Of a stretch of 61,176 nucleotides of DNA, positions 1 through 61,176 are shown one piece after another (positions within the stretch are counted from its first letter, which is position 1; the number at the start of each line of letters is the position of its first letter). The stretch comes from Pseudomonadota bacterium (GTDB taxonomy: Archaea; Thermoplasmatota; SW-10-69-26; JACQPN01; JAJPHT01). The stretch lies in NCBI GenBank assembly GCA_021325135.1, contig JAJPHT010000010.1, positions 1 to 61,176 of the forward strand, written 5' to 3'. The notes below the pieces were generated by a model. The model was not told the DNA's origin. It did not search any database and was given only the letters and a program-made list of their open reading frames with translations. Position numbers and translations under genes: made by a program.

Positions 1-267
1 ATCGAGGCCAAGCAGCCCAACTCGGCCATCCGCAAGTGCGTCAAGATCCAGCTCATCAAGAACGGCCGCCAGGTCACCGCGTTCGCGGTGGGCGACGGCG
101 CGATCAACTTCATCGACGAGCACGACGAGGTGCTCATCGAGGGCATCGGCGGGCGCATGGGCCGTTCCTACGGCGACATCCCCGGCGTGCGCTTCAAGGT
201 CATCCAGGTCAACGGCGTCTCGCTCGACGAGCTCGTCCGCGGCCGCAAGGAAAAGCCGATGCGGTGA
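1..267 (+). CDS. rps12: 30S ribosomal protein S12 (uS12), 5'-partial
   Basis: Frame 1 reads [28 protein letters not shown]...[10 protein letters not shown]...GRKEKPMR*, the archaeal uS12 signature; directly upstream of rps7. Confidence 0.97.
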
Positions 268-271
268 TATC

Positions 272-940
272 ATGGCGGACGAAGAGAGCACCACCCAGCA
301 GATGGCCGAGGCCCCCCAGACCGAGTTCCAGACGGCGAAGGAGCTGGCCGCGAGCCGCAAGCCCAAGTACGCCGGCCCCAACCTTCTCCTCTTCGAGAAG
401 TACGACCTCAGCGAGGTCGCCGTGCAGGACCCTGGCCTCGTGCGCTACATCAACCTCCAGCCGATCCTCGTGCCCCACACGGGCGCGCGCCACGGCAACA
501 AGAGCTTCGCGAAGCACAAGATGAACGTCGTCGAGCGCCTCATCAACGAGCTGATGCGCAGCGAGACGTACACCGGCAAGAAGAACTCCGCGTTCCGCGC
601 GACGCGCGAGGCGTTCGAGATCATCGCGACCCGCACCAAGCAGAACCCCGTGCAGGTCCTGGTCACGGCGCTGGAGAACGCGGCGCCCCGCGAAGAGGTC
701 ACGCGCCTGCGCTACGGCGGCATCTCGGTCCCCAAGGCCGTGGACGTCGCCCCCGCGCGCCGCCTCGACCAGTCCATCCGCCGCATCGCCTCGGGCGCCG
801 TGGAGGCTTCGCACAAGTCGAAGAACTCCATCGCCCAGTGCCTCGCCGACGAGATCCTCAAGGCTTCCAAGAACGACATGAACAGCGTCGCCATTGCGAA
901 GAAAGAGGAGATCGAGCGCGTCGCGAAGTCGGCGCGCTGA
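272..940 (+). CDS. rps7: 30S ribosomal protein S7 (uS7)
   Basis: [37 protein letters not shown]-terminal [13 protein letters not shown]; GGTGA SD upstream. Confidence 0.97.
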
Positions 941-957
941 TCGGCCCACGACCCCGC

Positions 958-993
958 GCCGGGCGGCTTCCCGGCCTTCTTTTCTCGCTTCTT
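958..993 (+). terminator. Putative terminator after rps7
   Basis: GCCGGG-cggctt-CCCGGC hairpin followed by T-rich tract CTTCTTTTCTCGCTTCTT. Confidence 0.55.
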
Positions 994-1073
994 GTCGACC
1001 CGGGCAGCCCCGGCCTCGTCCGGGGACCGTAGGAGCCGCCTTTATCCGGGCGGGCCGCGGATGCAGGCATCGT

Positions 1074-1730
1074 ATGCTCGACGAGCGCTTCCTCACGCGG
1101 CTCTCGCAGGCGTTCCCCACCTTCCACGACCGGGTCGACGCCGAGGCGAAGGCCGAGGCGCAGCGGCTCCTCGCGCAGTCCGGCGGCGACGTGCAGCGCG
1201 CGCTGGTCCGGGCGCGCTTCGAGGGCGCGGCGCGGCTCTGGTGGCCCTACGTCAAGGGGAGCGTCCCCGTCGTGGGCGACGACCGCGGGGCCATGGAGGC
1301 GTTCACGCGCATCGTGCTCGCCGTGGACCACGTCCTGGGCCACCAGCCCCCCAGCATGGAGGCGGCGCGCGAGCAGGTCATCCAGGTGCTTCGCAGCAGC
1401 CTGGACGTGGAGCGGCTCTCGAAGCTCGCCGGGGGCGAAGGCCCGCAGGCGGGCAAGGGCGGCGCGGCCGCGGCCGGGCTCGTGGCCAGCGTGGCGGCGC
1501 TCTGGGCGCCCGTGTCCGCGGCGCGCCGCGTCGCCCGCGCGGCCCGCTGGCTCCCGCGGCCCGTGAAGTACGGCGTGGGCGCCCTCGTCCTCGCGACGCT
1601 GGCCTCCATCCCCATCGTCGCGGGCTTCTCCGCGGGCCGGCAGGCGGAGCGCGCCGCGCGCAGCCGCGGCATCCCCCCCACGCTGGAGGCGCCCGACGGC
1701 TCGCGGAGCTATCACGACGTCGCGGCGTGA
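1074..1730 (+). CDS. Hypothetical protein with C-terminal hydrophobic segment(s)
   Basis: MLDERFLTRL... with host-like codon usage; TTTATCC TATA-like box ~30 nt before ATG 1074. Confidence 0.7.
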   Translation: MLDERFLTRLSQAFPTFHDRVDAEAKAEAQRLLAQSGGDVQRALVRARFEGAARLWWPYVKGSVPVVGDDRGAMEAFTRIVLAVDHVLGHQPPSMEAAREQVIQVLRSSLDVERLSKLAGGEGPQAGKGGAAAAGLVASVAALWAPVSAARRVARAARWLPRPVKYGVGALVLATLASIPIVAGFSAGRQAERAARSRGIPPTLEAPDGSRSYHDVAA

Positions 1731-1776
1731 GGCTGATCCAGAACGCTCATCGACGCGCGGTGCGCAGGGAGGCGGC

Positions 1777-2277
1777 ATGCTGCTGCGCCCTTCCGCCGCG
1801 GCGGCGGGCCTCCTGGCGGTGCTCGCCTTCCTCCCCTTCGCCTGGGGCGTCACGCCTGACCGGGTGGACCCCCGCGCGTGCCACGAGGCGGCCGTGGAGG
1901 TCAAGCCCTTGGCGGAGCCCCCGCTGGAGCGCCCCTTCCGGACGCTTTGCGCGACACCGGAGTTCGCGCGGCTGATCGCGCGCTGGGGCCCGGACAACCT
2001 CACCGTCTCCGAGCAGGGGCACCGCGTGGGCGCAGGCGCGGCGCCCCTCAACGCGACGCGCGACGGGGGCGGGGCGCTCGTCCTCGACGGCGCGCAGTTC
2101 ACGCTGACGTGGATCGCGCCCTGCCAGGGGAGCGCGGAGCCGTGCGTCTTCGCGGAGTGGTGGACCGCGACGCTGCCCGGGGGCGCCCTCTCGGGGCCCT
2201 TCGGGGGAGAGGGCCACCCCCCGGGGACGTGGCATTTCGGCACGGCCATCGTCGAGCCGCCGCGCGGGAGCGCGTGA
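1777..2277 (+). CDS. Hypothetical exported or membrane-anchored protein
   Basis: N-terminal hydrophobic helix, GGAGG SD upstream, four Cys. Confidence 0.6.
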   Translation: MLLRPSAAAAGLLAVLAFLPFAWGVTPDRVDPRACHEAAVEVKPLAEPPLERPFRTLCATPEFARLIARWGPDNLTVSEQGHRVGAGAAPLNATRDGGGALVLDGAQFTLTWIAPCQGSAEPCVFAEWWTATLPGGALSGPFGGEGHPPGTWHFGTAIVEPPRGSA

Positions 2278-2345
2278 CGGATCCCCGTCGCAAGGGCTAA
2301 TACCCCCCGCCCGCAGAGCGGAAGGCCGGGTCGATCGCCCTGCAC

Positions 2346-2768
2346 GTGGACAAGTCCATCGACATCGCCGCGCCCCCCGAGCGCGTGTTCGCCTGGCTCC
2401 TTCCCGCGCGCCAGTCGCGCTGGGACCCCTCCGTCGAGCGCGCGGTCGCGCTCTCCGGCGCGCGCTTCGAGCGCGTGCTGCGCGCGCAGGGGCACCGCTT
2501 CGCCAGCGAGGCCGAGGCGACCGACGTGGAGGAGGACCGCCGCTTCGCGTGGCGCCAGGTTGCGGGCGACTTCGCGGAGCACCGCGGCGCGTTCGACCTC
2601 GCCCGCGTCCCGGGCGGCACGCGGCTGCGCCTCGTGGCGGACGTGGAGTACCCGTACCGCATGCCCAGCCTCGTAAGAGAGGACGACCTGAGGCGCGAGC
2701 TTTCCGACCGCCTCGACGAGGCGCTCTTCAACCTCAAGGCGCTGGCCGAGGCGCGCGGCGCCTCGTGA
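2346..2768 (+). CDS. SRPBCC (polyketide cyclase/dehydrase-like) family protein
   Basis: SIDIAAPPERVFAW start, GGTRL motif, C-terminal L..LKALAE helix. Confidence 0.85.
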   Translation: MDKSIDIAAPPERVFAWLLPARQSRWDPSVERAVALSGARFERVLRAQGHRFASEAEATDVEEDRRFAWRQVAGDFAEHRGAFDLARVPGGTRLRLVADVEYPYRMPSLVREDDLRRELSDRLDEALFNLKALAEARGAS

Positions 2769-2777
2769 GCGCGGGCC

Positions 2778-3872
2778 TCAGAGCCACGCGCCGGCGTGCT
2801 TGATCCGGCCCAACGTCTCCTTGTCGATGCGCACGCGGCTCGTGAGCGCAGCGCGCACGAGGAGGCTCGCCTCCAGGAGGCTGAGCAGGTGCTGGTCCTG
2901 CGGCGGGGCCGCGGCGCGCAGCTTGTTCACCGCGGCGCGGATCGCAAGCTCGCCCTCCTTCTGGAGCGCCTCCGACTCGCCCGGCTTCAGCCAGCGCGCG
3001 TGGAGCGCCACGAGCTTGGGGTTCTGGAGCGCGGTGAGGATGTCGGGGTCCATCTCGTCGATCATCCCCTTGGGCTTGGGGCCCTTGACGGTGGTGGCGG
3101 GGCCGGCGTGCTCGTCCTCGACCTCGTAGCGGCGCGGGCCCTTGGAGGCGCCGGCCGCGGCGCGCAGGGCCAGCTGGGTCGCGTCAAGCTCCGTGCGCCT
3201 GGCCTGGCCGCTCCCCTGCGCGCCCTGAAGGAGACGCTCCAGGATGGCGTCCAGCGTGGCGCGCAGCGCGGCCCACCCCTGCGGATCGGCGCGGATGCCT
3301 TCGCCGGTCTTGCGGAACTGGAGGCCGTGCAATTCCAGGTGCTGGTGCGCCAGCAGGCTGCGGTAGAGGGGCGCGGGGAGGCGCGGGTGGATGACGCGGA
3401 GGTTGCCCCCGTCCACGTCGGGGTAACGGTAGTCGAGACGCGCCAGAAGGTGGCGCGGCCCCGCGGGAAGCTCCTGCGCGACGCCCAGGAGCGTCACGGC
3501 GCGCGCGCCGTCGAGGCGCTGGTAGTGGTGGAACTCGATGGCGGGGGGCTTGTCCGGAAGGCGCAGCGGCGCGAGGTCCAGGTTCTTCCCCTGGAGGGCG
3601 GGCCGCAGGGGGAGCCAGCCGGGGCGCGCGCTGTCGTGGACGAGGTACTTGCCCAGGAGCGCGAGGCGCGCCTCCAGGTCCGCCTGGTGGATGGTGGCCT
3701 CCCACGGGGAGGCGATGGGGTGCTTGTCCTCGTGGGCGTCCAGGGGGTCCTCGTCGCCGAAGGCCTGCTCGTGGACGACGTAGCGGAGCCGCTTCTCGTC
3801 GGTCTCGATCCAGGCCTGGACGTCGTGCGTCCGGCCCTCGTCGACGTACCGCCACGCGCGGACCTTCGGCAT
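2778..3872 (-). CDS. Hypothetical protein (364 aa)
   Basis: MPKVRAWRYVDEG... normal globular composition and GC3-biased codons; no family recognised. Confidence 0.7.
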   Translation of the reverse strand: MPKVRAWRYVDEGRTHDVQAWIETDEKRLRYVVHEQAFGDEDPLDAHEDKHPIASPWEATIHQADLEARLALLGKYLVHDSARPGWLPLRPALQGKNLDLAPLRLPDKPPAIEFHHYQRLDGARAVTLLGVAQELPAGPRHLLARLDYRYPDVDGGNLRVIHPRLPAPLYRSLLAHQHLELHGLQFRKTGEGIRADPQGWAALRATLDAILERLLQGAQGSGQARRTELDATQLALRAAAGASKGPRRYEVEDEHAGPATTVKGPKPKGMIDEMDPDILTALQNPKLVALHARWLKPGESEALQKEGELAIRAAVNKLRAAAPPQDQHLLSLLEASLLVRAALTSRVRIDKETLGRIKHAGAWL

Positions 3873-3963
3873 CCGAAGCTCACTGGTCGTGCTCGCCCCA
3901 TGAACCTTGCCAGACCGCGCCCCGGCCGCGGGGGCTTTCCGAAGGGACCTTTTTCCCCCTTCC

Positions 3964-4731
3964 GTGGACAAGGACCACCCCCGCCTGGTGTCGCTGGTGC
4001 CCAGCTGGACGGAGACGCTCTTCGCCTTCGGCCTCGACCAGTCTGTCATCGGCGCCACGCGCTTCTGCGTGCACCCCAGGGAGCTCGTCGCCAAGGTCGA
4101 GAAGGTGGGGGGCACCAAGGACCCGGACGTCGCGCGCATCGTGGCGCTCCGGCCCGACCTCGTCGTGTGCGACCACGAGGAGCAGCGCCAGGAGGACGTG
4201 GAGGCCCTCCGCGCCGCCGGGCTTCAGGTCTGGCTCAGCGACGTGCGCAGCGTGGACGGCTCCCTGCGCGAGATCGCCTCCCTGGGCCGCGCGGTGGGGC
4301 GCGAGGACGCGGCCGCCGCCCTCGTGGAGCGCATCGAGGCCGCCCTGGCGGAGATCCGCCCCGCGGGCCCGCCCGTCCCGGTCTACTGCCCCATCTGGCG
4401 CCGGCCGTGGATGACGCCCACGCGCGACACGTACTCGCACCACGTCCTCGCGATGGCGGGGGCGCGCAACGTGTTCGCGGACGCACCGGGGCGCTATCCG
4501 GAGCGCGCGCCCGCGCAGGCGCGCGAGGCGGGCGCCACCGCGGCGCTCCTCCCCACCGAGCCCTACCCGTTCCACGAGAAGCTCGCCCTCGCGCGGGAGG
4601 AGCTGGTCGCGGCGGGCTTCGACCCGGCGCGCATCCTCGTGGTGGACGGCGAGGCGCTGACGTGGTACGGCGCTCGCGAGCCGGAGGGATTGCGCGCGGT
4701 GGCGGACGCGGTGGCGCGCCTTGGCCCCTAG
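3964..4731 (+). CDS. BtuF-like helical-backbone (cobalamin/Fe-siderophore) binding protein
   Basis: RLVSLVPSWTETLFAFG, VGGTKDPD, LRPDLVV, EPYPF, VDGE..WYG; start could be 3907. Confidence 0.85.
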   Translation: MDKDHPRLVSLVPSWTETLFAFGLDQSVIGATRFCVHPRELVAKVEKVGGTKDPDVARIVALRPDLVVCDHEEQRQEDVEALRAAGLQVWLSDVRSVDGSLREIASLGRAVGREDAAAALVERIEAALAEIRPAGPPVPVYCPIWRRPWMTPTRDTYSHHVLAMAGARNVFADAPGRYPERAPAQAREAGATAALLPTEPYPFHEKLALAREELVAAGFDPARILVVDGEALTWYGAREPEGLRAVADAVARLGP

Positions 4732-5753
4732 TCCTTGGAGCCTTCGCGCAGCGCGCTGGCGACGAACTCCTGCACGTAGGCCCCGATGACCACCAGCGCG
4801 AGGGCGCCCAGGATGCCCCACGCCCAGCTGTGGGGCTGGTCCTGCGCGATGGCCCACCCCAGGGGCACGCAGAGGCACGCGCTGAGCCAGCCCGTGAGGT
4901 GCATGCGGCGGGCGCGCAGCGTGAGGCGCCTCGTGGGCTGGCCGAAGGACTCCGAGAGCACGTGCCACGCGAGGACGCCGCCGGTCATGATGTCGACGAC
5001 GGGCGACCACCAGTAGTGGAACACGATGCCCAGGTCGCTCGTGGGCGGGCCGGTGGCGACGAGGGCCACGGTGGCGAGGAAGAACGCCATGAGGAGGTCG
5101 CGGATGGTGAAGACCCAGAAGAGGGCGCGCAGGTGCTTCTGCGCCCCGGGGCCCGAGGGCGCGCCGCGCAGCACGATCTCCGCGAAGGCGCGCGCCTTCT
5201 CCCGGGGGGTGCGCGCGCGGGGGTCCTTGGCGCGCCACACGGCGTGGCCCACCGCGGCGACCCCGTAGAGGAGGAGCGCGGCGGAGAGGACGAAGAGGAC
5301 GCGGTACGTCCCCGTGAGGTCCGCGCCGTAGGAGGCGTAGTCGCGGGGCGAGACGCCGACGATGAGGACGTCGGGCCGGAGCAAGAGGGCGCCGCCGCCC
5401 AGGAGGGCGAAGACGAAGCTTCCCGCCTGCACGGCGCGCGGCTTCAGCCAGCGCGTCAGCGGCGTGTCCAGCAGCGCGAGCATCATGACGTAGGGCGGGA
5501 CGAGGAAGAAGGCGGCCACGAAGCCCAGGAGCGTCGCGAGGTAGACGCCCCGCGGCGTCGTGAGCACGTGGACGAGCCCGTTGGCGAAGCCCCCGGCGAC
5601 GGCCTCCGCCAGCGTCACGCCCGCGACGATGAGGGGGAAGGGCCCCTCCAGCCACCTGCGCCACCACAGGAAGCCGATCCAGGCCGTGGTGAGGAGCCCC
5701 GCCGAGAGGACGACGAGGCCCGGGAAGGCCAGGAGCGTCACGTTGTTGGGCAC
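4728..5753 (-). CDS. Multi-pass membrane protein, unknown function
   Basis: About 8-9 hydrophobic segments. Confidence 0.7.
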   Translation of the reverse strand: MPNNVTLLAFPGLVVLSAGLLTTAWIGFLWWRRWLEGPFPLIVAGVTLAEAVAGGFANGLVHVLTTPRGVYLATLLGFVAAFFLVPPYVMMLALLDTPLTRWLKPRAVQAGSFVFALLGGGALLLRPDVLIVGVSPRDYASYGADLTGTYRVLFVLSAALLLYGVAAVGHAVWRAKDPRARTPREKARAFAEIVLRGAPSGPGAQKHLRALFWVFTIRDLLMAFFLATVALVATGPPTSDLGIVFHYWWSPVVDIMTGGVLAWHVLSESFGQPTRRLTLRARRMHLTGWLSACLCVPLGWAIAQDQPHSWAWGILGALALVVIGAYVQEFVASALREGSKD

Positions 5754-5802
5754 GCGGCGCTAACTCCGGAGGACGACAAAAGGGTTGGCGCCCCTCGCCC
5801 GG

Positions 5803-6645
5803 CTACGTGGTGATCCTTCCGTAGAGCCGCGCCGCGACGGCGATGAGGACGACGGCGACGCCCAGGAGGACGCCCACGTCGACGAGGAGGCTCACCGCGC
5901 CGGCGCCCGTGGCCAGCATCAATTCGCGCAGCGCGTCCACCATGTAGGTGAGCGGGTTCACGTAGGCGACCACCTGGAGCCAGCGCGGCATGGCGGCGAT
6001 GGGGTAGATGGCGTTGCTGGCGAAGAAGAGGGGCATGGTGATGACCTGCCCGATGCCCATGAAGCGCTCGCGCGTCTTCACGATGACCGCGACGAGCAGC
6101 GAGAGCGTGCTGAACACCGCGGCGCCCAGGAACACGATGGCGAGGACGCCCGCGATGCGCAGAGGATTGAACGAGAGCCCGACGCCCAGGAGCGCCGCCA
6201 GCGCGTAGATGATGAGCACCTGCGTGAGGCTCCGCATGCCGGCGCTCAGGGCCTTGCCCGCGACCAGCGCGCTGCGCGGCGTGGGGCTCGCCAGGAACTT
6301 CTGGAGGATGCCCAGGTCGCGCTCCCAGATGATGGCGATGCCGTAGAAGATCGCCACGAAGAGGACGCTCTGCGCCAGGATGCCCGGCGCCAGGAAGTCG
6401 AGATACCCCGTGGTCCCGGTGTCGATGGCGCGCATGTGCGCCATGACCTGGCCGAAGACCAGGAGCCAGAGCGCGGGCTGCACCGCGCGGGTGAACAGCT
6501 CGGTGGGGTCCTGGCGCATCTTCTGGGCCTCCATCCCCGCGATGGCCAGCGTCTTGGACACGTAGCGCCTCAGCGCCACGAAGGGGTTCGCCTCAGCCGA
6601 GGCGGCGTGCGGTGCGTCGAGCGCGGGCTGCGTCACGGAAGTCAC
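5803..6645 (-). CDS. ABC-2 type exporter permease (DrrB-like)
   Basis: YLDFLAPGILAQS, IIWERDLG, PLFFASNAIYP, NPLTYMVDALR. Confidence 0.92.
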   Translation of the reverse strand: MTSVTQPALDAPHAASAEANPFVALRRYVSKTLAIAGMEAQKMRQDPTELFTRAVQPALWLLVFGQVMAHMRAIDTGTTGYLDFLAPGILAQSVLFVAIFYGIAIIWERDLGILQKFLASPTPRSALVAGKALSAGMRSLTQVLIIYALAALLGVGLSFNPLRIAGVLAIVFLGAAVFSTLSLLVAVIVKTRERFMGIGQVITMPLFFASNAIYPIAAMPRWLQVVAYVNPLTYMVDALRELMLATGAGAVSLLVDVGVLLGVAVVLIAVAARLYGRITT

Positions 6646-7393
6646 CTCCGGATTCCAGGCTGTTGCCGGTGTAGTGGGCGAAGACGTCGTCCAGCGTGGC
6701 GCCGGGCTTCGCGACGGAGGCCTTCAGCTCTGCCGGAGTGCCCAGGGCGGCGATGCGCCCCTTGGCCATGATGGCGACGCGCTCGCAGAGGAGGTCGGCC
6801 TCCTCCATGTAGTGCGTGGTGAGGATGACGGTCATGCCGTGCTCCGCGCGCAGCCTCCGGATGTGCTCCCACACGGCGGCGCGCGCCACGGGGTCCAGCC
6901 CCACGGTGGGCTCGTCGAGGAAGAGCACCTGAGGCTCGTGGAGGATGGACTGCGCGATCTCCAGGCGCCGCACCATGCCGCCCGAGTAGGTCTTCGCGGA
7001 GCGGTCCGCGGCCTCGCCCAGCCCCATGAAGTCCAGCGCGTCGGAGATGCGCTCCTCCCGCTGCGCGCGCGGGATGTCGTAGAGCTTCGCGAAGATCTCC
7101 AGGTTCTGCCGCCCCGTGAGGCTGCCATCCGCGCTGAGCACCTGCGGCACGTAGCCGATGGCGCGGCGCACGGCGGGCGCGTCACGGATGATATCATGGC
7201 CCGCGACGCGGGCGTGCCCCTCGGTGGGCGGCAGCAGCGTCGTGAGCATCTTGATGGCGGTGGTCTTGCCCGCGCCGTTGGGGCCCAGGAGGCCGAACGC
7301 CTCGCCTTCGGGGATGGCGAGGTCGAGGCGGTCCACCGCGAGCACGTCGCCGAATCGGCGCGTGAGGGCGCGGGTCTCCACGGCGAGGCTCAC
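6593..7393 (-). CDS. ABC exporter ATP-binding protein (DrrA-like)
   Basis: Walker A GPNGAGKTT, YSGGM signature, LFLDEPTVGLD, TTHYMEEA; GTG start overlaps MarR stop. Confidence 0.93.
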   Translation of the reverse strand: MSLAVETRALTRRFGDVLAVDRLDLAIPEGEAFGLLGPNGAGKTTAIKMLTTLLPPTEGHARVAGHDIIRDAPAVRRAIGYVPQVLSADGSLTGRQNLEIFAKLYDIPRAQREERISDALDFMGLGEAADRSAKTYSGGMVRRLEIAQSILHEPQVLFLDEPTVGLDPVARAAVWEHIRRLRAEHGMTVILTTHYMEEADLLCERVAIMAKGRIAALGTPAELKASVAKPGATLDDVFAHYTGNSLESGGDFRDAARARRTARRLG

Positions 7394-7836
7394 GCGCGCG
7401 CCCCCTTGCCAAGCACGCGGTGGAGGACCCTCAGGCCCGAGGCCAGCGCGTCGCGGTCCTCGCGGGGCAGGCCCGAGAGGCGCTCCGCCATCCAGCGGCG
7501 CGTGCCCTCGCGCGCCTTGCGCCACGAGGCGAGGGCCTGGGGGCTGACGCGCAGCGCGACCTGGCGGCGGTCGTCCTCGCCCTGCTCGCGCTCCACGAGG
7601 CCGCGGTCCACCAGCGTCTGCACGAGCTTGGAGGCGGCGGGGCGGCTGAGCCCCAGGTGGTCCGCCAGCGCGGAGAGCGTCGCGCCCTCGTGCCGGCCGA
7701 CGTAGCCCAGCGCGCGGAACTGCGCCACCGTGAGGTCGGGCGAGCGGCCCGCGCGCATCGTCTCGCGGATCTCCGCCATGGCGGGCGGGATCGACTCCAG
7801 GAGCAGGCCCGCAAGCTCCTCGTCCGTGAGCGCCAC
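7390..7836 (-). CDS. MarR family transcriptional regulator
   Basis: LTVAQFRAL...LSALADHLGLSRPAASKLVQTLVDRGLVER...DDRRQV, C-terminal part of ORF 7390..9795. Confidence 0.9.
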   Translation of the reverse strand: MALTDEELAGLLLESIPPAMAEIRETMRAGRSPDLTVAQFRALGYVGRHEGATLSALADHLGLSRPAASKLVQTLVDRGLVEREQGEDDRRQVALRVSPQALASWRKAREGTRRWMAERLSGLPREDRDALASGLRVLHRVLGKGARA

Positions 7837-7848
7837 GGCTCCCCCAGG

Positions 7849-7883
7849 TAGTTTCCGGGAGAAATGGTTTCCGACGGAAACTA
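7849..7883. promoter_or_regulatory. Putative tandem MarR operators between divergent ABC operons
   Basis: Perfect palindrome GTTTCCG-A-CGGAAAC (7867-7881) plus imperfect adjacent copy GTTTCCGGGAGAAAT (7851-7865). Confidence 0.65.
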
Positions 7884-7911
7884 TTTGGGGGCAGGCAGCC
7901 TCAGGCGCGCC

Positions 7912-8916
7912 ATGGACGCCCCCGCCGCGGTGGAGGTCACGGGCCTCAGCAAGACGTTCGAGAAGGTCAAGGCCGTCCAGGACGTCTCCTTCTCCGTGCG
8001 CAAGGGCGAGGTCTTCGCCTTCCTCGGCCCCAACGGGGCAGGCAAGAGCACGACCATCAAGATGCTCTGCACGCTGCTGCGCCCCACCGCGGGCACGGCC
8101 GCCGTCGGGGGCCACGACGTGCGCGACGAGCCCCGCGCGGTGCGCCGCGCCATCGGCCTCGTCTTCCAGGAGCGCACGCTGGACGACCAGCTCACCGCCG
8201 AGGAGAACCTCCGCTTCCACGCGGTGCTCTACGGCGTCCCCGCCGCGGAGCTTGACGCGCGCATCGACCGCGTGCTGAAGCTCGTGGACCTCGCCGATCG
8301 GCGCAAGGACCTCGTCTCCACCTTCTCGGGCGGGATGGCGCGCCGCCTGGAGGTCGCCCGCGCGCTCCTCCACGCGCCCGAGGTGCTCTTCCTGGACGAG
8401 CCCACCGTGGGCCTCGACCCGCAGACCCGCGCCAAGATGTGGAAGGACGTCATGCGCCTGCGCGACGAGGAGGGGGTCACGATCTTCATGACGACGCACT
8501 ACATGGACGAGGCCGAGTACGCGGACCGCATCGCCATCATCGACCACGGGAAGATCGTGGCGCTGGACACGCCGGCCAACCTCAAGGCCGCCGTCGGGCT
8601 CGACACCATCCGCCTCGCCACCTCCGACGACAAGGCCGCCGCCGAGCAGCTCGCCAAGGCGGGCTACGACGCCAAGGTGGGCGAGAAGGGGGGCGTCGTG
8701 CTGCGCGTCAAGGACGGCGAGGGCGCCGTCGCGGACGTGGTGGTCCGCGCGGGCGTCGCCATCCGCAACGTGAGCGTCCACCGGCCCAGCCTCGACGACG
8801 TGTTCCTCCACTTCACCGGCCACGAGATCCGGCCCGACGAGGGGCCCGGCATGTCCGCCATGGCGCGGGCGTGGATGGGCGCCCGGATGGGCGGCGGCCG
8901 CATGGGGGGGCGCTGA
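7912..8916 (+). CDS. ABC exporter ATP-binding protein (DrrA-like)
   Basis: GPNGAGKST, FSGGM, LFLDEPTVGLD, C-terminal RPSLDDVFLHFTG. Confidence 0.93.
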   Translation: MDAPAAVEVTGLSKTFEKVKAVQDVSFSVRKGEVFAFLGPNGAGKSTTIKMLCTLLRPTAGTAAVGGHDVRDEPRAVRRAIGLVFQERTLDDQLTAEENLRFHAVLYGVPAAELDARIDRVLKLVDLADRRKDLVSTFSGGMARRLEVARALLHAPEVLFLDEPTVGLDPQTRAKMWKDVMRLRDEEGVTIFMTTHYMDEAEYADRIAIIDHGKIVALDTPANLKAAVGLDTIRLATSDDKAAAEQLAKAGYDAKVGEKGGVVLRVKDGEGAVADVVVRAGVAIRNVSVHRPSLDDVFLHFTGHEIRPDEGPGMSAMARAWMGARMGGGRMGGR

Positions 8917-9783
8917 ATGGCGACCGCCATGGGCGACGCGCACGCCCGCGACGCGGGCAACGCCATGCACCTGGGCAGCGAGCTTCGCACGGCCGGCATG
9001 GTCGCGCGCCGCGAGCTGATCCGCTTCACGCGCAACCGGACGCGCATGATCGGCGGCCTCGTGCAGCCGCTCCTCTTCCTCCTCGTCTTCGGCTACGGCC
9101 TGGGCTCGCTGGTGGGCTCCACGGGCGGGCTGGACTACAAGAAGTTCATCTTCCCGGGCTCCCTCGCCATGAGCGTCGTCACCACGAGCATCTTCGGCGC
9201 CATCAGCATCGTGTGGGACCGCGAGTTCGGCTTCCTGCGCGAGATGCTCGTCGCCCCCGTCTCCCGCGCCAGCATCCTCCTGGGCAAGACCATCGGGGGC
9301 GCCGTCGTCGCGACGTTCCAGGGCGTGATCATGCTCCTCTTCGCGCCCATCGTCGGCCTCACGCTCACGCCGATCCTCGTCGTCCAGGTGCTGCTCCTCT
9401 GCTTCCTCATCGCGTTCGCGCTGACGAGCTTCGGCGTCTTCATCGCGAGCCGCATGAAGAAGATGGAGGCGTTCCAGAGCGTCATGCAGTTCCTCCTCTT
9501 CCCCATGATCTTCCTCTCGGGCGCGCAGTTCCCGCTCTCGGGTCTCCCCTCCTGGCTCGCCGTCGTGACGCGCCTCGACCCCCTCACCTACGCGGTGGAC
9601 CCGCTGCGGCGCATCATCCTGGGCGCGCAAGGCGTCCCCGCGGAGGCCATCGCGCGCTTCGGCGGCAACGGCGTCCAGGTCTTCGGCTACACGCTCGCCG
9701 TCTGGCAGGAGCTTGCCGCCGTCGCCGCCTTCGCGGTCGTCTTCCTCGCGCTGGCCATCTGGGCCTTCTCCAAGCCCGAGTGA
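8917..9783 (+). CDS. ABC-2 type exporter permease
   Basis: IVWDREFGFLREMLVAP, PMIFLSGAQFP, DPLTYAVD. Confidence 0.92.
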   Translation: MATAMGDAHARDAGNAMHLGSELRTAGMVARRELIRFTRNRTRMIGGLVQPLLFLLVFGYGLGSLVGSTGGLDYKKFIFPGSLAMSVVTTSIFGAISIVWDREFGFLREMLVAPVSRASILLGKTIGGAVVATFQGVIMLLFAPIVGLTLTPILVVQVLLLCFLIAFALTSFGVFIASRMKKMEAFQSVMQFLLFPMIFLSGAQFPLSGLPSWLAVVTRLDPLTYAVDPLRRIILGAQGVPAEAIARFGGNGVQVFGYTLAVWQELAAVAAFAVVFLALAIWAFSKPE

Positions 9784-9821
9784 GCAAGGCCTCAAGCACG
9801 AGGCGCCCCCCTGGGGGATGC

Positions 9822-10781
9822 ATGCTCCCCGTGGGCGGCATCCACCACGTCACGTGCATCGCGGGCGATCCGCAGGAGAACCTCGACTTCTACGCGGGCC
9901 TCCTGGGCATGCGCCTCGTGAAGCGCAGCGTGAACCAGGACGACCCCGGGACGTACCACCTCTTCTACGCCGACGCGGAGGGGCACCCGGGCAGCGACCT
10001 CACGTTCTTCCCGTGGCCCGACATGGGGCCGGGCCGCAACGGCACGGGCATCACCAACGAGGTCGCCCTTGCGATCCCCCAGGGCAGCGCTGCCTGGTGG
10101 CGCGACCGCCTCGCCAAGGAGGGCCTGCGCGTCCGCGAGGAGACGCGCTTCGGCGAGGAGACGCTCGCCTTCGAGGACTTCCACGGCTTGCGCCTCGCCC
10201 TCACCACCTCGCCCCGCGCCCAGGAGCGGACGTTCACGCCGTGGGCCCGCAGCGCGGTCCCCGCGGTCCACCAGATCCGCGGCCTCCACGCCGTGCGCGC
10301 CGTCGAGATCGCCGCCGACCCCACCAAGGCGCTCGCGGAGCGGGTCCTGGGCATGCGCCTCGTGGGGAGCGAGGAGGGGTGGGACCGCTACGCGGGCGCC
10401 GACCCGGCCTCCGGCCACCTCGACGTGTGCTCGAAGCCCAGCCTCCCGCGCGGCGAGTGGGGCGTCGGCAAGGTGCACCACGTCGCGTGGCGCGTGAAGG
10501 ACGACGCGCAGCAGCGCGATCTCCAGGGCGCCGTGCGAAGCGCGGGCCTCGGCGCGACGCAGGTCATCGACCGCTTCTGGTTCCACTCCGTCTACTTCCG
10601 CGAGCCCGGCGGCATCCTCTTCGAGCTGGCCACCGACGGCCCGGGCTTCGGCGTGGACGAGCCGCTGGACGCGCTGGGCGAGCGCCTTGTCCTGCCCCCG
10701 TGGCTGGAGCCGCGCCGCCCGCAGATCGAGGAGCGGCTCAGCCCGCTGCGGCTCCCCCGCGCCCCCGAGGCCCGGCCGTGA
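9822..10781 (+). CDS. Ring-cleaving dioxygenase/glyoxalase (MhqO/MhqA-like VOC protein)
   Basis: GIHHVT, LVKRSVNQDDPGTYHLFY, VHHVAW, DRFWFHSVYFREPGGILFELATDGPGF. Confidence 0.92.
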   Translation: MLPVGGIHHVTCIAGDPQENLDFYAGLLGMRLVKRSVNQDDPGTYHLFYADAEGHPGSDLTFFPWPDMGPGRNGTGITNEVALAIPQGSAAWWRDRLAKEGLRVREETRFGEETLAFEDFHGLRLALTTSPRAQERTFTPWARSAVPAVHQIRGLHAVRAVEIAADPTKALAERVLGMRLVGSEEGWDRYAGADPASGHLDVCSKPSLPRGEWGVGKVHHVAWRVKDDAQQRDLQGAVRSAGLGATQVIDRFWFHSVYFREPGGILFELATDGPGFGVDEPLDALGERLVLPPWLEPRRPQIEERLSPLRLPRAPEARP

Positions 10782-11395
10782 GCCCGGCGGACCACGTCCA
10801 CGTCTGGCAGCCCGGGGCGCCCGGCGCCGCGCGCACGCTGCTCCTCCTCCACGGCACCGGGGGAGACGAGCGCGACCTCCTGCCCCTCGCGGGCGTGCTG
10901 GACCCCGGCGCCAACGTGCTGAGCCCCCGCGGCAACGTGCTGGAGAACGGCGCGCCGCGCTTCTTCCGCCGCCACGCGCCCGGCGTGCTGGACCTGGACG
11001 ACCTCGCCCGGCGCACCCGGGACCTCGCCGCCTTCGTGCGCGACGCCTCGCGCCGCCACGGCTTCCCCCTGGAGGGCGTCACCGCGGTGGGGTTCTCCAA
11101 CGGCGCCAACGTCGCCGCGAGCCTCCTCTTCGAGGAGCCCGACGTGCTGCGGGACGCGATCCTCATCCGCGCCATGCTCCCCTACCGCCCCAAGGAGCCG
11201 CCCCGCGTCGCGGGCAAGCGCGTGCTGCTCCTGGCGGGCGAGCGCGACCCGTACTCGCGCCGCGACGTCACCGAGGAATTGGCCTCCATCCTGCGCAGCG
11301 GCGGCGCACAGGTCGAGACGCATTATGCTCCCGCCGGGCACGAGCTTGTCCGGGAGGACGTGGACGAGGCGCGGCGGTGGATGCAGCGCGGGTGA
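10778..11395 (+). CDS. Alpha/beta hydrolase, phospholipase/carboxylesterase (MhqD-like)
   Basis: LLHGTGGDE, PRFFRR, GFSNGAN nucleophile elbow, GH catalytic His. Confidence 0.9.
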   Translation: MSPADHVHVWQPGAPGAARTLLLLHGTGGDERDLLPLAGVLDPGANVLSPRGNVLENGAPRFFRRHAPGVLDLDDLARRTRDLAAFVRDASRRHGFPLEGVTAVGFSNGANVAASLLFEEPDVLRDAILIRAMLPYRPKEPPRVAGKRVLLLAGERDPYSRRDVTEELASILRSGGAQVETHYAPAGHELVREDVDEARRWMQRG

Positions 11396-11506
11396 GGCCC
11401 CTTCGCGGGAAGGCCCCGGCGCGTCGCTACTTCACGGTTCTGGGTCTGTCAGGTCGCGGCCCACCAGGAGCGACAGCGCCAAGCATGGCCGGCGCGAGTC
11501 CTCCGC

Positions 11507-12136
11507 ATGGACCCCGCCGCGCGCGCCGTGTGGGCTCTCGTCTTCGGCGACGCGCTCGCGTTCTTCGTGCCCTTCGCCATCCTGCGCCTGCGTCCCGTGA
11601 GGCTGAAGCCCATCGCGACGTTGGTCCTCGCCGTCGCCGCGGCGGCCGTCATGCTCTACGCCATGGCGAAGGCGGCCAGCCTTCCGAGCGATTCCCTCGC
11701 CCTCCTCGTCGCGCTCGGGCTCCTTCCCCTCGGCGTCGCGGCCGGCGCGCGAGAAGGGTGGCGCTTCGTCGCGCCCGTGGGCGGCGCGCTGGGGCTCGTC
11801 GTGCTCGCGCTCATGGCGTGGGGCCCCCTGCACCCGCCGGTCTTCCTGCCCCGCTTCCCTCCGCTGGCTCCGCTCCCGCCCCGCGCGTGGGCGACGCTCC
11901 TGGCGGGAACGCTGGCCCTCCTCGCGCCGTGGCGCTGGGCAAGCGCGCTTGCGACGGCGCTCCTGTGGCTCGCGCTTGTCGTGGCGGGCATGCACGACGC
12001 CCAGACGAGCGAGCTGTTGCGCGCCTACTACATGGCCGGGCCGGCGTTCCTCGCGCTCGCCGCCCTGCTCTCCGCCGCGGTCCCCCTCCGGGAGCGGGCG
12101 GCGCGCTCTCCGCCCGGGATGGCGTCTTCGCCTTGA
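11507..12136 (+). CDS. Hypothetical multi-pass membrane protein
   Basis: About 7 hydrophobic segments. Confidence 0.6.
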   Translation: MDPAARAVWALVFGDALAFFVPFAILRLRPVRLKPIATLVLAVAAAAVMLYAMAKAASLPSDSLALLVALGLLPLGVAAGAREGWRFVAPVGGALGLVVLALMAWGPLHPPVFLPRFPPLAPLPPRAWATLLAGTLALLAPWRWASALATALLWLALVVAGMHDAQTSELLRAYYMAGPAFLALAALLSAAVPLRERAARSPPGMASSP

Positions 12137-12164
12137 GGGTCGGCGCCCCACACCCCCAACACGC

Positions 12165-12171
12165 TTTTATA
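12165..12171 (+). promoter_or_regulatory. TATA box of rpl7ae operon
   Basis: TTTTATA in a GC-rich context, ~26 nt before the structured leader. Confidence 0.7.
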
Positions 12172-12196
12172 GGGGTCCTCCATTGCAGCGCCATTC

Positions 12197-12258
12197 GCAG
12201 CCTGTGACGCCCCGCGTCCCCCCGGGATTCCCGGCCAGGACGAGGGCGGAGGTGTTGC
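12197..12258 (+). promoter_or_regulatory. Kink-turn in rpl7ae 5' UTR (L7Ae autoregulatory element)
   Basis: CC-UGU-GA-CGCCC (12201-12212) pairs with GGGCG-GA-GG (12244-12252): 3-nt bulge ending in U and tandem sheared G.A pairs. Confidence 0.75.
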
Positions 12259-12309
12259 TCCGGCAACCTTCCTGGCGTCCGCCCCGTTGCGATCGAAGGT
12301 GAAGACACC

Positions 12310-12675
12310 ATGGCGATGTACGTCCGATTCGAAGCTCCCAAGGAACTCCAGGACAAGGCCTACGAGGCCGTCGAGGCCGCCCGCGACTCCGGCGCCGTCA
12401 AGAAGGGCACCAACGAGGTCACGAAGCTCATCGAGCGCGGCCAGGCCAAGCTCATCGTGATGGCCCAGGACATCCAGCCCGAGGAGGTCCTCGCGCACAT
12501 CCCCCTCCTCTGCGAGGAGAAGGGCATCCCCTACACCTACGTCCCCTCCAAGGCGGAGCTGGGCACGGCGGCGGGCCTTGAGGTGCCCACCGCCAGCGTG
12601 GCGATCGTGGACGCGGGCCGCGGCCAGCAGATCATCGGCGAGATCGCCGAGGCCGTCGCCGCCCTGCGCAAGTAA
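12310..12675 (+). CDS. rpl7ae: 50S ribosomal protein L7Ae
   Basis: [40 protein letters not shown]. Confidence 0.97.
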
Positions 12676-12697
12676 GCTCATGTCCTGGTGATATCAC

Positions 12698-12919
12698 ATG
12701 GCTGAAGAAGACAACGAGCAGGGCATCCCCGCCGAGGTCGTCGAGATCATCGGCCGCACGGGGATGACCGGCGAGGCCACGCAGGTGAAGGTCCGCGTCC
12801 TGGACGGGCGCGACAAGGGCCGCATCATCACGCGCAACGCCATGGGCCCCATCCAGATGGGGGACATCCTCATGCTGCGCGAGACGGCGCGCGAGGCGAA
12901 GAAGCTCGGGATGCGGTGA
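12698..12919 (+). CDS. rps28e: 30S ribosomal protein S28e
   Basis: [25 protein letters not shown]...GRIITRN..GP...[13 protein letters not shown]. Confidence 0.97.
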
Positions 12920-12924
12920 GCCCC

Positions 12925-13173
12925 ATGGTCGACCGCCACGTCTGCAGCTTCTGCGGCGCCGACATCGAGCCCGGCACCGGCAAGCTCTACATCAAGAAGG
13001 ACGGCACGAAGTACAACTTCTGCTCCAACAAGTGCCAGAAGAACCAGATCGGCCTAAAACGTGTCAACCGCAACGTCAAGTGGACCGGCGCCTTCGAGAA
13101 GGGCGCGGGCCCCACGCCGCCCAACCCGGCGAAGAAGGCGAAGAAGGCCGCCGCGCCCGCCAAGGAGCAGTAG
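12925..13173 (+). CDS. rpl24e: 50S ribosomal protein L24e
   Basis: CSFCG.DIEPGTG.LYIKKDG...FCSNKC...VKWT; alternative GTG start 12916. Confidence 0.96.
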   Translation: MVDRHVCSFCGADIEPGTGKLYIKKDGTKYNFCSNKCQKNQIGLKRVNRNVKWTGAFEKGAGPTPPNPAKKAKKAAAPAKEQ

Positions 13174-13176
13174 GGC

Positions 13177-13632
13177 ATGTCCGCGGAGCGCACGTTCGCC
13201 ATGGTCAAGCCCGACGGGGTCCAGCGCGGCCTCGTGGGCGAGATCGTGCGGCGCTACGAGGCGCGCGGCCTCAAGGTCGTGGGCCTGAAGCTCATGCACG
13301 TGCCCCGCTCCCTGGCGGAGGCGCACTACGCCGAGCACAAGGGCAAGCCGTTCTACAACGGCCTCGTGGACTACATCGTGAGCGGCCCCGTCGTCGCGCT
13401 CTGCCTCGAAGGCAAGAACGCGGTGGCGGTCGTCCGCGCGATGAACGGCGCCACGAAGCCCTGGGACGCGACGCCCGGCACCATCCGCGGCGACCTCGCC
13501 CTGGACATCGGCCGCAACGTCGTCCACGGCTCCGACAGCGTCGAGTCGGCCAAGCGCGAGCTTGACATCTACTTCTCGAAGGACGAGATCGTCGACTGGA
13601 CGCCCGTCGCCCACAAGTGGGTCACCGAGTAA
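13177..13632 (+). CDS. ndk: Nucleoside diphosphate kinase
   Basis: [32 protein letters not shown]. Confidence 0.97.
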
Positions 13633-13641
13633 GCCGCCCTG

Positions 13642-13665
13642 GGGCCCCCGGCCCCTCTTTTTTCT
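13642..13665 (+). terminator. Putative terminator after ndk
   Basis: GGGGCC-ccc-GGCCCC hairpin then TCTTTTTTCT. Confidence 0.55.
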
Positions 13666-13732
13666 CCACCTTGACGCGTCCAGCCTCGGCTTTCCGAGAC
13701 GGTTTTATCCCCCCGGCGCGCAGGGAGCCCCC

Positions 13733-14494
13733 ATGGCCCAGGAGACGCTGGCCCTGGCGGGCGCCGTCGCGGTAACGGGCGGGCTCTCCTACGGCTACGT
13801 CGCGCTGCGCCTGGGCCGGCGCACGGGCCTCGCGGGGGACGACTCGCGGGCCATGCGCTGCTTCGCCCTCTGGTGGAGCGCGCTTGGGCTGAACCTCCTC
13901 CTCGTGGGGCCCCTCTACTGGATCGCCAGCGTCGGCGCGCTCACGCTGCCGGTGCAGCTGGCAAGCTCGGTCCTCCAGCGGCTCCTCCTGGCCGTCTCGC
14001 TGGTGGGGCTCATGGCGTACCTGCTGTACCTGCTCACGGGCCGCGCGAGGATCGGCGTCCTGGCGACGATCTACGCCGCCTACGTCGCGCTCCTCCTGAC
14101 GTCGCTGGTGGAGCAGCAGCCCACCGGCGTCCAAGTGCTCGCGTGGCGCACCGACCTCGCCTACGCGCGGAGGGCGCCGCTGTGGAGCGAGGCGTTGAGC
14201 TTCCTCCTCATCGTCCTGCCGCCCGTCGCCTCCAGCGTCGCGTACCTGCGGCTGCTCCCGCGCATGGGCGACCGCACGCAGCGCTATCGCACGGCCCTCG
14301 TCTCCGCCTCGCTCCTGGTCTGGTGGGTCGTCGCGGTGGTCGCGGGGCAGCCCGGCCTCCTGGACAACGGCCCCCTGCAGATCGCGGCGCGGCTCCTCAG
14401 CATCGCGTCGGCCCTCGCCGTGCTTTCCGCCTTCATGCCCCCCGCGTGGGTGCGGCGCCGCCTCGGCGTCGAGGCCTATCCCGGGCTGGCGTGA
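13733..14494 (+). CDS. 7-TM-like membrane protein, unknown function
   Basis: MAQETLALAG..., about seven hydrophobic helices; TTTTATCC box ~30 nt upstream. Confidence 0.75.
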   Translation: MAQETLALAGAVAVTGGLSYGYVALRLGRRTGLAGDDSRAMRCFALWWSALGLNLLLVGPLYWIASVGALTLPVQLASSVLQRLLLAVSLVGLMAYLLYLLTGRARIGVLATIYAAYVALLLTSLVEQQPTGVQVLAWRTDLAYARRAPLWSEALSFLLIVLPPVASSVAYLRLLPRMGDRTQRYRTALVSASLLVWWVVAVVAGQPGLLDNGPLQIAARLLSIASALAVLSAFMPPAWVRRRLGVEAYPGLA

Positions 14495-14656
14495 AGGGTG
14501 TGCCCTCCGCACGGAACCCGATCTCATCTTAGATACGGTCAACCGGGGCCAGTCGGCGGAGGGGGATGGCGCATCGGGGCTTCCAGCATTTGAGCCCTCC
14601 TGCCACGCGACACCTTTGCCAAGGGCTAAGAGCACCCTCCCTCCGGCGGGAGAGGG

Positions 14657-15586
14657 ATGATCGAGGCGGACGGCGTGGGCAAGACCTACGGGAAGCACGT
14701 CGCCCTCAAGGGCCTCACCCTCAAGGTGGAGGCCGGCGAGGTGTTCGGCCTGCTGGGGCCCAACGGCGCCGGCAAGAGCACGCTCACCAAGATCTTCTGC
14801 GGCCTGCTCACGCCCACCGAGGGGCGCGCCTCCGTCGCGGGCCACGACGTCACGCGCCACGCCGGCGCCGCGAAGCGCACCATCGGCTACCTGCCGGACC
14901 GCGTGCCGGTCTACCGCTCCATGACGGCGCGCGAGACGCTCCACCTCTTCGCGCGCCTCCAGGGCATCCCGCGCGCGGAGCGCGAGGCGCGCGTCGAGGC
15001 GATGCTGGACCTCGTGAACCTCAAGGACGTGGACCGCCGCCCCGTGGGCGGCTTCAGCAAGGGCATGACGCAGCGCCTCGGCATCGCGCGCGCCCTGCTG
15101 CACGACCCCAAGGTCCTCTTCTTCGACGAGCCCGCCAGCGGCCTCGATCCCACCGGGCGGCGCGAGATCCGCGCGCTCATCCAGGGCCTCGCCGCGGAAG
15201 GCCGCACGGTGTTCCTCTGCAGCCACGACCTCGCCGAGGTGCAGGCCGTCTGCCACCGCATCGCGTTCCTCCGCAAGGGGGAGCTGGTCCGCGTCATGGC
15301 CGTGGGCGAGGCGGGCGGCCAGGAGCGCGAGTTCCGCGTCGACCTCGCCGAGATGGCCCCCGGCGTGGCGGACGCGCTGCGCGCGCTTCCCGGCGTCGCG
15401 CGCGTCGAGCCCGACGGCCTCTCGCTCCTCGTGCGCGCCTCGGACGCGGTGGACCGCGCGATCCTCGCCCGCGCCGTCGTGCGCGCCGGGGGCCTGCACC
15501 TGGACGTGCGCGAGGTGGCGCCCAGCCTCGACTCCCTCTACCGCGCCTACATCGAGCACGGCGAGACGCCGGAGGCGAGCGCGTGA
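14657..15586 (+). CDS. ABC transporter ATP-binding protein
   Basis: GPNGAGKST, FSKGM, FFDEPASGLD, CSH switch. Confidence 0.93.
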   Translation: MIEADGVGKTYGKHVALKGLTLKVEAGEVFGLLGPNGAGKSTLTKIFCGLLTPTEGRASVAGHDVTRHAGAAKRTIGYLPDRVPVYRSMTARETLHLFARLQGIPRAEREARVEAMLDLVNLKDVDRRPVGGFSKGMTQRLGIARALLHDPKVLFFDEPASGLDPTGRREIRALIQGLAAEGRTVFLCSHDLAEVQAVCHRIAFLRKGELVRVMAVGEAGGQEREFRVDLAEMAPGVADALRALPGVARVEPDGLSLLVRASDAVDRAILARAVVRAGGLHLDVREVAPSLDSLYRAYIEHGETPEASA

Positions 15587-16359
15587 GGGTCCTCCTCAGC
15601 CTCCTGCGCAAGGAGCTGGCCGAGATGGTGCGCGAGAAGAGGCTCCCCGCCTTCGCCCTCATCTACACCGCGCTCTCGGGCGTCATCACGTACTTCGTCA
15701 TCGCGGACGCGCGCCGCAACGACGCCGCGCCGCCCAACGCCGTCGCCATCGCGCTGCCCCTCTTCTTCCTCAACGTGCTGGGCCTCGTGCTCCTCGCGGG
15801 CACGTTCGTCCTCGACGCCGTGGGGCGCGAGCGCGACGCGGGCATGCTGGGCGTCCTCCTCACGACGCCCGCCTCCAACTCGTCCGTCCTGGCCGCGAAG
15901 GCCGCGGCGGCCCTGTTCGCGTACCTCGTGGCGGCGATCCTCGGCCTCGCCTCCGCCGCGATCCTGGGCCTCGCGCTGGGGAACGTCGTGCCGCAGGCCG
16001 TCCTCCTGGGGTTCGCGGGGCCGCTCCTCGTCCTGTACGTCTTCCTGCTGGGGACCGGGCTCCTGCTCTCCGTCACGGCGTCCAGCGCGCGCCTCGCCAT
16101 CGCCCTGGGCATGGGCGTCTACCTGCCGCTCTTCCTCATGGGCGCCACACCCCTCTTCGCGTCGCTCCTCGCCGCCGCGCCCGCGGTCGACCGCGTCGTG
16201 CAGTACACGCCCTTCGCCGCGGCCAACAAGGGGGTCAACAGCATCCTCTCCGGCGCCGCGGTGCCGTGGGCCGAGTACGCGGTCACGCTGGGCCTCGGGC
16301 TCGGGTGCCTCGCGCTTGCGTTCGTCGTCTTCGCCCGCCAGGAGGGCGCCAAGGCATGA
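15583..16359 (+). CDS. ABC-2 family permease
   Basis: LLRKEL.E N-terminus, GRERDAGML..LLTTP....VLAAK, about 6 TM; GTG overlaps ATPase stop. Confidence 0.85.
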   Translation: MRVLLSLLRKELAEMVREKRLPAFALIYTALSGVITYFVIADARRNDAAPPNAVAIALPLFFLNVLGLVLLAGTFVLDAVGRERDAGMLGVLLTTPASNSSVLAAKAAAALFAYLVAAILGLASAAILGLALGNVVPQAVLLGFAGPLLVLYVFLLGTGLLLSVTASSARLAIALGMGVYLPLFLMGATPLFASLLAAAPAVDRVVQYTPFAAANKGVNSILSGAAVPWAEYAVTLGLGLGCLALAFVVFARQEGAKA

Positions 16360-18134
16360 GGCTCCTCCCCCTCGTCCTCCTGGCGGCGCTCGCGGCCCCC
16401 GCGCTCGCCTCCGCGCAGGCGCCCTCCGTCGCGCCTACCGGCGGCCTCGTCGACCCCAAGACGCTGCGCACCGAGCCCTACGTCGACTTCCCGCGCAGCA
16501 GCGACGACGCCTTCCACGGCCAGCGCCCCCTCGTGGGCGGCTCCACCAACGAGGTCTCCTTCCTCGTGGGGAACCCCACCGCGGCGCCCGTCGCGGCGCG
16601 CCTGCGCGTCGACGTCTTCGCCAACCAGCCGCAGGGCGGCGGGCAACAGCAGCAGCCCCCGCCCGCGCTGGAGGAGGACCTCGCGCTGCCGCCGCGCAGC
16701 GAGACGCCCGTCTTCCTCAACCTCACGCCCGACGCCGCGGCAGGCGGCGTGCAGGTGGGCGTCGATCTCCAGGGGACGGGCCCCACGTGGAGCGGCCGCG
16801 CGAACGGGGGCAACTCCTACGCCGTGCAGCCCCCCGTCTCGGTGCGCTTCTCCTCGCCGGCTCCGCTGGAGGGCCTCGCGCCGGTGGACCAGCTCTTCGG
16901 CGGGGGCGGCGGCTGGAGCGGGCCCCTGGCGTTCGCCCCCGCGACGCAGCCCGTCCGCTTCCAGGCCCTCGCGCAGAACCTGGGCCCCGCGGCCGTCTCG
17001 TTCCGCCTGCGCCTCGCATCGGAGCAGGGCAACGGCCAGCAGGCGCCCGACGTCTCCGTCGCGTCGCTCCAGCCCGGCGAGACGCGCGCCATCGACCTGG
17101 GCACGATCGACCCCTCGAAGCTCGACCCGGAGATGCTGCGCAACCGGGGCACGCGCGAGTTCCCGTTCAGCATCCAGATGCCGCGCGCCGACGACAAGCC
17201 GGGCGACTTCGCGCCCACCGCGGCCGCGTTCCGCCTCGTGGAGGGCCGGCCCGTGGACCTCGCGCCCGCGTCCCTGGCCGTGGGCTTCCGGCACGCGTTC
17301 GCGGCTGACGCCTTCGCCCCCGCCACCGCGACGCTGGGGCGGCCCTTCCACGTCGAGGTCCGCGCGCGCAACGACGGCAGCGCGGACGAGGCCAGCAACC
17401 CCGTCGTCGTGACGCTCGACCCGCCCTACAACGCGGAGTACAGCGTCCAGGGCGCGCGCGAGGAGCGCTTCGTCGTGAGCCTCGCGCCCGGCCAGGAGTC
17501 GCGCGCCTCGCTGGACTTCACGCCGCGCGTCGCGGGCCGCTGGTCCCTTGTCGTGCAGTGGTCCAGCGCCGACGGGCCCAACGACCAGGCCACGAGCCTC
17601 TTCCACGTGGACGTGCCCACCGACGTCGCGGTGCAGGTGCGCCAGGACGGCCCCGCCAGGCTCGACCTGGGCGGCGGCACGCGGGCTCCGGTGAGCGTCA
17701 CCGCGCTGCGCGACATGCGCGACGCCACGCTGCGCCTCGCCACCGGCAGCCGCCTCAGCGTCAACGGGGGCGGCGACGGGCCGCAGCTCGCCGTCCGGGG
17801 CCTCGCCGCGCAGGTGGTCCAGGCCTCGCCCGACGTCCTGCCCCTGGGCGACCTCAGGGCGGGCGAGACGCGCTGGCTCAACGTCACGGTGCAGAGCCGC
17901 GGCACGGGCGACTTCAACGTCGTCCCCTACGTCGAGGCCGACGGCTTCGCCTACACCGGCCTTCCGCCGGACTCGCCCCAGCCGGGAGCCGCCGCCACCG
18001 CGCAGCCCGCCTCCGCGCTGGAGGTCGTCGTCGCGGCCCGCGCCACGCCGGCGCCCCTCGCGTTCGCGCCCCTGGCCGTCGTGGCCCTCGCCGCGCTGGC
18101 GTTCCACCTCGCGCGCAGGAAGGTCGTGCGCTAA
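16356..18134 (+). CDS. Large secreted or surface protein with Ig/CARDB-like beta domains and C-terminal membrane anchor
   Basis: Signal peptide MRLLPLVLLAALAAPALA; repeated V.N.G...L.PG.T/S motifs; C-terminal TM plus RRKVVR. Confidence 0.75.
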   Translation: MRLLPLVLLAALAAPALASAQAPSVAPTGGLVDPKTLRTEPYVDFPRSSDDAFHGQRPLVGGSTNEVSFLVGNPTAAPVAARLRVDVFANQPQGGGQQQQPPPALEEDLALPPRSETPVFLNLTPDAAAGGVQVGVDLQGTGPTWSGRANGGNSYAVQPPVSVRFSSPAPLEGLAPVDQLFGGGGGWSGPLAFAPATQPVRFQALAQNLGPAAVSFRLRLASEQGNGQQAPDVSVASLQPGETRAIDLGTIDPSKLDPEMLRNRGTREFPFSIQMPRADDKPGDFAPTAAAFRLVEGRPVDLAPASLAVGFRHAFAADAFAPATATLGRPFHVEVRARNDGSADEASNPVVVTLDPPYNAEYSVQGAREERFVVSLAPGQESRASLDFTPRVAGRWSLVVQWSSADGPNDQATSLFHVDVPTDVAVQVRQDGPARLDLGGGTRAPVSVTALRDMRDATLRLATGSRLSVNGGGDGPQLAVRGLAAQVVQASPDVLPLGDLRAGETRWLNVTVQSRGTGDFNVVPYVEADGFAYTGLPPDSPQPGAAATAQPASALEVVVAARATPAPLAFAPLAVVALAALAFHLARRKVVR

Positions 18135-18174
18135 GCTGGGCATCGTCCACGCCGCGCCGCAGCGCAGCGAAAAG

Positions 18175-18262
18175 GGGGGTTTCAGGGGGGCTCGCCCCCC
18201 TGAGGCCTCGTCTCCTGATCAACCGATCAAAACGTCAGGGGGCTTTGCCTCCTGAAACCCCC
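18175..18262. repeat. REP/REPIN-like inverted repeat pair
   Basis: GGGGGTTTCAGGGGGGCTCGCCCCCCTGA ... TCAGGGGGCTTTGCCTCCTGAAACCCCC; arms are near reverse complements, each with an internal hairpin. Confidence 0.65.
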
Positions 18263-19098
18263 ATGCCGAACGCCCGCGCGCCGTTCTCCCAGAGGATGCG
18301 CCCCTTGGCGGCGTCCGCGAGGGGGAGCGATAGCAATTGCTCGACGTTGGCGCGCAGGCTCTTGACGCCCATGCTGGGCCAGTCGCTGCCCCAGACGACC
18401 TTGTGGTCGATCTCGGGCAGGCGCGGCAGGACCTCCAGCAGGCGCGCGGGCGGGATGCCGCTCACCTCCAGGAGGAGGTTGGCGTGGCGGCGCGCGAGGA
18501 AGAACGCCGTCTCGTACCACAGGGGGCGCCCCGCGTGGGCGAGGAGGATCGTGAGGCCCGGGAAGTCCACCGCCACGTCGTCCACGAACATCGGGTCCGT
18601 GAAGCGGTTCTTGGCGCCGGGGAAGACGCTGGTGCCGGTGTGGATCGTGACGGGGACGCGCCGCTCCTGCGCGATCTCGTAGAGGGGGCGCAGCCGCTCG
18701 TCGTTGGGGTAGAGGAGCATGTGCGCGGGGTGGACCTTGAACGCGCGCACGCCCAGCCCCAGGAGGCGCTCGGCCTCGGCGCGCACGTCGGGCGTCGCGT
18801 CGGGGTGCACGCCACCCATGGGGATCAGCCGGGGGCGGCCCCGCGCGAAGGCGGCGACGGCGTCGTTGCTGTCGGGGCGATAGCCCATGACGCGCGGCGA
18901 GACGTAGCTGATGAGCGCCGCCGCGTCGATGCCCTCCTCGTCAAGGTGGGCGAGGAAGGCCTCCGGGGAGCGCTCGAAGCCGCGGATGCGCTCCACGTCG
19001 CGGCGGCCCGACTCGAACGTCGCCTTCACCGCCGGCAGCATCTGCGCCGAGGGCTGGAGGTGCACGTGGGCGTCGAGGACGCGGTGGCCTTCGATCAC
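18235..19098 (-). CDS. Amidohydrolase_2 family metal-dependent hydrolase
   Basis: DAHVH, FKVHP, IHTG, LAHAG, WGSDWP; start could be 19149. Confidence 0.9.
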   Translation of the reverse strand: MIEGHRVLDAHVHLQPSAQMLPAVKATFESGRRDVERIRGFERSPEAFLAHLDEEGIDAAALISYVSPRVMGYRPDSNDAVAAFARGRPRLIPMGGVHPDATPDVRAEAERLLGLGVRAFKVHPAHMLLYPNDERLRPLYEIAQERRVPVTIHTGTSVFPGAKNRFTDPMFVDDVAVDFPGLTILLAHAGRPLWYETAFFLARRHANLLLEVSGIPPARLLEVLPRLPEIDHKVVWGSDWPSMGVKSLRANVEQLLSLPLADAAKGRILWENGARAFGMGVSGGKAP

Positions 19099-19157
19099 GC
19101 GCCCGCGAGCCCAGGCGAAGCGCAAAGCCCTTTCCTGAGCGCGCGCCATGGGCCCGC

Positions 19158-20315
19158 GTGGCCCGCTTTCCGCGCAACGTCGTGCTCCTCGCGGCCACGA
19201 GCTTCCTCGCCGACGTCTCCGGCGAGATGCTCCAGGCGGTCCTCCCCTTCGTGCTCCTCGCGCAGGGCGCGACCGGCCTGGGCGTCGGGATCACCGGCGC
19301 GGCCGACGCCGTGGGGCACGTGCTCAAGCCCCTCTTCGGCATCGTTTCCGACCGGCTTCGCAAGCGCAAGCCCCTCATCGTGGGCGGCTACGTGCTCCCC
19401 GCCTTCGCGCGCATGGGCATCGCCGCCGCGCCCATCTGGTGGCTCACCACGCTGCTGCGCGGCGCGGACCGCGTGGGCAAGGGCATGCGCACGAGCCCCC
19501 GCGACGCGCTCCTCGCCGAGAGCGGCGAGCGCGCGCAGCGCGGCCGCACCTTCGGCCTCCACCGCGCCGCCGACACGGGGGGCGCCGTCGTGGGCGTCGC
19601 CCTCGCGCTGGCGGGCATCGCGCTCTGGGGCTGGTCGGAGCGCGCCATCGTCCTCGCGGGAGCCTTCATCGCGCTGGGCACCCTGGCCCCCCTCGCCTTC
19701 GTGCGCGACGTGGAGGCGACGGCGCGCGGCGGGGGCAAGAGCGTCTTCGAGCCCGCCTCGCCGCGCTATCGCGCCTACCTCCTCGCGGCCGCCGTGCTCG
19801 CCGCGGGCCAGGTGAGCTATCTTTTCTTCATCCTGCGCGCGTCGGACCACGTGGGGGGCCCCGTCGTCGCGGTCGCGCTCTACCTGCTCTTCAACGTCGT
19901 CTACGCCGCGCTGGCGTACCCCCTGGGCCTGATGTCGGACCGCCTGGGGAAGCCCTTCCTCATCGCCGCGGGCGCGCTCCTCTTCAGCGCCGCCTGCGCC
20001 CTGATGATCCTCTCGCCCAGCCTCGGAAGCGCCCTGGCGGGCTTCGCGGTCCTGGGCCTCGCCTTCGCGGCGACCGAAGGCGTGCAGCGCGCCTACGCCG
20101 CGGACCTGGCCGGAAGCGACGCGCGCTCCACGCGCCTGGGCTGGTACCACGCCACCGTGGGCATGGCCACCGTCGTGGGCGGCGTCGCAACGGGGCTCCT
20201 CTGGGACCGCGCGGGCGAGGCGGCGGCCTTCGCGTGGGGCGCCGTGGTGCCGCTCCTCGCGCTCGCGCTGCTGGCGGGGATGGGGTTTCTGAGGCGCCCC
20301 GCAGCCGCCTTATGA
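19158..20315 (+). CDS. MFS transporter
   Basis: SFLADVSGEM, DRVGKGMRTSPRDALL, FGLHRAADTGGA, about 12 TM. Confidence 0.92.
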   Translation: MARFPRNVVLLAATSFLADVSGEMLQAVLPFVLLAQGATGLGVGITGAADAVGHVLKPLFGIVSDRLRKRKPLIVGGYVLPAFARMGIAAAPIWWLTTLLRGADRVGKGMRTSPRDALLAESGERAQRGRTFGLHRAADTGGAVVGVALALAGIALWGWSERAIVLAGAFIALGTLAPLAFVRDVEATARGGGKSVFEPASPRYRAYLLAAAVLAAGQVSYLFFILRASDHVGGPVVAVALYLLFNVVYAALAYPLGLMSDRLGKPFLIAAGALLFSAACALMILSPSLGSALAGFAVLGLAFAATEGVQRAYAADLAGSDARSTRLGWYHATVGMATVVGGVATGLLWDRAGEAAAFAWGAVVPLLALALLAGMGFLRRPAAAL

Positions 20316-20346
20316 GAAAGGGCCAGCGCCCCGGACGCGGGGCTGC

Positions 20347-22404
<2,058 letters not shown>

Positions 22405-22507
22405 GTCCCTTAAGGTGTTCGCCGGGGCGGCTGCGCGCGGCCTCCGCTTCCGATCGAAGGATCGGCGAGCGCGCAGGGCTCATGGTCCGGGAGCGCGTGG
22501 GGGGCGC

Positions 22508-23056
22508 ATGCCTCGCCTCACCCCGGAGAGCACGCTCCTCCTCGTGATCGACATGCAGGAGCGCCTCCAGCCCCTCATCCACGGCGACGCGGCGCTGCGC
22601 GCGAAGGCCGCCGCGCTGGCGGAGGGGTGCCGCCTGCTGGGCGTGCCCGCGATGATCACCGAGCAGTACCCCAAGGGGCTCGGGCGCACGATCCCCGAGC
22701 TTCGCGCCGCGGTGGAGCATGCCGGCGGCGTGCTGGAGAAGACGTCCTTCTCCTGCGCGGGCGACCCCAGCATCGCCGCGCGCATCCAGGCGGCGGGGCG
22801 CCCCAACGTGCTCGTCGCCGGCATCGAGGCGCACATCTGCGTCCTCCAGACCGCGCTGGACCTGCTGGAGGGCGGCTACTCGGTCCACCTGGTGGAGGAC
22901 GCCGTGGGCAGCCGCGACCCCGCGAACCGCGAGGCGGGCGTCGCCCGCGCGCGGCGCCACGGCGCGGAGCCCTCCAGCGTGGAGATGGCCCTCTTCGAGC
23001 TCATGGGCGGCAAGGACCACCCGCAGTTCAAGAGCGTGCAGGCGCTCATCAAGTAG
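22508..23056 (+). CDS. Isochorismatase family hydrolase
   Basis: LLVIDMQERL, TEQYPKGLG.T, EKTSFSC, GIEAHICVLQT. Confidence 0.92.
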   Translation: MPRLTPESTLLLVIDMQERLQPLIHGDAALRAKAAALAEGCRLLGVPAMITEQYPKGLGRTIPELRAAVEHAGGVLEKTSFSCAGDPSIAARIQAAGRPNVLVAGIEAHICVLQTALDLLEGGYSVHLVEDAVGSRDPANREAGVARARRHGAEPSSVEMALFELMGGKDHPQFKSVQALIK

Positions 23057-23105
23057 GCACCGGCTAGCCCCATTCCTTATTCGTATGGGGCCTCTTCCTC
23101 CCCGC

Positions 23106-23900
23106 ATGTCGTCCCGGCCGTGGGAGGAGCTTCTCCGCGACCCCGCAAGCGAGCGCCACGTCGTGCAGGTCTACCGCGATCCCTCCTTCCTCGTGCGCGC
23201 CGTCGCCGCCTGGGCGCTCCCTCCCCTCTCGGGCGAGGGCGGCGTGGTCCTCGTCTGCACGCCCCGCCACGCGGCCCTCGTCGAGGAGAGGCTCCGGGCC
23301 GACGGGCTCGACGCGGCCGCTCTGCGCGCCTCGGGGCGTCTCGCGGTGGTGGACGCCGAGGAGACCCTCTCCTCCTTCATGCGCGACGGGGCGCCCGACC
23401 GCGCCGCGTTCCTCCAGGTGGCCAGCCGACTCGCGGGGGGCGTGCGCGCGGCCTGCGGCGAAGGGGCCGAGGTGCGCGCGTGGGGCGAGATGGTGGACCT
23501 CCTGGCGAAGCGCGGACAGCCCGAGGCCGCGCAGCGGCTTGAGTCGCTCTGGAACGAGGCCATCGACGCGGAGGGCATCCGCCTGCTCTGCTCCTACGAG
23601 ATGGACAACCTCGACCCCGAGACGCACGCGGGGCGCCTCGCGCGCGCCTGCGCGGGGCACTCGCAGCTCATCCCGGAGGAGGACCCGGCGGCGTTCGACC
23701 TCGCCATGTCGCGGGCCCTCGCGGACGTCTTCGGCGAGGAGGAGGCGGGGCTCGTGCGCGCGCTCCTCGCGAAGAGGCGCACCCTCCCCATCGCCATGCC
23801 CGCCGCGGAGGCCGTGCTCGTGGCGCTCCACGACGCCCAGCCGGCGGTGGGCAGGCGCCTCCTCCAGGCCACCCGGCTTCACCTCGCCAAGGGGGCTTGA
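23106..23900 (+). CDS. MEDS sensory domain protein
   Basis: HVVQVY, DAEETLSSFMRDG.PD...F, VRAWGEMVDLL, LESLWN, LLCSY, C..HS. Confidence 0.85.
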   Translation: MSSRPWEELLRDPASERHVVQVYRDPSFLVRAVAAWALPPLSGEGGVVLVCTPRHAALVEERLRADGLDAAALRASGRLAVVDAEETLSSFMRDGAPDRAAFLQVASRLAGGVRAACGEGAEVRAWGEMVDLLAKRGQPEAAQRLESLWNEAIDAEGIRLLCSYEMDNLDPETHAGRLARACAGHSQLIPEEDPAAFDLAMSRALADVFGEEEAGLVRALLAKRRTLPIAMPAAEAVLVALHDAQPAVGRRLLQATRLHLAKGA

Positions 23901-23901
23901 C

Positions 23902-24255
23902 GTGGCCCCGACGCCCGCCTCCTCCCTGGAGGTCGAGGACGCCCTCCTGCGCGTGGGGGAGCGGCTGGGGCTCAAGGTGATGCTGCTGCGCCTCGTGGCC
24001 GCGGAGCTTCCCGACAACCCGTGGATGCTGGACCTCAGCCTCGAGGACGAGGCGGACCTCGTCCGCGCGCGCACGTCGCACCTCTGCGGCTCCTCCTGCC
24101 AGGCCAGCCGAAGCGGGTGCCTCACCGCGTTCAAGGTGGAGGACGTGGTGAGCAAGCGCACCGGCCGCGTCATGGCCATCGAGCACGTGGAGCGCGACGG
24201 GCCCGAGCGCATCGCCATCGTGCTGCGGCCGCTCTCCGCAAGCCGTCACGATTAA
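23902..24255 (+). CDS. Small hypothetical protein with three Cys
   Basis: VAPTPASSLEVED...HLCGSSC...GCL...; fills the gap between MEDS and kinase genes with host codon usage. Confidence 0.6.
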   Translation: MAPTPASSLEVEDALLRVGERLGLKVMLLRLVAAELPDNPWMLDLSLEDEADLVRARTSHLCGSSCQASRSGCLTAFKVEDVVSKRTGRVMAIEHVERDGPERIAIVLRPLSASRHD

Positions 24256-25713
24256 GCTGGCCGCTGGGGCATGCCCGAGCATGGAGGCGATCCGGACGGT
24301 GCCGGTGGACGCGAAGCCACCCCGCGGCTTCGACGCGACCCTCTTCGACCTCCTCCCCGACGCGGTCCTCTACGCGACGTGCCCGGGCTTCGCGGTGCGC
24401 GACGCGAACGCCGCCTGCCTGCGCCTCTTCGGCCTCACGCGCGCCCAGCTGCTGGCCGGGGCCGGGCCGGACCTCGGCCTTGGCGAGGACCAGCTTGCGG
24501 CGCTCCTGCGCGGCGAGCCCGTCTCCCTGGAGCGCACGCTGCGCCTCGGGGAGGGCGCCGCTCTCCCCGCGCACCTCACGCTGACCCCCACGGGGCCTTT
24601 CAAGGGCGAGCCCGTGGGCGTCGTGATCGTCGTGCGCGACCTCGCCGAGCGGAAGCGCTTCGAGGCCGTCCTCCAGAACGCGCCCGCCCAGATCCTCACC
24701 ATCGACCGCAAGGGGCGCATCCTCACGCTCAACCGCAGCGTCCGCGGCGCGGAGGCGGCCGGCCTCGTGGGGATCGACGCCTACTCCACGGTCGCCGAGG
24801 AGGACCGGGAGCGCGTGCGCGCCCTCGTCGAGGGCGCGATGCTCACGGGCCAGCCCGTCGAGTACGAGACGCGCGCCGTCCTCGCGCCGGGGGTCGAGCG
24901 CTGGTTCCACGTGCGCGTCGCCGCGCTGGGCCCCGATGGCGGGGGCGGCGCGGTGCTCATCAGCACGGACGTCACGCGCCGGCGCCGCGACGAGGCGGAG
25001 ATGGCGCTCCTGCGCGCGCAGCTGGCCCGCGGCGAGAAGCTCAGCGCGCTGGGCGGCCTCGTCTCCGGCGTCGCGCACGAGCTTCGCACGCCCCTCACGT
25101 TCCTGGCCAACAACGCGTTCCTCGCGCAGCGGCGCCTCGACCGCGCGGCGCGCCGCGGCGCCACCGCGAAGGAGGCCTTCGACGAGACGGCGCCCCTCTT
25201 CGCCGAGATCACCGCGGGCGTCGACCGCATCAACCAGCTCGTGGAGGACCTGAGGCGCTACACCAAGGCGCGCCAGGACGAGACGCTCGCTCCCGCGCCC
25301 CTGGACTCGCTGGTGGCCGAGGCGGTGGAGCTCTTCCGCGCGACGAGCCGCGGCCGCCACCCGGTGGAGACGTCGCTCTCGCGCACGCCTCCGGTGCTGG
25401 CCAACCGCGGCGCGGTGCAGCAGGTGGTCCTCAACCTGCTCCAGAACGGCGCGGACGCGAGCCCGCCGGGCGCGCCGCTGCGCGTCGTCACGCGCGAGGA
25501 GGAGGGGCGCGCGATCCTGGAGGTCGCGGACCGCGGCGCCGGCATCTCGCCCGAGGGGATGCGCCGCATCTACGAGCCGCTCTACACGACAAAGGAGGAG
25601 GGCACGGGCCTGGGCCTCACCATCGTGAAGCGCATCGTGGACGAGCACGAGGCCGAGATCGCCTGCGAGAGCGAGCCCGGCCGAGGCACGCGCTTCCGCA
25701 TCGCGTTCCCCGC

Positions 25714-26352
<639 letters not shown>

Positions 26353-26464
26353 GGCGCCCCAAGCGACGGCCCGCGGATCAACGCTGCCCGACCGCAGACC
26401 CAAATGCTTATCCGGGAAACGATGATTGGCCGCTCCTGCCCCGGCAACGGGGACGCGCCACACC

Positions 26465-26557
26465 AGCGGGGTGGGGTAGCCAGGAAACGCTGGCCGACTT
26501 CGGTCGGCCGCGCCTCGGTCGCTTCGCTCCCTCGGTCCCGACGGGCTCATAACCCGT
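26465..26557 (+). ncRNA. Interrupted partial copy of tRNA-iMet (nt 1-45) with 48-nt hairpin insert; pseudo-tRNA or structured leader
   Basis: 26465-26487 and 26536-26557 are identical to the first 45 nt of the tRNA at 26592; insert 26488-26535; no T-arm or 3' acceptor strand. Confidence 0.6.
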
Positions 26558-26591
26558 GCATCGTCCCGGGGAACGGATGATATCACCCAAC

Positions 26592-26666
26592 AGCGGGGTG
26601 GGGTAGCCAGGAAATCCCGACGGGCTCATAACCCGTAGACCGGTTGTTCAAATCAACCCCCCGCTA
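26592..26666 (+). tRNA. tRNA-Met initiator (CAT)
   Basis: A1-U72 acceptor AGCGGGG/CCCCGCT, three G-C pairs closing the anticodon stem, CAT at 26627-26629, T-arm GGTTG-TTCAAAT-CAACC; CCA not encoded. Confidence 0.96.
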
Positions 26667-26856
26667 TCTCCGTAGTGATCTCGAATCAGACACCGTCGTT
26701 CTGGCGGTGTTGTGAGGCGAGCACGGGACAAGTTCGTCCCCGTGCGCGCGCCCGAGCTTGTTCATCAGATCCGGCGCATATTCACTTCTATTTAGCGACT
26801 GCAAAGTAGCCCCCTTCAAAAATATTTCATATCTTAGTAGTGCGTTCTTGGGGCCG

Positions 26857-27948
26857 ATGACGAAGCCGCGTGGCACGAAGCCCGACACGGCGAAGGGGTT
26901 CGAGCCTGCCTACCAGCTCACGCGCGGGCACCGCGACCTCGCGGAGGCCGTCGCGCGCCTCGAGGGGCAGATCGCGCGCGCGGACGTCCACGCGGACTTC
27001 ATGGAGCGCCTCCGGCAGCGCGCGGCTACGTTGAACACCCACGCGACCACGAGCATCGAGGGCAACCCGCTCTCGCGCGAGGACGTCGAGAAGATCGCCG
27101 AGACGCCCACGAAGAAGTCGAAGGAGCCCGAAGAGGTCGAGATCCGGCTCCACCTCAAGTTCTTCGACCAGCTCACGAAGAAGCCGCCGAAGGGTGCGCT
27201 GACGCTCGACGAAATCCGCGACACGCACGCCCGGCTCCTCACCGGAGTCCTGCCCTCCGGCGTGGGCGATTGGAAGACGAAGCAGAACGTCATCGTGGAC
27301 GAAGTAGGCAAGGAAGTCTTCTACCCCACGCCCCTCGGGCGTGTCGAGCCCGAGCTCCAGGCGCTCAACGCCTGGTTCGACGAGAGCACGCTCCCCACGC
27401 TGGTCCGCGTCGCGATCTGGGCCCACGAGTTCGAGTGCATCCACCCCTTCCGTGACGGCAACGGGCGCACGGGGCGCGCGCTCACACATCGGCTCCTCGC
27501 GACGCATGGCTTCCCCGGCATGGCCTACGTCGCCCTCGACGCGCAGTTCCTCGCGGACCGCAAGGGGTACATGGCTGCGCTCGCCGCCGTCGAGACGACG
27601 GCCTGGGACCACGCTCCCTGGGTCGCCTACTTCCTCGACAAGCTGCGCGCAGCCTACGAGGAGAGCATCGAGGTCCTGCAGGGCTTCCGCGGAGCCGTGG
27701 AGAGCTTCGACGGCATCAAGCGCGCCATCCTCCAATGGGTCGTCCGGCGCGGAGGTGGCTCTTTCACTCGCGCCGACTTCCTCGCCGCGCCTGAGCGGAA
27801 GGACTACCACGAGGTCAGCGTGAGCAACGCCCTGTCCTCCCTCGTCGAGCAGGGCTTCCTCACCGCGAAGGGCGAGCGGCGCGGCCGCCGCTACATCCCC
27901 GGGCCGCGCTTCAGCGAGCTCGCGGAGACGGCGACCGACGCGGAGTAG
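26857..27948 (+). CDS. Fic family protein with C-terminal winged helix
   Basis: Fic motif HPFRDGNGRTGR; N-terminal TTSIEGN inhibitory-helix motif; AT-rich upstream region. Confidence 0.92.
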   Translation: MTKPRGTKPDTAKGFEPAYQLTRGHRDLAEAVARLEGQIARADVHADFMERLRQRAATLNTHATTSIEGNPLSREDVEKIAETPTKKSKEPEEVEIRLHLKFFDQLTKKPPKGALTLDEIRDTHARLLTGVLPSGVGDWKTKQNVIVDEVGKEVFYPTPLGRVEPELQALNAWFDESTLPTLVRVAIWAHEFECIHPFRDGNGRTGRALTHRLLATHGFPGMAYVALDAQFLADRKGYMAALAAVETTAWDHAPWVAYFLDKLRAAYEESIEVLQGFRGAVESFDGIKRAILQWVVRRGGGSFTRADFLAAPERKDYHEVSVSNALSSLVEQGFLTAKGERRGRRYIPGPRFSELAETATDAE

Positions 27949-28127
27949 GGCGTCAAGAGCCGCGCGGGTCGCGCCCACAGCGTCGGCACACGAAGGCATG
28001 GACGCCGCCGTGGGCGATGGGCTCGACGCATGCAAGCGCGCACGACCGCGCAGAATGGCGCGCAGGCGGGGAGGGCTTCGCTCACGCCGCGCTTCCTGCA
28101 TCGAGGGCTGGGAAACGTCCGTCTATC

Positions 28128-28170
28128 AAAAAGAAAAGTGAGAGCCCCGCGCGAGGCGGGGCGTTTTTTC
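28128..28170. terminator. Putative bidirectional terminator between convergent genes
   Basis: A-tract, GCCCCGC-gcgag-GCGGGGC hairpin, then T-tract. Confidence 0.6.
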
Positions 28171-29037
28171 TCAGAAGCAGAACACGTTGTAGTTCGGGCC
28201 TCCGAAGACGGGCGTCGTGCCCCAGATGACGGTGATGCCGATGGTCGTGCCGCCGGGGCACGAGGAGGGCGGGTTGCCAGGCAGGGCAGGCGTCGTGCCG
28301 ACCCACGGGGCGCCCACGCAGGTGGTGCCAACACCCACGGTCCAGCCAGGACCGGGAAGGCTGCACAGGGTGGGGACGCCCGCGCAGTGGGGCACGTTGT
28401 CGACGATGAGGCCGTAGGGCGTGGCGGCGGGGCAGCCGGGGCCGACGCAGAACGCCGTGTCGCCGTCGCCGGCCGTGAAGCCCGCGGGGCCGTAGTCCAG
28501 GACGACGCCCACCTGGCCGGGGTACACCGGCGTGGTCGTGGAGGTGTAGGTGTAGATGCCGCAGCTCACGACGGTGGGGGGCGTGCCGGAGACGCAGAAG
28601 GGCGTGCCCGAGACGACGACGCCCACGCTGGGCAGCGTGCAGGCGGCGACGCACTCCGAGCTGGTGGCAGTCCCGACGTGGAGGTTGTAGCCGGCGCCGG
28701 TGCCGCACGTCCTCACGCACGCGCCCGTCGAGGCAGTGCCGCTGGGGAAGAGCGTGACCCCCGTGCCAGGGCTGCCGCAGGCGCCCGCGCTCACGTAGCA
28801 GCTGATCGTCGAGCTGGGGCCGCAACAGCCCAGGAGGGGGGAGCAGCCGATGGTGACGTTGACGCAGAGCTGCACGGGGTTGGCCTCGAGGCCGGCGATG
28901 CAGTCGCGGACCGCGTCGCAGAGGGTGAGGTTGGTGACGTCGCAGATGGAGGAGGTCGCGCTCGCGGAGGGGACGAGGACGACGAAGGACGCGACGAGCG
29001 CGAGGGCGGCGAAGAGGGGGATCGTTCGTAGGGTCAT
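28171..29037 (-). CDS. Secreted cysteine-rich protein (22 Cys)
   Basis: Signal peptide MTLRTIPLFAALALVASFVVLVPSASA; mature part rich in G/T/P/V/C. Confidence 0.75.
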   Translation of the reverse strand: MTLRTIPLFAALALVASFVVLVPSASATSSICDVTNLTLCDAVRDCIAGLEANPVQLCVNVTIGCSPLLGCCGPSSTISCYVSAGACGSPGTGVTLFPSGTASTGACVRTCGTGAGYNLHVGTATSSECVAACTLPSVGVVVSGTPFCVSGTPPTVVSCGIYTYTSTTTPVYPGQVGVVLDYGPAGFTAGDGDTAFCVGPGCPAATPYGLIVDNVPHCAGVPTLCSLPGPGWTVGVGTTCVGAPWVGTTPALPGNPPSSCPGGTTIGITVIWGTTPVFGGPNYNVFCF

Positions 29038-29218
29038 GGGGACCGGTCGCGGCAAGGCCCGCGGGGGCGAAGAAGACGACGGGCCCGCGGCCCCCTCCGG
29101 CAGGAACGCTTCACCTGTGGGAGATTTCTAGAAATCCGGCAGGCCGAGGGGGTCGTTCCGGGGGGAGGCGTGCCACAAGACCCAAAAGGGGACCATCTTT
29201 AACAAGCCTCGAACGCCC

Positions 29219-30388
29219 ATGGCTTCCCCCTCCTCCCCGACGCGCGCCGAGCGGCTCCGGCAGCGCGTCACCGAGGCCGACGACTCCCCCCTCGTCATCC
29301 TGGCCGCCGCGACGGGGCTCGTCGCCGGCATCATCCACCTCATCGTGACGCCGATGCACTTCGGCGAGGCCATCGCCCAGGGCATCTTCTTCGCCGTGCT
29401 GGGCACGCTCCAGGTCGTCTGGGGCCTCTGGATGTACCGCCGCCCCACCACCGGCGCGTGGCTGGCCGGCATCGGCCTGGCCCTGGGCTCCATCGTCCTC
29501 TGGGTCGTCGCCGTCACCATCCGGCCCCCCTTCCAGGACGCGGCCGAGGCGCCCGAGCCCATCGCGTGGGTCTGCGAGGCCGTGCAGGCCCTCACGCTGG
29601 TCGCGCTGGTGGGCCTCGCCCTCGCGCGCCCCCGCGGCGCGCCCTCCGGCGCCTCGCGCGCCATGCCCCTCCTCGTCGCGGCCCTCCTCCTGGGCCTCAT
29701 CGTGGGCGGCGGCGCCTACGGCGCGGGCCTCGTGGGCGAGAAGGTCGTCCCCGGCCTCGCGCAGCCCGCCAGCGACGGCATGGGGGCCGACGCGGACCAC
29801 GGCGGCGACGCGGGAGGCATGCAGATGTCGCCCGCCTCCACCGACGCGCCCGCCTCCAACGCCAGCACCAACTCCACGGCCGGCAACGGCACGGCCCAGC
29901 CGCAGTACGACTACTCCGCGTGCATGCCCGGCATGGACATGCCCGGCTGCCCCGCCTCCGTCGCGGCGGAGTACTACGCCAAGCAGCAGGCCAGCGCGCC
30001 CCCGCCCGACAAGGACCTGCCCCCGGTGAAGATCGAACTCACGCCCCAGGGCGACCAGGGCCCCGGCAAGTTCACCGTGGACAACGGCACGAAGCAGCTG
30101 ATCGTCTCCATCCGCCTCAACGACTCCGGCGCCGGCCCCTACGCCGCGCTGGGCCCCGGCGGCCAGGGCGACCTCACCCTTGACCTCAAGGGCCCCGCGG
30201 GCTCCAAGACCATCGCGCTGGCGGGCTCCGCCAACACGGTGGGCGTCGACCCCGCCGCCCCCGCCTCCAAGGGCCCCTACTCGGGGATCGTCACGGCCCC
30301 GGGCGAGGGCGCGTGGACGATCACGGTGAACGGCCAGGGCCAGAACGCCAACGTGGTCGTGTCCATCACGGAGCGGTTCACGAGCTAG
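29219..30388 (+). CDS. Membrane protein with His/Met/Cys motifs and C-terminal extracellular beta domain
   Basis: About 5 TM with GIIHL..TPMHF; linker DHGG..GMQM; CMPGMDMPGC. Confidence 0.75.
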   Translation: MASPSSPTRAERLRQRVTEADDSPLVILAAATGLVAGIIHLIVTPMHFGEAIAQGIFFAVLGTLQVVWGLWMYRRPTTGAWLAGIGLALGSIVLWVVAVTIRPPFQDAAEAPEPIAWVCEAVQALTLVALVGLALARPRGAPSGASRAMPLLVAALLLGLIVGGGAYGAGLVGEKVVPGLAQPASDGMGADADHGGDAGGMQMSPASTDAPASNASTNSTAGNGTAQPQYDYSACMPGMDMPGCPASVAAEYYAKQQASAPPPDKDLPPVKIELTPQGDQGPGKFTVDNGTKQLIVSIRLNDSGAGPYAALGPGGQGDLTLDLKGPAGSKTIALAGSANTVGVDPAAPASKGPYSGIVTAPGEGAWTITVNGQGQNANVVVSITERFTS

Positions 30389-30431
30389 CGCGGCGGCCGC
30401 GACGCTCCAGGCCGTCGAGGGGCGCGGAGCG

Positions 30432-30863
30432 TCACGCGGCGTCGCGCCGCGCCATGAGGTAGAGCACCAGCGGCAGCGCCAGCACGGCGACGTCCAGCCC
30501 GCGCTTCGTCAGGGAATACTCCACGCGCACCGGCATCTCGTCGAAGAGACGGCGCTTCACGAGCCCCTGCTCCTCCAGGTCGCGGAGGCGCTGCGTCAGC
30601 GTGCGCCCGCTGATGCCCGGCAGGCTCGCCTTGAGGGCGTTGAACCGCACCGTGCCGCGCTGCCCCAGGACGATGAGGATCTCCACCACCCACTTGTTGA
30701 AGAAGACCTGGAGGAGCGAGACGGTGTCCTCCACGTCGCGCTGGAGGTCGTCGCTCCGGGCGAGCATCGCCGTCCAGGGCTCGAAGAGCTCCTCGCGGCT
30801 CTGCGCCACGAAGCGGTCGAGGACGCGGTCGACGTCCCGAGACGGTTTACGCGGGGATACCAA
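30432..30863 (-). CDS. HxlR family winged-helix regulator
   Basis: KW..EIL..L, RFN.LK..LPGIS.RTLTQRLRDLE..GLV.R, P.RVEYSLT.RG. Confidence 0.92.
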   Translation of the reverse strand: MVSPRKPSRDVDRVLDRFVAQSREELFEPWTAMLARSDDLQRDVEDTVSLLQVFFNKWVVEILIVLGQRGTVRFNALKASLPGISGRTLTQRLRDLEEQGLVKRRLFDEMPVRVEYSLTKRGLDVAVLALPLVLYLMARRDAA

Positions 30864-30944
30864 GGCGGGTCCGCTCCACCTCTCCCGCTAAGCCGCGCCG
30901 GCTCATGGTTCCTTTGTTGAACCAGCTTTCCGGAGGAGCCTGAC

Positions 30945-32135
30945 ATGGTCACGTTCGAGCTTGCGCCCGGCGAGGCGCGCGTCATCCGCGACCTCGGCGC
31001 GTTCGTGGAGTCCGAGGTCGTCCCGCTCCAGGAGCGATATCAGCCCATGTTCGACCACGAAGGGGTCGGCATCCTGCCCGAGGGCACGCTGCACCCGGAC
31101 CTCCTGCGCGCGAGCCGCGAGCTTCGCCGCCGCAGCGCCAAGGAGGGCTTCTACGCGATGCACCTCCCCGAGGAGATGGGCGGGCGCGGCGTCAGCTTCT
31201 GCGGCCTGCTCCAGGCGCACAAAGAGGTCTTCCGCCACGGCCTTGGCTTCACGCTGTCTGTGCTGGCCACCATCGAGGGCCCCAGCCGCATGCTGGGCTC
31301 GCTGGACGCGCAGCAGCGCCGCCGCTGGCTCGACCCCCTGGTGCGCGGCGAGAAGACGACGTGCTTCGCCCTCACCGAGCCGGGCGCGGGCAGCGACGTG
31401 CGCAACATCCAGACCCGGGCGCGCCAGGAGGGGGACGAATGGGTGATCGACGGGACCAAGATGTTCATCACCAACGGGCCCTACGCGGACTTCGCGCAGG
31501 TCTTCGCGCGCACGAGCGACGAGGACGGGCTGGGCAGCCTCACCGCGTTCCTCGTGGAGAAGGGCACGCCGGGCTTCACCGTGGGCGAGACGCTGGAGAC
31601 GATCGCCAACAACGGCCTCCCCTGCGAGCTTCGCTTCGAGGCGTGCCGCGTGCCGCAGGAGAGCGTCATCGGGGGCGTGGGCGAGGGGTTCTTCCACGCG
31701 CTCACGAACATCAACGACACGCGCATCCAGAACGGCGGCATGGCCATCGGCCTCGCGCAGTTCTGCCTGGACCGCACCGTGGAGTACGTGACGCAGCGCA
31801 CGGCGTTCGGGAAGCCCGTCGCGAAGTACCAGGGCGTGAGCTTCCCGCTGGCCGACTCGATGACCGAGCTTCGCGCCGCCGAGGCCCTGGCCACGTGGGC
31901 CGCGTGGCGCATCGACTCGGGCGAGAGCGCCATCCAGGAGACCAGCATGACGAAGCTCTACTGCACCGAGATGCTCTGGGACGTGGCGGACCGCTGCATC
32001 CAGGCCCACGGCGCGGTGGGCGTCCTGCGCCGCGCGCAGATCGAGCGCGTCCTCCGCTGGGCCCGCGTCATGCGCATCTGGGAAGGCACCTCGGAGATCC
32101 AGCGCATGACCATCGCCAAGACGATGGGGCTCTGA
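30945..32135 (+). CDS. Acyl-CoA dehydrogenase
   Basis: CFALTEPGAGSD, W.IDGTKMFITNG, R.AFGKP, RIWEGTSEIQR. Confidence 0.95.
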   Translation: MVTFELAPGEARVIRDLGAFVESEVVPLQERYQPMFDHEGVGILPEGTLHPDLLRASRELRRRSAKEGFYAMHLPEEMGGRGVSFCGLLQAHKEVFRHGLGFTLSVLATIEGPSRMLGSLDAQQRRRWLDPLVRGEKTTCFALTEPGAGSDVRNIQTRARQEGDEWVIDGTKMFITNGPYADFAQVFARTSDEDGLGSLTAFLVEKGTPGFTVGETLETIANNGLPCELRFEACRVPQESVIGGVGEGFFHALTNINDTRIQNGGMAIGLAQFCLDRTVEYVTQRTAFGKPVAKYQGVSFPLADSMTELRAAEALATWAAWRIDSGESAIQETSMTKLYCTEMLWDVADRCIQAHGAVGVLRRAQIERVLRWARVMRIWEGTSEIQRMTIAKTMGL

Positions 32136-32254
32136 GGCGCCCCCTCCCTGGCGTGGCCGGTCGTTCACGCTCGTTCGGGGGGCGCCCCCGGCGGGCGTCG
32201 CTCACCACCCGTGCTTGCCGCTGGCTTGAAACCGCTCGGCTCCGCTCCCGCGCC

Positions 32255-34819
32255 ATGGACGTGCTGCCGTATCGGCTGCCCGGGATTGTGCGCCCCCTCC
32301 ACTACGTCATCGACCTCGCGGCCCACGTGGGGCGGCCCACGTTCGAGGGCGTCGTGCGCATCGAGGTGGAGATCGTCCAGCCCACGCGCGAGGTGGAGCT
32401 CCACGCCCGCGACATGACGTTCCACGAGGTGGGCGCCGAGTCCAGCGGCCGGAGGCTCGCGGGCGAGGCGCACGCCGACGCGTCGCGGGAGAAGCTGACG
32501 CTGCGCTTCCCCGAGGCGCTCCCCAAGGGCCCCGCCGCGGTGTGGGTGCGCTTCACGGGGCAGGTGAGCCACAACATGGAGGGGCTCTACCTCTCCAAGG
32601 ACGGCGCGGAGGAGTGCCTCGCCACGCAGTGCGAGGAGACCGACGCGCGCGGCATCTTCCCCTGCTTCGACGAGCCCGCGTTCAAGGCGACGTTCCAGTG
32701 GGTCGTCACCACCGACGCGGCCAACGTCGTGCTGGCCAACGGCCCCGCGCAGAAGGTGGAGGACGCCCCGGGCGGCCAGAGGAGGTGGACCTTCGCGCCC
32801 ACGCGCAGGATGTCCAGCTACCTCGTGGCGCTGGCGGTGGGGCGCTTCGCCTCGACGCCCGAGATCAAGGCGCGCGACGTGCCGCTGCGCGTCTGGGCCA
32901 TGAAGGGCAAGGAGGGGCTGGGCGGCTGGAGCAACGAGCTCGCCGCGCGCGCCATCCCGTGGTTCGAGGACTACTTCGCGATCCCCTACCCCTTCGGCAA
33001 GTACGACCAGATCGCGCTGCCCAGCTTCAGCGCGGGCGCCATGGAGAACGCGGGCCTCGTGACCTTCCGCCAGGTCTACCTCCTGCTGGACCCCAAGACC
33101 GCGTCGTTCAAGGCGAAGAAGGCCGCCGCGCGCGTCATCGCCCACGAGATGGCGCACATGTGGTTCGGCGACCTCGTCACCATGGCGTGGTGGGACGACA
33201 TCTGGCTCAACGAGAGCTTCGCCGAGTGGATCGCCCACAAGACCGTGGCCGCGCTCCAGCCCGACTACCGCATCTGGGAGGACTTCCAGCTTGGCAAGGC
33301 CGCGGCGCTTGCGCCCGACGCGCTGGAGTCCACGCACCCCATCTACTCCCCCGTGGAGACGCCCGCCCAGGCCACCGAGCTTTTCGACCTCATCACCTAT
33401 CAGAAGGGGAGCAGCGTCATGCGCATGCTGGAGACCTTCCTGGGCGAGGAGGCGTTCCGCGCCGGCCTGCGGACGTACATGAAGGAGTTCGCCGAGTCCA
33501 ACGCCCGGGGCGCCGACCTCTGGCGCCACCTCGCGCACGCCTCGCGCCAGCCCGTGGGCGAGATCATGGAGTCGTGGATTCTCCAGGGCGGGCACCCCGT
33601 GGTGGCCGCGACGCTGGAGGGCTCGACGCTCCGCGTCTCGCAGCGCCGCTTCCTCTCCTCGCCCCGCGCGAAGCCCACCGGCCAGACGTGGCGCGTGCCC
33701 CTCATCGTGCGCTGGCGCGACGACGCGGGCGTCCACGAGGCGCGCCACCTGCTGCGCGGCGAGGAGGAGGCCGTGCCCCTCGCGCTGCACGGCAAGGCGC
33801 GCTGGCTCACGGCCAACGCGGACGCCGTGGGCTTCTACCGCCAGGACCTCTCCGACGACCTCCAGAAGGGGCTCGTCGCGCACGTCGCCGACCTCTCCGC
33901 CTTCGAGCAGATGGGCATGCTGGACGACGCGTGGGGGCTCGCGCGCAACGCCTCGCGCCCCCTCACGCGCTACCTCGACGCGCTGGACGCCGTGCTGCGC
34001 CACGCGACGAACCCCACCGTCCTCGACCGCGTCGTGGACGAGGCCGTCGCGCTGGAAGGGCTCCTGGAGGACGCGGGCGACGCGCAGGCCCTCGCCCGGT
34101 TCCGCGCGTGGGTGGGCGCCGCCTTCCGCCCGCGCTGGGAGCGCCTGGGCGCCGAGCCCCACGCGGGCGAGCCGCGCGACGACGCGCTCCTGCGCGCGGC
34201 CGCGCTGCGCGCCATGGCGAGCCTCGCGCGCGACCCCGCCGCCATCGAGGCCGCCGTCCGCATCGCGCAGCGCGAGGCGCAGGACCCCGCCAGCGTGGAC
34301 GCGAACCTCGCCGGCACGGCCGTCCTCGTCTCCGCGCAGTTCGGCGACATCGCGCGCCTCCAGCGCCACGTCCAGCTCTACGAGGAGCGCCGCGCGAGGC
34401 AGGCCCCTCCCGCCGACACGCAGCGCTACCTCACGAGCTTCGCCTTCTTCCGCGACGACGCCTCGCTCCTGGCCGTGCTGCGGCTCGTGGACGAGAAGCG
34501 CATGCCCCTGGAGGCCGTGGGCCCGCTGCTGCGCCTCATGTTCGGCGAGCGGTGGGCTCGCCTCGCCGCGTGGAACTACCTCAAGGCGCACTGGGGGGAC
34601 CTGCGCGCGAGCCTGGGCGACATGTGGACGGGCAACCTCGTGGAGGCCAGCGGCCAGATCCCGCCGACCTTCAAGGACGACTTCGTCCACTTCTACGCCG
34701 AGCACCTGGGCGCCGTCGCGCAGCAGGCCTACGCCCGCGCGCTGGAGTCGCTGGAGCTGCGCGGCGAGTTCCAGGCCCGCACGCGGGGCGACCTCGTGGC
34801 GTGGTTCCGCGCACGGTGA
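32255..34819 (+). CDS. M1 family aminopeptidase (PepN / tricorn-interacting factor-like) with ERAP1_C domain
   Basis: FPCFDEP.FKATF, GAMEN, HEMAH.WFG...W.DIWLNE, Y.KG. Confidence 0.95.
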   Translation: MDVLPYRLPGIVRPLHYVIDLAAHVGRPTFEGVVRIEVEIVQPTREVELHARDMTFHEVGAESSGRRLAGEAHADASREKLTLRFPEALPKGPAAVWVRFTGQVSHNMEGLYLSKDGAEECLATQCEETDARGIFPCFDEPAFKATFQWVVTTDAANVVLANGPAQKVEDAPGGQRRWTFAPTRRMSSYLVALAVGRFASTPEIKARDVPLRVWAMKGKEGLGGWSNELAARAIPWFEDYFAIPYPFGKYDQIALPSFSAGAMENAGLVTFRQVYLLLDPKTASFKAKKAAARVIAHEMAHMWFGDLVTMAWWDDIWLNESFAEWIAHKTVAALQPDYRIWEDFQLGKAAALAPDALESTHPIYSPVETPAQATELFDLITYQKGSSVMRMLETFLGEEAFRAGLRTYMKEFAESNARGADLWRHLAHASRQPVGEIMESWILQGGHPVVAATLEGSTLRVSQRRFLSSPRAKPTGQTWRVPLIVRWRDDAGVHEARHLLRGEEEAVPLALHGKARWLTANADAVGFYRQDLSDDLQKGLVAHVADLSAFEQMGMLDDAWGLARNASRPLTRYLDALDAVLRHATNPTVLDRVVDEAVALEGLLEDAGDAQALARFRAWVGAAFRPRWERLGAEPHAGEPRDDALLRAAALRAMASLARDPAAIEAAVRIAQREAQDPASVDANLAGTAVLVSAQFGDIARLQRHVQLYEERRARQAPPADTQRYLTSFAFFRDDASLLAVLRLVDEKRMPLEAVGPLLRLMFGERWARLAAWNYLKAHWGDLRASLGDMWTGNLVEASGQIPPTFKDDFVHFYAEHLGAVAQQAYARALESLELRGEFQARTRGDLVAWFRAR

Positions 34820-34868
34820 GAGGTCGTCGCGAGAACGCCCATAAGCGCGCCAGCCCCCGGAAGGGGCC

Positions 34869-36320
34869 GTGCGAGGCCCCCCGCTGCGAAAGCTCCTGCT
34901 CCTGGGCGGCGCCCTCGTCGCGGTCCTTCTCCTCGTCGGCCTCCCGAGCCTGGGCCAGGACGCGCTTGCGCCCCAGGGCGAGCTGACGGACGCCGAGTGC
35001 TACGGCCACCACAAGCAGGAGGGGTTCCGCAGCATGGACCTCTTCCCGACGACGCTCAGCGAGGTCCCCCAGGGGAAGCCCTTCGACTTCGAGCTCACCA
35101 TCAAGAACCCGTGGCTCGCGGACCTGCAGGACGTGAGCGGCTACGTCAACGTCAGCGACGCGCCCGGCCTGGAGTTCCCCGGCGCGCAGGCGCCGGACGT
35201 CGCGTCGCTGCCCCAGCAGCCCACGGGGCCCACGGGGGCGTCCTACAAGGCGGTGGCGTATCCCGTGGCAGTGAAGGGGGGCGCGACGGAGGTCTACTTC
35301 CGCGTCGCGGGCTCGGAGACGGCGCCGCTGGGGGGCCTCACGCCGGGGCGCGTGCGCAACCAGACCGACTACTACGTCGCCATCCGCGCGCCCGACGGGG
35401 GCCTCGTGGGCGGAGCGCCTCCGCCGGGGGGCGACCAGGCGCAGTACGTCCCCGACGCGGCGGGGCACCACCTGGAGGCCGTCGCGCACGCCAACACGTC
35501 GAGCCTCCTGGCCCACGGGCCCGGCGAGTACGTCGCCACGGTCTACTACGGGGGCCTCGACGCGAGCCCCTACGACGCGTACCAGGCGACGTACTACAAC
35601 GCGACGCAGAACACCGAGCGCGTGCTCAAGGGCCCCGCCGTGCTGCGCCCGGGCGAGCAGTACACGTTCCGGTTCCAGGTCATCGCCAAGGACGCGGAGA
35701 GCCTCCAGCGCATGCGCTACGGCGGCCGCGGCACGGCGTTCCACGACCACCACGAGGAGGACATCGAGAGCGCGGGCGTCTACGACAAGTACGCCACGCT
35801 GGAGCTCCGCACCGGCGCCACGCTCCGCCAGGGGCAGGCCCTGGACACGTCGGGCACGGCGGTCTCCCTCCTGGAGCCCACGCTGCGCCGCTGGGGCCAG
35901 GTGCTGGGCTTCGCGGGGAGCTTCCTCATCATCCCCAGCCTCGTCTTCGGCGGCACCTTCGGCCGCGGCAGCGTCGCCACGCTCAACCGCTGGTTCGGCG
36001 GCCCGCGCCGGCGCGTGCTGTTCCACAACAGCATGAGCTTCTGGCTCCTCGCCGTCGCGAGCCTCCACATGCTCCTGTTCTTCTACGAGGCGTTCTGGGT
36101 CTGGAGCGCGGGCCTCGTCTGGGGCGGCCTCGCGCTGGCCAGCATGGTGGGCCTCGGCGTCACGGGCGCCACCCAGCGCGGCTTCGTCGCGCGCTGGGGC
36201 TTCAACCGCTGGCGCTTCGTCCACTTCGCCATGGGCGTGCTGGTGGCGGTGTTCGTGATGATCCACATGGTGGCGGACGGGAGCCACTTCGCGTTTGTGC
36301 GCTCGCTGTTCGGCCGGTGA
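34869..36320 (+). CDS. Membrane protein: exported N-terminal domain plus C-terminal 4-TM cytochrome b / ferric-reductase-like domain
   Basis: Signal or anchor helix, CYGHH, C-terminal helices with His in LFHN, SLHM, FVHF, MIHM. Confidence 0.7.
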   Translation: MRGPPLRKLLLLGGALVAVLLLVGLPSLGQDALAPQGELTDAECYGHHKQEGFRSMDLFPTTLSEVPQGKPFDFELTIKNPWLADLQDVSGYVNVSDAPGLEFPGAQAPDVASLPQQPTGPTGASYKAVAYPVAVKGGATEVYFRVAGSETAPLGGLTPGRVRNQTDYYVAIRAPDGGLVGGAPPPGGDQAQYVPDAAGHHLEAVAHANTSSLLAHGPGEYVATVYYGGLDASPYDAYQATYYNATQNTERVLKGPAVLRPGEQYTFRFQVIAKDAESLQRMRYGGRGTAFHDHHEEDIESAGVYDKYATLELRTGATLRQGQALDTSGTAVSLLEPTLRRWGQVLGFAGSFLIIPSLVFGGTFGRGSVATLNRWFGGPRRRVLFHNSMSFWLLAVASLHMLLFFYEAFWVWSAGLVWGGLALASMVGLGVTGATQRGFVARWGFNRWRFVHFAMGVLVAVFVMIHMVADGSHFAFVRSLFGR

Positions 36321-36325
36321 GCGCC

Positions 36326-38134
36326 TCACGCGCCCTTGGGGGGCTCCGCCGCCAGCGGCCCGTCCGCGGCCGGGATGGAAAAGGCGAAGGTCGCGCCCTT
36401 ACCGGGCCCGTCGCTCTCGCACCAGATGCGGCCGCCGTGGCTCTCGACGATGCCGCGGCAGATGTAGAGGCCCAGGCCCGTGCCGGCGTTGGTCTTCTGC
36501 ATGGTGTCGTGGACCTGGCTGAAGGGCTCGAAGAGCTTCGCGATGTCGTCCGCCTTCAGGCCGATGCCGCTGTCGGTCACGCGCACCGTGACCGCGTCCG
36601 CCTTGCGCGCGGCCTCGACGCGGATGGCGCCTCCGCGGGGCGTGAACTTCATGGCGTTCCCCACGAGGTTGAACACCACCTGGGAGAGGCGCTTGGGGTC
36701 GAGGTCCGCCCAGAGGTCGGGCTCCAGGGCGACGTCGAGCCTCACGCCGTTGGCGCGGGCGACGTCGGCGAAGCTCTCCAGCGACTCCAGGATGAGGGGC
36801 GAGGCGTCGAGGCGCGCCTTGGTGATCTTCAGGCCGCCGGACTGGATGCGCGCCACCTCCAGGAACTCGTCCACGAGGCTGGAGAGGCGCGCGAGGTTGC
36901 GCTCCAGCATGTCCATGGCGCGCTTGCGGCCCTCGCCCTCGCTGGGCGCGTTCTTGAGGATGTGGAGCTGGACCTTGATGGGGGTGAGCGGCGTGCGCAG
37001 CTCGTGGCTGAGCGTGTTGACGAACTGCGTCTTGAGGCGGTCAAGCTCGCGGAGGCGCTCGATCTCGGCCGCCCTCTTGGCGTTGAGCGCGCGCTCCTGC
37101 TCCACCTGGATGCGGTCGGTGATGTCGCGGATGATGGTCTGGTCCGCCGTCTGGCCCGCGAAGACGATGGGCTGGCCCATGATCTCCACGTCCACCGGGC
37201 GCCCGTCGAGGCGCAGCGCGCGGATCTCCATGCGCGGCGTCGTGAGGCCCTCCTTCTCCACGAGGGCGACGCGCGCCATGACCTCGGGCAGGAAGTCGGG
37301 GTGGACGAGGCCCGCGACCTCGGTGCCGAGAAGCTCCTCGGCGGAGCGCGCGCCGAAGAGGCGGCCCGCGGCGGCGTTGGCGTAGACGACGCGCCCCGCG
37401 CTGTGCACGAGGAAGGCGTCGGGCGCGTTCTCCACGAGGCGGCGATAGCGCTCCTCGCTCTCCTGCGCGGCCTGCACGGCGCCCTGGAGCGCCTCCTCGC
37501 GGATCTCAAGCTCCGCCTTGCGGCGCGTCTCGGAGAGGCGCAGCGACTCCATGCGCTCGTAGGCGCGCAGGCGCACCGCGTGGAACGTGCCCGCCAGCAC
37601 CATGCCCGCGGCGAGGCCGAAGCCGAAGGTGGTCCACTGCGGGCCGGGGCGCATGGCGACGAAGGGAATCCACGCGCCGGCCGTGGCGCCCAGGAAGCCG
37701 GCGAGCCAGATGGACGAGAGGGTGAGGCACCCCGCGCCCACGACGAAGAGGATGAGGTACACCGTCTGGTTGGGGTCGGGCACGAGGGCCATCGTCGCGA
37801 CGATGTCCAGGAGGAGGAAGCCCGCCACCACGGCCAGCGCAGGGTGCCCCTGGGAGGCCTTGAGCGGGTGCTGCCGGAGGTAGATGTGCCCCGCCAGGAG
37901 GCCGAGACCCATCACGCCGTCCAGGATGGAGAGGGGCAGGTAGGGGTCGCGGACGCGGAAGTCCGCGTCGAGGACGAGGAAGAAGAGGTACAGGCACCCG
38001 ACGCCCAGGGTCAGGGGCCCCAGGCTCTCGGCCACCAGCGCGTCCAGCGCCTTCCGGACCTCGCGGTGGTGGACGTCGGCCTCCTCGCGCGAGCCTTCGT
38101 CGGCGAGGGCGCTCCAGAGGGCGGCCGGGAGCAT
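36326..38134 (-). CDS. Membrane-bound PAS sensor histidine kinase
   Basis: About 5-6 TM, PAS, SHELRTPLT, NLVGNAMKFT, DSGIG, GTGLGL. Confidence 0.93.
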   Translation of the reverse strand: MLPAALWSALADEGSREEADVHHREVRKALDALVAESLGPLTLGVGCLYLFFLVLDADFRVRDPYLPLSILDGVMGLGLLAGHIYLRQHPLKASQGHPALAVVAGFLLLDIVATMALVPDPNQTVYLILFVVGAGCLTLSSIWLAGFLGATAGAWIPFVAMRPGPQWTTFGFGLAAGMVLAGTFHAVRLRAYERMESLRLSETRRKAELEIREEALQGAVQAAQESEERYRRLVENAPDAFLVHSAGRVVYANAAAGRLFGARSAEELLGTEVAGLVHPDFLPEVMARVALVEKEGLTTPRMEIRALRLDGRPVDVEIMGQPIVFAGQTADQTIIRDITDRIQVEQERALNAKRAAEIERLRELDRLKTQFVNTLSHELRTPLTPIKVQLHILKNAPSEGEGRKRAMDMLERNLARLSSLVDEFLEVARIQSGGLKITKARLDASPLILESLESFADVARANGVRLDVALEPDLWADLDPKRLSQVVFNLVGNAMKFTPRGGAIRVEAARKADAVTVRVTDSGIGLKADDIAKLFEPFSQVHDTMQKTNAGTGLGLYICRGIVESHGGRIWCESDGPGKGATFAFSIPAADGPLAAEPPKGA

Positions 38135-38202
38135 GCGCGAGATTTGGTCGATCGCCCCCCTCCTTTAAGGGCTCCGGGACCGGCCCCTAGTAAAAAAGTC
38201 CG

Positions 38203-38454
38203 TCAGGCGCCGAAGAGACGCGTCGCGACCCAGCGGGCGCGGGCGACGGTCTCCTGGGGCGGCGCGTGGCCGTGGCGCTGGGCCCAGCCCAGACCGTCCC
38301 CCGCCTCGCTGGCGACGATGAACGCCTCGACACCCTCCAGGGTGGCGCCGATGGCCTCCAGGGCGCCCAGGGAGAGGCCGGCGGCGCGGGCGTGGTGCTC
38401 GGCCATCTCGGCGAGCGCCGGGGGGACCTCGTGGCTGTAACGCACGGAGAGCAT
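38203..38454 (-). CDS. Small hypothetical protein
   Basis: 83-aa ORF with GGGAG SD and host codon bias filling the gap. Confidence 0.5.
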   Translation of the reverse strand: MLSVRYSHEVPPALAEMAEHHARAAGLSLGALEAIGATLEGVEAFIVASEAGDGLGWAQRHGHAPPQETVARARWVATRLFGA

Positions 38455-38548
38455 CGCTCCCTGGGACCGCGGTGCGGTGCTTCATCCCTTGCGGGCCGGC
38501 CCTCGTCCTGAACTCCCTTGGGGACCCGGCGGACCGGACGTGAAGGGG

Positions 38549-39535
38549 TCAACGCTTGAGGCCGACCATGGGGGGCGCCCCGGCCTTGATGGCGGCGAGG
38601 TCGCCGGCGAGGCGCTTCACGAGGTCGGGCCGCCAGAGGAGGTCCTTGCGCGCCTTGGTGCTGTCGTAGCTCATGGGCACCGTGAGGCTCTGGAGCAGCT
38701 CGCGGCTGACGGGGGGCGTCTTGCGCAGCGTCTTGTAGGCGCCCTCGACGACGCCGGCCGCGCCCACCACGAGGCCCGCGGGGACGCGGCGGCGCGGCAC
38801 GGGGAGGCCGGCCTCCTCGCACGCGGCCACGAGCAGCTCGGTGATGCGCAGGTTCTCGTCCACGAGGAGGTAGGGGCCCTGGCCGCGCAGCGCGCAGAGG
38901 AGGATGCCCTCCGCGGCGTCCTCCACGTGGACGAACCCCTTTACCGCGTCGTCGGCGGGGAGAGCGGGCAGGCGGCCGCGGGCGAGCCACTCCAGCAGCG
39001 GGTCGAAGGGGCCGCCGCGCCCCAGCACCACGCCGGGCATGGGGATGGCGCTGGCCAGGGGCGCGTGGGCGGCCAATTCGTGCGCCTCGGTCTTGGTGCG
39101 CTCGTACTCGCTCTGGTACGAGCCGTTGCGCACCGACTCCTCGTTGGCGGGCCCCGCGCCGGTGACGCCCAGGGCGGCGATGCTGGAGACGTGGACCACC
39201 TTGGAGACGCCCGCGCGCTCCGCGGCGTGGAGCACGTTGCGCGTGCCCTCGACGTTGGTCCTGCGGAAGAGGGGGAGCTTGCGCCGCGGGAGCCCGTAGC
39301 CCACCCACGCCGCCGCGTGGACGACGAGGTGCTGCCCCGAGAGGTCCAGCGTCGCGGGCTCGGTCACGTCGCCCCGCACGATCCGGCAGCCGAGCCGCTC
39401 CAAGGGCCCCGCGGAGGTGCGGGGGCGGACGAGGCAGGTGACCTGCGCGCCCTCCTCCACGAGCTTGCGCGCGACGACGCCCCCGATGAAGCCCGTGCCG
39501 CCCGTGAGGTAGACCTTGCGGCCGGCGAATCGCAT
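38549..39535 (-). CDS. NAD-dependent epimerase/dehydratase (extended SDR)
   Basis: TGGTGFIG, HAAA, NVEGT.NV, HVSS, YERTK, VHVED.A. Confidence 0.92.
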   Translation of the reverse strand: MRFAGRKVYLTGGTGFIGGVVARKLVEEGAQVTCLVRPRTSAGPLERLGCRIVRGDVTEPATLDLSGQHLVVHAAAWVGYGLPRRKLPLFRRTNVEGTRNVLHAAERAGVSKVVHVSSIAALGVTGAGPANEESVRNGSYQSEYERTKTEAHELAAHAPLASAIPMPGVVLGRGGPFDPLLEWLARGRLPALPADDAVKGFVHVEDAAEGILLCALRGQGPYLLVDENLRITELLVAACEEAGLPVPRRRVPAGLVVGAAGVVEGAYKTLRKTPPVSRELLQSLTVPMSYDSTKARKDLLWRPDLVKRLAGDLAAIKAGAPPMVGLKR

Positions 39536-39582
39536 CGGGCTCCCGAGGAAGTCCCCGGGCATGAGGCCTTCGGGAATCCGGT

Positions 39583-40116
39583 CTACGAAGCGGCCCGCGG
39601 CAGCACGTGGACGACGCCGCGCGCCTCGAAGGCCCCGCCCTCGCGCGGCTCCACGCGCGCCACCACCTCGTAGTCCCCCGGCGGCGCGTCGTGATAGCGT
39701 TCCGCGCACGAGGCGTCGAAGCAGGTGCTCTCCATGAGCGTGCCGTTCCAGCCCAGGGAGGCCTCCTGCGTCTCGCCCGCGGCGAGGCTGCGCGGCGGCG
39801 CGGCCGCGTCGCCGCAGACGTGCTTGTCGCGTCGCTCCAGGGGGACCGCTCCCCCCGCGTGGCCCAGGCGGTAGGCGACGCCCTGCGCGACGAAGGTGAG
39901 GTTGAGGCCGTTGCCCGCGTCGCAGAGGCCGCCGTCGCCCAGGGTGAGCGTGGCGTCGCCGCAGCTCGTCGCGCGCACCGAGAAGACGGTGGCGTTGCCG
40001 GCGCGGATCGTGGCGGACTCGGGGTAGAGCGAGACGCGCGCGCAGGCGCCCTGGGAGGCCACCTGGAGGCAGCCGGGGACGACGAGCAGGGCGAGCGCGA
40101 GGGCGAGGCGCTTCAC
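39583..40116 (-). CDS. Putative lipoprotein with Ig-like domain
   Basis: VKRLALALALLVVPGC lipobox-like start; L.AGE...W.G...PG.Y pattern; GTG overlaps ALDH stop. Confidence 0.65.
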   Translation of the reverse strand: MKRLALALALLVVPGCLQVASQGACARVSLYPESATIRAGNATVFSVRATSCGDATLTLGDGGLCDAGNGLNLTFVAQGVAYRLGHAGGAVPLERRDKHVCGDAAAPPRSLAAGETQEASLGWNGTLMESTCFDASCAERYHDAPPGDYEVVARVEPREGGAFEARGVVHVLPRAAS

Positions 40117-41588
40117 CCGAGGTTCACCATGACGCTCTTGGTGCGCGTGTAGAAGTCCAGCGCGCCGCGGCCCTGCTCGTGGCCGATGCCGCTCATCTTG
40201 AAGCCGCCGAAGGGCGTCTGGGGGAAGGTGACCGGGTACTCGTTGATGGCGACCTGCCCCGACTCCAGCTCCGCCGCGAAGCGGTGCGCGCGCTGGAGAT
40301 TGGAGGTCCAGACGCCCGCGTAGAGGCCGAAGTCCACGGCGTTGGCCAGGGCGATGGCCTCCTCGTCGCTGCCGAACTTGGTCACCGAGAGGACGGGCCC
40401 GAAGATCTCCTCGCGGAAGATGGTCATCTTGGGGTCCACGTCGGTGAAGATGGTGGGCTGGAGGAAGTTGCCGTTGGCCAGCACGGCGTCCGCGGGGCGC
40501 GCGCCGCCCAGCGCGAGCTTCGCGCCCTCGGCCTTGCCCTTCTCCACGTAGGAGGAGACGGTCTTGTGGTGGCCCTTGCTCACCAGGGGCCCCATGCGGA
40601 CGTCCTTGTCGAGGCCGCTGCCCTGCTTCCACCCCTTGGCGAAGTCCGCGAGCTTCTGGACGAAGGAGTCGTGGATGCTCTCGTGGACCAGGAGGCGCGA
40701 GCCGGCCCAGCACATCTGGCCCGCGTTCATGAAGATGCCAAACGCCGCGCCCTTGACGGCCTTCTCCAGGTTCGCGTCGGGGAAGACGACGTTGGGGCTC
40801 TTGCCGCCAAGCTCCAGTGTCACGGGCACGATCTTGCGCGCCGCCTCCTTGAGGAGCTCCTGGCCCGTGGGCACGCTGCCGGTGAGCACGACGCCCGCGG
40901 TCTCGGGGGCGCTCACCAGCACGGGGCCGACCTTCGCGCCGCTGCCGGTGACGACGTTGAAGACGCCCTTGGGGACGCCCGCGTCCTCCATGACCTTCGC
41001 GAGGCGCAGGAAGGAGAGGGGCGTCTCGCTGGCGGGCTTCGCGACCACGGTGTTGCCCGCGGCCAGGGCGGGCGCGACGCTGCGGCAGCCCAGCTGGAAG
41101 GGGTAGTTCCACGGGATGATGTGGACCGTGACGCCGAGAGGCTCCTTGCGCGTGTAGTTGAAGCGCGGGCCCGGCACGGGGATGACGCTCCCCTCGATCT
41201 TGTCGGCCCAGCCGGCGTAGTATTCGAACGTCTGCGCGGCGAAGAGGACGTCCCCCTTGGCCTCGCGGAAGGGCTTGCCGTTGTCCAGCGTCTCGGTCTT
41301 CGCGATCTCGTCCGCGCGCTCGTGGATGAGCGCCGCGACCTTGCGCAGCAGGCGCCCGCGCTCGGCGGGGTCCATCTTGGCCCACGCGGGGTCGTGGTAC
41401 GCCTTGGAGGCGGCCGCGATGGCCTGCCGCGCGTCCTCCTCGGTGGCGGCGGGCACCTCGGCGAGCACGCTCTGGTCGAACGGGTTGACCGTGGGGCGCG
41501 TCGCGCCGTCGCTGGCGCCGACCCACTGGCCGTTGATGAACATCTGCTCGCGGGAGGTCATGCTGGCCGCATCCCGCGTCCCGACCAT
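40113..41588 (-). CDS. Aldehyde dehydrogenase
   Basis: IIPWNYP, KPASETP, LELGGKSP, NAGQMC, EEIFGPV, PFGGFK.SG.G.E. Confidence 0.95.
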   Translation of the reverse strand: MVGTRDAASMTSREQMFINGQWVGASDGATRPTVNPFDQSVLAEVPAATEEDARQAIAAASKAYHDPAWAKMDPAERGRLLRKVAALIHERADEIAKTETLDNGKPFREAKGDVLFAAQTFEYYAGWADKIEGSVIPVPGPRFNYTRKEPLGVTVHIIPWNYPFQLGCRSVAPALAAGNTVVAKPASETPLSFLRLAKVMEDAGVPKGVFNVVTGSGAKVGPVLVSAPETAGVVLTGSVPTGQELLKEAARKIVPVTLELGGKSPNVVFPDANLEKAVKGAAFGIFMNAGQMCWAGSRLLVHESIHDSFVQKLADFAKGWKQGSGLDKDVRMGPLVSKGHHKTVSSYVEKGKAEGAKLALGGARPADAVLANGNFLQPTIFTDVDPKMTIFREEIFGPVLSVTKFGSDEEAIALANAVDFGLYAGVWTSNLQRAHRFAAELESGQVAINEYPVTFPQTPFGGFKMSGIGHEQGRGALDFYTRTKSVMVNLG

Positions 41589-41610
41589 GAAGCTGCCTGC
41601 CGTGGGGCGG

Positions 41611-41725
41611 CCCCTTGGTCAAGGGTCCAAAGAACGCGATGAGCGCCACGAGCGCGAAGGACGCGACGACGAAAAGGAACTTCGCGACCTTGGCGCTCTT
41701 CGCGCTCGTCGCGTTCTTTGGACCC
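41611..41725. repeat. Palindromic MITE/REP-like element, copy 1 (core inverted)
   Basis: GGGTCCAAAGAACGCGATGAGCGC...GCGCTCGTCGCGTTCTTTGGACCC, shared with 52575 and 55907. Confidence 0.85.
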
Positions 41726-41743
41726 GGGGCAGGAAGGCAGACC

Positions 41744-42631
41744 TTAGAGCCGTCCAGCCTTCTGGAGCGCCATCAGGTCTTCAGTAGAGAGCTTCTCCCC
41801 CTTGCGGAACTTGTCGAAGATCTCGTCCGCCTCGGCGCGCGCGGCCTGCGAGACGGTGGGCTGGCCGGGCTCCTCCAGGCGCAGCGCGTGGAGCACGCGC
41901 TCCAGGTCGCGCACGCTGCCCACCATGCCGATGTAGTGGCGGTGGACCTTGTCGGCCTCCACCTTGCTCTTCACGAACTCGGCCTGCTCGCCGTCGGCCT
42001 GCTTGCGGATGCCGTCGGCCTCGCCGAAGAGCTTCGCCATCTGCTCGTGCGCCTCCTGCGCCTCGTTGGCCAGGCGCGTCACCAGCGCGTGCTGCTCCTC
42101 GGCGGCGAGCTTCGCGGCGCGCGCGGCCTCGGCGGCGCCCTTCATCTCCGCGTCCACGTGGTCCTCGCCCTCGCGCGCCTTGATCTCCTTGAGCTTCGCC
42201 GCGATGAGGTCGATGAGCGCCTTCTCCTTCTGGGGCGTCAGCACCGTGGTCTGCTGCTGGTACTCCAGCTGCCGGACCTCGGCCTTGAGCTTCGCGACGG
42301 GGACCCCTTCGCCGGCGTGGCCGCGCCCGCGCCGCAGCGCGTGGAGCGCCTCGCCCTTGGCGTGCGCCTCGTGGTTGAGCTCGTCGCGCTTCGCCTTGGC
42401 CTCGCGGACCTGCGCGTTGAGGCCGTCGCGGCGCGCGCGGTGCGCGTTGGCCTGCTCCACGAGGCCCCGCACCTGCGCGTTCAGCTCGTCGCGGCGCTGG
42501 GCGTGGGACTTGGTGCCGTCGTTGAGGCGATCCCTCGCCTCGCGCTGGCGGCGCGCCTGCTCGTTGAGCCGCTCGCGCTTCTGCGCGAGGGTGCCGATGA
42601 GGCGTTCCCGCTCGTCCACGCCGACGTCCAT
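41744..42631 (-). CDS. Conserved archaeal coiled-coil protein (COG1340-like)
   Basis: Repeated RDELN..V, LE..QQT.VLT..KE..L, C-terminal IF.KF.KGEKLSTEDL..LQK; TATA at 42661-42666. Confidence 0.85.
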   Translation of the reverse strand: MDVGVDERERLIGTLAQKRERLNEQARRQREARDRLNDGTKSHAQRRDELNAQVRGLVEQANAHRARRDGLNAQVREAKAKRDELNHEAHAKGEALHALRRGRGHAGEGVPVAKLKAEVRQLEYQQQTTVLTPQKEKALIDLIAAKLKEIKAREGEDHVDAEMKGAAEAARAAKLAAEEQHALVTRLANEAQEAHEQMAKLFGEADGIRKQADGEQAEFVKSKVEADKVHRHYIGMVGSVRDLERVLHALRLEEPGQPTVSQAARAEADEIFDKFRKGEKLSTEDLMALQKAGRL

Positions 42632-42699
42632 GGTGGCGTCGAAGATGAGGTTGGGGAGCGTATAAGAACATGACGCCACGCCTGCCGGAATGGCCCTCT

Positions 42700-43101
42700 T
42701 CAAGCGCGCCCGAGGCGACGGGCCCACCTGAGGACGCAGGCGCGCAGGCCCTCGGCGAACGACTTGGCGTCCAGCGGCTTGGCGACGTAGTCACTGGCCC
42801 CCAGCGCGCGGGCCCGGTCCACGTCCGCGCCCACCTCGCTGCTGGTGAACATGATGACGGGGAGCGCCGCCGTGCGCGGGTCCTTGCGCACCGCCTCCAG
42901 CACGTCGAACCCGTCCTTGCGCGGCATCTTGATGTCCAGGAGCACGAGGTCGGGCAGCTCCCCCTGGAGGCGCTCCAGCCCGGCCTCGCCGTCCTCCGCG
43001 AAGTCCACCGCCAGGGGGACCTCCGGGGCGAGGCCCTTGAGGACGCGCTGCGTGAGGAAGCGGTGATCGGCGTTGTCGTCCACGACAAGGATGCGGAGCA
43101 T
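42700..43101 (-). CDS. Stand-alone response regulator receiver
   Basis: ILVVDDN, PDLVLLDIKMP..DG, FTSS, YVAKP. Confidence 0.93.
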   Translation of the reverse strand: MLRILVVDDNADHRFLTQRVLKGLAPEVPLAVDFAEDGEAGLERLQGELPDLVLLDIKMPRKDGFDVLEAVRKDPRTAALPVIMFTSSEVGADVDRARALGASDYVAKPLDAKSFAEGLRACVLRWARRLGRA

Positions 43102-43175
43102 CAGCGACCCCCCTTGTCGGGGACGCGACGGCCCGCAGGCCGGCGCTGGTCCACCACAAGGATGCGGAGGGTCAT
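43101..43175 (-). pseudogene. Relic of a second receiver-domain gene (24 codons)
   Basis: MTLRILVVDQ... with GGGAGG SD; near-duplicate of the MLRILVVDD start of the next gene; TGA overlaps that gene's ATG. Confidence 0.55.
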
Positions 43176-43190
43176 CGCGCGCCTCCCTGA

Positions 43191-43239
43191 CTGGGGGCTC
43201 CGCCCCCTTTCCCCCCGGGAAAGGGGGCGGAGCCCCCAG
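43191..43239. repeat. Perfect 23-bp palindrome with GGGGGCGGAGCCCCC REP-like units
   Basis: CTGGGGGCTCCGCCCCCTTTCCC-ccc-GGGAAAGGGGGCGGAGCCCCCAG. Confidence 0.8.
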
Positions 43240-43264
43240 GCAGAGCGGAAGGAAGGAGAGCCCC

Positions 43265-45943
43265 TCACCGCCGCGCCTCCTGCTTGTCCCCCTTCACCTC
43301 GACGCGGCGGGGGCGCTCGGCCAGGGGGAGCGTGACGTGGAAGGTGGTGCCCTTGCCCTCGACGCTCTCGACGCGGATGGTGCCGCCGTGGGTGTCCACG
43401 ATGCGCTTCACGATGGCGAGCCCGACGCCCGTGCCGCCGGGGTCCTCCATCTCGGAGGGCGCGCGGTGGAAGAGGGCGAAGACGCTCTCCAGGTGGCGCT
43501 CGGGGATGCCGCGGCCGTTGTCCTTGACGGAGAACGTCGCGCGCCCGTTCGCGGCCTCGGCGACGACCTCGATGCGCGGAGGGCGCGAAGGGTGGCGGTA
43601 CTTCACGGCGTTGTCCAGGAGGTTCGTGAAGAGTTGCTGGAGCCGCTTGCGCTCGCCGTGGACCGCGGGGAGCCTCTCCTGCACGCGAAGCTCGCCGTGG
43701 GCGGCCGCGAGGCGGTCCGCGAGGGCGGCGCCCGCGTCGCGCAGCACGCCGTCCATGTCGACGTCCTCGGTCTGGTCGCGCACGCGCCCGATGCGGGAAA
43801 GCTCCAGGATGTCCAGGATGAGGCTCTCCATGAGCGTCGCGTTCTTGCGGATGCGGTCGAGCCACTGGGCGCCTTCGCCCGCCAGCGCGCGGCCGTAGTC
43901 CTCCTCCAGGCTCTGCGCGTACCCCTGGATGCTGATGAGGGGCGCCTTCAGGTCGTGGGAGACGCTGTAGAGGAACGACTCGATCTCGCGGCTCTTCTCG
44001 GTCAATTCCGCGGTGCGCTCGGCGACGCGCGCCTCCAGCGAGGCCGCGTGCTCGCGGAGGCGCTCCTCGAAGAGCGAGCGGCGGATGCCCACGGCAAGCT
44101 GCGATGCGAGGGCCGCCAGCACCTCGCGCCCGGCGGGGTCGTCCAGCCGGCGCGGCTCGCCCACGAGCACGAGCGCGCCCAAGGCTTCGCCCTGCTCCAG
44201 GAGGGGGAGCGCGACGGCGCGCTCGTCGCCCATGTCGCGGGCCTCGGGCGCGCGGGTGCGCATCGCGTCGCGGGCGAGCCCCGCCAGCGCGCGGCGCGAG
44301 TCCAGCGTGAGCGAGCCCTCGAAGGCGACCTCGCGCAACGCGTCGGGGGAGCCGATGAGCGCGGCCCCCTTGCGCACGGGCACCAGGGAGGCGATGAGCG
44401 AGAGGCCGCTGGCGGCCAGGGGCGCCAGGGCGCGCTCCTCGCTGACGAGGCGCGCCATCTGGAAGCTCTTCTCGCGGATCAGCTCCTCGCGGCGCTCGCG
44501 CGTGACGTCGTGCGCGACGCCCAGGACGCGCGTGGGCGAGGGCCCCGAGTCGAAGACGGGGCTGAGGTTCGCCACGACCGCGACGTCGACGCCCTCCAGC
44601 CCCATGAGGCGGAAGGGCACTGATAGCACGGGCGCGCCGCGCTCGACGACGGAGGCGACGGCGCGGCGCAGCGTGGCGCGGTCGCCCTCCGCGACGAGGT
44701 CGTAGGCGCTGCGGCCCACGAGGTCGCTGGGGCGCTGGCCCAGGACGCGCTCGGCCAGGGGGCTGATGAAGGAGAGCTCGCCGTCGGGCTGCACGGTGAA
44801 GATGAGGTCGTTCGCGCTCTCCACGAGGTTGCGGTAGCGCGCCTCGCTCCTTCGCAGGCCGTCCAGGCTCTCGGTGATGCGCTCGGCCATCTCGTTGAAC
44901 GTGGCGCCAAGCTCCGCGATCTCGTCGTTGCCCGAGGGCTCGATGCGCGACGCGAGCTTCCCGGCGGAGAGCCCCTTCGCCGCCTCGGTGAGCTCCTGCA
45001 CGGGGCGCACGATCCGGCGCGCGATGAGCACGCTGGAGAGGAGGATGGCGCCCGCGAGGATGCCGACGAACACGATGAGGACCGCGGAGAGGCGCGTGAG
45101 GCCCGCGTAGGCCACGTTGAGCGGCACGGTGTCCACGACGGCCCAGCCCAGGTCCGGCACGGTGGCGTAGGCGCCCAGCGCGCGCTGCCCGGTGACGGGG
45201 TCGTCGTACTCGACGTAGGGCGCCTCGCCCGAGGGGTGCAGCGCGCGGCGCACGGGGTCCACCTGCGACCAGTCGAGGCGCGACTCCGCCAGCGACGCGT
45301 TGGCGTGCGCGATGAGGCGGCCCGGCGGCTCCACGAGGAAGACGGTCTGGCTGCCTCCGGGCGCGAAGGCCTGGAGCGCGTCGCCCAGGGCGGAGAGGCG
45401 CAGGTTCGCGACCACGACGCCGCGGAACGCGCCCTGCACGGAGACGGGCGACGCCAGGGGCAGGAGCGGCGGGCCGCTGGGCGTCACGGGGAGCGTGGCC
45501 AGCGCGTTGCGCAGGCGCGGCAGCACGAAGGCGAGGTCGCTGGAGCGGTCCGCGCCCACGGGGGCCGCCAGGGCAGGGTACGCCGCGACGACGCGGCCCG
45601 TCTCGTTGAGCGCGAAGGCCGACTCGAAGATGGGGCCCCCGCCGGGCTGCGCGTGGTCCACGAGCCCCTGGAGCGCCAGCACGAGGCTGGCCTGGTCCTG
45701 CGCCGAGAGGGCGGTCTTCATCGCGGTGCTGGTGGCGGTGGCGTCAAGCAGCACGCGCCCGTTCTGCACGTAGAGCGCCGCGTACCCCGCCGCCGCCTTG
45801 GCCGCGTCCTCGTGCGCGCCGCCCACCTCCTGCGACACGGCCGCGCGCGTCTCGGCCAGGGCGAGATAGCTCATGGCCATGAGAGGCATCGTGGCGATGA
45901 GGGCGAAGACGAGGAACATCTTCGCCTGGAGCGACCGCCGCAC
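43265..45943 (-). CDS. Cache-HAMP-PAS-GAF sensor histidine kinase
   Basis: TM, extracellular Cache-like region (G.LIAH, LGW.VV), TM, HAMP (DEI.EL..TFN.M), PAS, GAF-like, SHDLKAPL, NLLDNAVKY, DNG.GI, GTGVGL. Confidence 0.92.
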   Translation of the reverse strand: MRRSLQAKMFLVFALIATMPLMAMSYLALAETRAAVSQEVGGAHEDAAKAAAGYAALYVQNGRVLLDATATSTAMKTALSAQDQASLVLALQGLVDHAQPGGGPIFESAFALNETGRVVAAYPALAAPVGADRSSDLAFVLPRLRNALATLPVTPSGPPLLPLASPVSVQGAFRGVVVANLRLSALGDALQAFAPGGSQTVFLVEPPGRLIAHANASLAESRLDWSQVDPVRRALHPSGEAPYVEYDDPVTGQRALGAYATVPDLGWAVVDTVPLNVAYAGLTRLSAVLIVFVGILAGAILLSSVLIARRIVRPVQELTEAAKGLSAGKLASRIEPSGNDEIAELGATFNEMAERITESLDGLRRSEARYRNLVESANDLIFTVQPDGELSFISPLAERVLGQRPSDLVGRSAYDLVAEGDRATLRRAVASVVERGAPVLSVPFRLMGLEGVDVAVVANLSPVFDSGPSPTRVLGVAHDVTRERREELIREKSFQMARLVSEERALAPLAASGLSLIASLVPVRKGAALIGSPDALREVAFEGSLTLDSRRALAGLARDAMRTRAPEARDMGDERAVALPLLEQGEALGALVLVGEPRRLDDPAGREVLAALASQLAVGIRRSLFEERLREHAASLEARVAERTAELTEKSREIESFLYSVSHDLKAPLISIQGYAQSLEEDYGRALAGEGAQWLDRIRKNATLMESLILDILELSRIGRVRDQTEDVDMDGVLRDAGAALADRLAAAHGELRVQERLPAVHGERKRLQQLFTNLLDNAVKYRHPSRPPRIEVVAEAANGRATFSVKDNGRGIPERHLESVFALFHRAPSEMEDPGGTGVGLAIVKRIVDTHGGTIRVESVEGKGTTFHVTLPLAERPRRVEVKGDKQEARR

Positions 45944-46073
45944 GACAATCCCAGGGATGAGGCCCTCTTATGAAGGCGCCGGATTGCGCGCTTCGCCGGG
46001 CATAAGCCCCTCGCCCGCGTTCGAGCCTCGACCCACAACCCGCAAGCGGGCGATCCGGGAGAGCCAAGGGACG

Positions 46074-46319
46074 ATGCAGCTTCGCCTCCAGTCGTTCCTT
46101 GAGCGCCCCAAGCACGCCCGCGCGACGGTCATCGACTGTCGCCCCGGCTTCGAAGGGCCCTACTTCGAGGGCTCGGGGCCCGAGGACTCCGTCTGCGGGC
46201 ACTGCAGCCACGTCCTCATCCGCGGGCGGTTGACCGCCTACCTGAACCTCTACCTGTGCTGCCCCAGCTGCGGACGGTACAACCTGGCGCACGGAGGCGA
46301 GGAGGGGGAGAGGGCGTAG
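46074..46319 (+). CDS. Small zinc-ribbon protein
   Basis: CGHC...CPSCG knuckles, 81 aa. Confidence 0.7.
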   Translation: MQLRLQSFLERPKHARATVIDCRPGFEGPYFEGSGPEDSVCGHCSHVLIRGRLTAYLNLYLCCPSCGRYNLAHGGEEGERA

Positions 46320-46335
46320 GAATCCCGAGCGAAGT

Positions 46336-47130
46336 TCATTCTGCGAACTCGATCAGGCGCAGACCCGGCGGCAATAGATTTCGAGCGCGAGCCCGTGGTA
46401 GCTCGCGAAAAGTGCTGATCGCCTTATCGACAAAAGCGAGGGTTGTACGCGCATCCAGAACTTCGCCTCTTGGCGATCTTTGGTTGTCTTCCTTAAGAAG
46501 CCGAACCCAGTGACGGATGTTTAGAGCCTTGCCTTCTACAGGTTCACTACACCATATCGGACCGGAGTCGGTTTCATTCCTGAAACATATGAAATGGCGC
46601 TCACTGGTTGTCCATCCCGACGGGGCGCTGGTGAGGGAGACAACTTGGAGATTGTCCAGCGTTGCCTCCTCCATGATGGCATCAAGATCAAAGATCATGG
46701 GACACGCATAGCTCACATCGGTACGCGGAATATTTCGCAGCCGCATGAGAGCTTCATGTTGTGAAATGCCTGAAGAGGGTCGAGGACTTAGGGAAAGTTC
46801 GACCCGCAGGTAGGGCGTCGACCATGAACTCGGCATGTTTTTGCTCGCTTTTGTCATCGATTCTACTTTTTTGAACTGAAGAAAGTAACCGAAGAATGAA
46901 TGAGAAGAGAGCACCGAACTTCCGTTGATTGCGTTTTCGAGTTGTGCCCGGAATTCTTGCATATTAAGTTCTGTCTTCACCCATGCTTTATCGAACCCCA
47001 AGAACGCCTCGCGTTGTTGAGAGGGTTTCAAAACTCGGAGAACCTTCCGCCCAAAGGTCGCTTCAAACAGGTCCATCAACGGCTTGTGATAATGAGCCTC
47101 AAGAAGAGCTTCTGTAATGTCGTCGCTCAC
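46336..47130 (-). CDS. Low-GC orphan, PD-(D/E)XK nuclease-like protein
   Basis: E...PS..RE..LGFD...FLQFK catalytic-like pattern; base composition far below the flanks. Confidence 0.65.
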   Translation of the reverse strand: MSDDITEALLEAHYHKPLMDLFEATFGRKVLRVLKPSQQREAFLGFDKAWVKTELNMQEFRAQLENAINGSSVLSSHSFFGYFLQFKKVESMTKASKNMPSSWSTPYLRVELSLSPRPSSGISQHEALMRLRNIPRTDVSYACPMIFDLDAIMEEATLDNLQVVSLTSAPSGWTTSERHFICFRNETDSGPIWCSEPVEGKALNIRHWVRLLKEDNQRSPRGEVLDARTTLAFVDKAISTFRELPRARARNLLPPGLRLIEFAE

Positions 47131-47244
47131 AATATCCCAAAGTCTGCAGGGCTCATAGAGATATATTGAGCCTGTGGAGCTTGTTTTTCTCTTGGAGACT
47201 CACCCAAATCGAGAAAACTCCTTGAGATTTAAACGGGCAATTGA

Positions 47245-48546
47245 CTACCCCAGCTTCCAGAACTTGTACGCCGGCGCCCCGTCCTGATAGCAATAGTGGA
47301 TGCCCTGGAAGCGCTCGCGGAAGGCGGCCACGCGCTTCGAGACCTCCGCGGGCTTCTCCTTCTTGATCACGACGTCCACCAGGAACTGCGCCACGTCGGC
47401 CATGTCGCGCTCCTTCATGCCGATGCGCGTCATCTCCTGGGTCCCGAGCCGGAGCCCCGAGGGGTGGAGCGCGCTGGTGTCGCCGGGGAGCATGTTCATG
47501 TTAGTGATGAGGCCGCCGTCCTCCAGCGCCTGCGCGGCCCAGCTTCCGCCGCCGTGGGCCTTCACGTCCACGACGACCTGGTGGCTCTGGGTGAAGCCGC
47601 GCTTCTCGCCCAGCACCGCGACGCCCTTCTCGTGGAGCGCCTGCGCGAGGGCCTTGGCGTTCTTGATCACCTGGTCCGCGTAGGCCTCGCCGAAGTCCAG
47701 GTGCTCCGCCAAGGCGACGGTCTTCGCCGCGAGGTGGTGCAGGTGGTGGCTGCTGACGGTGCCAGGGAAGACGGCGCGGTCCAGCTTGCGGGCCAGCGTC
47801 CCCTGCTGCTCCTCCGCGCCCTCGGGGAAGTTGCCCAGGATGAGCGCGCCCTGGGGGCCCGGGAGCGTCTTGTGCGTGCTGCCGGTGATGAAGTCCGCGC
47901 CCTCGCGCAGCGGGTCCTGGAAGCGCTTCCCGGCGATGAGGCCCATGACGTGGGCGCCGTCGTACATGACGGTGGCGCCCACCTCGTGCGCGGCCTGCGC
48001 GGCCTCCTGGATGGGCGTCGGGAAGAGGAACATGCTCTGGCCGAAGACGACGAGCTGCGGCTTGCGCTCGCGGATCATCTTCACGGTCTTCGCCACGTCG
48101 ATGGTCATGGCGTCCTGGTCCCACGGGTACGTCTCGATGGCGCAGCCGCGGATGCCCGCGCCGCCGAACTTGGCGTGGCTGATGTGGCCGCCATCCGCCG
48201 TGGAGACCGCGGTGATGAGGTCGCCGGGCTTCGTCGTCGCCGCGAAGGCCGCGATGTTGGCCTCCGTGCCCGAGACGCAGCGCACGTCCGCCCACGAGCA
48301 GCGGAACAGCTCCAGCGCGAGGCGCCTGCACTCCCGCTCCACCTCGTCGATGTAGACGAGCCCCTGGTAGTAGCGCTTCCCGGGGTGCCCTTCCGCATAG
48401 CGGTCGTGGAAGTCGCTGGCCAGAAGGCGGCGCGCCATGGGCGAGATGAGGTTCTCGCTGGCGATCATGGGGATCGACCGGTTGAACCACTGCGTGTGGC
48501 GCTCCACCTGGTCGAGCACGTGCTGCGCGGCCTTCTCGCGGGACAT
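47245..48546 (-). CDS. glyA: Serine hydroxymethyltransferase
   Basis: IASEN, YAEG.PG.RYYQG, GGHISH, YDGAHV.GLIAG, GSTHKTLPGPQG, SGLRLGT.E.TR. Confidence 0.96.
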   Translation of the reverse strand: MSREKAAQHVLDQVERHTQWFNRSIPMIASENLISPMARRLLASDFHDRYAEGHPGKRYYQGLVYIDEVERECRRLALELFRCSWADVRCVSGTEANIAAFAATTKPGDLITAVSTADGGHISHAKFGGAGIRGCAIETYPWDQDAMTIDVAKTVKMIRERKPQLVVFGQSMFLFPTPIQEAAQAAHEVGATVMYDGAHVMGLIAGKRFQDPLREGADFITGSTHKTLPGPQGALILGNFPEGAEEQQGTLARKLDRAVFPGTVSSHHLHHLAAKTVALAEHLDFGEAYADQVIKNAKALAQALHEKGVAVLGEKRGFTQSHQVVVDVKAHGGGSWAAQALEDGGLITNMNMLPGDTSALHPSGLRLGTQEMTRIGMKERDMADVAQFLVDVVIKKEKPAEVSKRVAAFRERFQGIHYCYQDGAPAYKFWKLG

Positions 48547-48772
48547 GCGCGGCGCAACGACCCCCGGCTGAAAAAGGATGCGGCGCAAGCAAAACCGGGG
48601 GTTCAGGCCGGCGGGATGGGGCGTGTGGGGGGACACGCGGACGAAGCGGGGGCAAGCGAAGCGCCGGCCTGAACCCGACCCCACCAGGCGCATGGTGCGG
48701 ATAGGGGCGTCAGGCGGTCCGGGCCGAAACCACAGGGAAAGGCCTACGAGGCGCGCGGGGCTTGCGTGCGGC

Positions 48773-48883
48773 ATGGCCGGCGGCCCCACGACGTGCGACC
48801 TCTGCGGCGGGCCCTTCCTGGACCTCCACTGCAAGCTCACCTGCCAGCGCTGCGGCTACCGCCGCGACTGCAGCGACCCGTGA
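48773..48883 (+). CDS. 36-aa C(P)XCG-type zinc-finger microprotein (HVO_2523-like)
   Basis: CDLCG...HCKLTCQRCGYRRDCSDP. Confidence 0.75.
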   Translation: MAGGPTTCDLCGGPFLDLHCKLTCQRCGYRRDCSDP

Positions 48884-48907
48884 GGCGGCGCCTCCGCTGG
48901 GCCCAAG

Positions 48908-48946
48908 CAAGAGAAGGAAAAGAAGGGGGCGGCGCGGGGCCGCCCC
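48908..48946 (-). terminator. Putative terminator after aglB
   Basis: GGGGCGGC/GCCGCCCC hairpin followed on the minus strand by TTCTTTTCCTTCTCTT. Confidence 0.55.
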
Positions 48947-48959
48947 GGAGCGACGACGA

Positions 48960-51900
48960 CTACTGGCGCGTCAGGCGCACGTCGAAGTGGCGGACCTCGC
49001 CGACGCCCACGACGAGCGTCTGGTTGGCCGAGTACTTCGTGCCGTCCGCGCCGGTGAAGGTCGCGGTGACGACGTAGGAGCCGGGCGCGAGGTTGACGCT
49101 GTACGAGCCGTCGCTCTGCGTGAACGCGCTGGCGGCCTTGGCGCCGTTGGGCGCGGTGGCGTTGGCGTCGGGCGCGAACGAGAGGCTCGTGAACGTCGCC
49201 GTCTCGTTGGCGCCGTCGTTCAGGCCGTTGTCGTTGAGGTCGGCGAACGCGGTGCCGTTCACGGCGGCCGCGCGCGGCTCCAGTCCGATGGCGGCCTTGA
49301 CCGTCTCGTCGGGCTTCACGGTGACCGTGGCGCTCGCGGAGGTCACGTTGCGCTGCGCGTCGGCGACGTTGACGTCCTGGACGCCCGCGGGCACGTTGGC
49401 GAGGGTGAAGTTGCCCGCCGCGTCGGTGACCGCGCTCTTGCCGCCGATGGTCAGCGTCTCGTTGGCGACCAGCGTGTCGTTGTTGGCGTTGTACTGGCCG
49501 TTGCCGTCCTTGTCGTCGTAGACGAAGCCCGCGACCGTGCCGGGGCGGAGGTTGAGGTCGCCCGGGAGCTGCGTCTGCTTCTCGGCGTCCTCGCGCGTGA
49601 TGCCCAGGTGGAGGCGGCCCACCTCGGCGCCGTTGCGCGTGGCGACGATCGTCGTGTTGCCGCCGGGCATGGCGAAGGGCGCGATCAGCGAGTAGTGGCC
49701 GCTGGCGTCCGTCGTCACGCTGGCGTGGGGCACGTCGAAGTTGTCGCTGGAGAGCTGCGAGCGCACCGAGGGGTCCACCGTGTTGAGGAGGATCTGGCCC
49801 GCGTCGTCGTAGGCCGTGACGGTGACGCCGGACTGGGGCTGCCCGTCCTGCGTGATGGTGCCCTGCACGATGGCGCCGGGGTAGTACTCCAGCATCTTGA
49901 GCGCCTGGTTGGCGTACACGAGGCGGAAGTGCTCCAGGCCGTAGCCGGGCGCGGGCGCGTTGAGCGCCTGCGCCAGGGTGTCGCCCAGGACGGGCTGGCC
50001 GGGCTGCGAGGGCGGCACGGGGCGGCCCACGTAGGCGCGGTAGAACATCGAGTTGAAGAACGTGTCCTGGTACTCGAGGCGCTCGCTGGTGGCCTGCACG
50101 CGGCGGGTGGGGTCGCGCAGGAGCTGGTTGTACTGGTCCTGCGTGAGGTACTGGTTGGTGCCCACCGAGTACTTCGTCGTGACGTAGTCGTCGGGGTTGC
50201 GGCCCGCGAGCTTCACCGGCGCGTAGAAGATGCTCGGCTCGTCGATGGTGGGCGACGTGTTGGGGTCCGGGTTGTCGTAGGGCAGCATGCGGACGTCCGC
50301 GGCGTAGTAGCGGATCTTCTTGCCCGTGCTGGCCTCCAGGCTCGCGAGGAGCTTGGCGCTCTGCGCGAGGTCCAGGTCGGGGACGTACTGGAAGCGGTGC
50401 AGCAGGTCGAGGTCGCCCGTGGCGTCCTTGCTGCCGGCGGCCGTGAGCGCGGACTGCGCGTTGGCGTTGGGCAGGTCCACGAGGCGCGCGGCCAGCAGCT
50501 GGACGGCGTGCGTCTCGTTCTGGCTGATGATGAAGTTGGCCGAGTACTCGTAGGCGTTCTGGAAGTTGTCCGCCACGGTGGGGTGGTTGCCCACGTAGAT
50601 GGCCCAGTGGCCGTAGTCCCACCACGAGAGGAAGGCGGGGCGGTCCGCAAGGTTGCTCACGTTGTGGTCCCACGAGTCGAGCCAGGTGAGGCCGTCCTCC
50701 CAGTAGCTGGGGAGGAAGCCCTCGCCGTAGGCGCCAAGCTCCTGCTGGACGAAGCCCTTGAGGAACGCGGAGTTGGTGTCGCTGGCCCACTTCGCCTCGT
50801 CGACGGGCGGGATGGCCGCGTCGGCCGCGAAGAGGGCGTTGGGGACGACCAGGAGCAGCACGATGAGCAGGACGCCCACGACGTGCATGGGGCGCACGCC
50901 CTTGCGGACGCCCTGGCCCGCGGCCATGGCCTTGCGGACGCGGCCGAAGTCGAGCCAGTCCCAGACCCACACGGTCATGAACGCGCCGAAGACGGCGAAG
51001 ACGGGGACCGCGTTGAACAGGAAGCGGGCCGCCGCGTGCGCCATGTAGAGCGCGACCGCGCCCAGCACGAGGAAGAAGAGCACCGCGCGGTTGGCGCGCT
51101 TCTTCTGCGTGAAGAGGACCACGAACCAGCCGATGAGGGCCAGGAAGAAGACCAGGGGCCCGACGCCGAAGACCATCTGCGAGAGGGGTGTCGTCTGCGC
51201 CTCGGCGATGGTGCTGTAGAGCGCGGTCTGCTTGAAGTAGACCGTGGCGTAGAGGAGCGACTTCGCGACGTCGGGGACGACGAAGAACGCCGCCAGGGCG
51301 CCCAGCACCGCGATGGCCAGCGCGATGGGGAAGACGAGGATGGTGGGCATGTCGCGCGTGGGCACGAGGATGAGGCCCGCGACGAAGAACGCGCCCACGA
51401 TGTACCACGGGGCCTGGAGGAAGTTGGTGACGCCCGCCTGCGCGTAGTACGGGTAGGCGAGGACCATGCCTACGAGCATGGCCAGGAGCGTGGCGACCCA
51501 GAGGCCCAGCGAGTCGCGGTTCCTCCAGTGGTCAAGGACCATCTGGAGGCCCGCGTAGAGGAACATGGCGCCGATCACGTAGGGGAAGCCCTTCCACATG
51601 AGGGCGACCGCGGCGATGCTGATGCCGGTGAGGAGCGCGTAGCCAAGGCCGAGGCGGCGCTCGCGGAAGAAGCGTCCCAGGCCCGAGGAGACCGCCGAGC
51701 CGTCGCGCCAGCGCGTCACCCAGTTGCCGTCGCCGCGGAAGTGCTCGATGGTCTTGACGTAGAACATGAACGCCAGCGTGGCGAAGAAGAGCACGGCGGC
51801 GTAGTGGCGCGAGTCGCCCAGGCCCGTGACGTCGATGGCCTCGGCGCTGAAGACCCAGAAGGCGGCCGCGACCAGGCCGACGCGGCGGTCGAAGAGCCAC

Positions 51901-52343
51901 TTGCCGGTGAAGTAGACGGGGATGAGCGTCAGCGCGCCGTAGACGGCGGGCGCCCACTCGGTGGCCCACCAGGTGGCGACCTGCAGCGAGGAGAGCCCGT
52001 GCGCCGCGTCGGCGCTGAAGAAGGGCGAGAGCAGCTGGCCCGCGATGGCCACCGACCACTGGTAGAGCGGCGGGTTGGGGTTGATGGAGCCGTACGGGTA
52101 GTTGAGCAGCGGGTCCTGGATCAGGGTGTGGTAGCCGTTCGCCTGGATGGAGTCGATGGCGCGCTTCTCGTAGTACGGGTCGGAGCCGCCGGAGAGGAGG
52201 AACTTGCCGCTCTCCTGGGCAGCGTCCAGGTTCCAGTACGCCCTCAGGAAGAGGGCCGCGAGAAAGAGGACGAGGAGCGTGAGGGCGACGGCCCAGCCGC
52301 GGCCCTTCGCCGGCTCCTGCGTGACGGTGGTTCGGACGGCCAT
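48960..52343 (-). CDS. aglB: Oligosaccharyltransferase AglB (STT3) with C-terminal Cna-B/SdrD-like repeats
   Basis: DPYY, TIAE, WWDYG, VADNFQ; multi-TM N-terminus; D.DGNG motifs. Confidence 0.93.
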   Translation of the reverse strand: MAVRTTVTQEPAKGRGWAVALTLLVLFLAALFLRAYWNLDAAQESGKFLLSGGSDPYYEKRAIDSIQANGYHTLIQDPLLNYPYGSINPNPPLYQWSVAIAGQLLSPFFSADAAHGLSSLQVATWWATEWAPAVYGALTLIPVYFTGKWLFDRRVGLVAAAFWVFSAEAIDVTGLGDSRHYAAVLFFATLAFMFYVKTIEHFRGDGNWVTRWRDGSAVSSGLGRFFRERRLGLGYALLTGISIAAVALMWKGFPYVIGAMFLYAGLQMVLDHWRNRDSLGLWVATLLAMLVGMVLAYPYYAQAGVTNFLQAPWYIVGAFFVAGLILVPTRDMPTILVFPIALAIAVLGALAAFFVVPDVAKSLLYATVYFKQTALYSTIAEAQTTPLSQMVFGVGPLVFFLALIGWFVVLFTQKKRANRAVLFFLVLGAVALYMAHAAARFLFNAVPVFAVFGAFMTVWVWDWLDFGRVRKAMAAGQGVRKGVRPMHVVGVLLIVLLLVVPNALFAADAAIPPVDEAKWASDTNSAFLKGFVQQELGAYGEGFLPSYWEDGLTWLDSWDHNVSNLADRPAFLSWWDYGHWAIYVGNHPTVADNFQNAYEYSANFIISQNETHAVQLLAARLVDLPNANAQSALTAAGSKDATGDLDLLHRFQYVPDLDLAQSAKLLASLEASTGKKIRYYAADVRMLPYDNPDPNTSPTIDEPSIFYAPVKLAGRNPDDYVTTKYSVGTNQYLTQDQYNQLLRDPTRRVQATSERLEYQDTFFNSMFYRAYVGRPVPPSQPGQPVLGDTLAQALNAPAPGYGLEHFRLVYANQALKMLEYYPGAIVQGTITQDGQPQSGVTVTAYDDAGQILLNTVDPSVRSQLSSDNFDVPHASVTTDASGHYSLIAPFAMPGGNTTIVATRNGAEVGRLHLGITREDAEKQTQLPGDLNLRPGTVAGFVYDDKDGNGQYNANNDTLVANETLTIGGKSAVTDAAGNFTLANVPAGVQDVNVADAQRNVTSASATVTVKPDETVKAAIGLEPRAAAVNGTAFADLNDNGLNDGANETATFTSLSFAPDANATAPNGAKAASAFTQSDGSYSVNLAPGSYVVTATFTGADGTKYSANQTLVVGVGEVRHFDVRLTRQ

Positions 52344-52574
52344 TGGGACACCTGAATCGGACCCGACGAGACCGAACGCGTCGCGTTCCCAGCCTCGGGG
52401 GGGCCCGGTCGCATCCCCTTTCCCCTATAAGAACCATGGGAGGCCCGGGAAACGCTCGGACCGGCATCCATCCGGGGTGCACGCCCTCGACCCTCGCCGG
52501 GCGCGCATTCATTACGATTATTCTTGAACCCCTTTCATGCGCTTGGCGCATTTTGGGAGCTCAAATAGGGTTGG

Positions 52575-52700
52575 CCCCTTAGTCAAGGGTCCAAAGAACG
52601 CGATGAGCGCGAGGAGCGCCAAGGTCGCAAAGGTTCCTTTCGTCGTCGCGTCCTTTCGCTCGTGGCGCTCGTCGCGTTCTTTGGACCCTGGACCAAAGGG
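52575..52700. repeat. Palindromic MITE/REP-like element, copy 2
   Basis: Same arms as 41611 and 55907; longest outer inverted repeat CCCCTTAGTCAAGGGTCC / GGACCCTGGACCAAAGGG. Confidence 0.85.
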
Positions 52701-52704
52701 CAAA

Positions 52705-53568
52705 TCAGGAGCGCCGCTCCTCGAACACGTCGGCGATCACCGGCGCGCATCCCACGGAGGAGACGGAGGTCTCCAGGGAGTCGGTGCAGACGACCTCGTC
52801 GCAGCCGGCGCCGCGGAGGCGCTCCAGGGCGTTGTTGAGGAAGAGGCCGTGCGTGCAGGCGGCCACGACCTTGCGGGCGCCCTGGCGCTTCAGCTCGGCG
52901 GCGGCCGTCGCGATGGTGCCGCCGGTGCTGATGATGTCGTCGAGGATGGCGACGGTCTTGCCCTTGACGTCCAGCGCCTTGGGCTTCATCACGACCTCGG
53001 TGCCCGAGAGACGCGTCTTCTCCATGTGGTCGAACTCGGCGCCCAGGCACTTGGCGGCGAACTGCGCGCGGTCCAGGGCGCCCTTGTCGGGGGCGAGCAC
53101 CGTGTCCACGCCGCGGCCCTCCAGGTGCTTCGCCAGGAGGGGCACCGCGCTGACGCCGTGCGCCTCGACGCCGAAGAAGCCCAGGATGTGCTCCTTGTGC
53201 GGGTCGACGGTGACGAAGCGGTCCGCCTTCAGTTCGAGGAGCTGCGCCACGGCCTTGGCGGAGACGATCTCGCCCTCCTGGAAGACGCGGTCCTGGCGGC
53301 TGTACGCGAAGTAGGGCACGACGACGCTGATCTCCGAGGCGCCCTGGTCGTGGGCCGCCTCCTCCAGGAAGAGAAGCTCCACGAGGGCGTTGGTGGGGTG
53401 CGTGGACTGCACGATGACGACGTGCTCGTCGCGGACGCCGCCCAGCATGCGCACGTAGACCTCGCCGTCGGGGAACACCTTGCGCTCGACGCCCACGACG
53501 TCCGCGCCCAGGATCCCCGCCAGCTCCTTCGCACACCGGTGAGAGGAGCTGCCCGCCACGACCTTCAT
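52705..53568 (-). CDS. prs: Ribose-phosphate pyrophosphokinase (archaeal class III type)
   Basis: FPDGE.YVR, PYFAYSRQD, VDPH, APDKGA, ILDDIISTGGT, CTHG. Confidence 0.95.
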   Translation of the reverse strand: MKVVAGSSSHRCAKELAGILGADVVGVERKVFPDGEVYVRMLGGVRDEHVVIVQSTHPTNALVELLFLEEAAHDQGASEISVVVPYFAYSRQDRVFQEGEIVSAKAVAQLLELKADRFVTVDPHKEHILGFFGVEAHGVSAVPLLAKHLEGRGVDTVLAPDKGALDRAQFAAKCLGAEFDHMEKTRLSGTEVVMKPKALDVKGKTVAILDDIISTGGTIATAAAELKRQGARKVVAACTHGLFLNNALERLRGAGCDEVVCTDSLETSVSSVGCAPVIADVFEERRS

Positions 53569-53834
53569 GTCCGGGGGCACGCGCGGCGCCGTGAAAAGCG
53601 TTTGGCTGGAGCGGCGCGTGCGCTTCCTGTGGAGCGCGAGGACCACCCTTGGGGGACCGCGGACGCCTGCCTGCCCGACCCCTCGTTTCCCCAGGGAAAA
53701 CGCATCGACGTCTCCGGCCTCTCGCCCACGAGTCTTCCTCCCTTACGAGAAGCCTTAAAGGTGTGGAGGCGTAAGGCGGGGACAAGCCCCGGCGTCGATC
53801 GTTTCTCGGCGTCGGATACGGGATTCGGGACAAC

Positions 53835-55838
53835 ATGCAGAAACAGACACTCCCCCCTGTGGACGAGTGGATCGAGCGCGAGGAGTTCGCGACGACGGCG
53901 GAGGTCGCCGTCCCGGACAAGCTCATCGACCAGGTCATCGGCCAGGAGCGCGCCGTCGAGGTCATCCGGAAGGCCGCCGAGCAGCGGCGCCACGTGATGC
54001 TCATCGGCGACCCCGGCACCGGCAAGTCGATGCTCGCCCGCTCCATGACCGAGCTTCTCCCCCACGAGGAGCTTGAGGACACCATCGCGTACCCCAACCA
54101 GGAGGACCCGCATGCTCCGCGCATCCGCGTGGTCCCCGCCGGGAAGGGGAAGGAGATCGTGCAGGCCCAGAAGGCCGAGGCCAACCGCAAGCAGGAGCGC
54201 AAGGCGACCTTGCAGCTGCTCCTCATGCTGGGCATCGGGCTCTTCGCGGTGCTGTTCTTCTTCCAGACGCGCGACCCCATGATCCTCATCTTCGGCATCA
54301 TCGCCGCGGCCATGCTCTTCATGGTCATGCGCCAGATGAGCCAGCGCGAGGCGGCTCTCGTCCCGAAGCTCCTCGTCACGCACACGCCCAACGAGAAGCC
54401 CCCCTTCGTCGACGCCACGGGCGCCCACGCAGGCAGCCTGCTGGGCGACGTGCGGCACGACCCGTTCCAGAGCGGCGGGCTTGAGACCCCCGCCCACGAG
54501 CGCGTGGAGCCCGGCGCCATCCACAAGGCGCACAAGGGCGTCCTCTTCGTGGACGAGATCAACCTCCTGCGCATGGAGAGCCAGCAGGCGCTCCTCACCG
54601 CAATCCAGGAGAAGAAGTTCCCCATCATGGGCCAGAGCGAGCGCAGCAGCGGCGCGATGGTCAAGACGGAATCGGTCCCGTGCGACTTCATCCTCGTCGC
54701 GGCCGGCAACATGGATGCGCTCAAGGGCCAGGAGGGCAACCCCTTCCACCCCGGCATGCACCCCGCGCTGCGCAGCCGCATCCGCGGCTACGGCTACGAG
54801 ATCTTCATGAACAACGACATGGACGACACGGCGGACAACCGCCGCAAGGTCATCCGGTTCGTGGCCCAGGAGGTCAAGCGCGACGGGAAGATCCCGCACT
54901 TCGAGCGCCCCGCCGTGGCGGAGATCATCCGCGACGCGCAGCGCCGCGCCGGCCGCCGCGGCCGCCTGACCCTCAGGCTCCGCGAGCTTGGCGGCCTGGT
55001 GCGCGTGGCGGGCGACATCGCGGTGGAGGAGAAGTCCCCCGTCGTCACCGTCGCGCATGTCCTCCGCGCCAAGAGCATGGCGCGCAGCCTGGAGCAGCAG
55101 GTGGCCGACCAGTACATCGAGCGCCGCAAGGAGTACCGCCAGTTCCGCACCACCGGCGGCGCCGTCGGCATGGTCAACGGCCTGGCCGTCATGGGCGGCG
55201 GCGAGGTCGGCGAGCCCAGCGGCATCGTCATGCCCATCGTGGCCGAGGTCACCCCCGCCGCCAACCGCGCCGAGGGGAAGATCATCGTCACGGGCAAGCT
55301 GGGCGAGATCGCCAAGGAGGCCGTGCAGAACATCAGCGCGGTCATCAAGAAGTACACGGGCCAGAACCTCAACGACCACGACATCCACGTGCAGTTCATC
55401 GGCACCTACGAGGGCGTCGAGGGCGACAGCGCGTCCATCAGCATCGCGACCGCGGTGCTCAGCGCGCTGGAGAACGTGGAGATCGACCAGAACGTCGCCA
55501 TGACCGGGAGCCTCTCGGTGCGCGGCGAGGTGCTGCCCATCGGCGGCGCCACGCCCAAGATCGAGGCCGCCGCGCAGGTGGGCATCAAGAAGGTCATCGT
55601 GCCCAAGGCGAACATGAACGACGTGCTCATCGAGGAGCGCTACCGCAGCATGGTGGAGATCGTCTACGTCGAGACCCTCGACGAGGTCCTCCAGCACGTG
55701 CTCATGCAGAGCGCCCAGAAGAAGAGCCTCGTCGACAAGCTCGCCGCCATCCTGCCCGCGCGCCTCAAGAGCCCCGTGCTCGATGGGGCCGCGGCCGTGG
55801 GCTCTCCCCCCGCGGTCGGCAGCGGCTCGGGCGCGTAG
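53835..55838 (+). CDS. lonB: Membrane-bound ATP-dependent protease LonB
   Basis: LIDQVIGQ, GDPGTGKS, two TM in the AAA domain, HDPFQSGG, VEGDSAS (Ser), PIGG.T.K (Lys). Confidence 0.96.
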   Translation: MQKQTLPPVDEWIEREEFATTAEVAVPDKLIDQVIGQERAVEVIRKAAEQRRHVMLIGDPGTGKSMLARSMTELLPHEELEDTIAYPNQEDPHAPRIRVVPAGKGKEIVQAQKAEANRKQERKATLQLLLMLGIGLFAVLFFFQTRDPMILIFGIIAAAMLFMVMRQMSQREAALVPKLLVTHTPNEKPPFVDATGAHAGSLLGDVRHDPFQSGGLETPAHERVEPGAIHKAHKGVLFVDEINLLRMESQQALLTAIQEKKFPIMGQSERSSGAMVKTESVPCDFILVAAGNMDALKGQEGNPFHPGMHPALRSRIRGYGYEIFMNNDMDDTADNRRKVIRFVAQEVKRDGKIPHFERPAVAEIIRDAQRRAGRRGRLTLRLRELGGLVRVAGDIAVEEKSPVVTVAHVLRAKSMARSLEQQVADQYIERRKEYRQFRTTGGAVGMVNGLAVMGGGEVGEPSGIVMPIVAEVTPAANRAEGKIIVTGKLGEIAKEAVQNISAVIKKYTGQNLNDHDIHVQFIGTYEGVEGDSASISIATAVLSALENVEIDQNVAMTGSLSVRGEVLPIGGATPKIEAAAQVGIKKVIVPKANMNDVLIEERYRSMVEIVYVETLDEVLQHVLMQSAQKKSLVDKLAAILPARLKSPVLDGAAAVGSPPAVGSGSGA

Positions 55839-55849
55839 GCTCTCGCCTC

Positions 55850-55905
55850 TTGGGGGCCCCCTCGTGGGGCCCTCCCTTCCCTTTTCCTTCGCTTCTCTCC
55901 ATTTC
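55850..55905 (+). terminator. Putative terminator after lonB
   Basis: GGGGCCCC/GGGGCCCT hairpin followed by a long pyrimidine tract. Confidence 0.5.
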
Positions 55906-55906
55906 T

Positions 55907-56030
55907 CTTGGTCAAGGGTCCAAAGAACGCGATGAGCGCGAAGAGCGCCAAGGTCGCAAAGTCTCCTTTCTCGTCGTCGCATCCTTTGCGCTCTTCGCGC
56001 TCATCGCGTTCTTTGGACCCCTGACCAGGG
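55907..56030. repeat. Palindromic MITE/REP-like element, copy 3
   Basis: Perfect 33-bp arms GGGTCCAAAGAACGCGATGAGCGCGAAGAGCGC (55916-55948) and reverse complement ending at 56020. Confidence 0.85.
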
Positions 56031-56082
56031 AGCATCCACGGAGCGAAAGCCCCAAACGCGAGCCCCGCGCATGCGTGGCCCG

Positions 56083-56625
56083 ATGACGGACCGCGGCCTC
56101 TTCCTGGGGAGATTCCAGCCCATGCACCTGGGCCACCTGGCGGTCCTCCAGCGCCTCGCGCGCCAGCACGACGAGGTCCTCGTGGGGATCGGCAGCGCGA
56201 ACGTGAGCCACACCCGGATGAACCCTTTCACCGGGGGCGAGCGCGTGGAGATGGTCCACGAGGCGTTGCGCGAGGCGGGCGTCTCCAACGCGCTGGTGCT
56301 CCCCATCCCCGACATCGGGCGCAACACGCTGTGGGTCTCCCACGTGGAGAGCCTGGTGCCGCGCTTCCGCGTGCTCTACACCAACAACCCGCTCCCCGCG
56401 CGCCTCTTCCGCGAGCGCGGCCACGAGGTGGCGCCCGCGCCCTTCCACGAGCGCGAGGTCTACAGCGGCACGCGCATCCGAGAGATGATGACCGAGGGCG
56501 ACGAGTGGATGGACCTCCTGCCCCCCGCCGTCGTGCGCGTGCTGCGCGAGTGCAAGGGCGTCCAGCGCCTGCGCGACGTCGCGACGCCCGACGGGGCCGT
56601 GGAAGGCTTCGACCCCACCGTGTGA
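56083..56625 (+). CDS. nadM: Nicotinamide-nucleotide adenylyltransferase (archaeal NMNAT)
   Basis: GRFQP.H.GH, IGSA, NPFT.GER, SGT.IR. Confidence 0.93.
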   Translation: MTDRGLFLGRFQPMHLGHLAVLQRLARQHDEVLVGIGSANVSHTRMNPFTGGERVEMVHEALREAGVSNALVLPIPDIGRNTLWVSHVESLVPRFRVLYTNNPLPARLFRERGHEVAPAPFHEREVYSGTRIREMMTEGDEWMDLLPPAVVRVLRECKGVQRLRDVATPDGAVEGFDPTV

Positions 56626-56628
56626 GCC

Positions 56629-57708
56629 TCACCCCGGCGAGAAGTCGAACGTGAAGAGCGCGCCGCCCGCGGGCAGCCGCACGGCGAGCGTGTGCGCCTC
56701 CACGGGGCCCGCGTACAGGTCGTAGCTGCGCGGCCCGTCGAGGCGCAGGCACGCGTTGGGGTCCACGTCGCGCCCCGCTAGGCTGGCCGGGATGGGCTGG
56801 CCGTCGAGGAACACCGCCGCGCACGCGCCCGCGGGGCCGTCGAGGACGGCGTTCGCGGCGCCTGCGCGAAAGAGCACGCTGGCGTTCTCGGGCGCGAGCG
56901 CGGTCACGTTCTCGTGCGTCTCGCGCCACGTCCCTTCCAGGTAGATGAGGTCGGGGTCGAGGCGCGAGACGGGCGCGTAGGCCACGTCCTGCCCTTCGTG
57001 ATAGCCTTCGGGGTTGCCGATGGCGACGCGCCCCTCGGCGGCGGAGGCGTACAGCTCCGGCGTGATGGCGCCCTCGTTCCCGGTGGCGTTGACGGCCTCG
57101 CCGGCGGGCGCCTTGGGCGCGTGCCCCGCCTCGGCGAGAAGCTGGCGGATCGCGGCCTCCGTCTGGTCGTAGTCCCCCTCGCCGAAGTGCGTGTCGCGCA
57201 CGCGGCCGTACTGGTCGATGAGGTACTCCGCGGGCCAGTAGCGGTTGCCGTAGGCGTCCCAGATCGCATAGTCCGAGTCGACCGCGGTGGGGTACGTGAG
57301 GTGATATCGTTCTCGCGCCCCGGCGATGTTGTCCACGTTCCGCTCGAAACCGAACTCCGGCGTGTGGACGCCCACCACCACGAGGCCGTCCCCCTTGTAG
57401 CGCTCGTAGAACCCCTCGACGTGGGGGAAGGTGTGGATGCAGTTGATGCAGGAGTAGGTCCAGAAGTCCACGAGCACGACGTGGCCGCGCAGGTCCGCGA
57501 CCTTGAGCGGCGCGCTGCCCAGCCAGGAGGTCGCGCCGCCGAAGTCGGGCGCCGCGGGGAAGGCGAGCTCCTGCGCGCTGAGGTTGGCGGGCGGCGGGGG
57601 CGCGGCGGAGGGGTTGCCGGCCCACGGCTTCTCGATGGCGAGGATGACGCCCCCGATGGCGACGAGGGCGAGGGCCAGGGCGATGCGGCGCTTCGTGTCG
57701 GGGTGCAT
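56629..57708 (-). CDS. Membrane-anchored thioredoxin/redoxin, DipZ C-terminal type
   Basis: VDFWTYSCINC, GVHTPEF.FE, N.YWPA.YLID, HFGEG.Y, TPELY, FTF.F. Confidence 0.9.
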   Translation of the reverse strand: MHPDTKRRIALALALVAIGGVILAIEKPWAGNPSAAPPPPANLSAQELAFPAAPDFGGATSWLGSAPLKVADLRGHVVLVDFWTYSCINCIHTFPHVEGFYERYKGDGLVVVGVHTPEFGFERNVDNIAGARERYHLTYPTAVDSDYAIWDAYGNRYWPAEYLIDQYGRVRDTHFGEGDYDQTEAAIRQLLAEAGHAPKAPAGEAVNATGNEGAITPELYASAAEGRVAIGNPEGYHEGQDVAYAPVSRLDPDLIYLEGTWRETHENVTALAPENASVLFRAGAANAVLDGPAGACAAVFLDGQPIPASLAGRDVDPNACLRLDGPRSYDLYAGPVEAHTLAVRLPAGGALFTFDFSPG

Positions 57709-57712
57709 GGGG

Positions 57713-58399
57713 TCACGTCAGGTAGCTGGTGAGGCGCGCGGCCTGCCCGGTGAAGACCGCGATGCCCAGGAGGATGAGGAGCACGCCGCCCACGATCTCG
57801 ATGACGCGCGAGGCGCGGGCGAAGCGGCGCAGCAGCGCGGCGCCTCGCTCCGCGGTGAGGCCAAGCGCCAGGAACGGCACGGCGAGCCCTAGGGCGTAGA
57901 CGCCCAGGAGGAGCGCGCCCTGCGCGGGGCTCGCGTCCAGGCCCGCCACGAGGAGGATGGAGGCGAGGATGGGGCCGACGCACGGGCTCCAGCCCACGCC
58001 GAACGCGGCGCCAAGCAGCAGCGCGCCCCCCGCGGGCCCCAGCGCGCCGGGCGCGGGGCCGTGATATCGCGCGTCCCGGTCCAGGATGCGCAGCCGCAGC
58101 AGGCCCGTCATGGCGAGGCCGAAGGCGATGATGAGCGCGCCGCCCACGCGCTCGGCCCACCGCAGCGGGACGCGCGCGCCCAGGCCCGAGCCCAGGAGGC
58201 CTGCAAGGAGCCCCAGCGCGACGAAGGCGACGCCGAAGCCCAGCACGAACGCGGCGACGACGAGCATGCGCCGCCCAAGCCTCCCCTGGGCGCTGCGCGC
58301 GAGGAACGCGACGTAGCCCGGCACGATGGGCACGATGCAGGGCGAGAAGAAGCTCGCCAGCCCGGCCCCGAACGCAAGCCACGGGGAGACGGTTGCCAC
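57713..58399 (-). CDS. ccdA: CcdA / DsbD transmembrane domain protein
   Basis: AG.ASFFSPC..P..PGY, GWSPCVGPIL, Y.LGL.VPF; start approximate. Confidence 0.9.
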   Translation of the reverse strand: MATVSPWLAFGAGLASFFSPCIVPIVPGYVAFLARSAQGRLGRRMLVVAAFVLGFGVAFVALGLLAGLLGSGLGARVPLRWAERVGGALIIAFGLAMTGLLRLRILDRDARYHGPAPGALGPAGGALLLGAAFGVGWSPCVGPILASILLVAGLDASPAQGALLLGVYALGLAVPFLALGLTAERGAALLRRFARASRVIEIVGGVLLILLGIAVFTGQAARLTSYLT

Positions 58400-58442
58400 A
58401 AGGCGGAGAGGGACCGCGCGGCTACATCCGGGTTTTCCCAGA

Positions 58443-59795
58443 TCACGCCCGGCGCCTGCCAAGGACCTTGCCGGCGGCGCGCTTGAGCATCCCGGCGCCC
58501 TCGGCCCACGTCCCTGCGGCGAGGGGCCACGCCCCCGTCTCGCGCCTCACGATGATCCAGAGCGCGATCGTGCCCAGGGTGAAGGCGGTCGTCGTCGCGA
58601 TGGCCGCTCCGGTGATGCCGTAGCGCTGGATGAGCAGCAGGTTGAGGGGCAGGTTGATGGCGACCTGCGCGGCGCCCACGAGGATGAGGCGCCCGGCCTT
58701 GTCGTGGACCATGAGCACGCTGGTCGCGGGGACGGCCAGCGCGCCGAAGATGCCGAAGAGGGTGAGGATGAGGAGCGGCACGTAGCCCGCGCCGAAGCCC
58801 GGGCCATAGAAGGAGAGGATGACGCGCCCCAGGAGGAGATAGCCCGTCGCGATGGCGAGGGCGAGGAGGAGCGCCAGGAACGTGCCGCGCTGGTAGGCGT
58901 GCGCCGTGGACTCGCCCTTCCCGGCGAGGCGCGACATCACGGGGACGAGCGCCACGCCGATGGCGACGCTGGCCGTGACCATGACGAACGTGAGCGAGAA
59001 GGCCGCCTGGTAGACGCCCGCCTGCGAGTTGTCCAGGAAGTGGCTGATGAGCAGCGTGTCGGTCCAGATGAGGCTGCTGTTGAGGAACGTCGCCAGCGCG
59101 ATGCGGCTGCCGTGGCTGACGAGATAGCTTGCGACGCCGCGGTCGAAGCGCAGGCGCCACGGGGAGCGCCAGTAGAGCGCGAAGCCGACGCTCATGGCCA
59201 GCGTGCCCAGGACGCTCGTGAGGATGGAGGTCGCGACGTTGAAATGCCGGGTGAGCACGAGGACGCCCACGGCGAGGAGCGTGAAGGTGGGGCCCAGCGC
59301 GATGAGGACGTTGCGGAAGACCATGCGGTTCTCGGCCTCGAAGCGCGCGGCGCCGATCTCCTGGAAGACGCCCACCACCAGCACGAGGCTCGTGAGGACG
59401 ACGGCCCACCACGGCACCGAGAAGAAGGAGCCCAGCGGGACGCTGAAGGCGGCGATGAGCGCGACGAAGAAGCTCGTGCCGATGAGCTTGAGCAGCAGGC
59501 TCGTGCCGAAGACCTTGGCCGCCGGCTCGCCGCGGTGGTAGACGACGATGCTGGGGTTGTGCGTGAAGTTGGAGAGGCTGCGGCCGAACTCGCTGATGCC
59601 GAAGGAGACGGCGAGGACGCCCACGCCCGCGGGCCCCAGGGCGCGCGCCGTGATGAGGCCCGCCAGGAAGCCGAAGAAGTTGCCCGCCGCGAGGCCCGCG
59701 AGGTTCGCCGCGCTGTTGAAGAGCACGCTGGGCCCGGCCGTCTCGGCCTCCGCCTTGGCGAGGGCGGCCTGGTCAGCCGTGAAGGGCTCGGCCAT
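58443..59795 (-). CDS. Oligosaccharide flippase (Wzx/MOP family)
   Basis: AR.LGP...G, D.LLI..F.....AGVY.AA, N..LN.LLI..YGI.GAAIAT. Confidence 0.9.
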   Translation of the reverse strand: MAEPFTADQAALAKAEAETAGPSVLFNSAANLAGLAAGNFFGFLAGLITARALGPAGVGVLAVSFGISEFGRSLSNFTHNPSIVVYHRGEPAAKVFGTSLLLKLIGTSFFVALIAAFSVPLGSFFSVPWWAVVLTSLVLVVGVFQEIGAARFEAENRMVFRNVLIALGPTFTLLAVGVLVLTRHFNVATSILTSVLGTLAMSVGFALYWRSPWRLRFDRGVASYLVSHGSRIALATFLNSSLIWTDTLLISHFLDNSQAGVYQAAFSLTFVMVTASVAIGVALVPVMSRLAGKGESTAHAYQRGTFLALLLALAIATGYLLLGRVILSFYGPGFGAGYVPLLILTLFGIFGALAVPATSVLMVHDKAGRLILVGAAQVAINLPLNLLLIQRYGITGAAIATTTAFTLGTIALWIIVRRETGAWPLAAGTWAEGAGMLKRAAGKVLGRRRA

Positions 59796-60612
59796 AGACC
59801 CCCTCCAGGTCGTCCACGACGCGCGTCCACAGGAACCCCTTCGCGCGCTCCCGGGCGACGGTCCCCCGCCGGGCCCGCTCCTCCGCGTTTGATAGCATGC
59901 CCGCCAGCGCGCCGCGCAGCGCGTCGGGGTCGCGCGGCGGGACGACGACGCCCGCGTCGCCCACCACGTCGGGCATGCCCCCCGCGGTCGTGGCGACGAC
60001 GGCGCGCCCCTGCGCCATGGCCTCCAGGAGGACGAGCCCGAACGCCTCGTAGTGGCTGGGCAGGACGAAGACGTCCGCCGCGGCGTAGGCGTCGCGCGGC
60101 TCGGGGACGGGGCCCAGGAAGCGCACATTGGCGGGCGCCTCGCGCCGCGCCCGCGCGAGGGCCCCCGCGTCGCGGCCGCACACGGCGACCGTGGCGGGGA
60201 GGCCGCGCGCCGCCCGCGCGAGGTCCAGGAGCCCCTTGTCGTGGGCGAGCCGCGCGAGGAAGACCACGAGGGGGCCTTCGTCCAGGCCGTGCGCCTTGCG
60301 GAAGCCCGCGCCGTCGCCGGGCTCGAACGCGGAGGCGTCGATGCCGTTGGGCACCACGTCCACCCGGGAGGGATCGACGCCAAGCGCCGCGTAGTGCGCG
60401 ATCTCGTGCCGCGTGACCGCGACGCAGCGCGCGGCGGCCCCCAGCGCGCGGCGTCCGCGCATGGCGTCGTAGCGCCACTTGGCGAGGCCCGCCAGCGCAT
60501 TCTCGGCGGGGTAGAATCCGTGCGCCGTGACCACGAGGGGCCGGCCCGTCGCGCGCGAGGCCGTGGCGCCCGCCTCCACCGTGGCGAAGCGGTAGGAATG
60601 GGCGTGGTACGC
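59773..60612 (-). pseudogene. GT4 family glycosyltransferase, 5'-truncated
   Basis: HAHSY, VT.HG, VVPNGID, KG, FVLPS.YEAFGLVLLEAMA; in-frame TAA about 9 codons upstream of YHAHSY, so the normal N-terminus is absent. Confidence 0.75.
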
Positions 60613-60765
60613 CGGAGGGCGTGGAATGTGCTTGTCTTAGGGTTTCGCGTTAGTCGCCCCGGCACACCCTTGGACGGCGATGTCATGCCTTCGAAATCTT
60701 GGCGGGAGGCGAAAAGCGGCCCGCATCCTCGCTTCGGCCCATCATCTTCTCTTGACGACGACGGA

Positions 60766-61155
60766 CTAAGTGGTCAGGAGCGGGTGCGTCCCCTCTTGGA
60801 CGGCGCTCTCCACGGGAGGCTCCTCGGGCGGATTTTCGGTCCATTTGCGTATCCAATCCGCCGTCGTCGTGCGTTTTGAGGGCTTGCGGCGGTGGCCCGG
60901 CGGCATGAGCAGGGTGAGGTCCGCGCGCAGGCTCCGCTCCAGCGCGACGGGTTCCGTGCTGTTCGGGCGGATGGTGCCGAAGTCCACCATGCCCACCACC
61001 AGAATGTGCTCATCCACCCGTCGCACGGTGGGGAGGATGACCGGGTAGTCGGGAAACGTCGCCTCGACCCGCCGCGCAAACGTCGTCTTGGACGGGGCGT
61101 ATCCGGCGTACCATTCCTCTGGGGCTCCTTGGGCTTGTCCGATGTACGTTGCCAT
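60766..61155 (-). CDS. Hypothetical protein in a compositionally distinct segment
   Basis: 129-aa ATG ORF with GGAG SD upstream; less GC3-biased than host genes. Confidence 0.5.
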   Translation of the reverse strand: MATYIGQAQGAPEEWYAGYAPSKTTFARRVEATFPDYPVILPTVRRVDEHILVVGMVDFGTIRPNSTEPVALERSLRADLTLLMPPGHRRKPSKRTTTADWIRKWTENPPEEPPVESAVQEGTHPLLTT

Positions 61156-61176
61156 TGACGGTGACTCTCCTGTGAC

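Follow-up and report, generated by a model that had tools for sequence, protein, structure and literature searches.

Why should the sole initiator tRNA gene found in a genome be preceded by a broken copy of its own first half? The gene lies in the window analysed here (the whole stretch of 61,176 nt; contig C2 of G000), part of a 3.77-Mb genome of 72% GC whose relatives with named records are Thermoplasmatota and whose best-matching sequencing run is a soil metagenome. The gene, tRNA-iMet(CAT), is intact and intron-less (26592-26666, plus strand; called by ARAGORN, and by Rfam RF00005 at 58.6 bits). Its first 45 nt recur identically at 26465-26557, as the initial annotation had it: nt 1-23 in the native position at 26465-26487, nt 24-45 (the 3' strand of the D-stem and the anticodon arm) at 26536-26557, both on the plus strand. 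The 48-nt insert also lies where it was first placed, at tRNA position 21/22 in the Sprinzl numbering, just after nt 23 (26488-26535, with no strand assigned). The two pieces of the copy match the tRNA in register, with BLAST E values of 4e-6 and 6e-5 against the whole genome, so the interrupted copy is not a product of chance.

Upstream of the copy, again as annotated, stands CTTATCC (26407-26413), part of a BRE/TATA-like box native to the tRNA-iMet locus (26400-26413, plus strand) and presumably its promoter. A similar box is found about 60-115 nt 5' of the first tRNA base in G001, G002, G003, G004 and G007, whether or not the insertion is present. The promoter-proximal stretch and leader that follow (26414-26464, plus strand) are native as well: the leader at the empty site of G002, which directly abuts the intact tRNA, aligns with the G000 stretch preceding the interrupted copy. 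The GCAA hairpin at 26439-26452, noted earlier as a structure ahead of the copy, does exist, but as a part of this native leader, and the sister species G002 has not kept it. Behind the copy is a 34-nt spacer (26558-26591, plus strand) with a hairpin at 26560-26581 and a weak likeness to 26412-26426; on sequence comparison it is possibly the relic of a duplicated promoter or leader. The relatedness claimed for the two upstream regions comes down to this modest likeness (p about 0.009 against random windows, in one comparison). Finally, 26464 together with 26465-26487 forms a 24-bp direct repeat of 26591-26614. The whole polymorphic unit, absent or amplified in relatives, is 127 bp and can be drawn as 26464-26590 or, equivalently, as 26488-26614 (plus strand), comprising hairpins, tRNA 24-45, spacer and tRNA 1-23.

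The worry that all this is a misassembly is set to rest because a separately assembled Logan contig (run X1), probably from the source sample, covers 26200-26900 with zero differences, and because the same layout recurs in other genomes. Matches from run X6 are confined to the tRNA body and uninformative on expression, and no RNA run covers the 127-bp unit. A search of the region against Rfam returned the tRNA only, and a scan for sigma-70 promoters and terminators, a model not suited to archaea, came back empty. Directly 3' of the tRNA is a Fic/DOC gene (PF02661; 26857-27948 of the window, plus strand) in lower-GC DNA, a stretch that is possibly an island remnant; no repeat of the 3' end of tRNA-iMet was found in the G000 genome. 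On the other side a Nudix hydrolase gene (25714 to about 26350 of the window, minus strand) diverges from the tRNA. Its reading frame extends without a stop as far as 26586, across the interrupted copy, which is probably chance at high GC.

What do relatives have at this place? In G001 and G002, of the same genus as G000, the unit is absent, and promoter box and leader run directly into the intact tRNA. In a contig from run X3, which belongs to a different study and is alike on both flanks, 26463 joins 26591 with exactly 127 bases missing, and 24 letters at the junction fit either side. Another assembly (L069) carries at least three tandem units of 128 bp. Copy number thus takes the values 0, 1 and 3 or more, G000 being single, and the locus is an insertion polymorphism.

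The spare iMet copy is split after GGAAA at the same site in G003, G004, G007 and the distant G039, and is also hit there in L069. The upstream copy in G039 matches G039's own variant of the tRNA. At every iMet locus the copied tRNA 1-23 agrees fully with the resident tRNA, and this calls for either recent origin or homogenisation. Because G002 has the element at Ile2 but not iMet, and G000 at iMet but not Ile2, separate insertions (the presumed direction of change) are favoured. The iMet spacers of G004 and G007 (L002, L003) both contain a hairpin with a GGGAGAAA loop, and the copies in these two genomes have the same two anticodon-loop bases changed, to different letters, with stems intact; from sequence, this could be an inherited, selected unit. 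Two other arrangements upstream of tRNA-iMet differ from that of G000: in G009 (L018) a mimic with both acceptor strands around an unrelated hairpin, and in G024 (L015), about 90 bases upstream, an isolated copy of nt 24-43 that lacks the 5' part.

Is the insert an intron? A snapshot of intron gain or loss, suggested at the outset, fails as stated, for the insert lacks a BHB motif. The motif sought was a 4-bp helix enclosed at the junctions by two 3-nt bulges and extended by a further helix on the intron side, and in full it appears in none of 17 elements tested. The G000 insert forms two of the four helix pairs (one of them Watson-Crick); as controls, true introns at the D-loop site of other Thermoplasmata form all four in 22 cases out of 23. 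G000 encodes a two-domain splicing endonuclease. The interrupted copy ends at nt 45 with an intact gene after it, and so is not a complete tRNA gene needing splicing. A split (trans-spliced) tRNA was considered and set aside, with no lone 3' half in G000 and no BHB.

One may still imagine that an ancestor had a spliceable intron, that an intron-less 5' part displaced it, and that it decayed in the old copy. About 22 Thermoplasmata sequences do have BHB introns at this D-loop site, in a single-copy iMet with no intact copy in the locus, and the DNA junctions of element and true intron there are identical or one base apart. But the element covariance model matches none of those introns, the insert is 92% identical to one in another tRNA, its family turns up in protein genes too, and its stems covary, unlike decay. 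Already largely refuted, the dead intron is most improbable. Judged from its sequence and structure, the 48-bp insert belongs with non-autonomous mobile elements rather than with introns. The T-loop also offers a shared site, common to the element and a relaxed-BHB insert in the tRNA-Trp of G008. That gene (L032:8170-8380) has a box C/D-like intron plus the T-loop insert, followed by two 177-bp units with a reversed element, and elsewhere (L047) a tRNA-iMet has two introns, in the D-loop and the anticodon loop.

The insert consists of two abutting hairpins. Hairpin 1 (26488-26512) has CGC, a bulged T, a 7-bp stem and a TTCG loop, the C-TTCG-G hairpin being just as first described. Hairpin 2 (26513-26535) is made of 2-bp stems, TC/TC mismatches and a TNC loop; the CCTCGGT repeat is present (26513-26519 and 26530-26536), not as the direct repeat it was taken for but as the two arms of this hairpin. 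Read on the minus strand, hairpin 2 has tandem GA pairs and a GNA triloop, both of them motifs of very stable DNA hairpins. In hairpin 1 the loop on the sense strand is often YNMG, an RNA-type loop, so the strand signal is mixed. Folding with DNA parameters, a model that leaves out sheared GA pairs, gave no strand separation. The loops may resemble those of REP sequences.

Elements of this design run from 43 to 81 bp and have no ITR; the loop of hairpin 2 is TNC in 22 of 24 and the TC/TC mismatch is present in 21. Covariation of the hairpins, proposed as a check by the initial annotation, is found (92.8% paired, against 24-47% in slid controls, 11 of the 15 pairs showing double changes), in an alignment that was fitted to the model and is biased toward pairing. 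Covariance models built from these iMet inserts match 11 of 151 phylum genomes, mainly in family f1, with a maximum of 19 copies in G008. Close copies are few in G000 (five model matches at E<0.01). The core motif of hairpin 2 occurs there 46 times, six of them no more than 200 bp from a tRNA gene (p 2e-7), and a control motif with an ANC loop occurs six times, never near a tRNA gene. The nearest sequence to the G000 insert is the one in Ile2 of G002 (0.92), with the other iMet inserts at 0.76-0.77, and the iMet insert of G003 is closest to G003's own Ser insert (0.88). Viral contigs contained no interrupted iMet copy and no element, their 41 short-pattern matches being chance. Of the three options first put forward, the dead tandem duplicate struck by a small repeat comes closest, except that this repeat belongs to a mobile family with structure, covariation and preferred sites, and that the layout recurs at many tRNAs. 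That the insert might be a repeat found elsewhere had been named by the initial annotation as telling against its candidate system, and this is so in part: the family recurs at other tRNA and non-tRNA sites.

Might the copy nonetheless serve its tRNA? In the option placed first by the annotation, a half-tRNA transcribed together with the gene would compete for the acceptor strand or act as a decoy for processing enzymes, and in this way tune tRNA-iMet maturation. The native TATA-like box does stand upstream of the interrupted copy, and five genomes, the distant G039 among them, share this insertion site in iMet. In a 2D model, which ignores tertiary and cotranscriptional folding, the upstream AGCGGGG pairs with the 3' acceptor strand with p about 0.45 and the native strand with 0.51, the two within about 1 kcal/mol; thermodynamically, competition is possible. 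It is the phylogenetic pattern that speaks against a function: the unit is missing from sister genomes and from a close relative's contig, the number of its copies goes from 0 up to at least 3, and genes for Ile2, Arg, Gly, Ser, Met and Phe bear the same design, which is thus not specific to iMet. Folding of the whole region is, moreover, weak against shuffles (z -1.67). Competition for the acceptor strand, as modelled, may be a cost of the insertion. A regulatory leader role thus looks unlikely, and I consider competition or decoying that tunes maturation very unlikely. The locus gives no evidence that initiator tRNA has a new control system.

The element occupies 21/22 in iMet and Ile2 (Ile2 in G002 and G003) and 59/60 in Arg, Gly and Ser; related variants lie at 44/45 (Met, Phe), 28/29 and 17/18, and related hairpins occur also in reverse orientation. 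Insertion is at one phosphodiester bond, with no short TSD and with flanks that rejoin exactly. In tRNAs the target is usually just after A, in or beside a loop: A precedes 16 of 18 tRNA sites (which are not independent), versus 8 of 28 other sites, and there is no fixed tetramer. A search of 401 phylum genomes for the T-loop junction pattern gave real cases only in genus g1. In all tRNA cases found, the element sits in a spare copy adjoining an intact gene. Other tRNAs with an upstream self-copy, which the initial annotation had suggested looking for, do occur: among 150 tRNA genes in four relatives, self-matches of at least 12 nt lie upstream of 20 and downstream of 39, these being script counts in which a few are neighbouring tRNAs or double-counted copies. 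Some of the upstream duplicates include 23-25 nt of native leader.

Fragments of tRNA beside a restored gene invite another explanation, that an element like pTN3, targeting the tRNA's 5' half, left the fragment and lost its body, the hairpin being a passenger. The integrases of pTN3-like elements do use the tRNA 5' half as attB (PMC8371274), the copy without its insert spans nt 1-45, tyrosine recombinases are common here (15 of 21 genomes) and often adjoin tRNA genes, and many 3'-end repeats enclose 60-130 bp behind tRNAs. But no long, integrase-bearing version was found between the iMet copy and the tRNA. The copies stop about 13-29 nt past the hairpin wherever it is placed (22 nt at iMet), which leaves no fixed crossover, and most 5'-type copies contain the hairpin insert. 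An attachment-site scar is unlikely, to my mind. The three tyrosine recombinases of G000 are all on contigs other than that of the iMet locus; two related ones (C19:31481-32626 and C26:13885-15051) have an LRGD motif and no adjacent tRNA.

Repeats behind tRNA genes form a subject of their own. Behind six tRNA genes of G000 stand 63-115 bp of hairpins together with a repeat of the gene's own 3' end (C3:12849, C5:39696, C6:17831, C34:15155, C42:17827 and C46:210570), and the downstream spacers of His and Ser are of one family, seen also in G002. In G039 (L364-L393) a conserved cassette of 100-130 bp, at times in tandem, stands behind about half of 30 tRNA genes examined; it combines an inverted T-arm copy, two hairpins, a small terminal hairpin and the tRNA 3' repeat.

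Outside tRNAs, the element is found in repeats, spacers and reading frames. It adds 17 aa in frame to argG of G001 (a clean gap in the G000 orthologue) and 15 aa in frame to a gene of G004 (absent from the G000 orthologue), in neither case with a duplication. Some insertions are into palindromes, as in tRNA loops and certain repeats; a flanking stem of at least 7 bp is present at 4 of 28 non-tRNA sites, versus 6% by chance. Only 1 of the 28 model matches outside tRNA copies has its empty junction repeated nearby. Since duplication accompanies the tRNA sites and 1 in 28 of the rest, it depends on the kind of target more than on the element. In G000 (L108, C50) and G001 (L105, C128) the element occupies roughly corresponding positions close to the end of a gene judged by eye to be DNA ligase-like. 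At a non-tRNA locus of G008 (L126:660-900, C124) an interrupted copy is followed by an intact copy, with a TATA-like box; Rfam gave no match to this locus, which is perhaps a structured RNA gene. An abundant REP-like repeat, with 138 matches to its ACGTCAGGGGG core, lies at about 18176 of the window and genome-wide and is sometimes miscalled as tRNA by ARAGORN; no RAYT for it was found in G000.

I propose that the insert is a non-autonomous mobile double-hairpin DNA element, lodged in a spare tRNA copy, and that the duplicated 5' part rebuilt the gene; this I regard as probable. The native promoter, leader and tRNA 1-45 would have taken the insertion, and the 5' part duplicated downstream would restore the gene. 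An element that cannot be spliced would let a single-copy tRNA gene survive its insertion only beside a second, intact copy. The 24-bp repeats would then permit loss or amplification of the 127-bp unit by recombination. No host function is needed. The element would move as folded single-stranded DNA, with an enzyme acting in trans, a view suggested by hairpin 2, one strand of which has DNA-type GNA triloops and tandem GA pairs, and by related hairpins in both orientations.

How might the duplicate have arisen? Ranked first, at a little less than an even chance, is rescue after the insertion, through unequal recombination with a chromosome copy that was intact, because some upstream duplicates include native leader and the G000 spacer weakly resembles the promoter-proximal stretch. 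It would need polyploidy, which is known in Euryarchaeota. Second, and a serious contender, would be a small circle bearing a tRNA fragment, integrated by a tyrosine recombinase in trans, because copies run on past the insert by a fairly constant length and units form tandem arrays. A nuclease-driven cassette, its enzyme encoded elsewhere, is the least favoured of the three, a minority view.

Searches for a mobilising enzyme identified none. HUH/Y1 transposases (TnpA/RAYT, PF01797) were found in none of 21 genomes of the class, 72-100% complete; reverse transcriptase and TnpB each in none of five. The GIY-YIG genes are UvrC-sized or lone and small, none with an element or tRNA adjacent. IS605-derived PATE or REP sequences were rejected on the first and third of these counts, and a retroelement or homing-nuclease cassette on the second and for want of a linked GIY-YIG gene. 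A MITE was rejected also: the ends of the element belong to two separate hairpins, there is no short TSD, and the flanks rejoin exactly. Bridge RNAs, TIGR, retrons, hammerheads and box C/D RNAs were also weighed as readings and dropped, their motifs or partner genes not being seen.

The iMet locus is one instance of a small mobile element found at tRNA genes throughout the lineage and apparently not yet described. What makes it useful is that a recently active, gene-less element lands where relatives have true introns, and that filled, empty and amplified alleles allow target choice to be compared. It points to the moving of 50-bp DNA in genomes with no detected HUH transposase or reverse transcriptase, and its spare tRNA copies mislead both tRNA annotation and island callers. 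The sites shared with real introns make the origin of introns testable. In Asgard archaea, neither copying nor mobile elements nor reverse transcription supplied a general way for introns to arrive (bioRxiv 10.64898/2026.10.13.758758). It is conceivable, though on balance improbable, that double hairpins, or the enzyme that places them, provide a route by which archaeal tRNA introns arrive, through structure-directed insertion at tRNA loops. If so, inserts able to form a BHB become introns in a single gene and the others persist only in spare copies.

How does the element compare with known systems? A literature search, mostly outside subscription journals, found nothing specific on this layout in prokaryotes. 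Elements with tyrosine integrases that target tRNAs (PMC8371274; 10.1101/2022.07.05.498093) likewise leave a partial tRNA direct repeat beside a restored gene, but they span kilobases, carry their integrase and leave the fragment uninterrupted. The iMet unit has the 24-bp tRNA repeat at both ends and the empty allele, and in 127 bp there is no internal integrase gene. Non-canonical BHB introns of tRNAs share the D-loop site and the T-loop site, whereas the element has no BHB, was never seen in the sole gene copy and occurs also outside RNA genes.

Among short palindromic repeats, REP/REPIN (GTAG, CGTC; PMC3733652) and the Rickettsia palindromic elements are likewise short and likewise insert in frame within genes, and hairpin 1 often contains the CGTC of the former. 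They differ in that no RAYT/TnpA is found here and in that the element is two unlike hairpins abutting both ends. SMR-A of Haloquadratum walsbyi (PMC3119063) is closer: archaeal, transposase-free, without target duplication, and of "enigmatic" mobilisation. It inserts within palindromes of other elements, and a PATE of 52 bp may move (PMC3119063). SMR-A, however, is about 110 bp, has terminal inverted repeats and targets IS605/PATE ends (PMC3119063), in contrast to 43-81 bp and no ITR; terminal-only PATEs (PMC3119063) derive from IS605, whose TnpA is absent from all 21 genomes searched here.

The tRNA-Thr(GGU) of Caldiarchaeum subterraneum (PMC3293823) has the same sequence of parts, an upstream 5' tRNA fragment, an insertion and a rebuilt tRNA, and has been proposed as a link between mobile DNA and gain of D-arm introns (PMC3293823). 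Its insertion, though, is 1,868 bp with a putative recombinase ORF, and became a new intron in a working gene (PMC3293823); the iMet unit is 127 bp, has no ORF and keeps its insert in the spare copy. In design the nearest counterparts are the repetitive hairpin-forming and double-hairpin elements of mitochondria (in fungi such as Allomyces and in sponges; PMC2800124), tiny gene-less hairpins in spacers, RNA genes and, in frame, protein genes. For those of Allomyces the accessible part of the account (PMC2800124) reports no flanking duplication and gives the mechanism as not known. They are organellar, and that part of the account links them neither with partial duplicates of tRNAs nor with the positions of introns. 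As far as this source goes, the element is an analogue and not a member of the mitochondrial type: its host is an archaeal chromosome, and the likeness seen is one of design.
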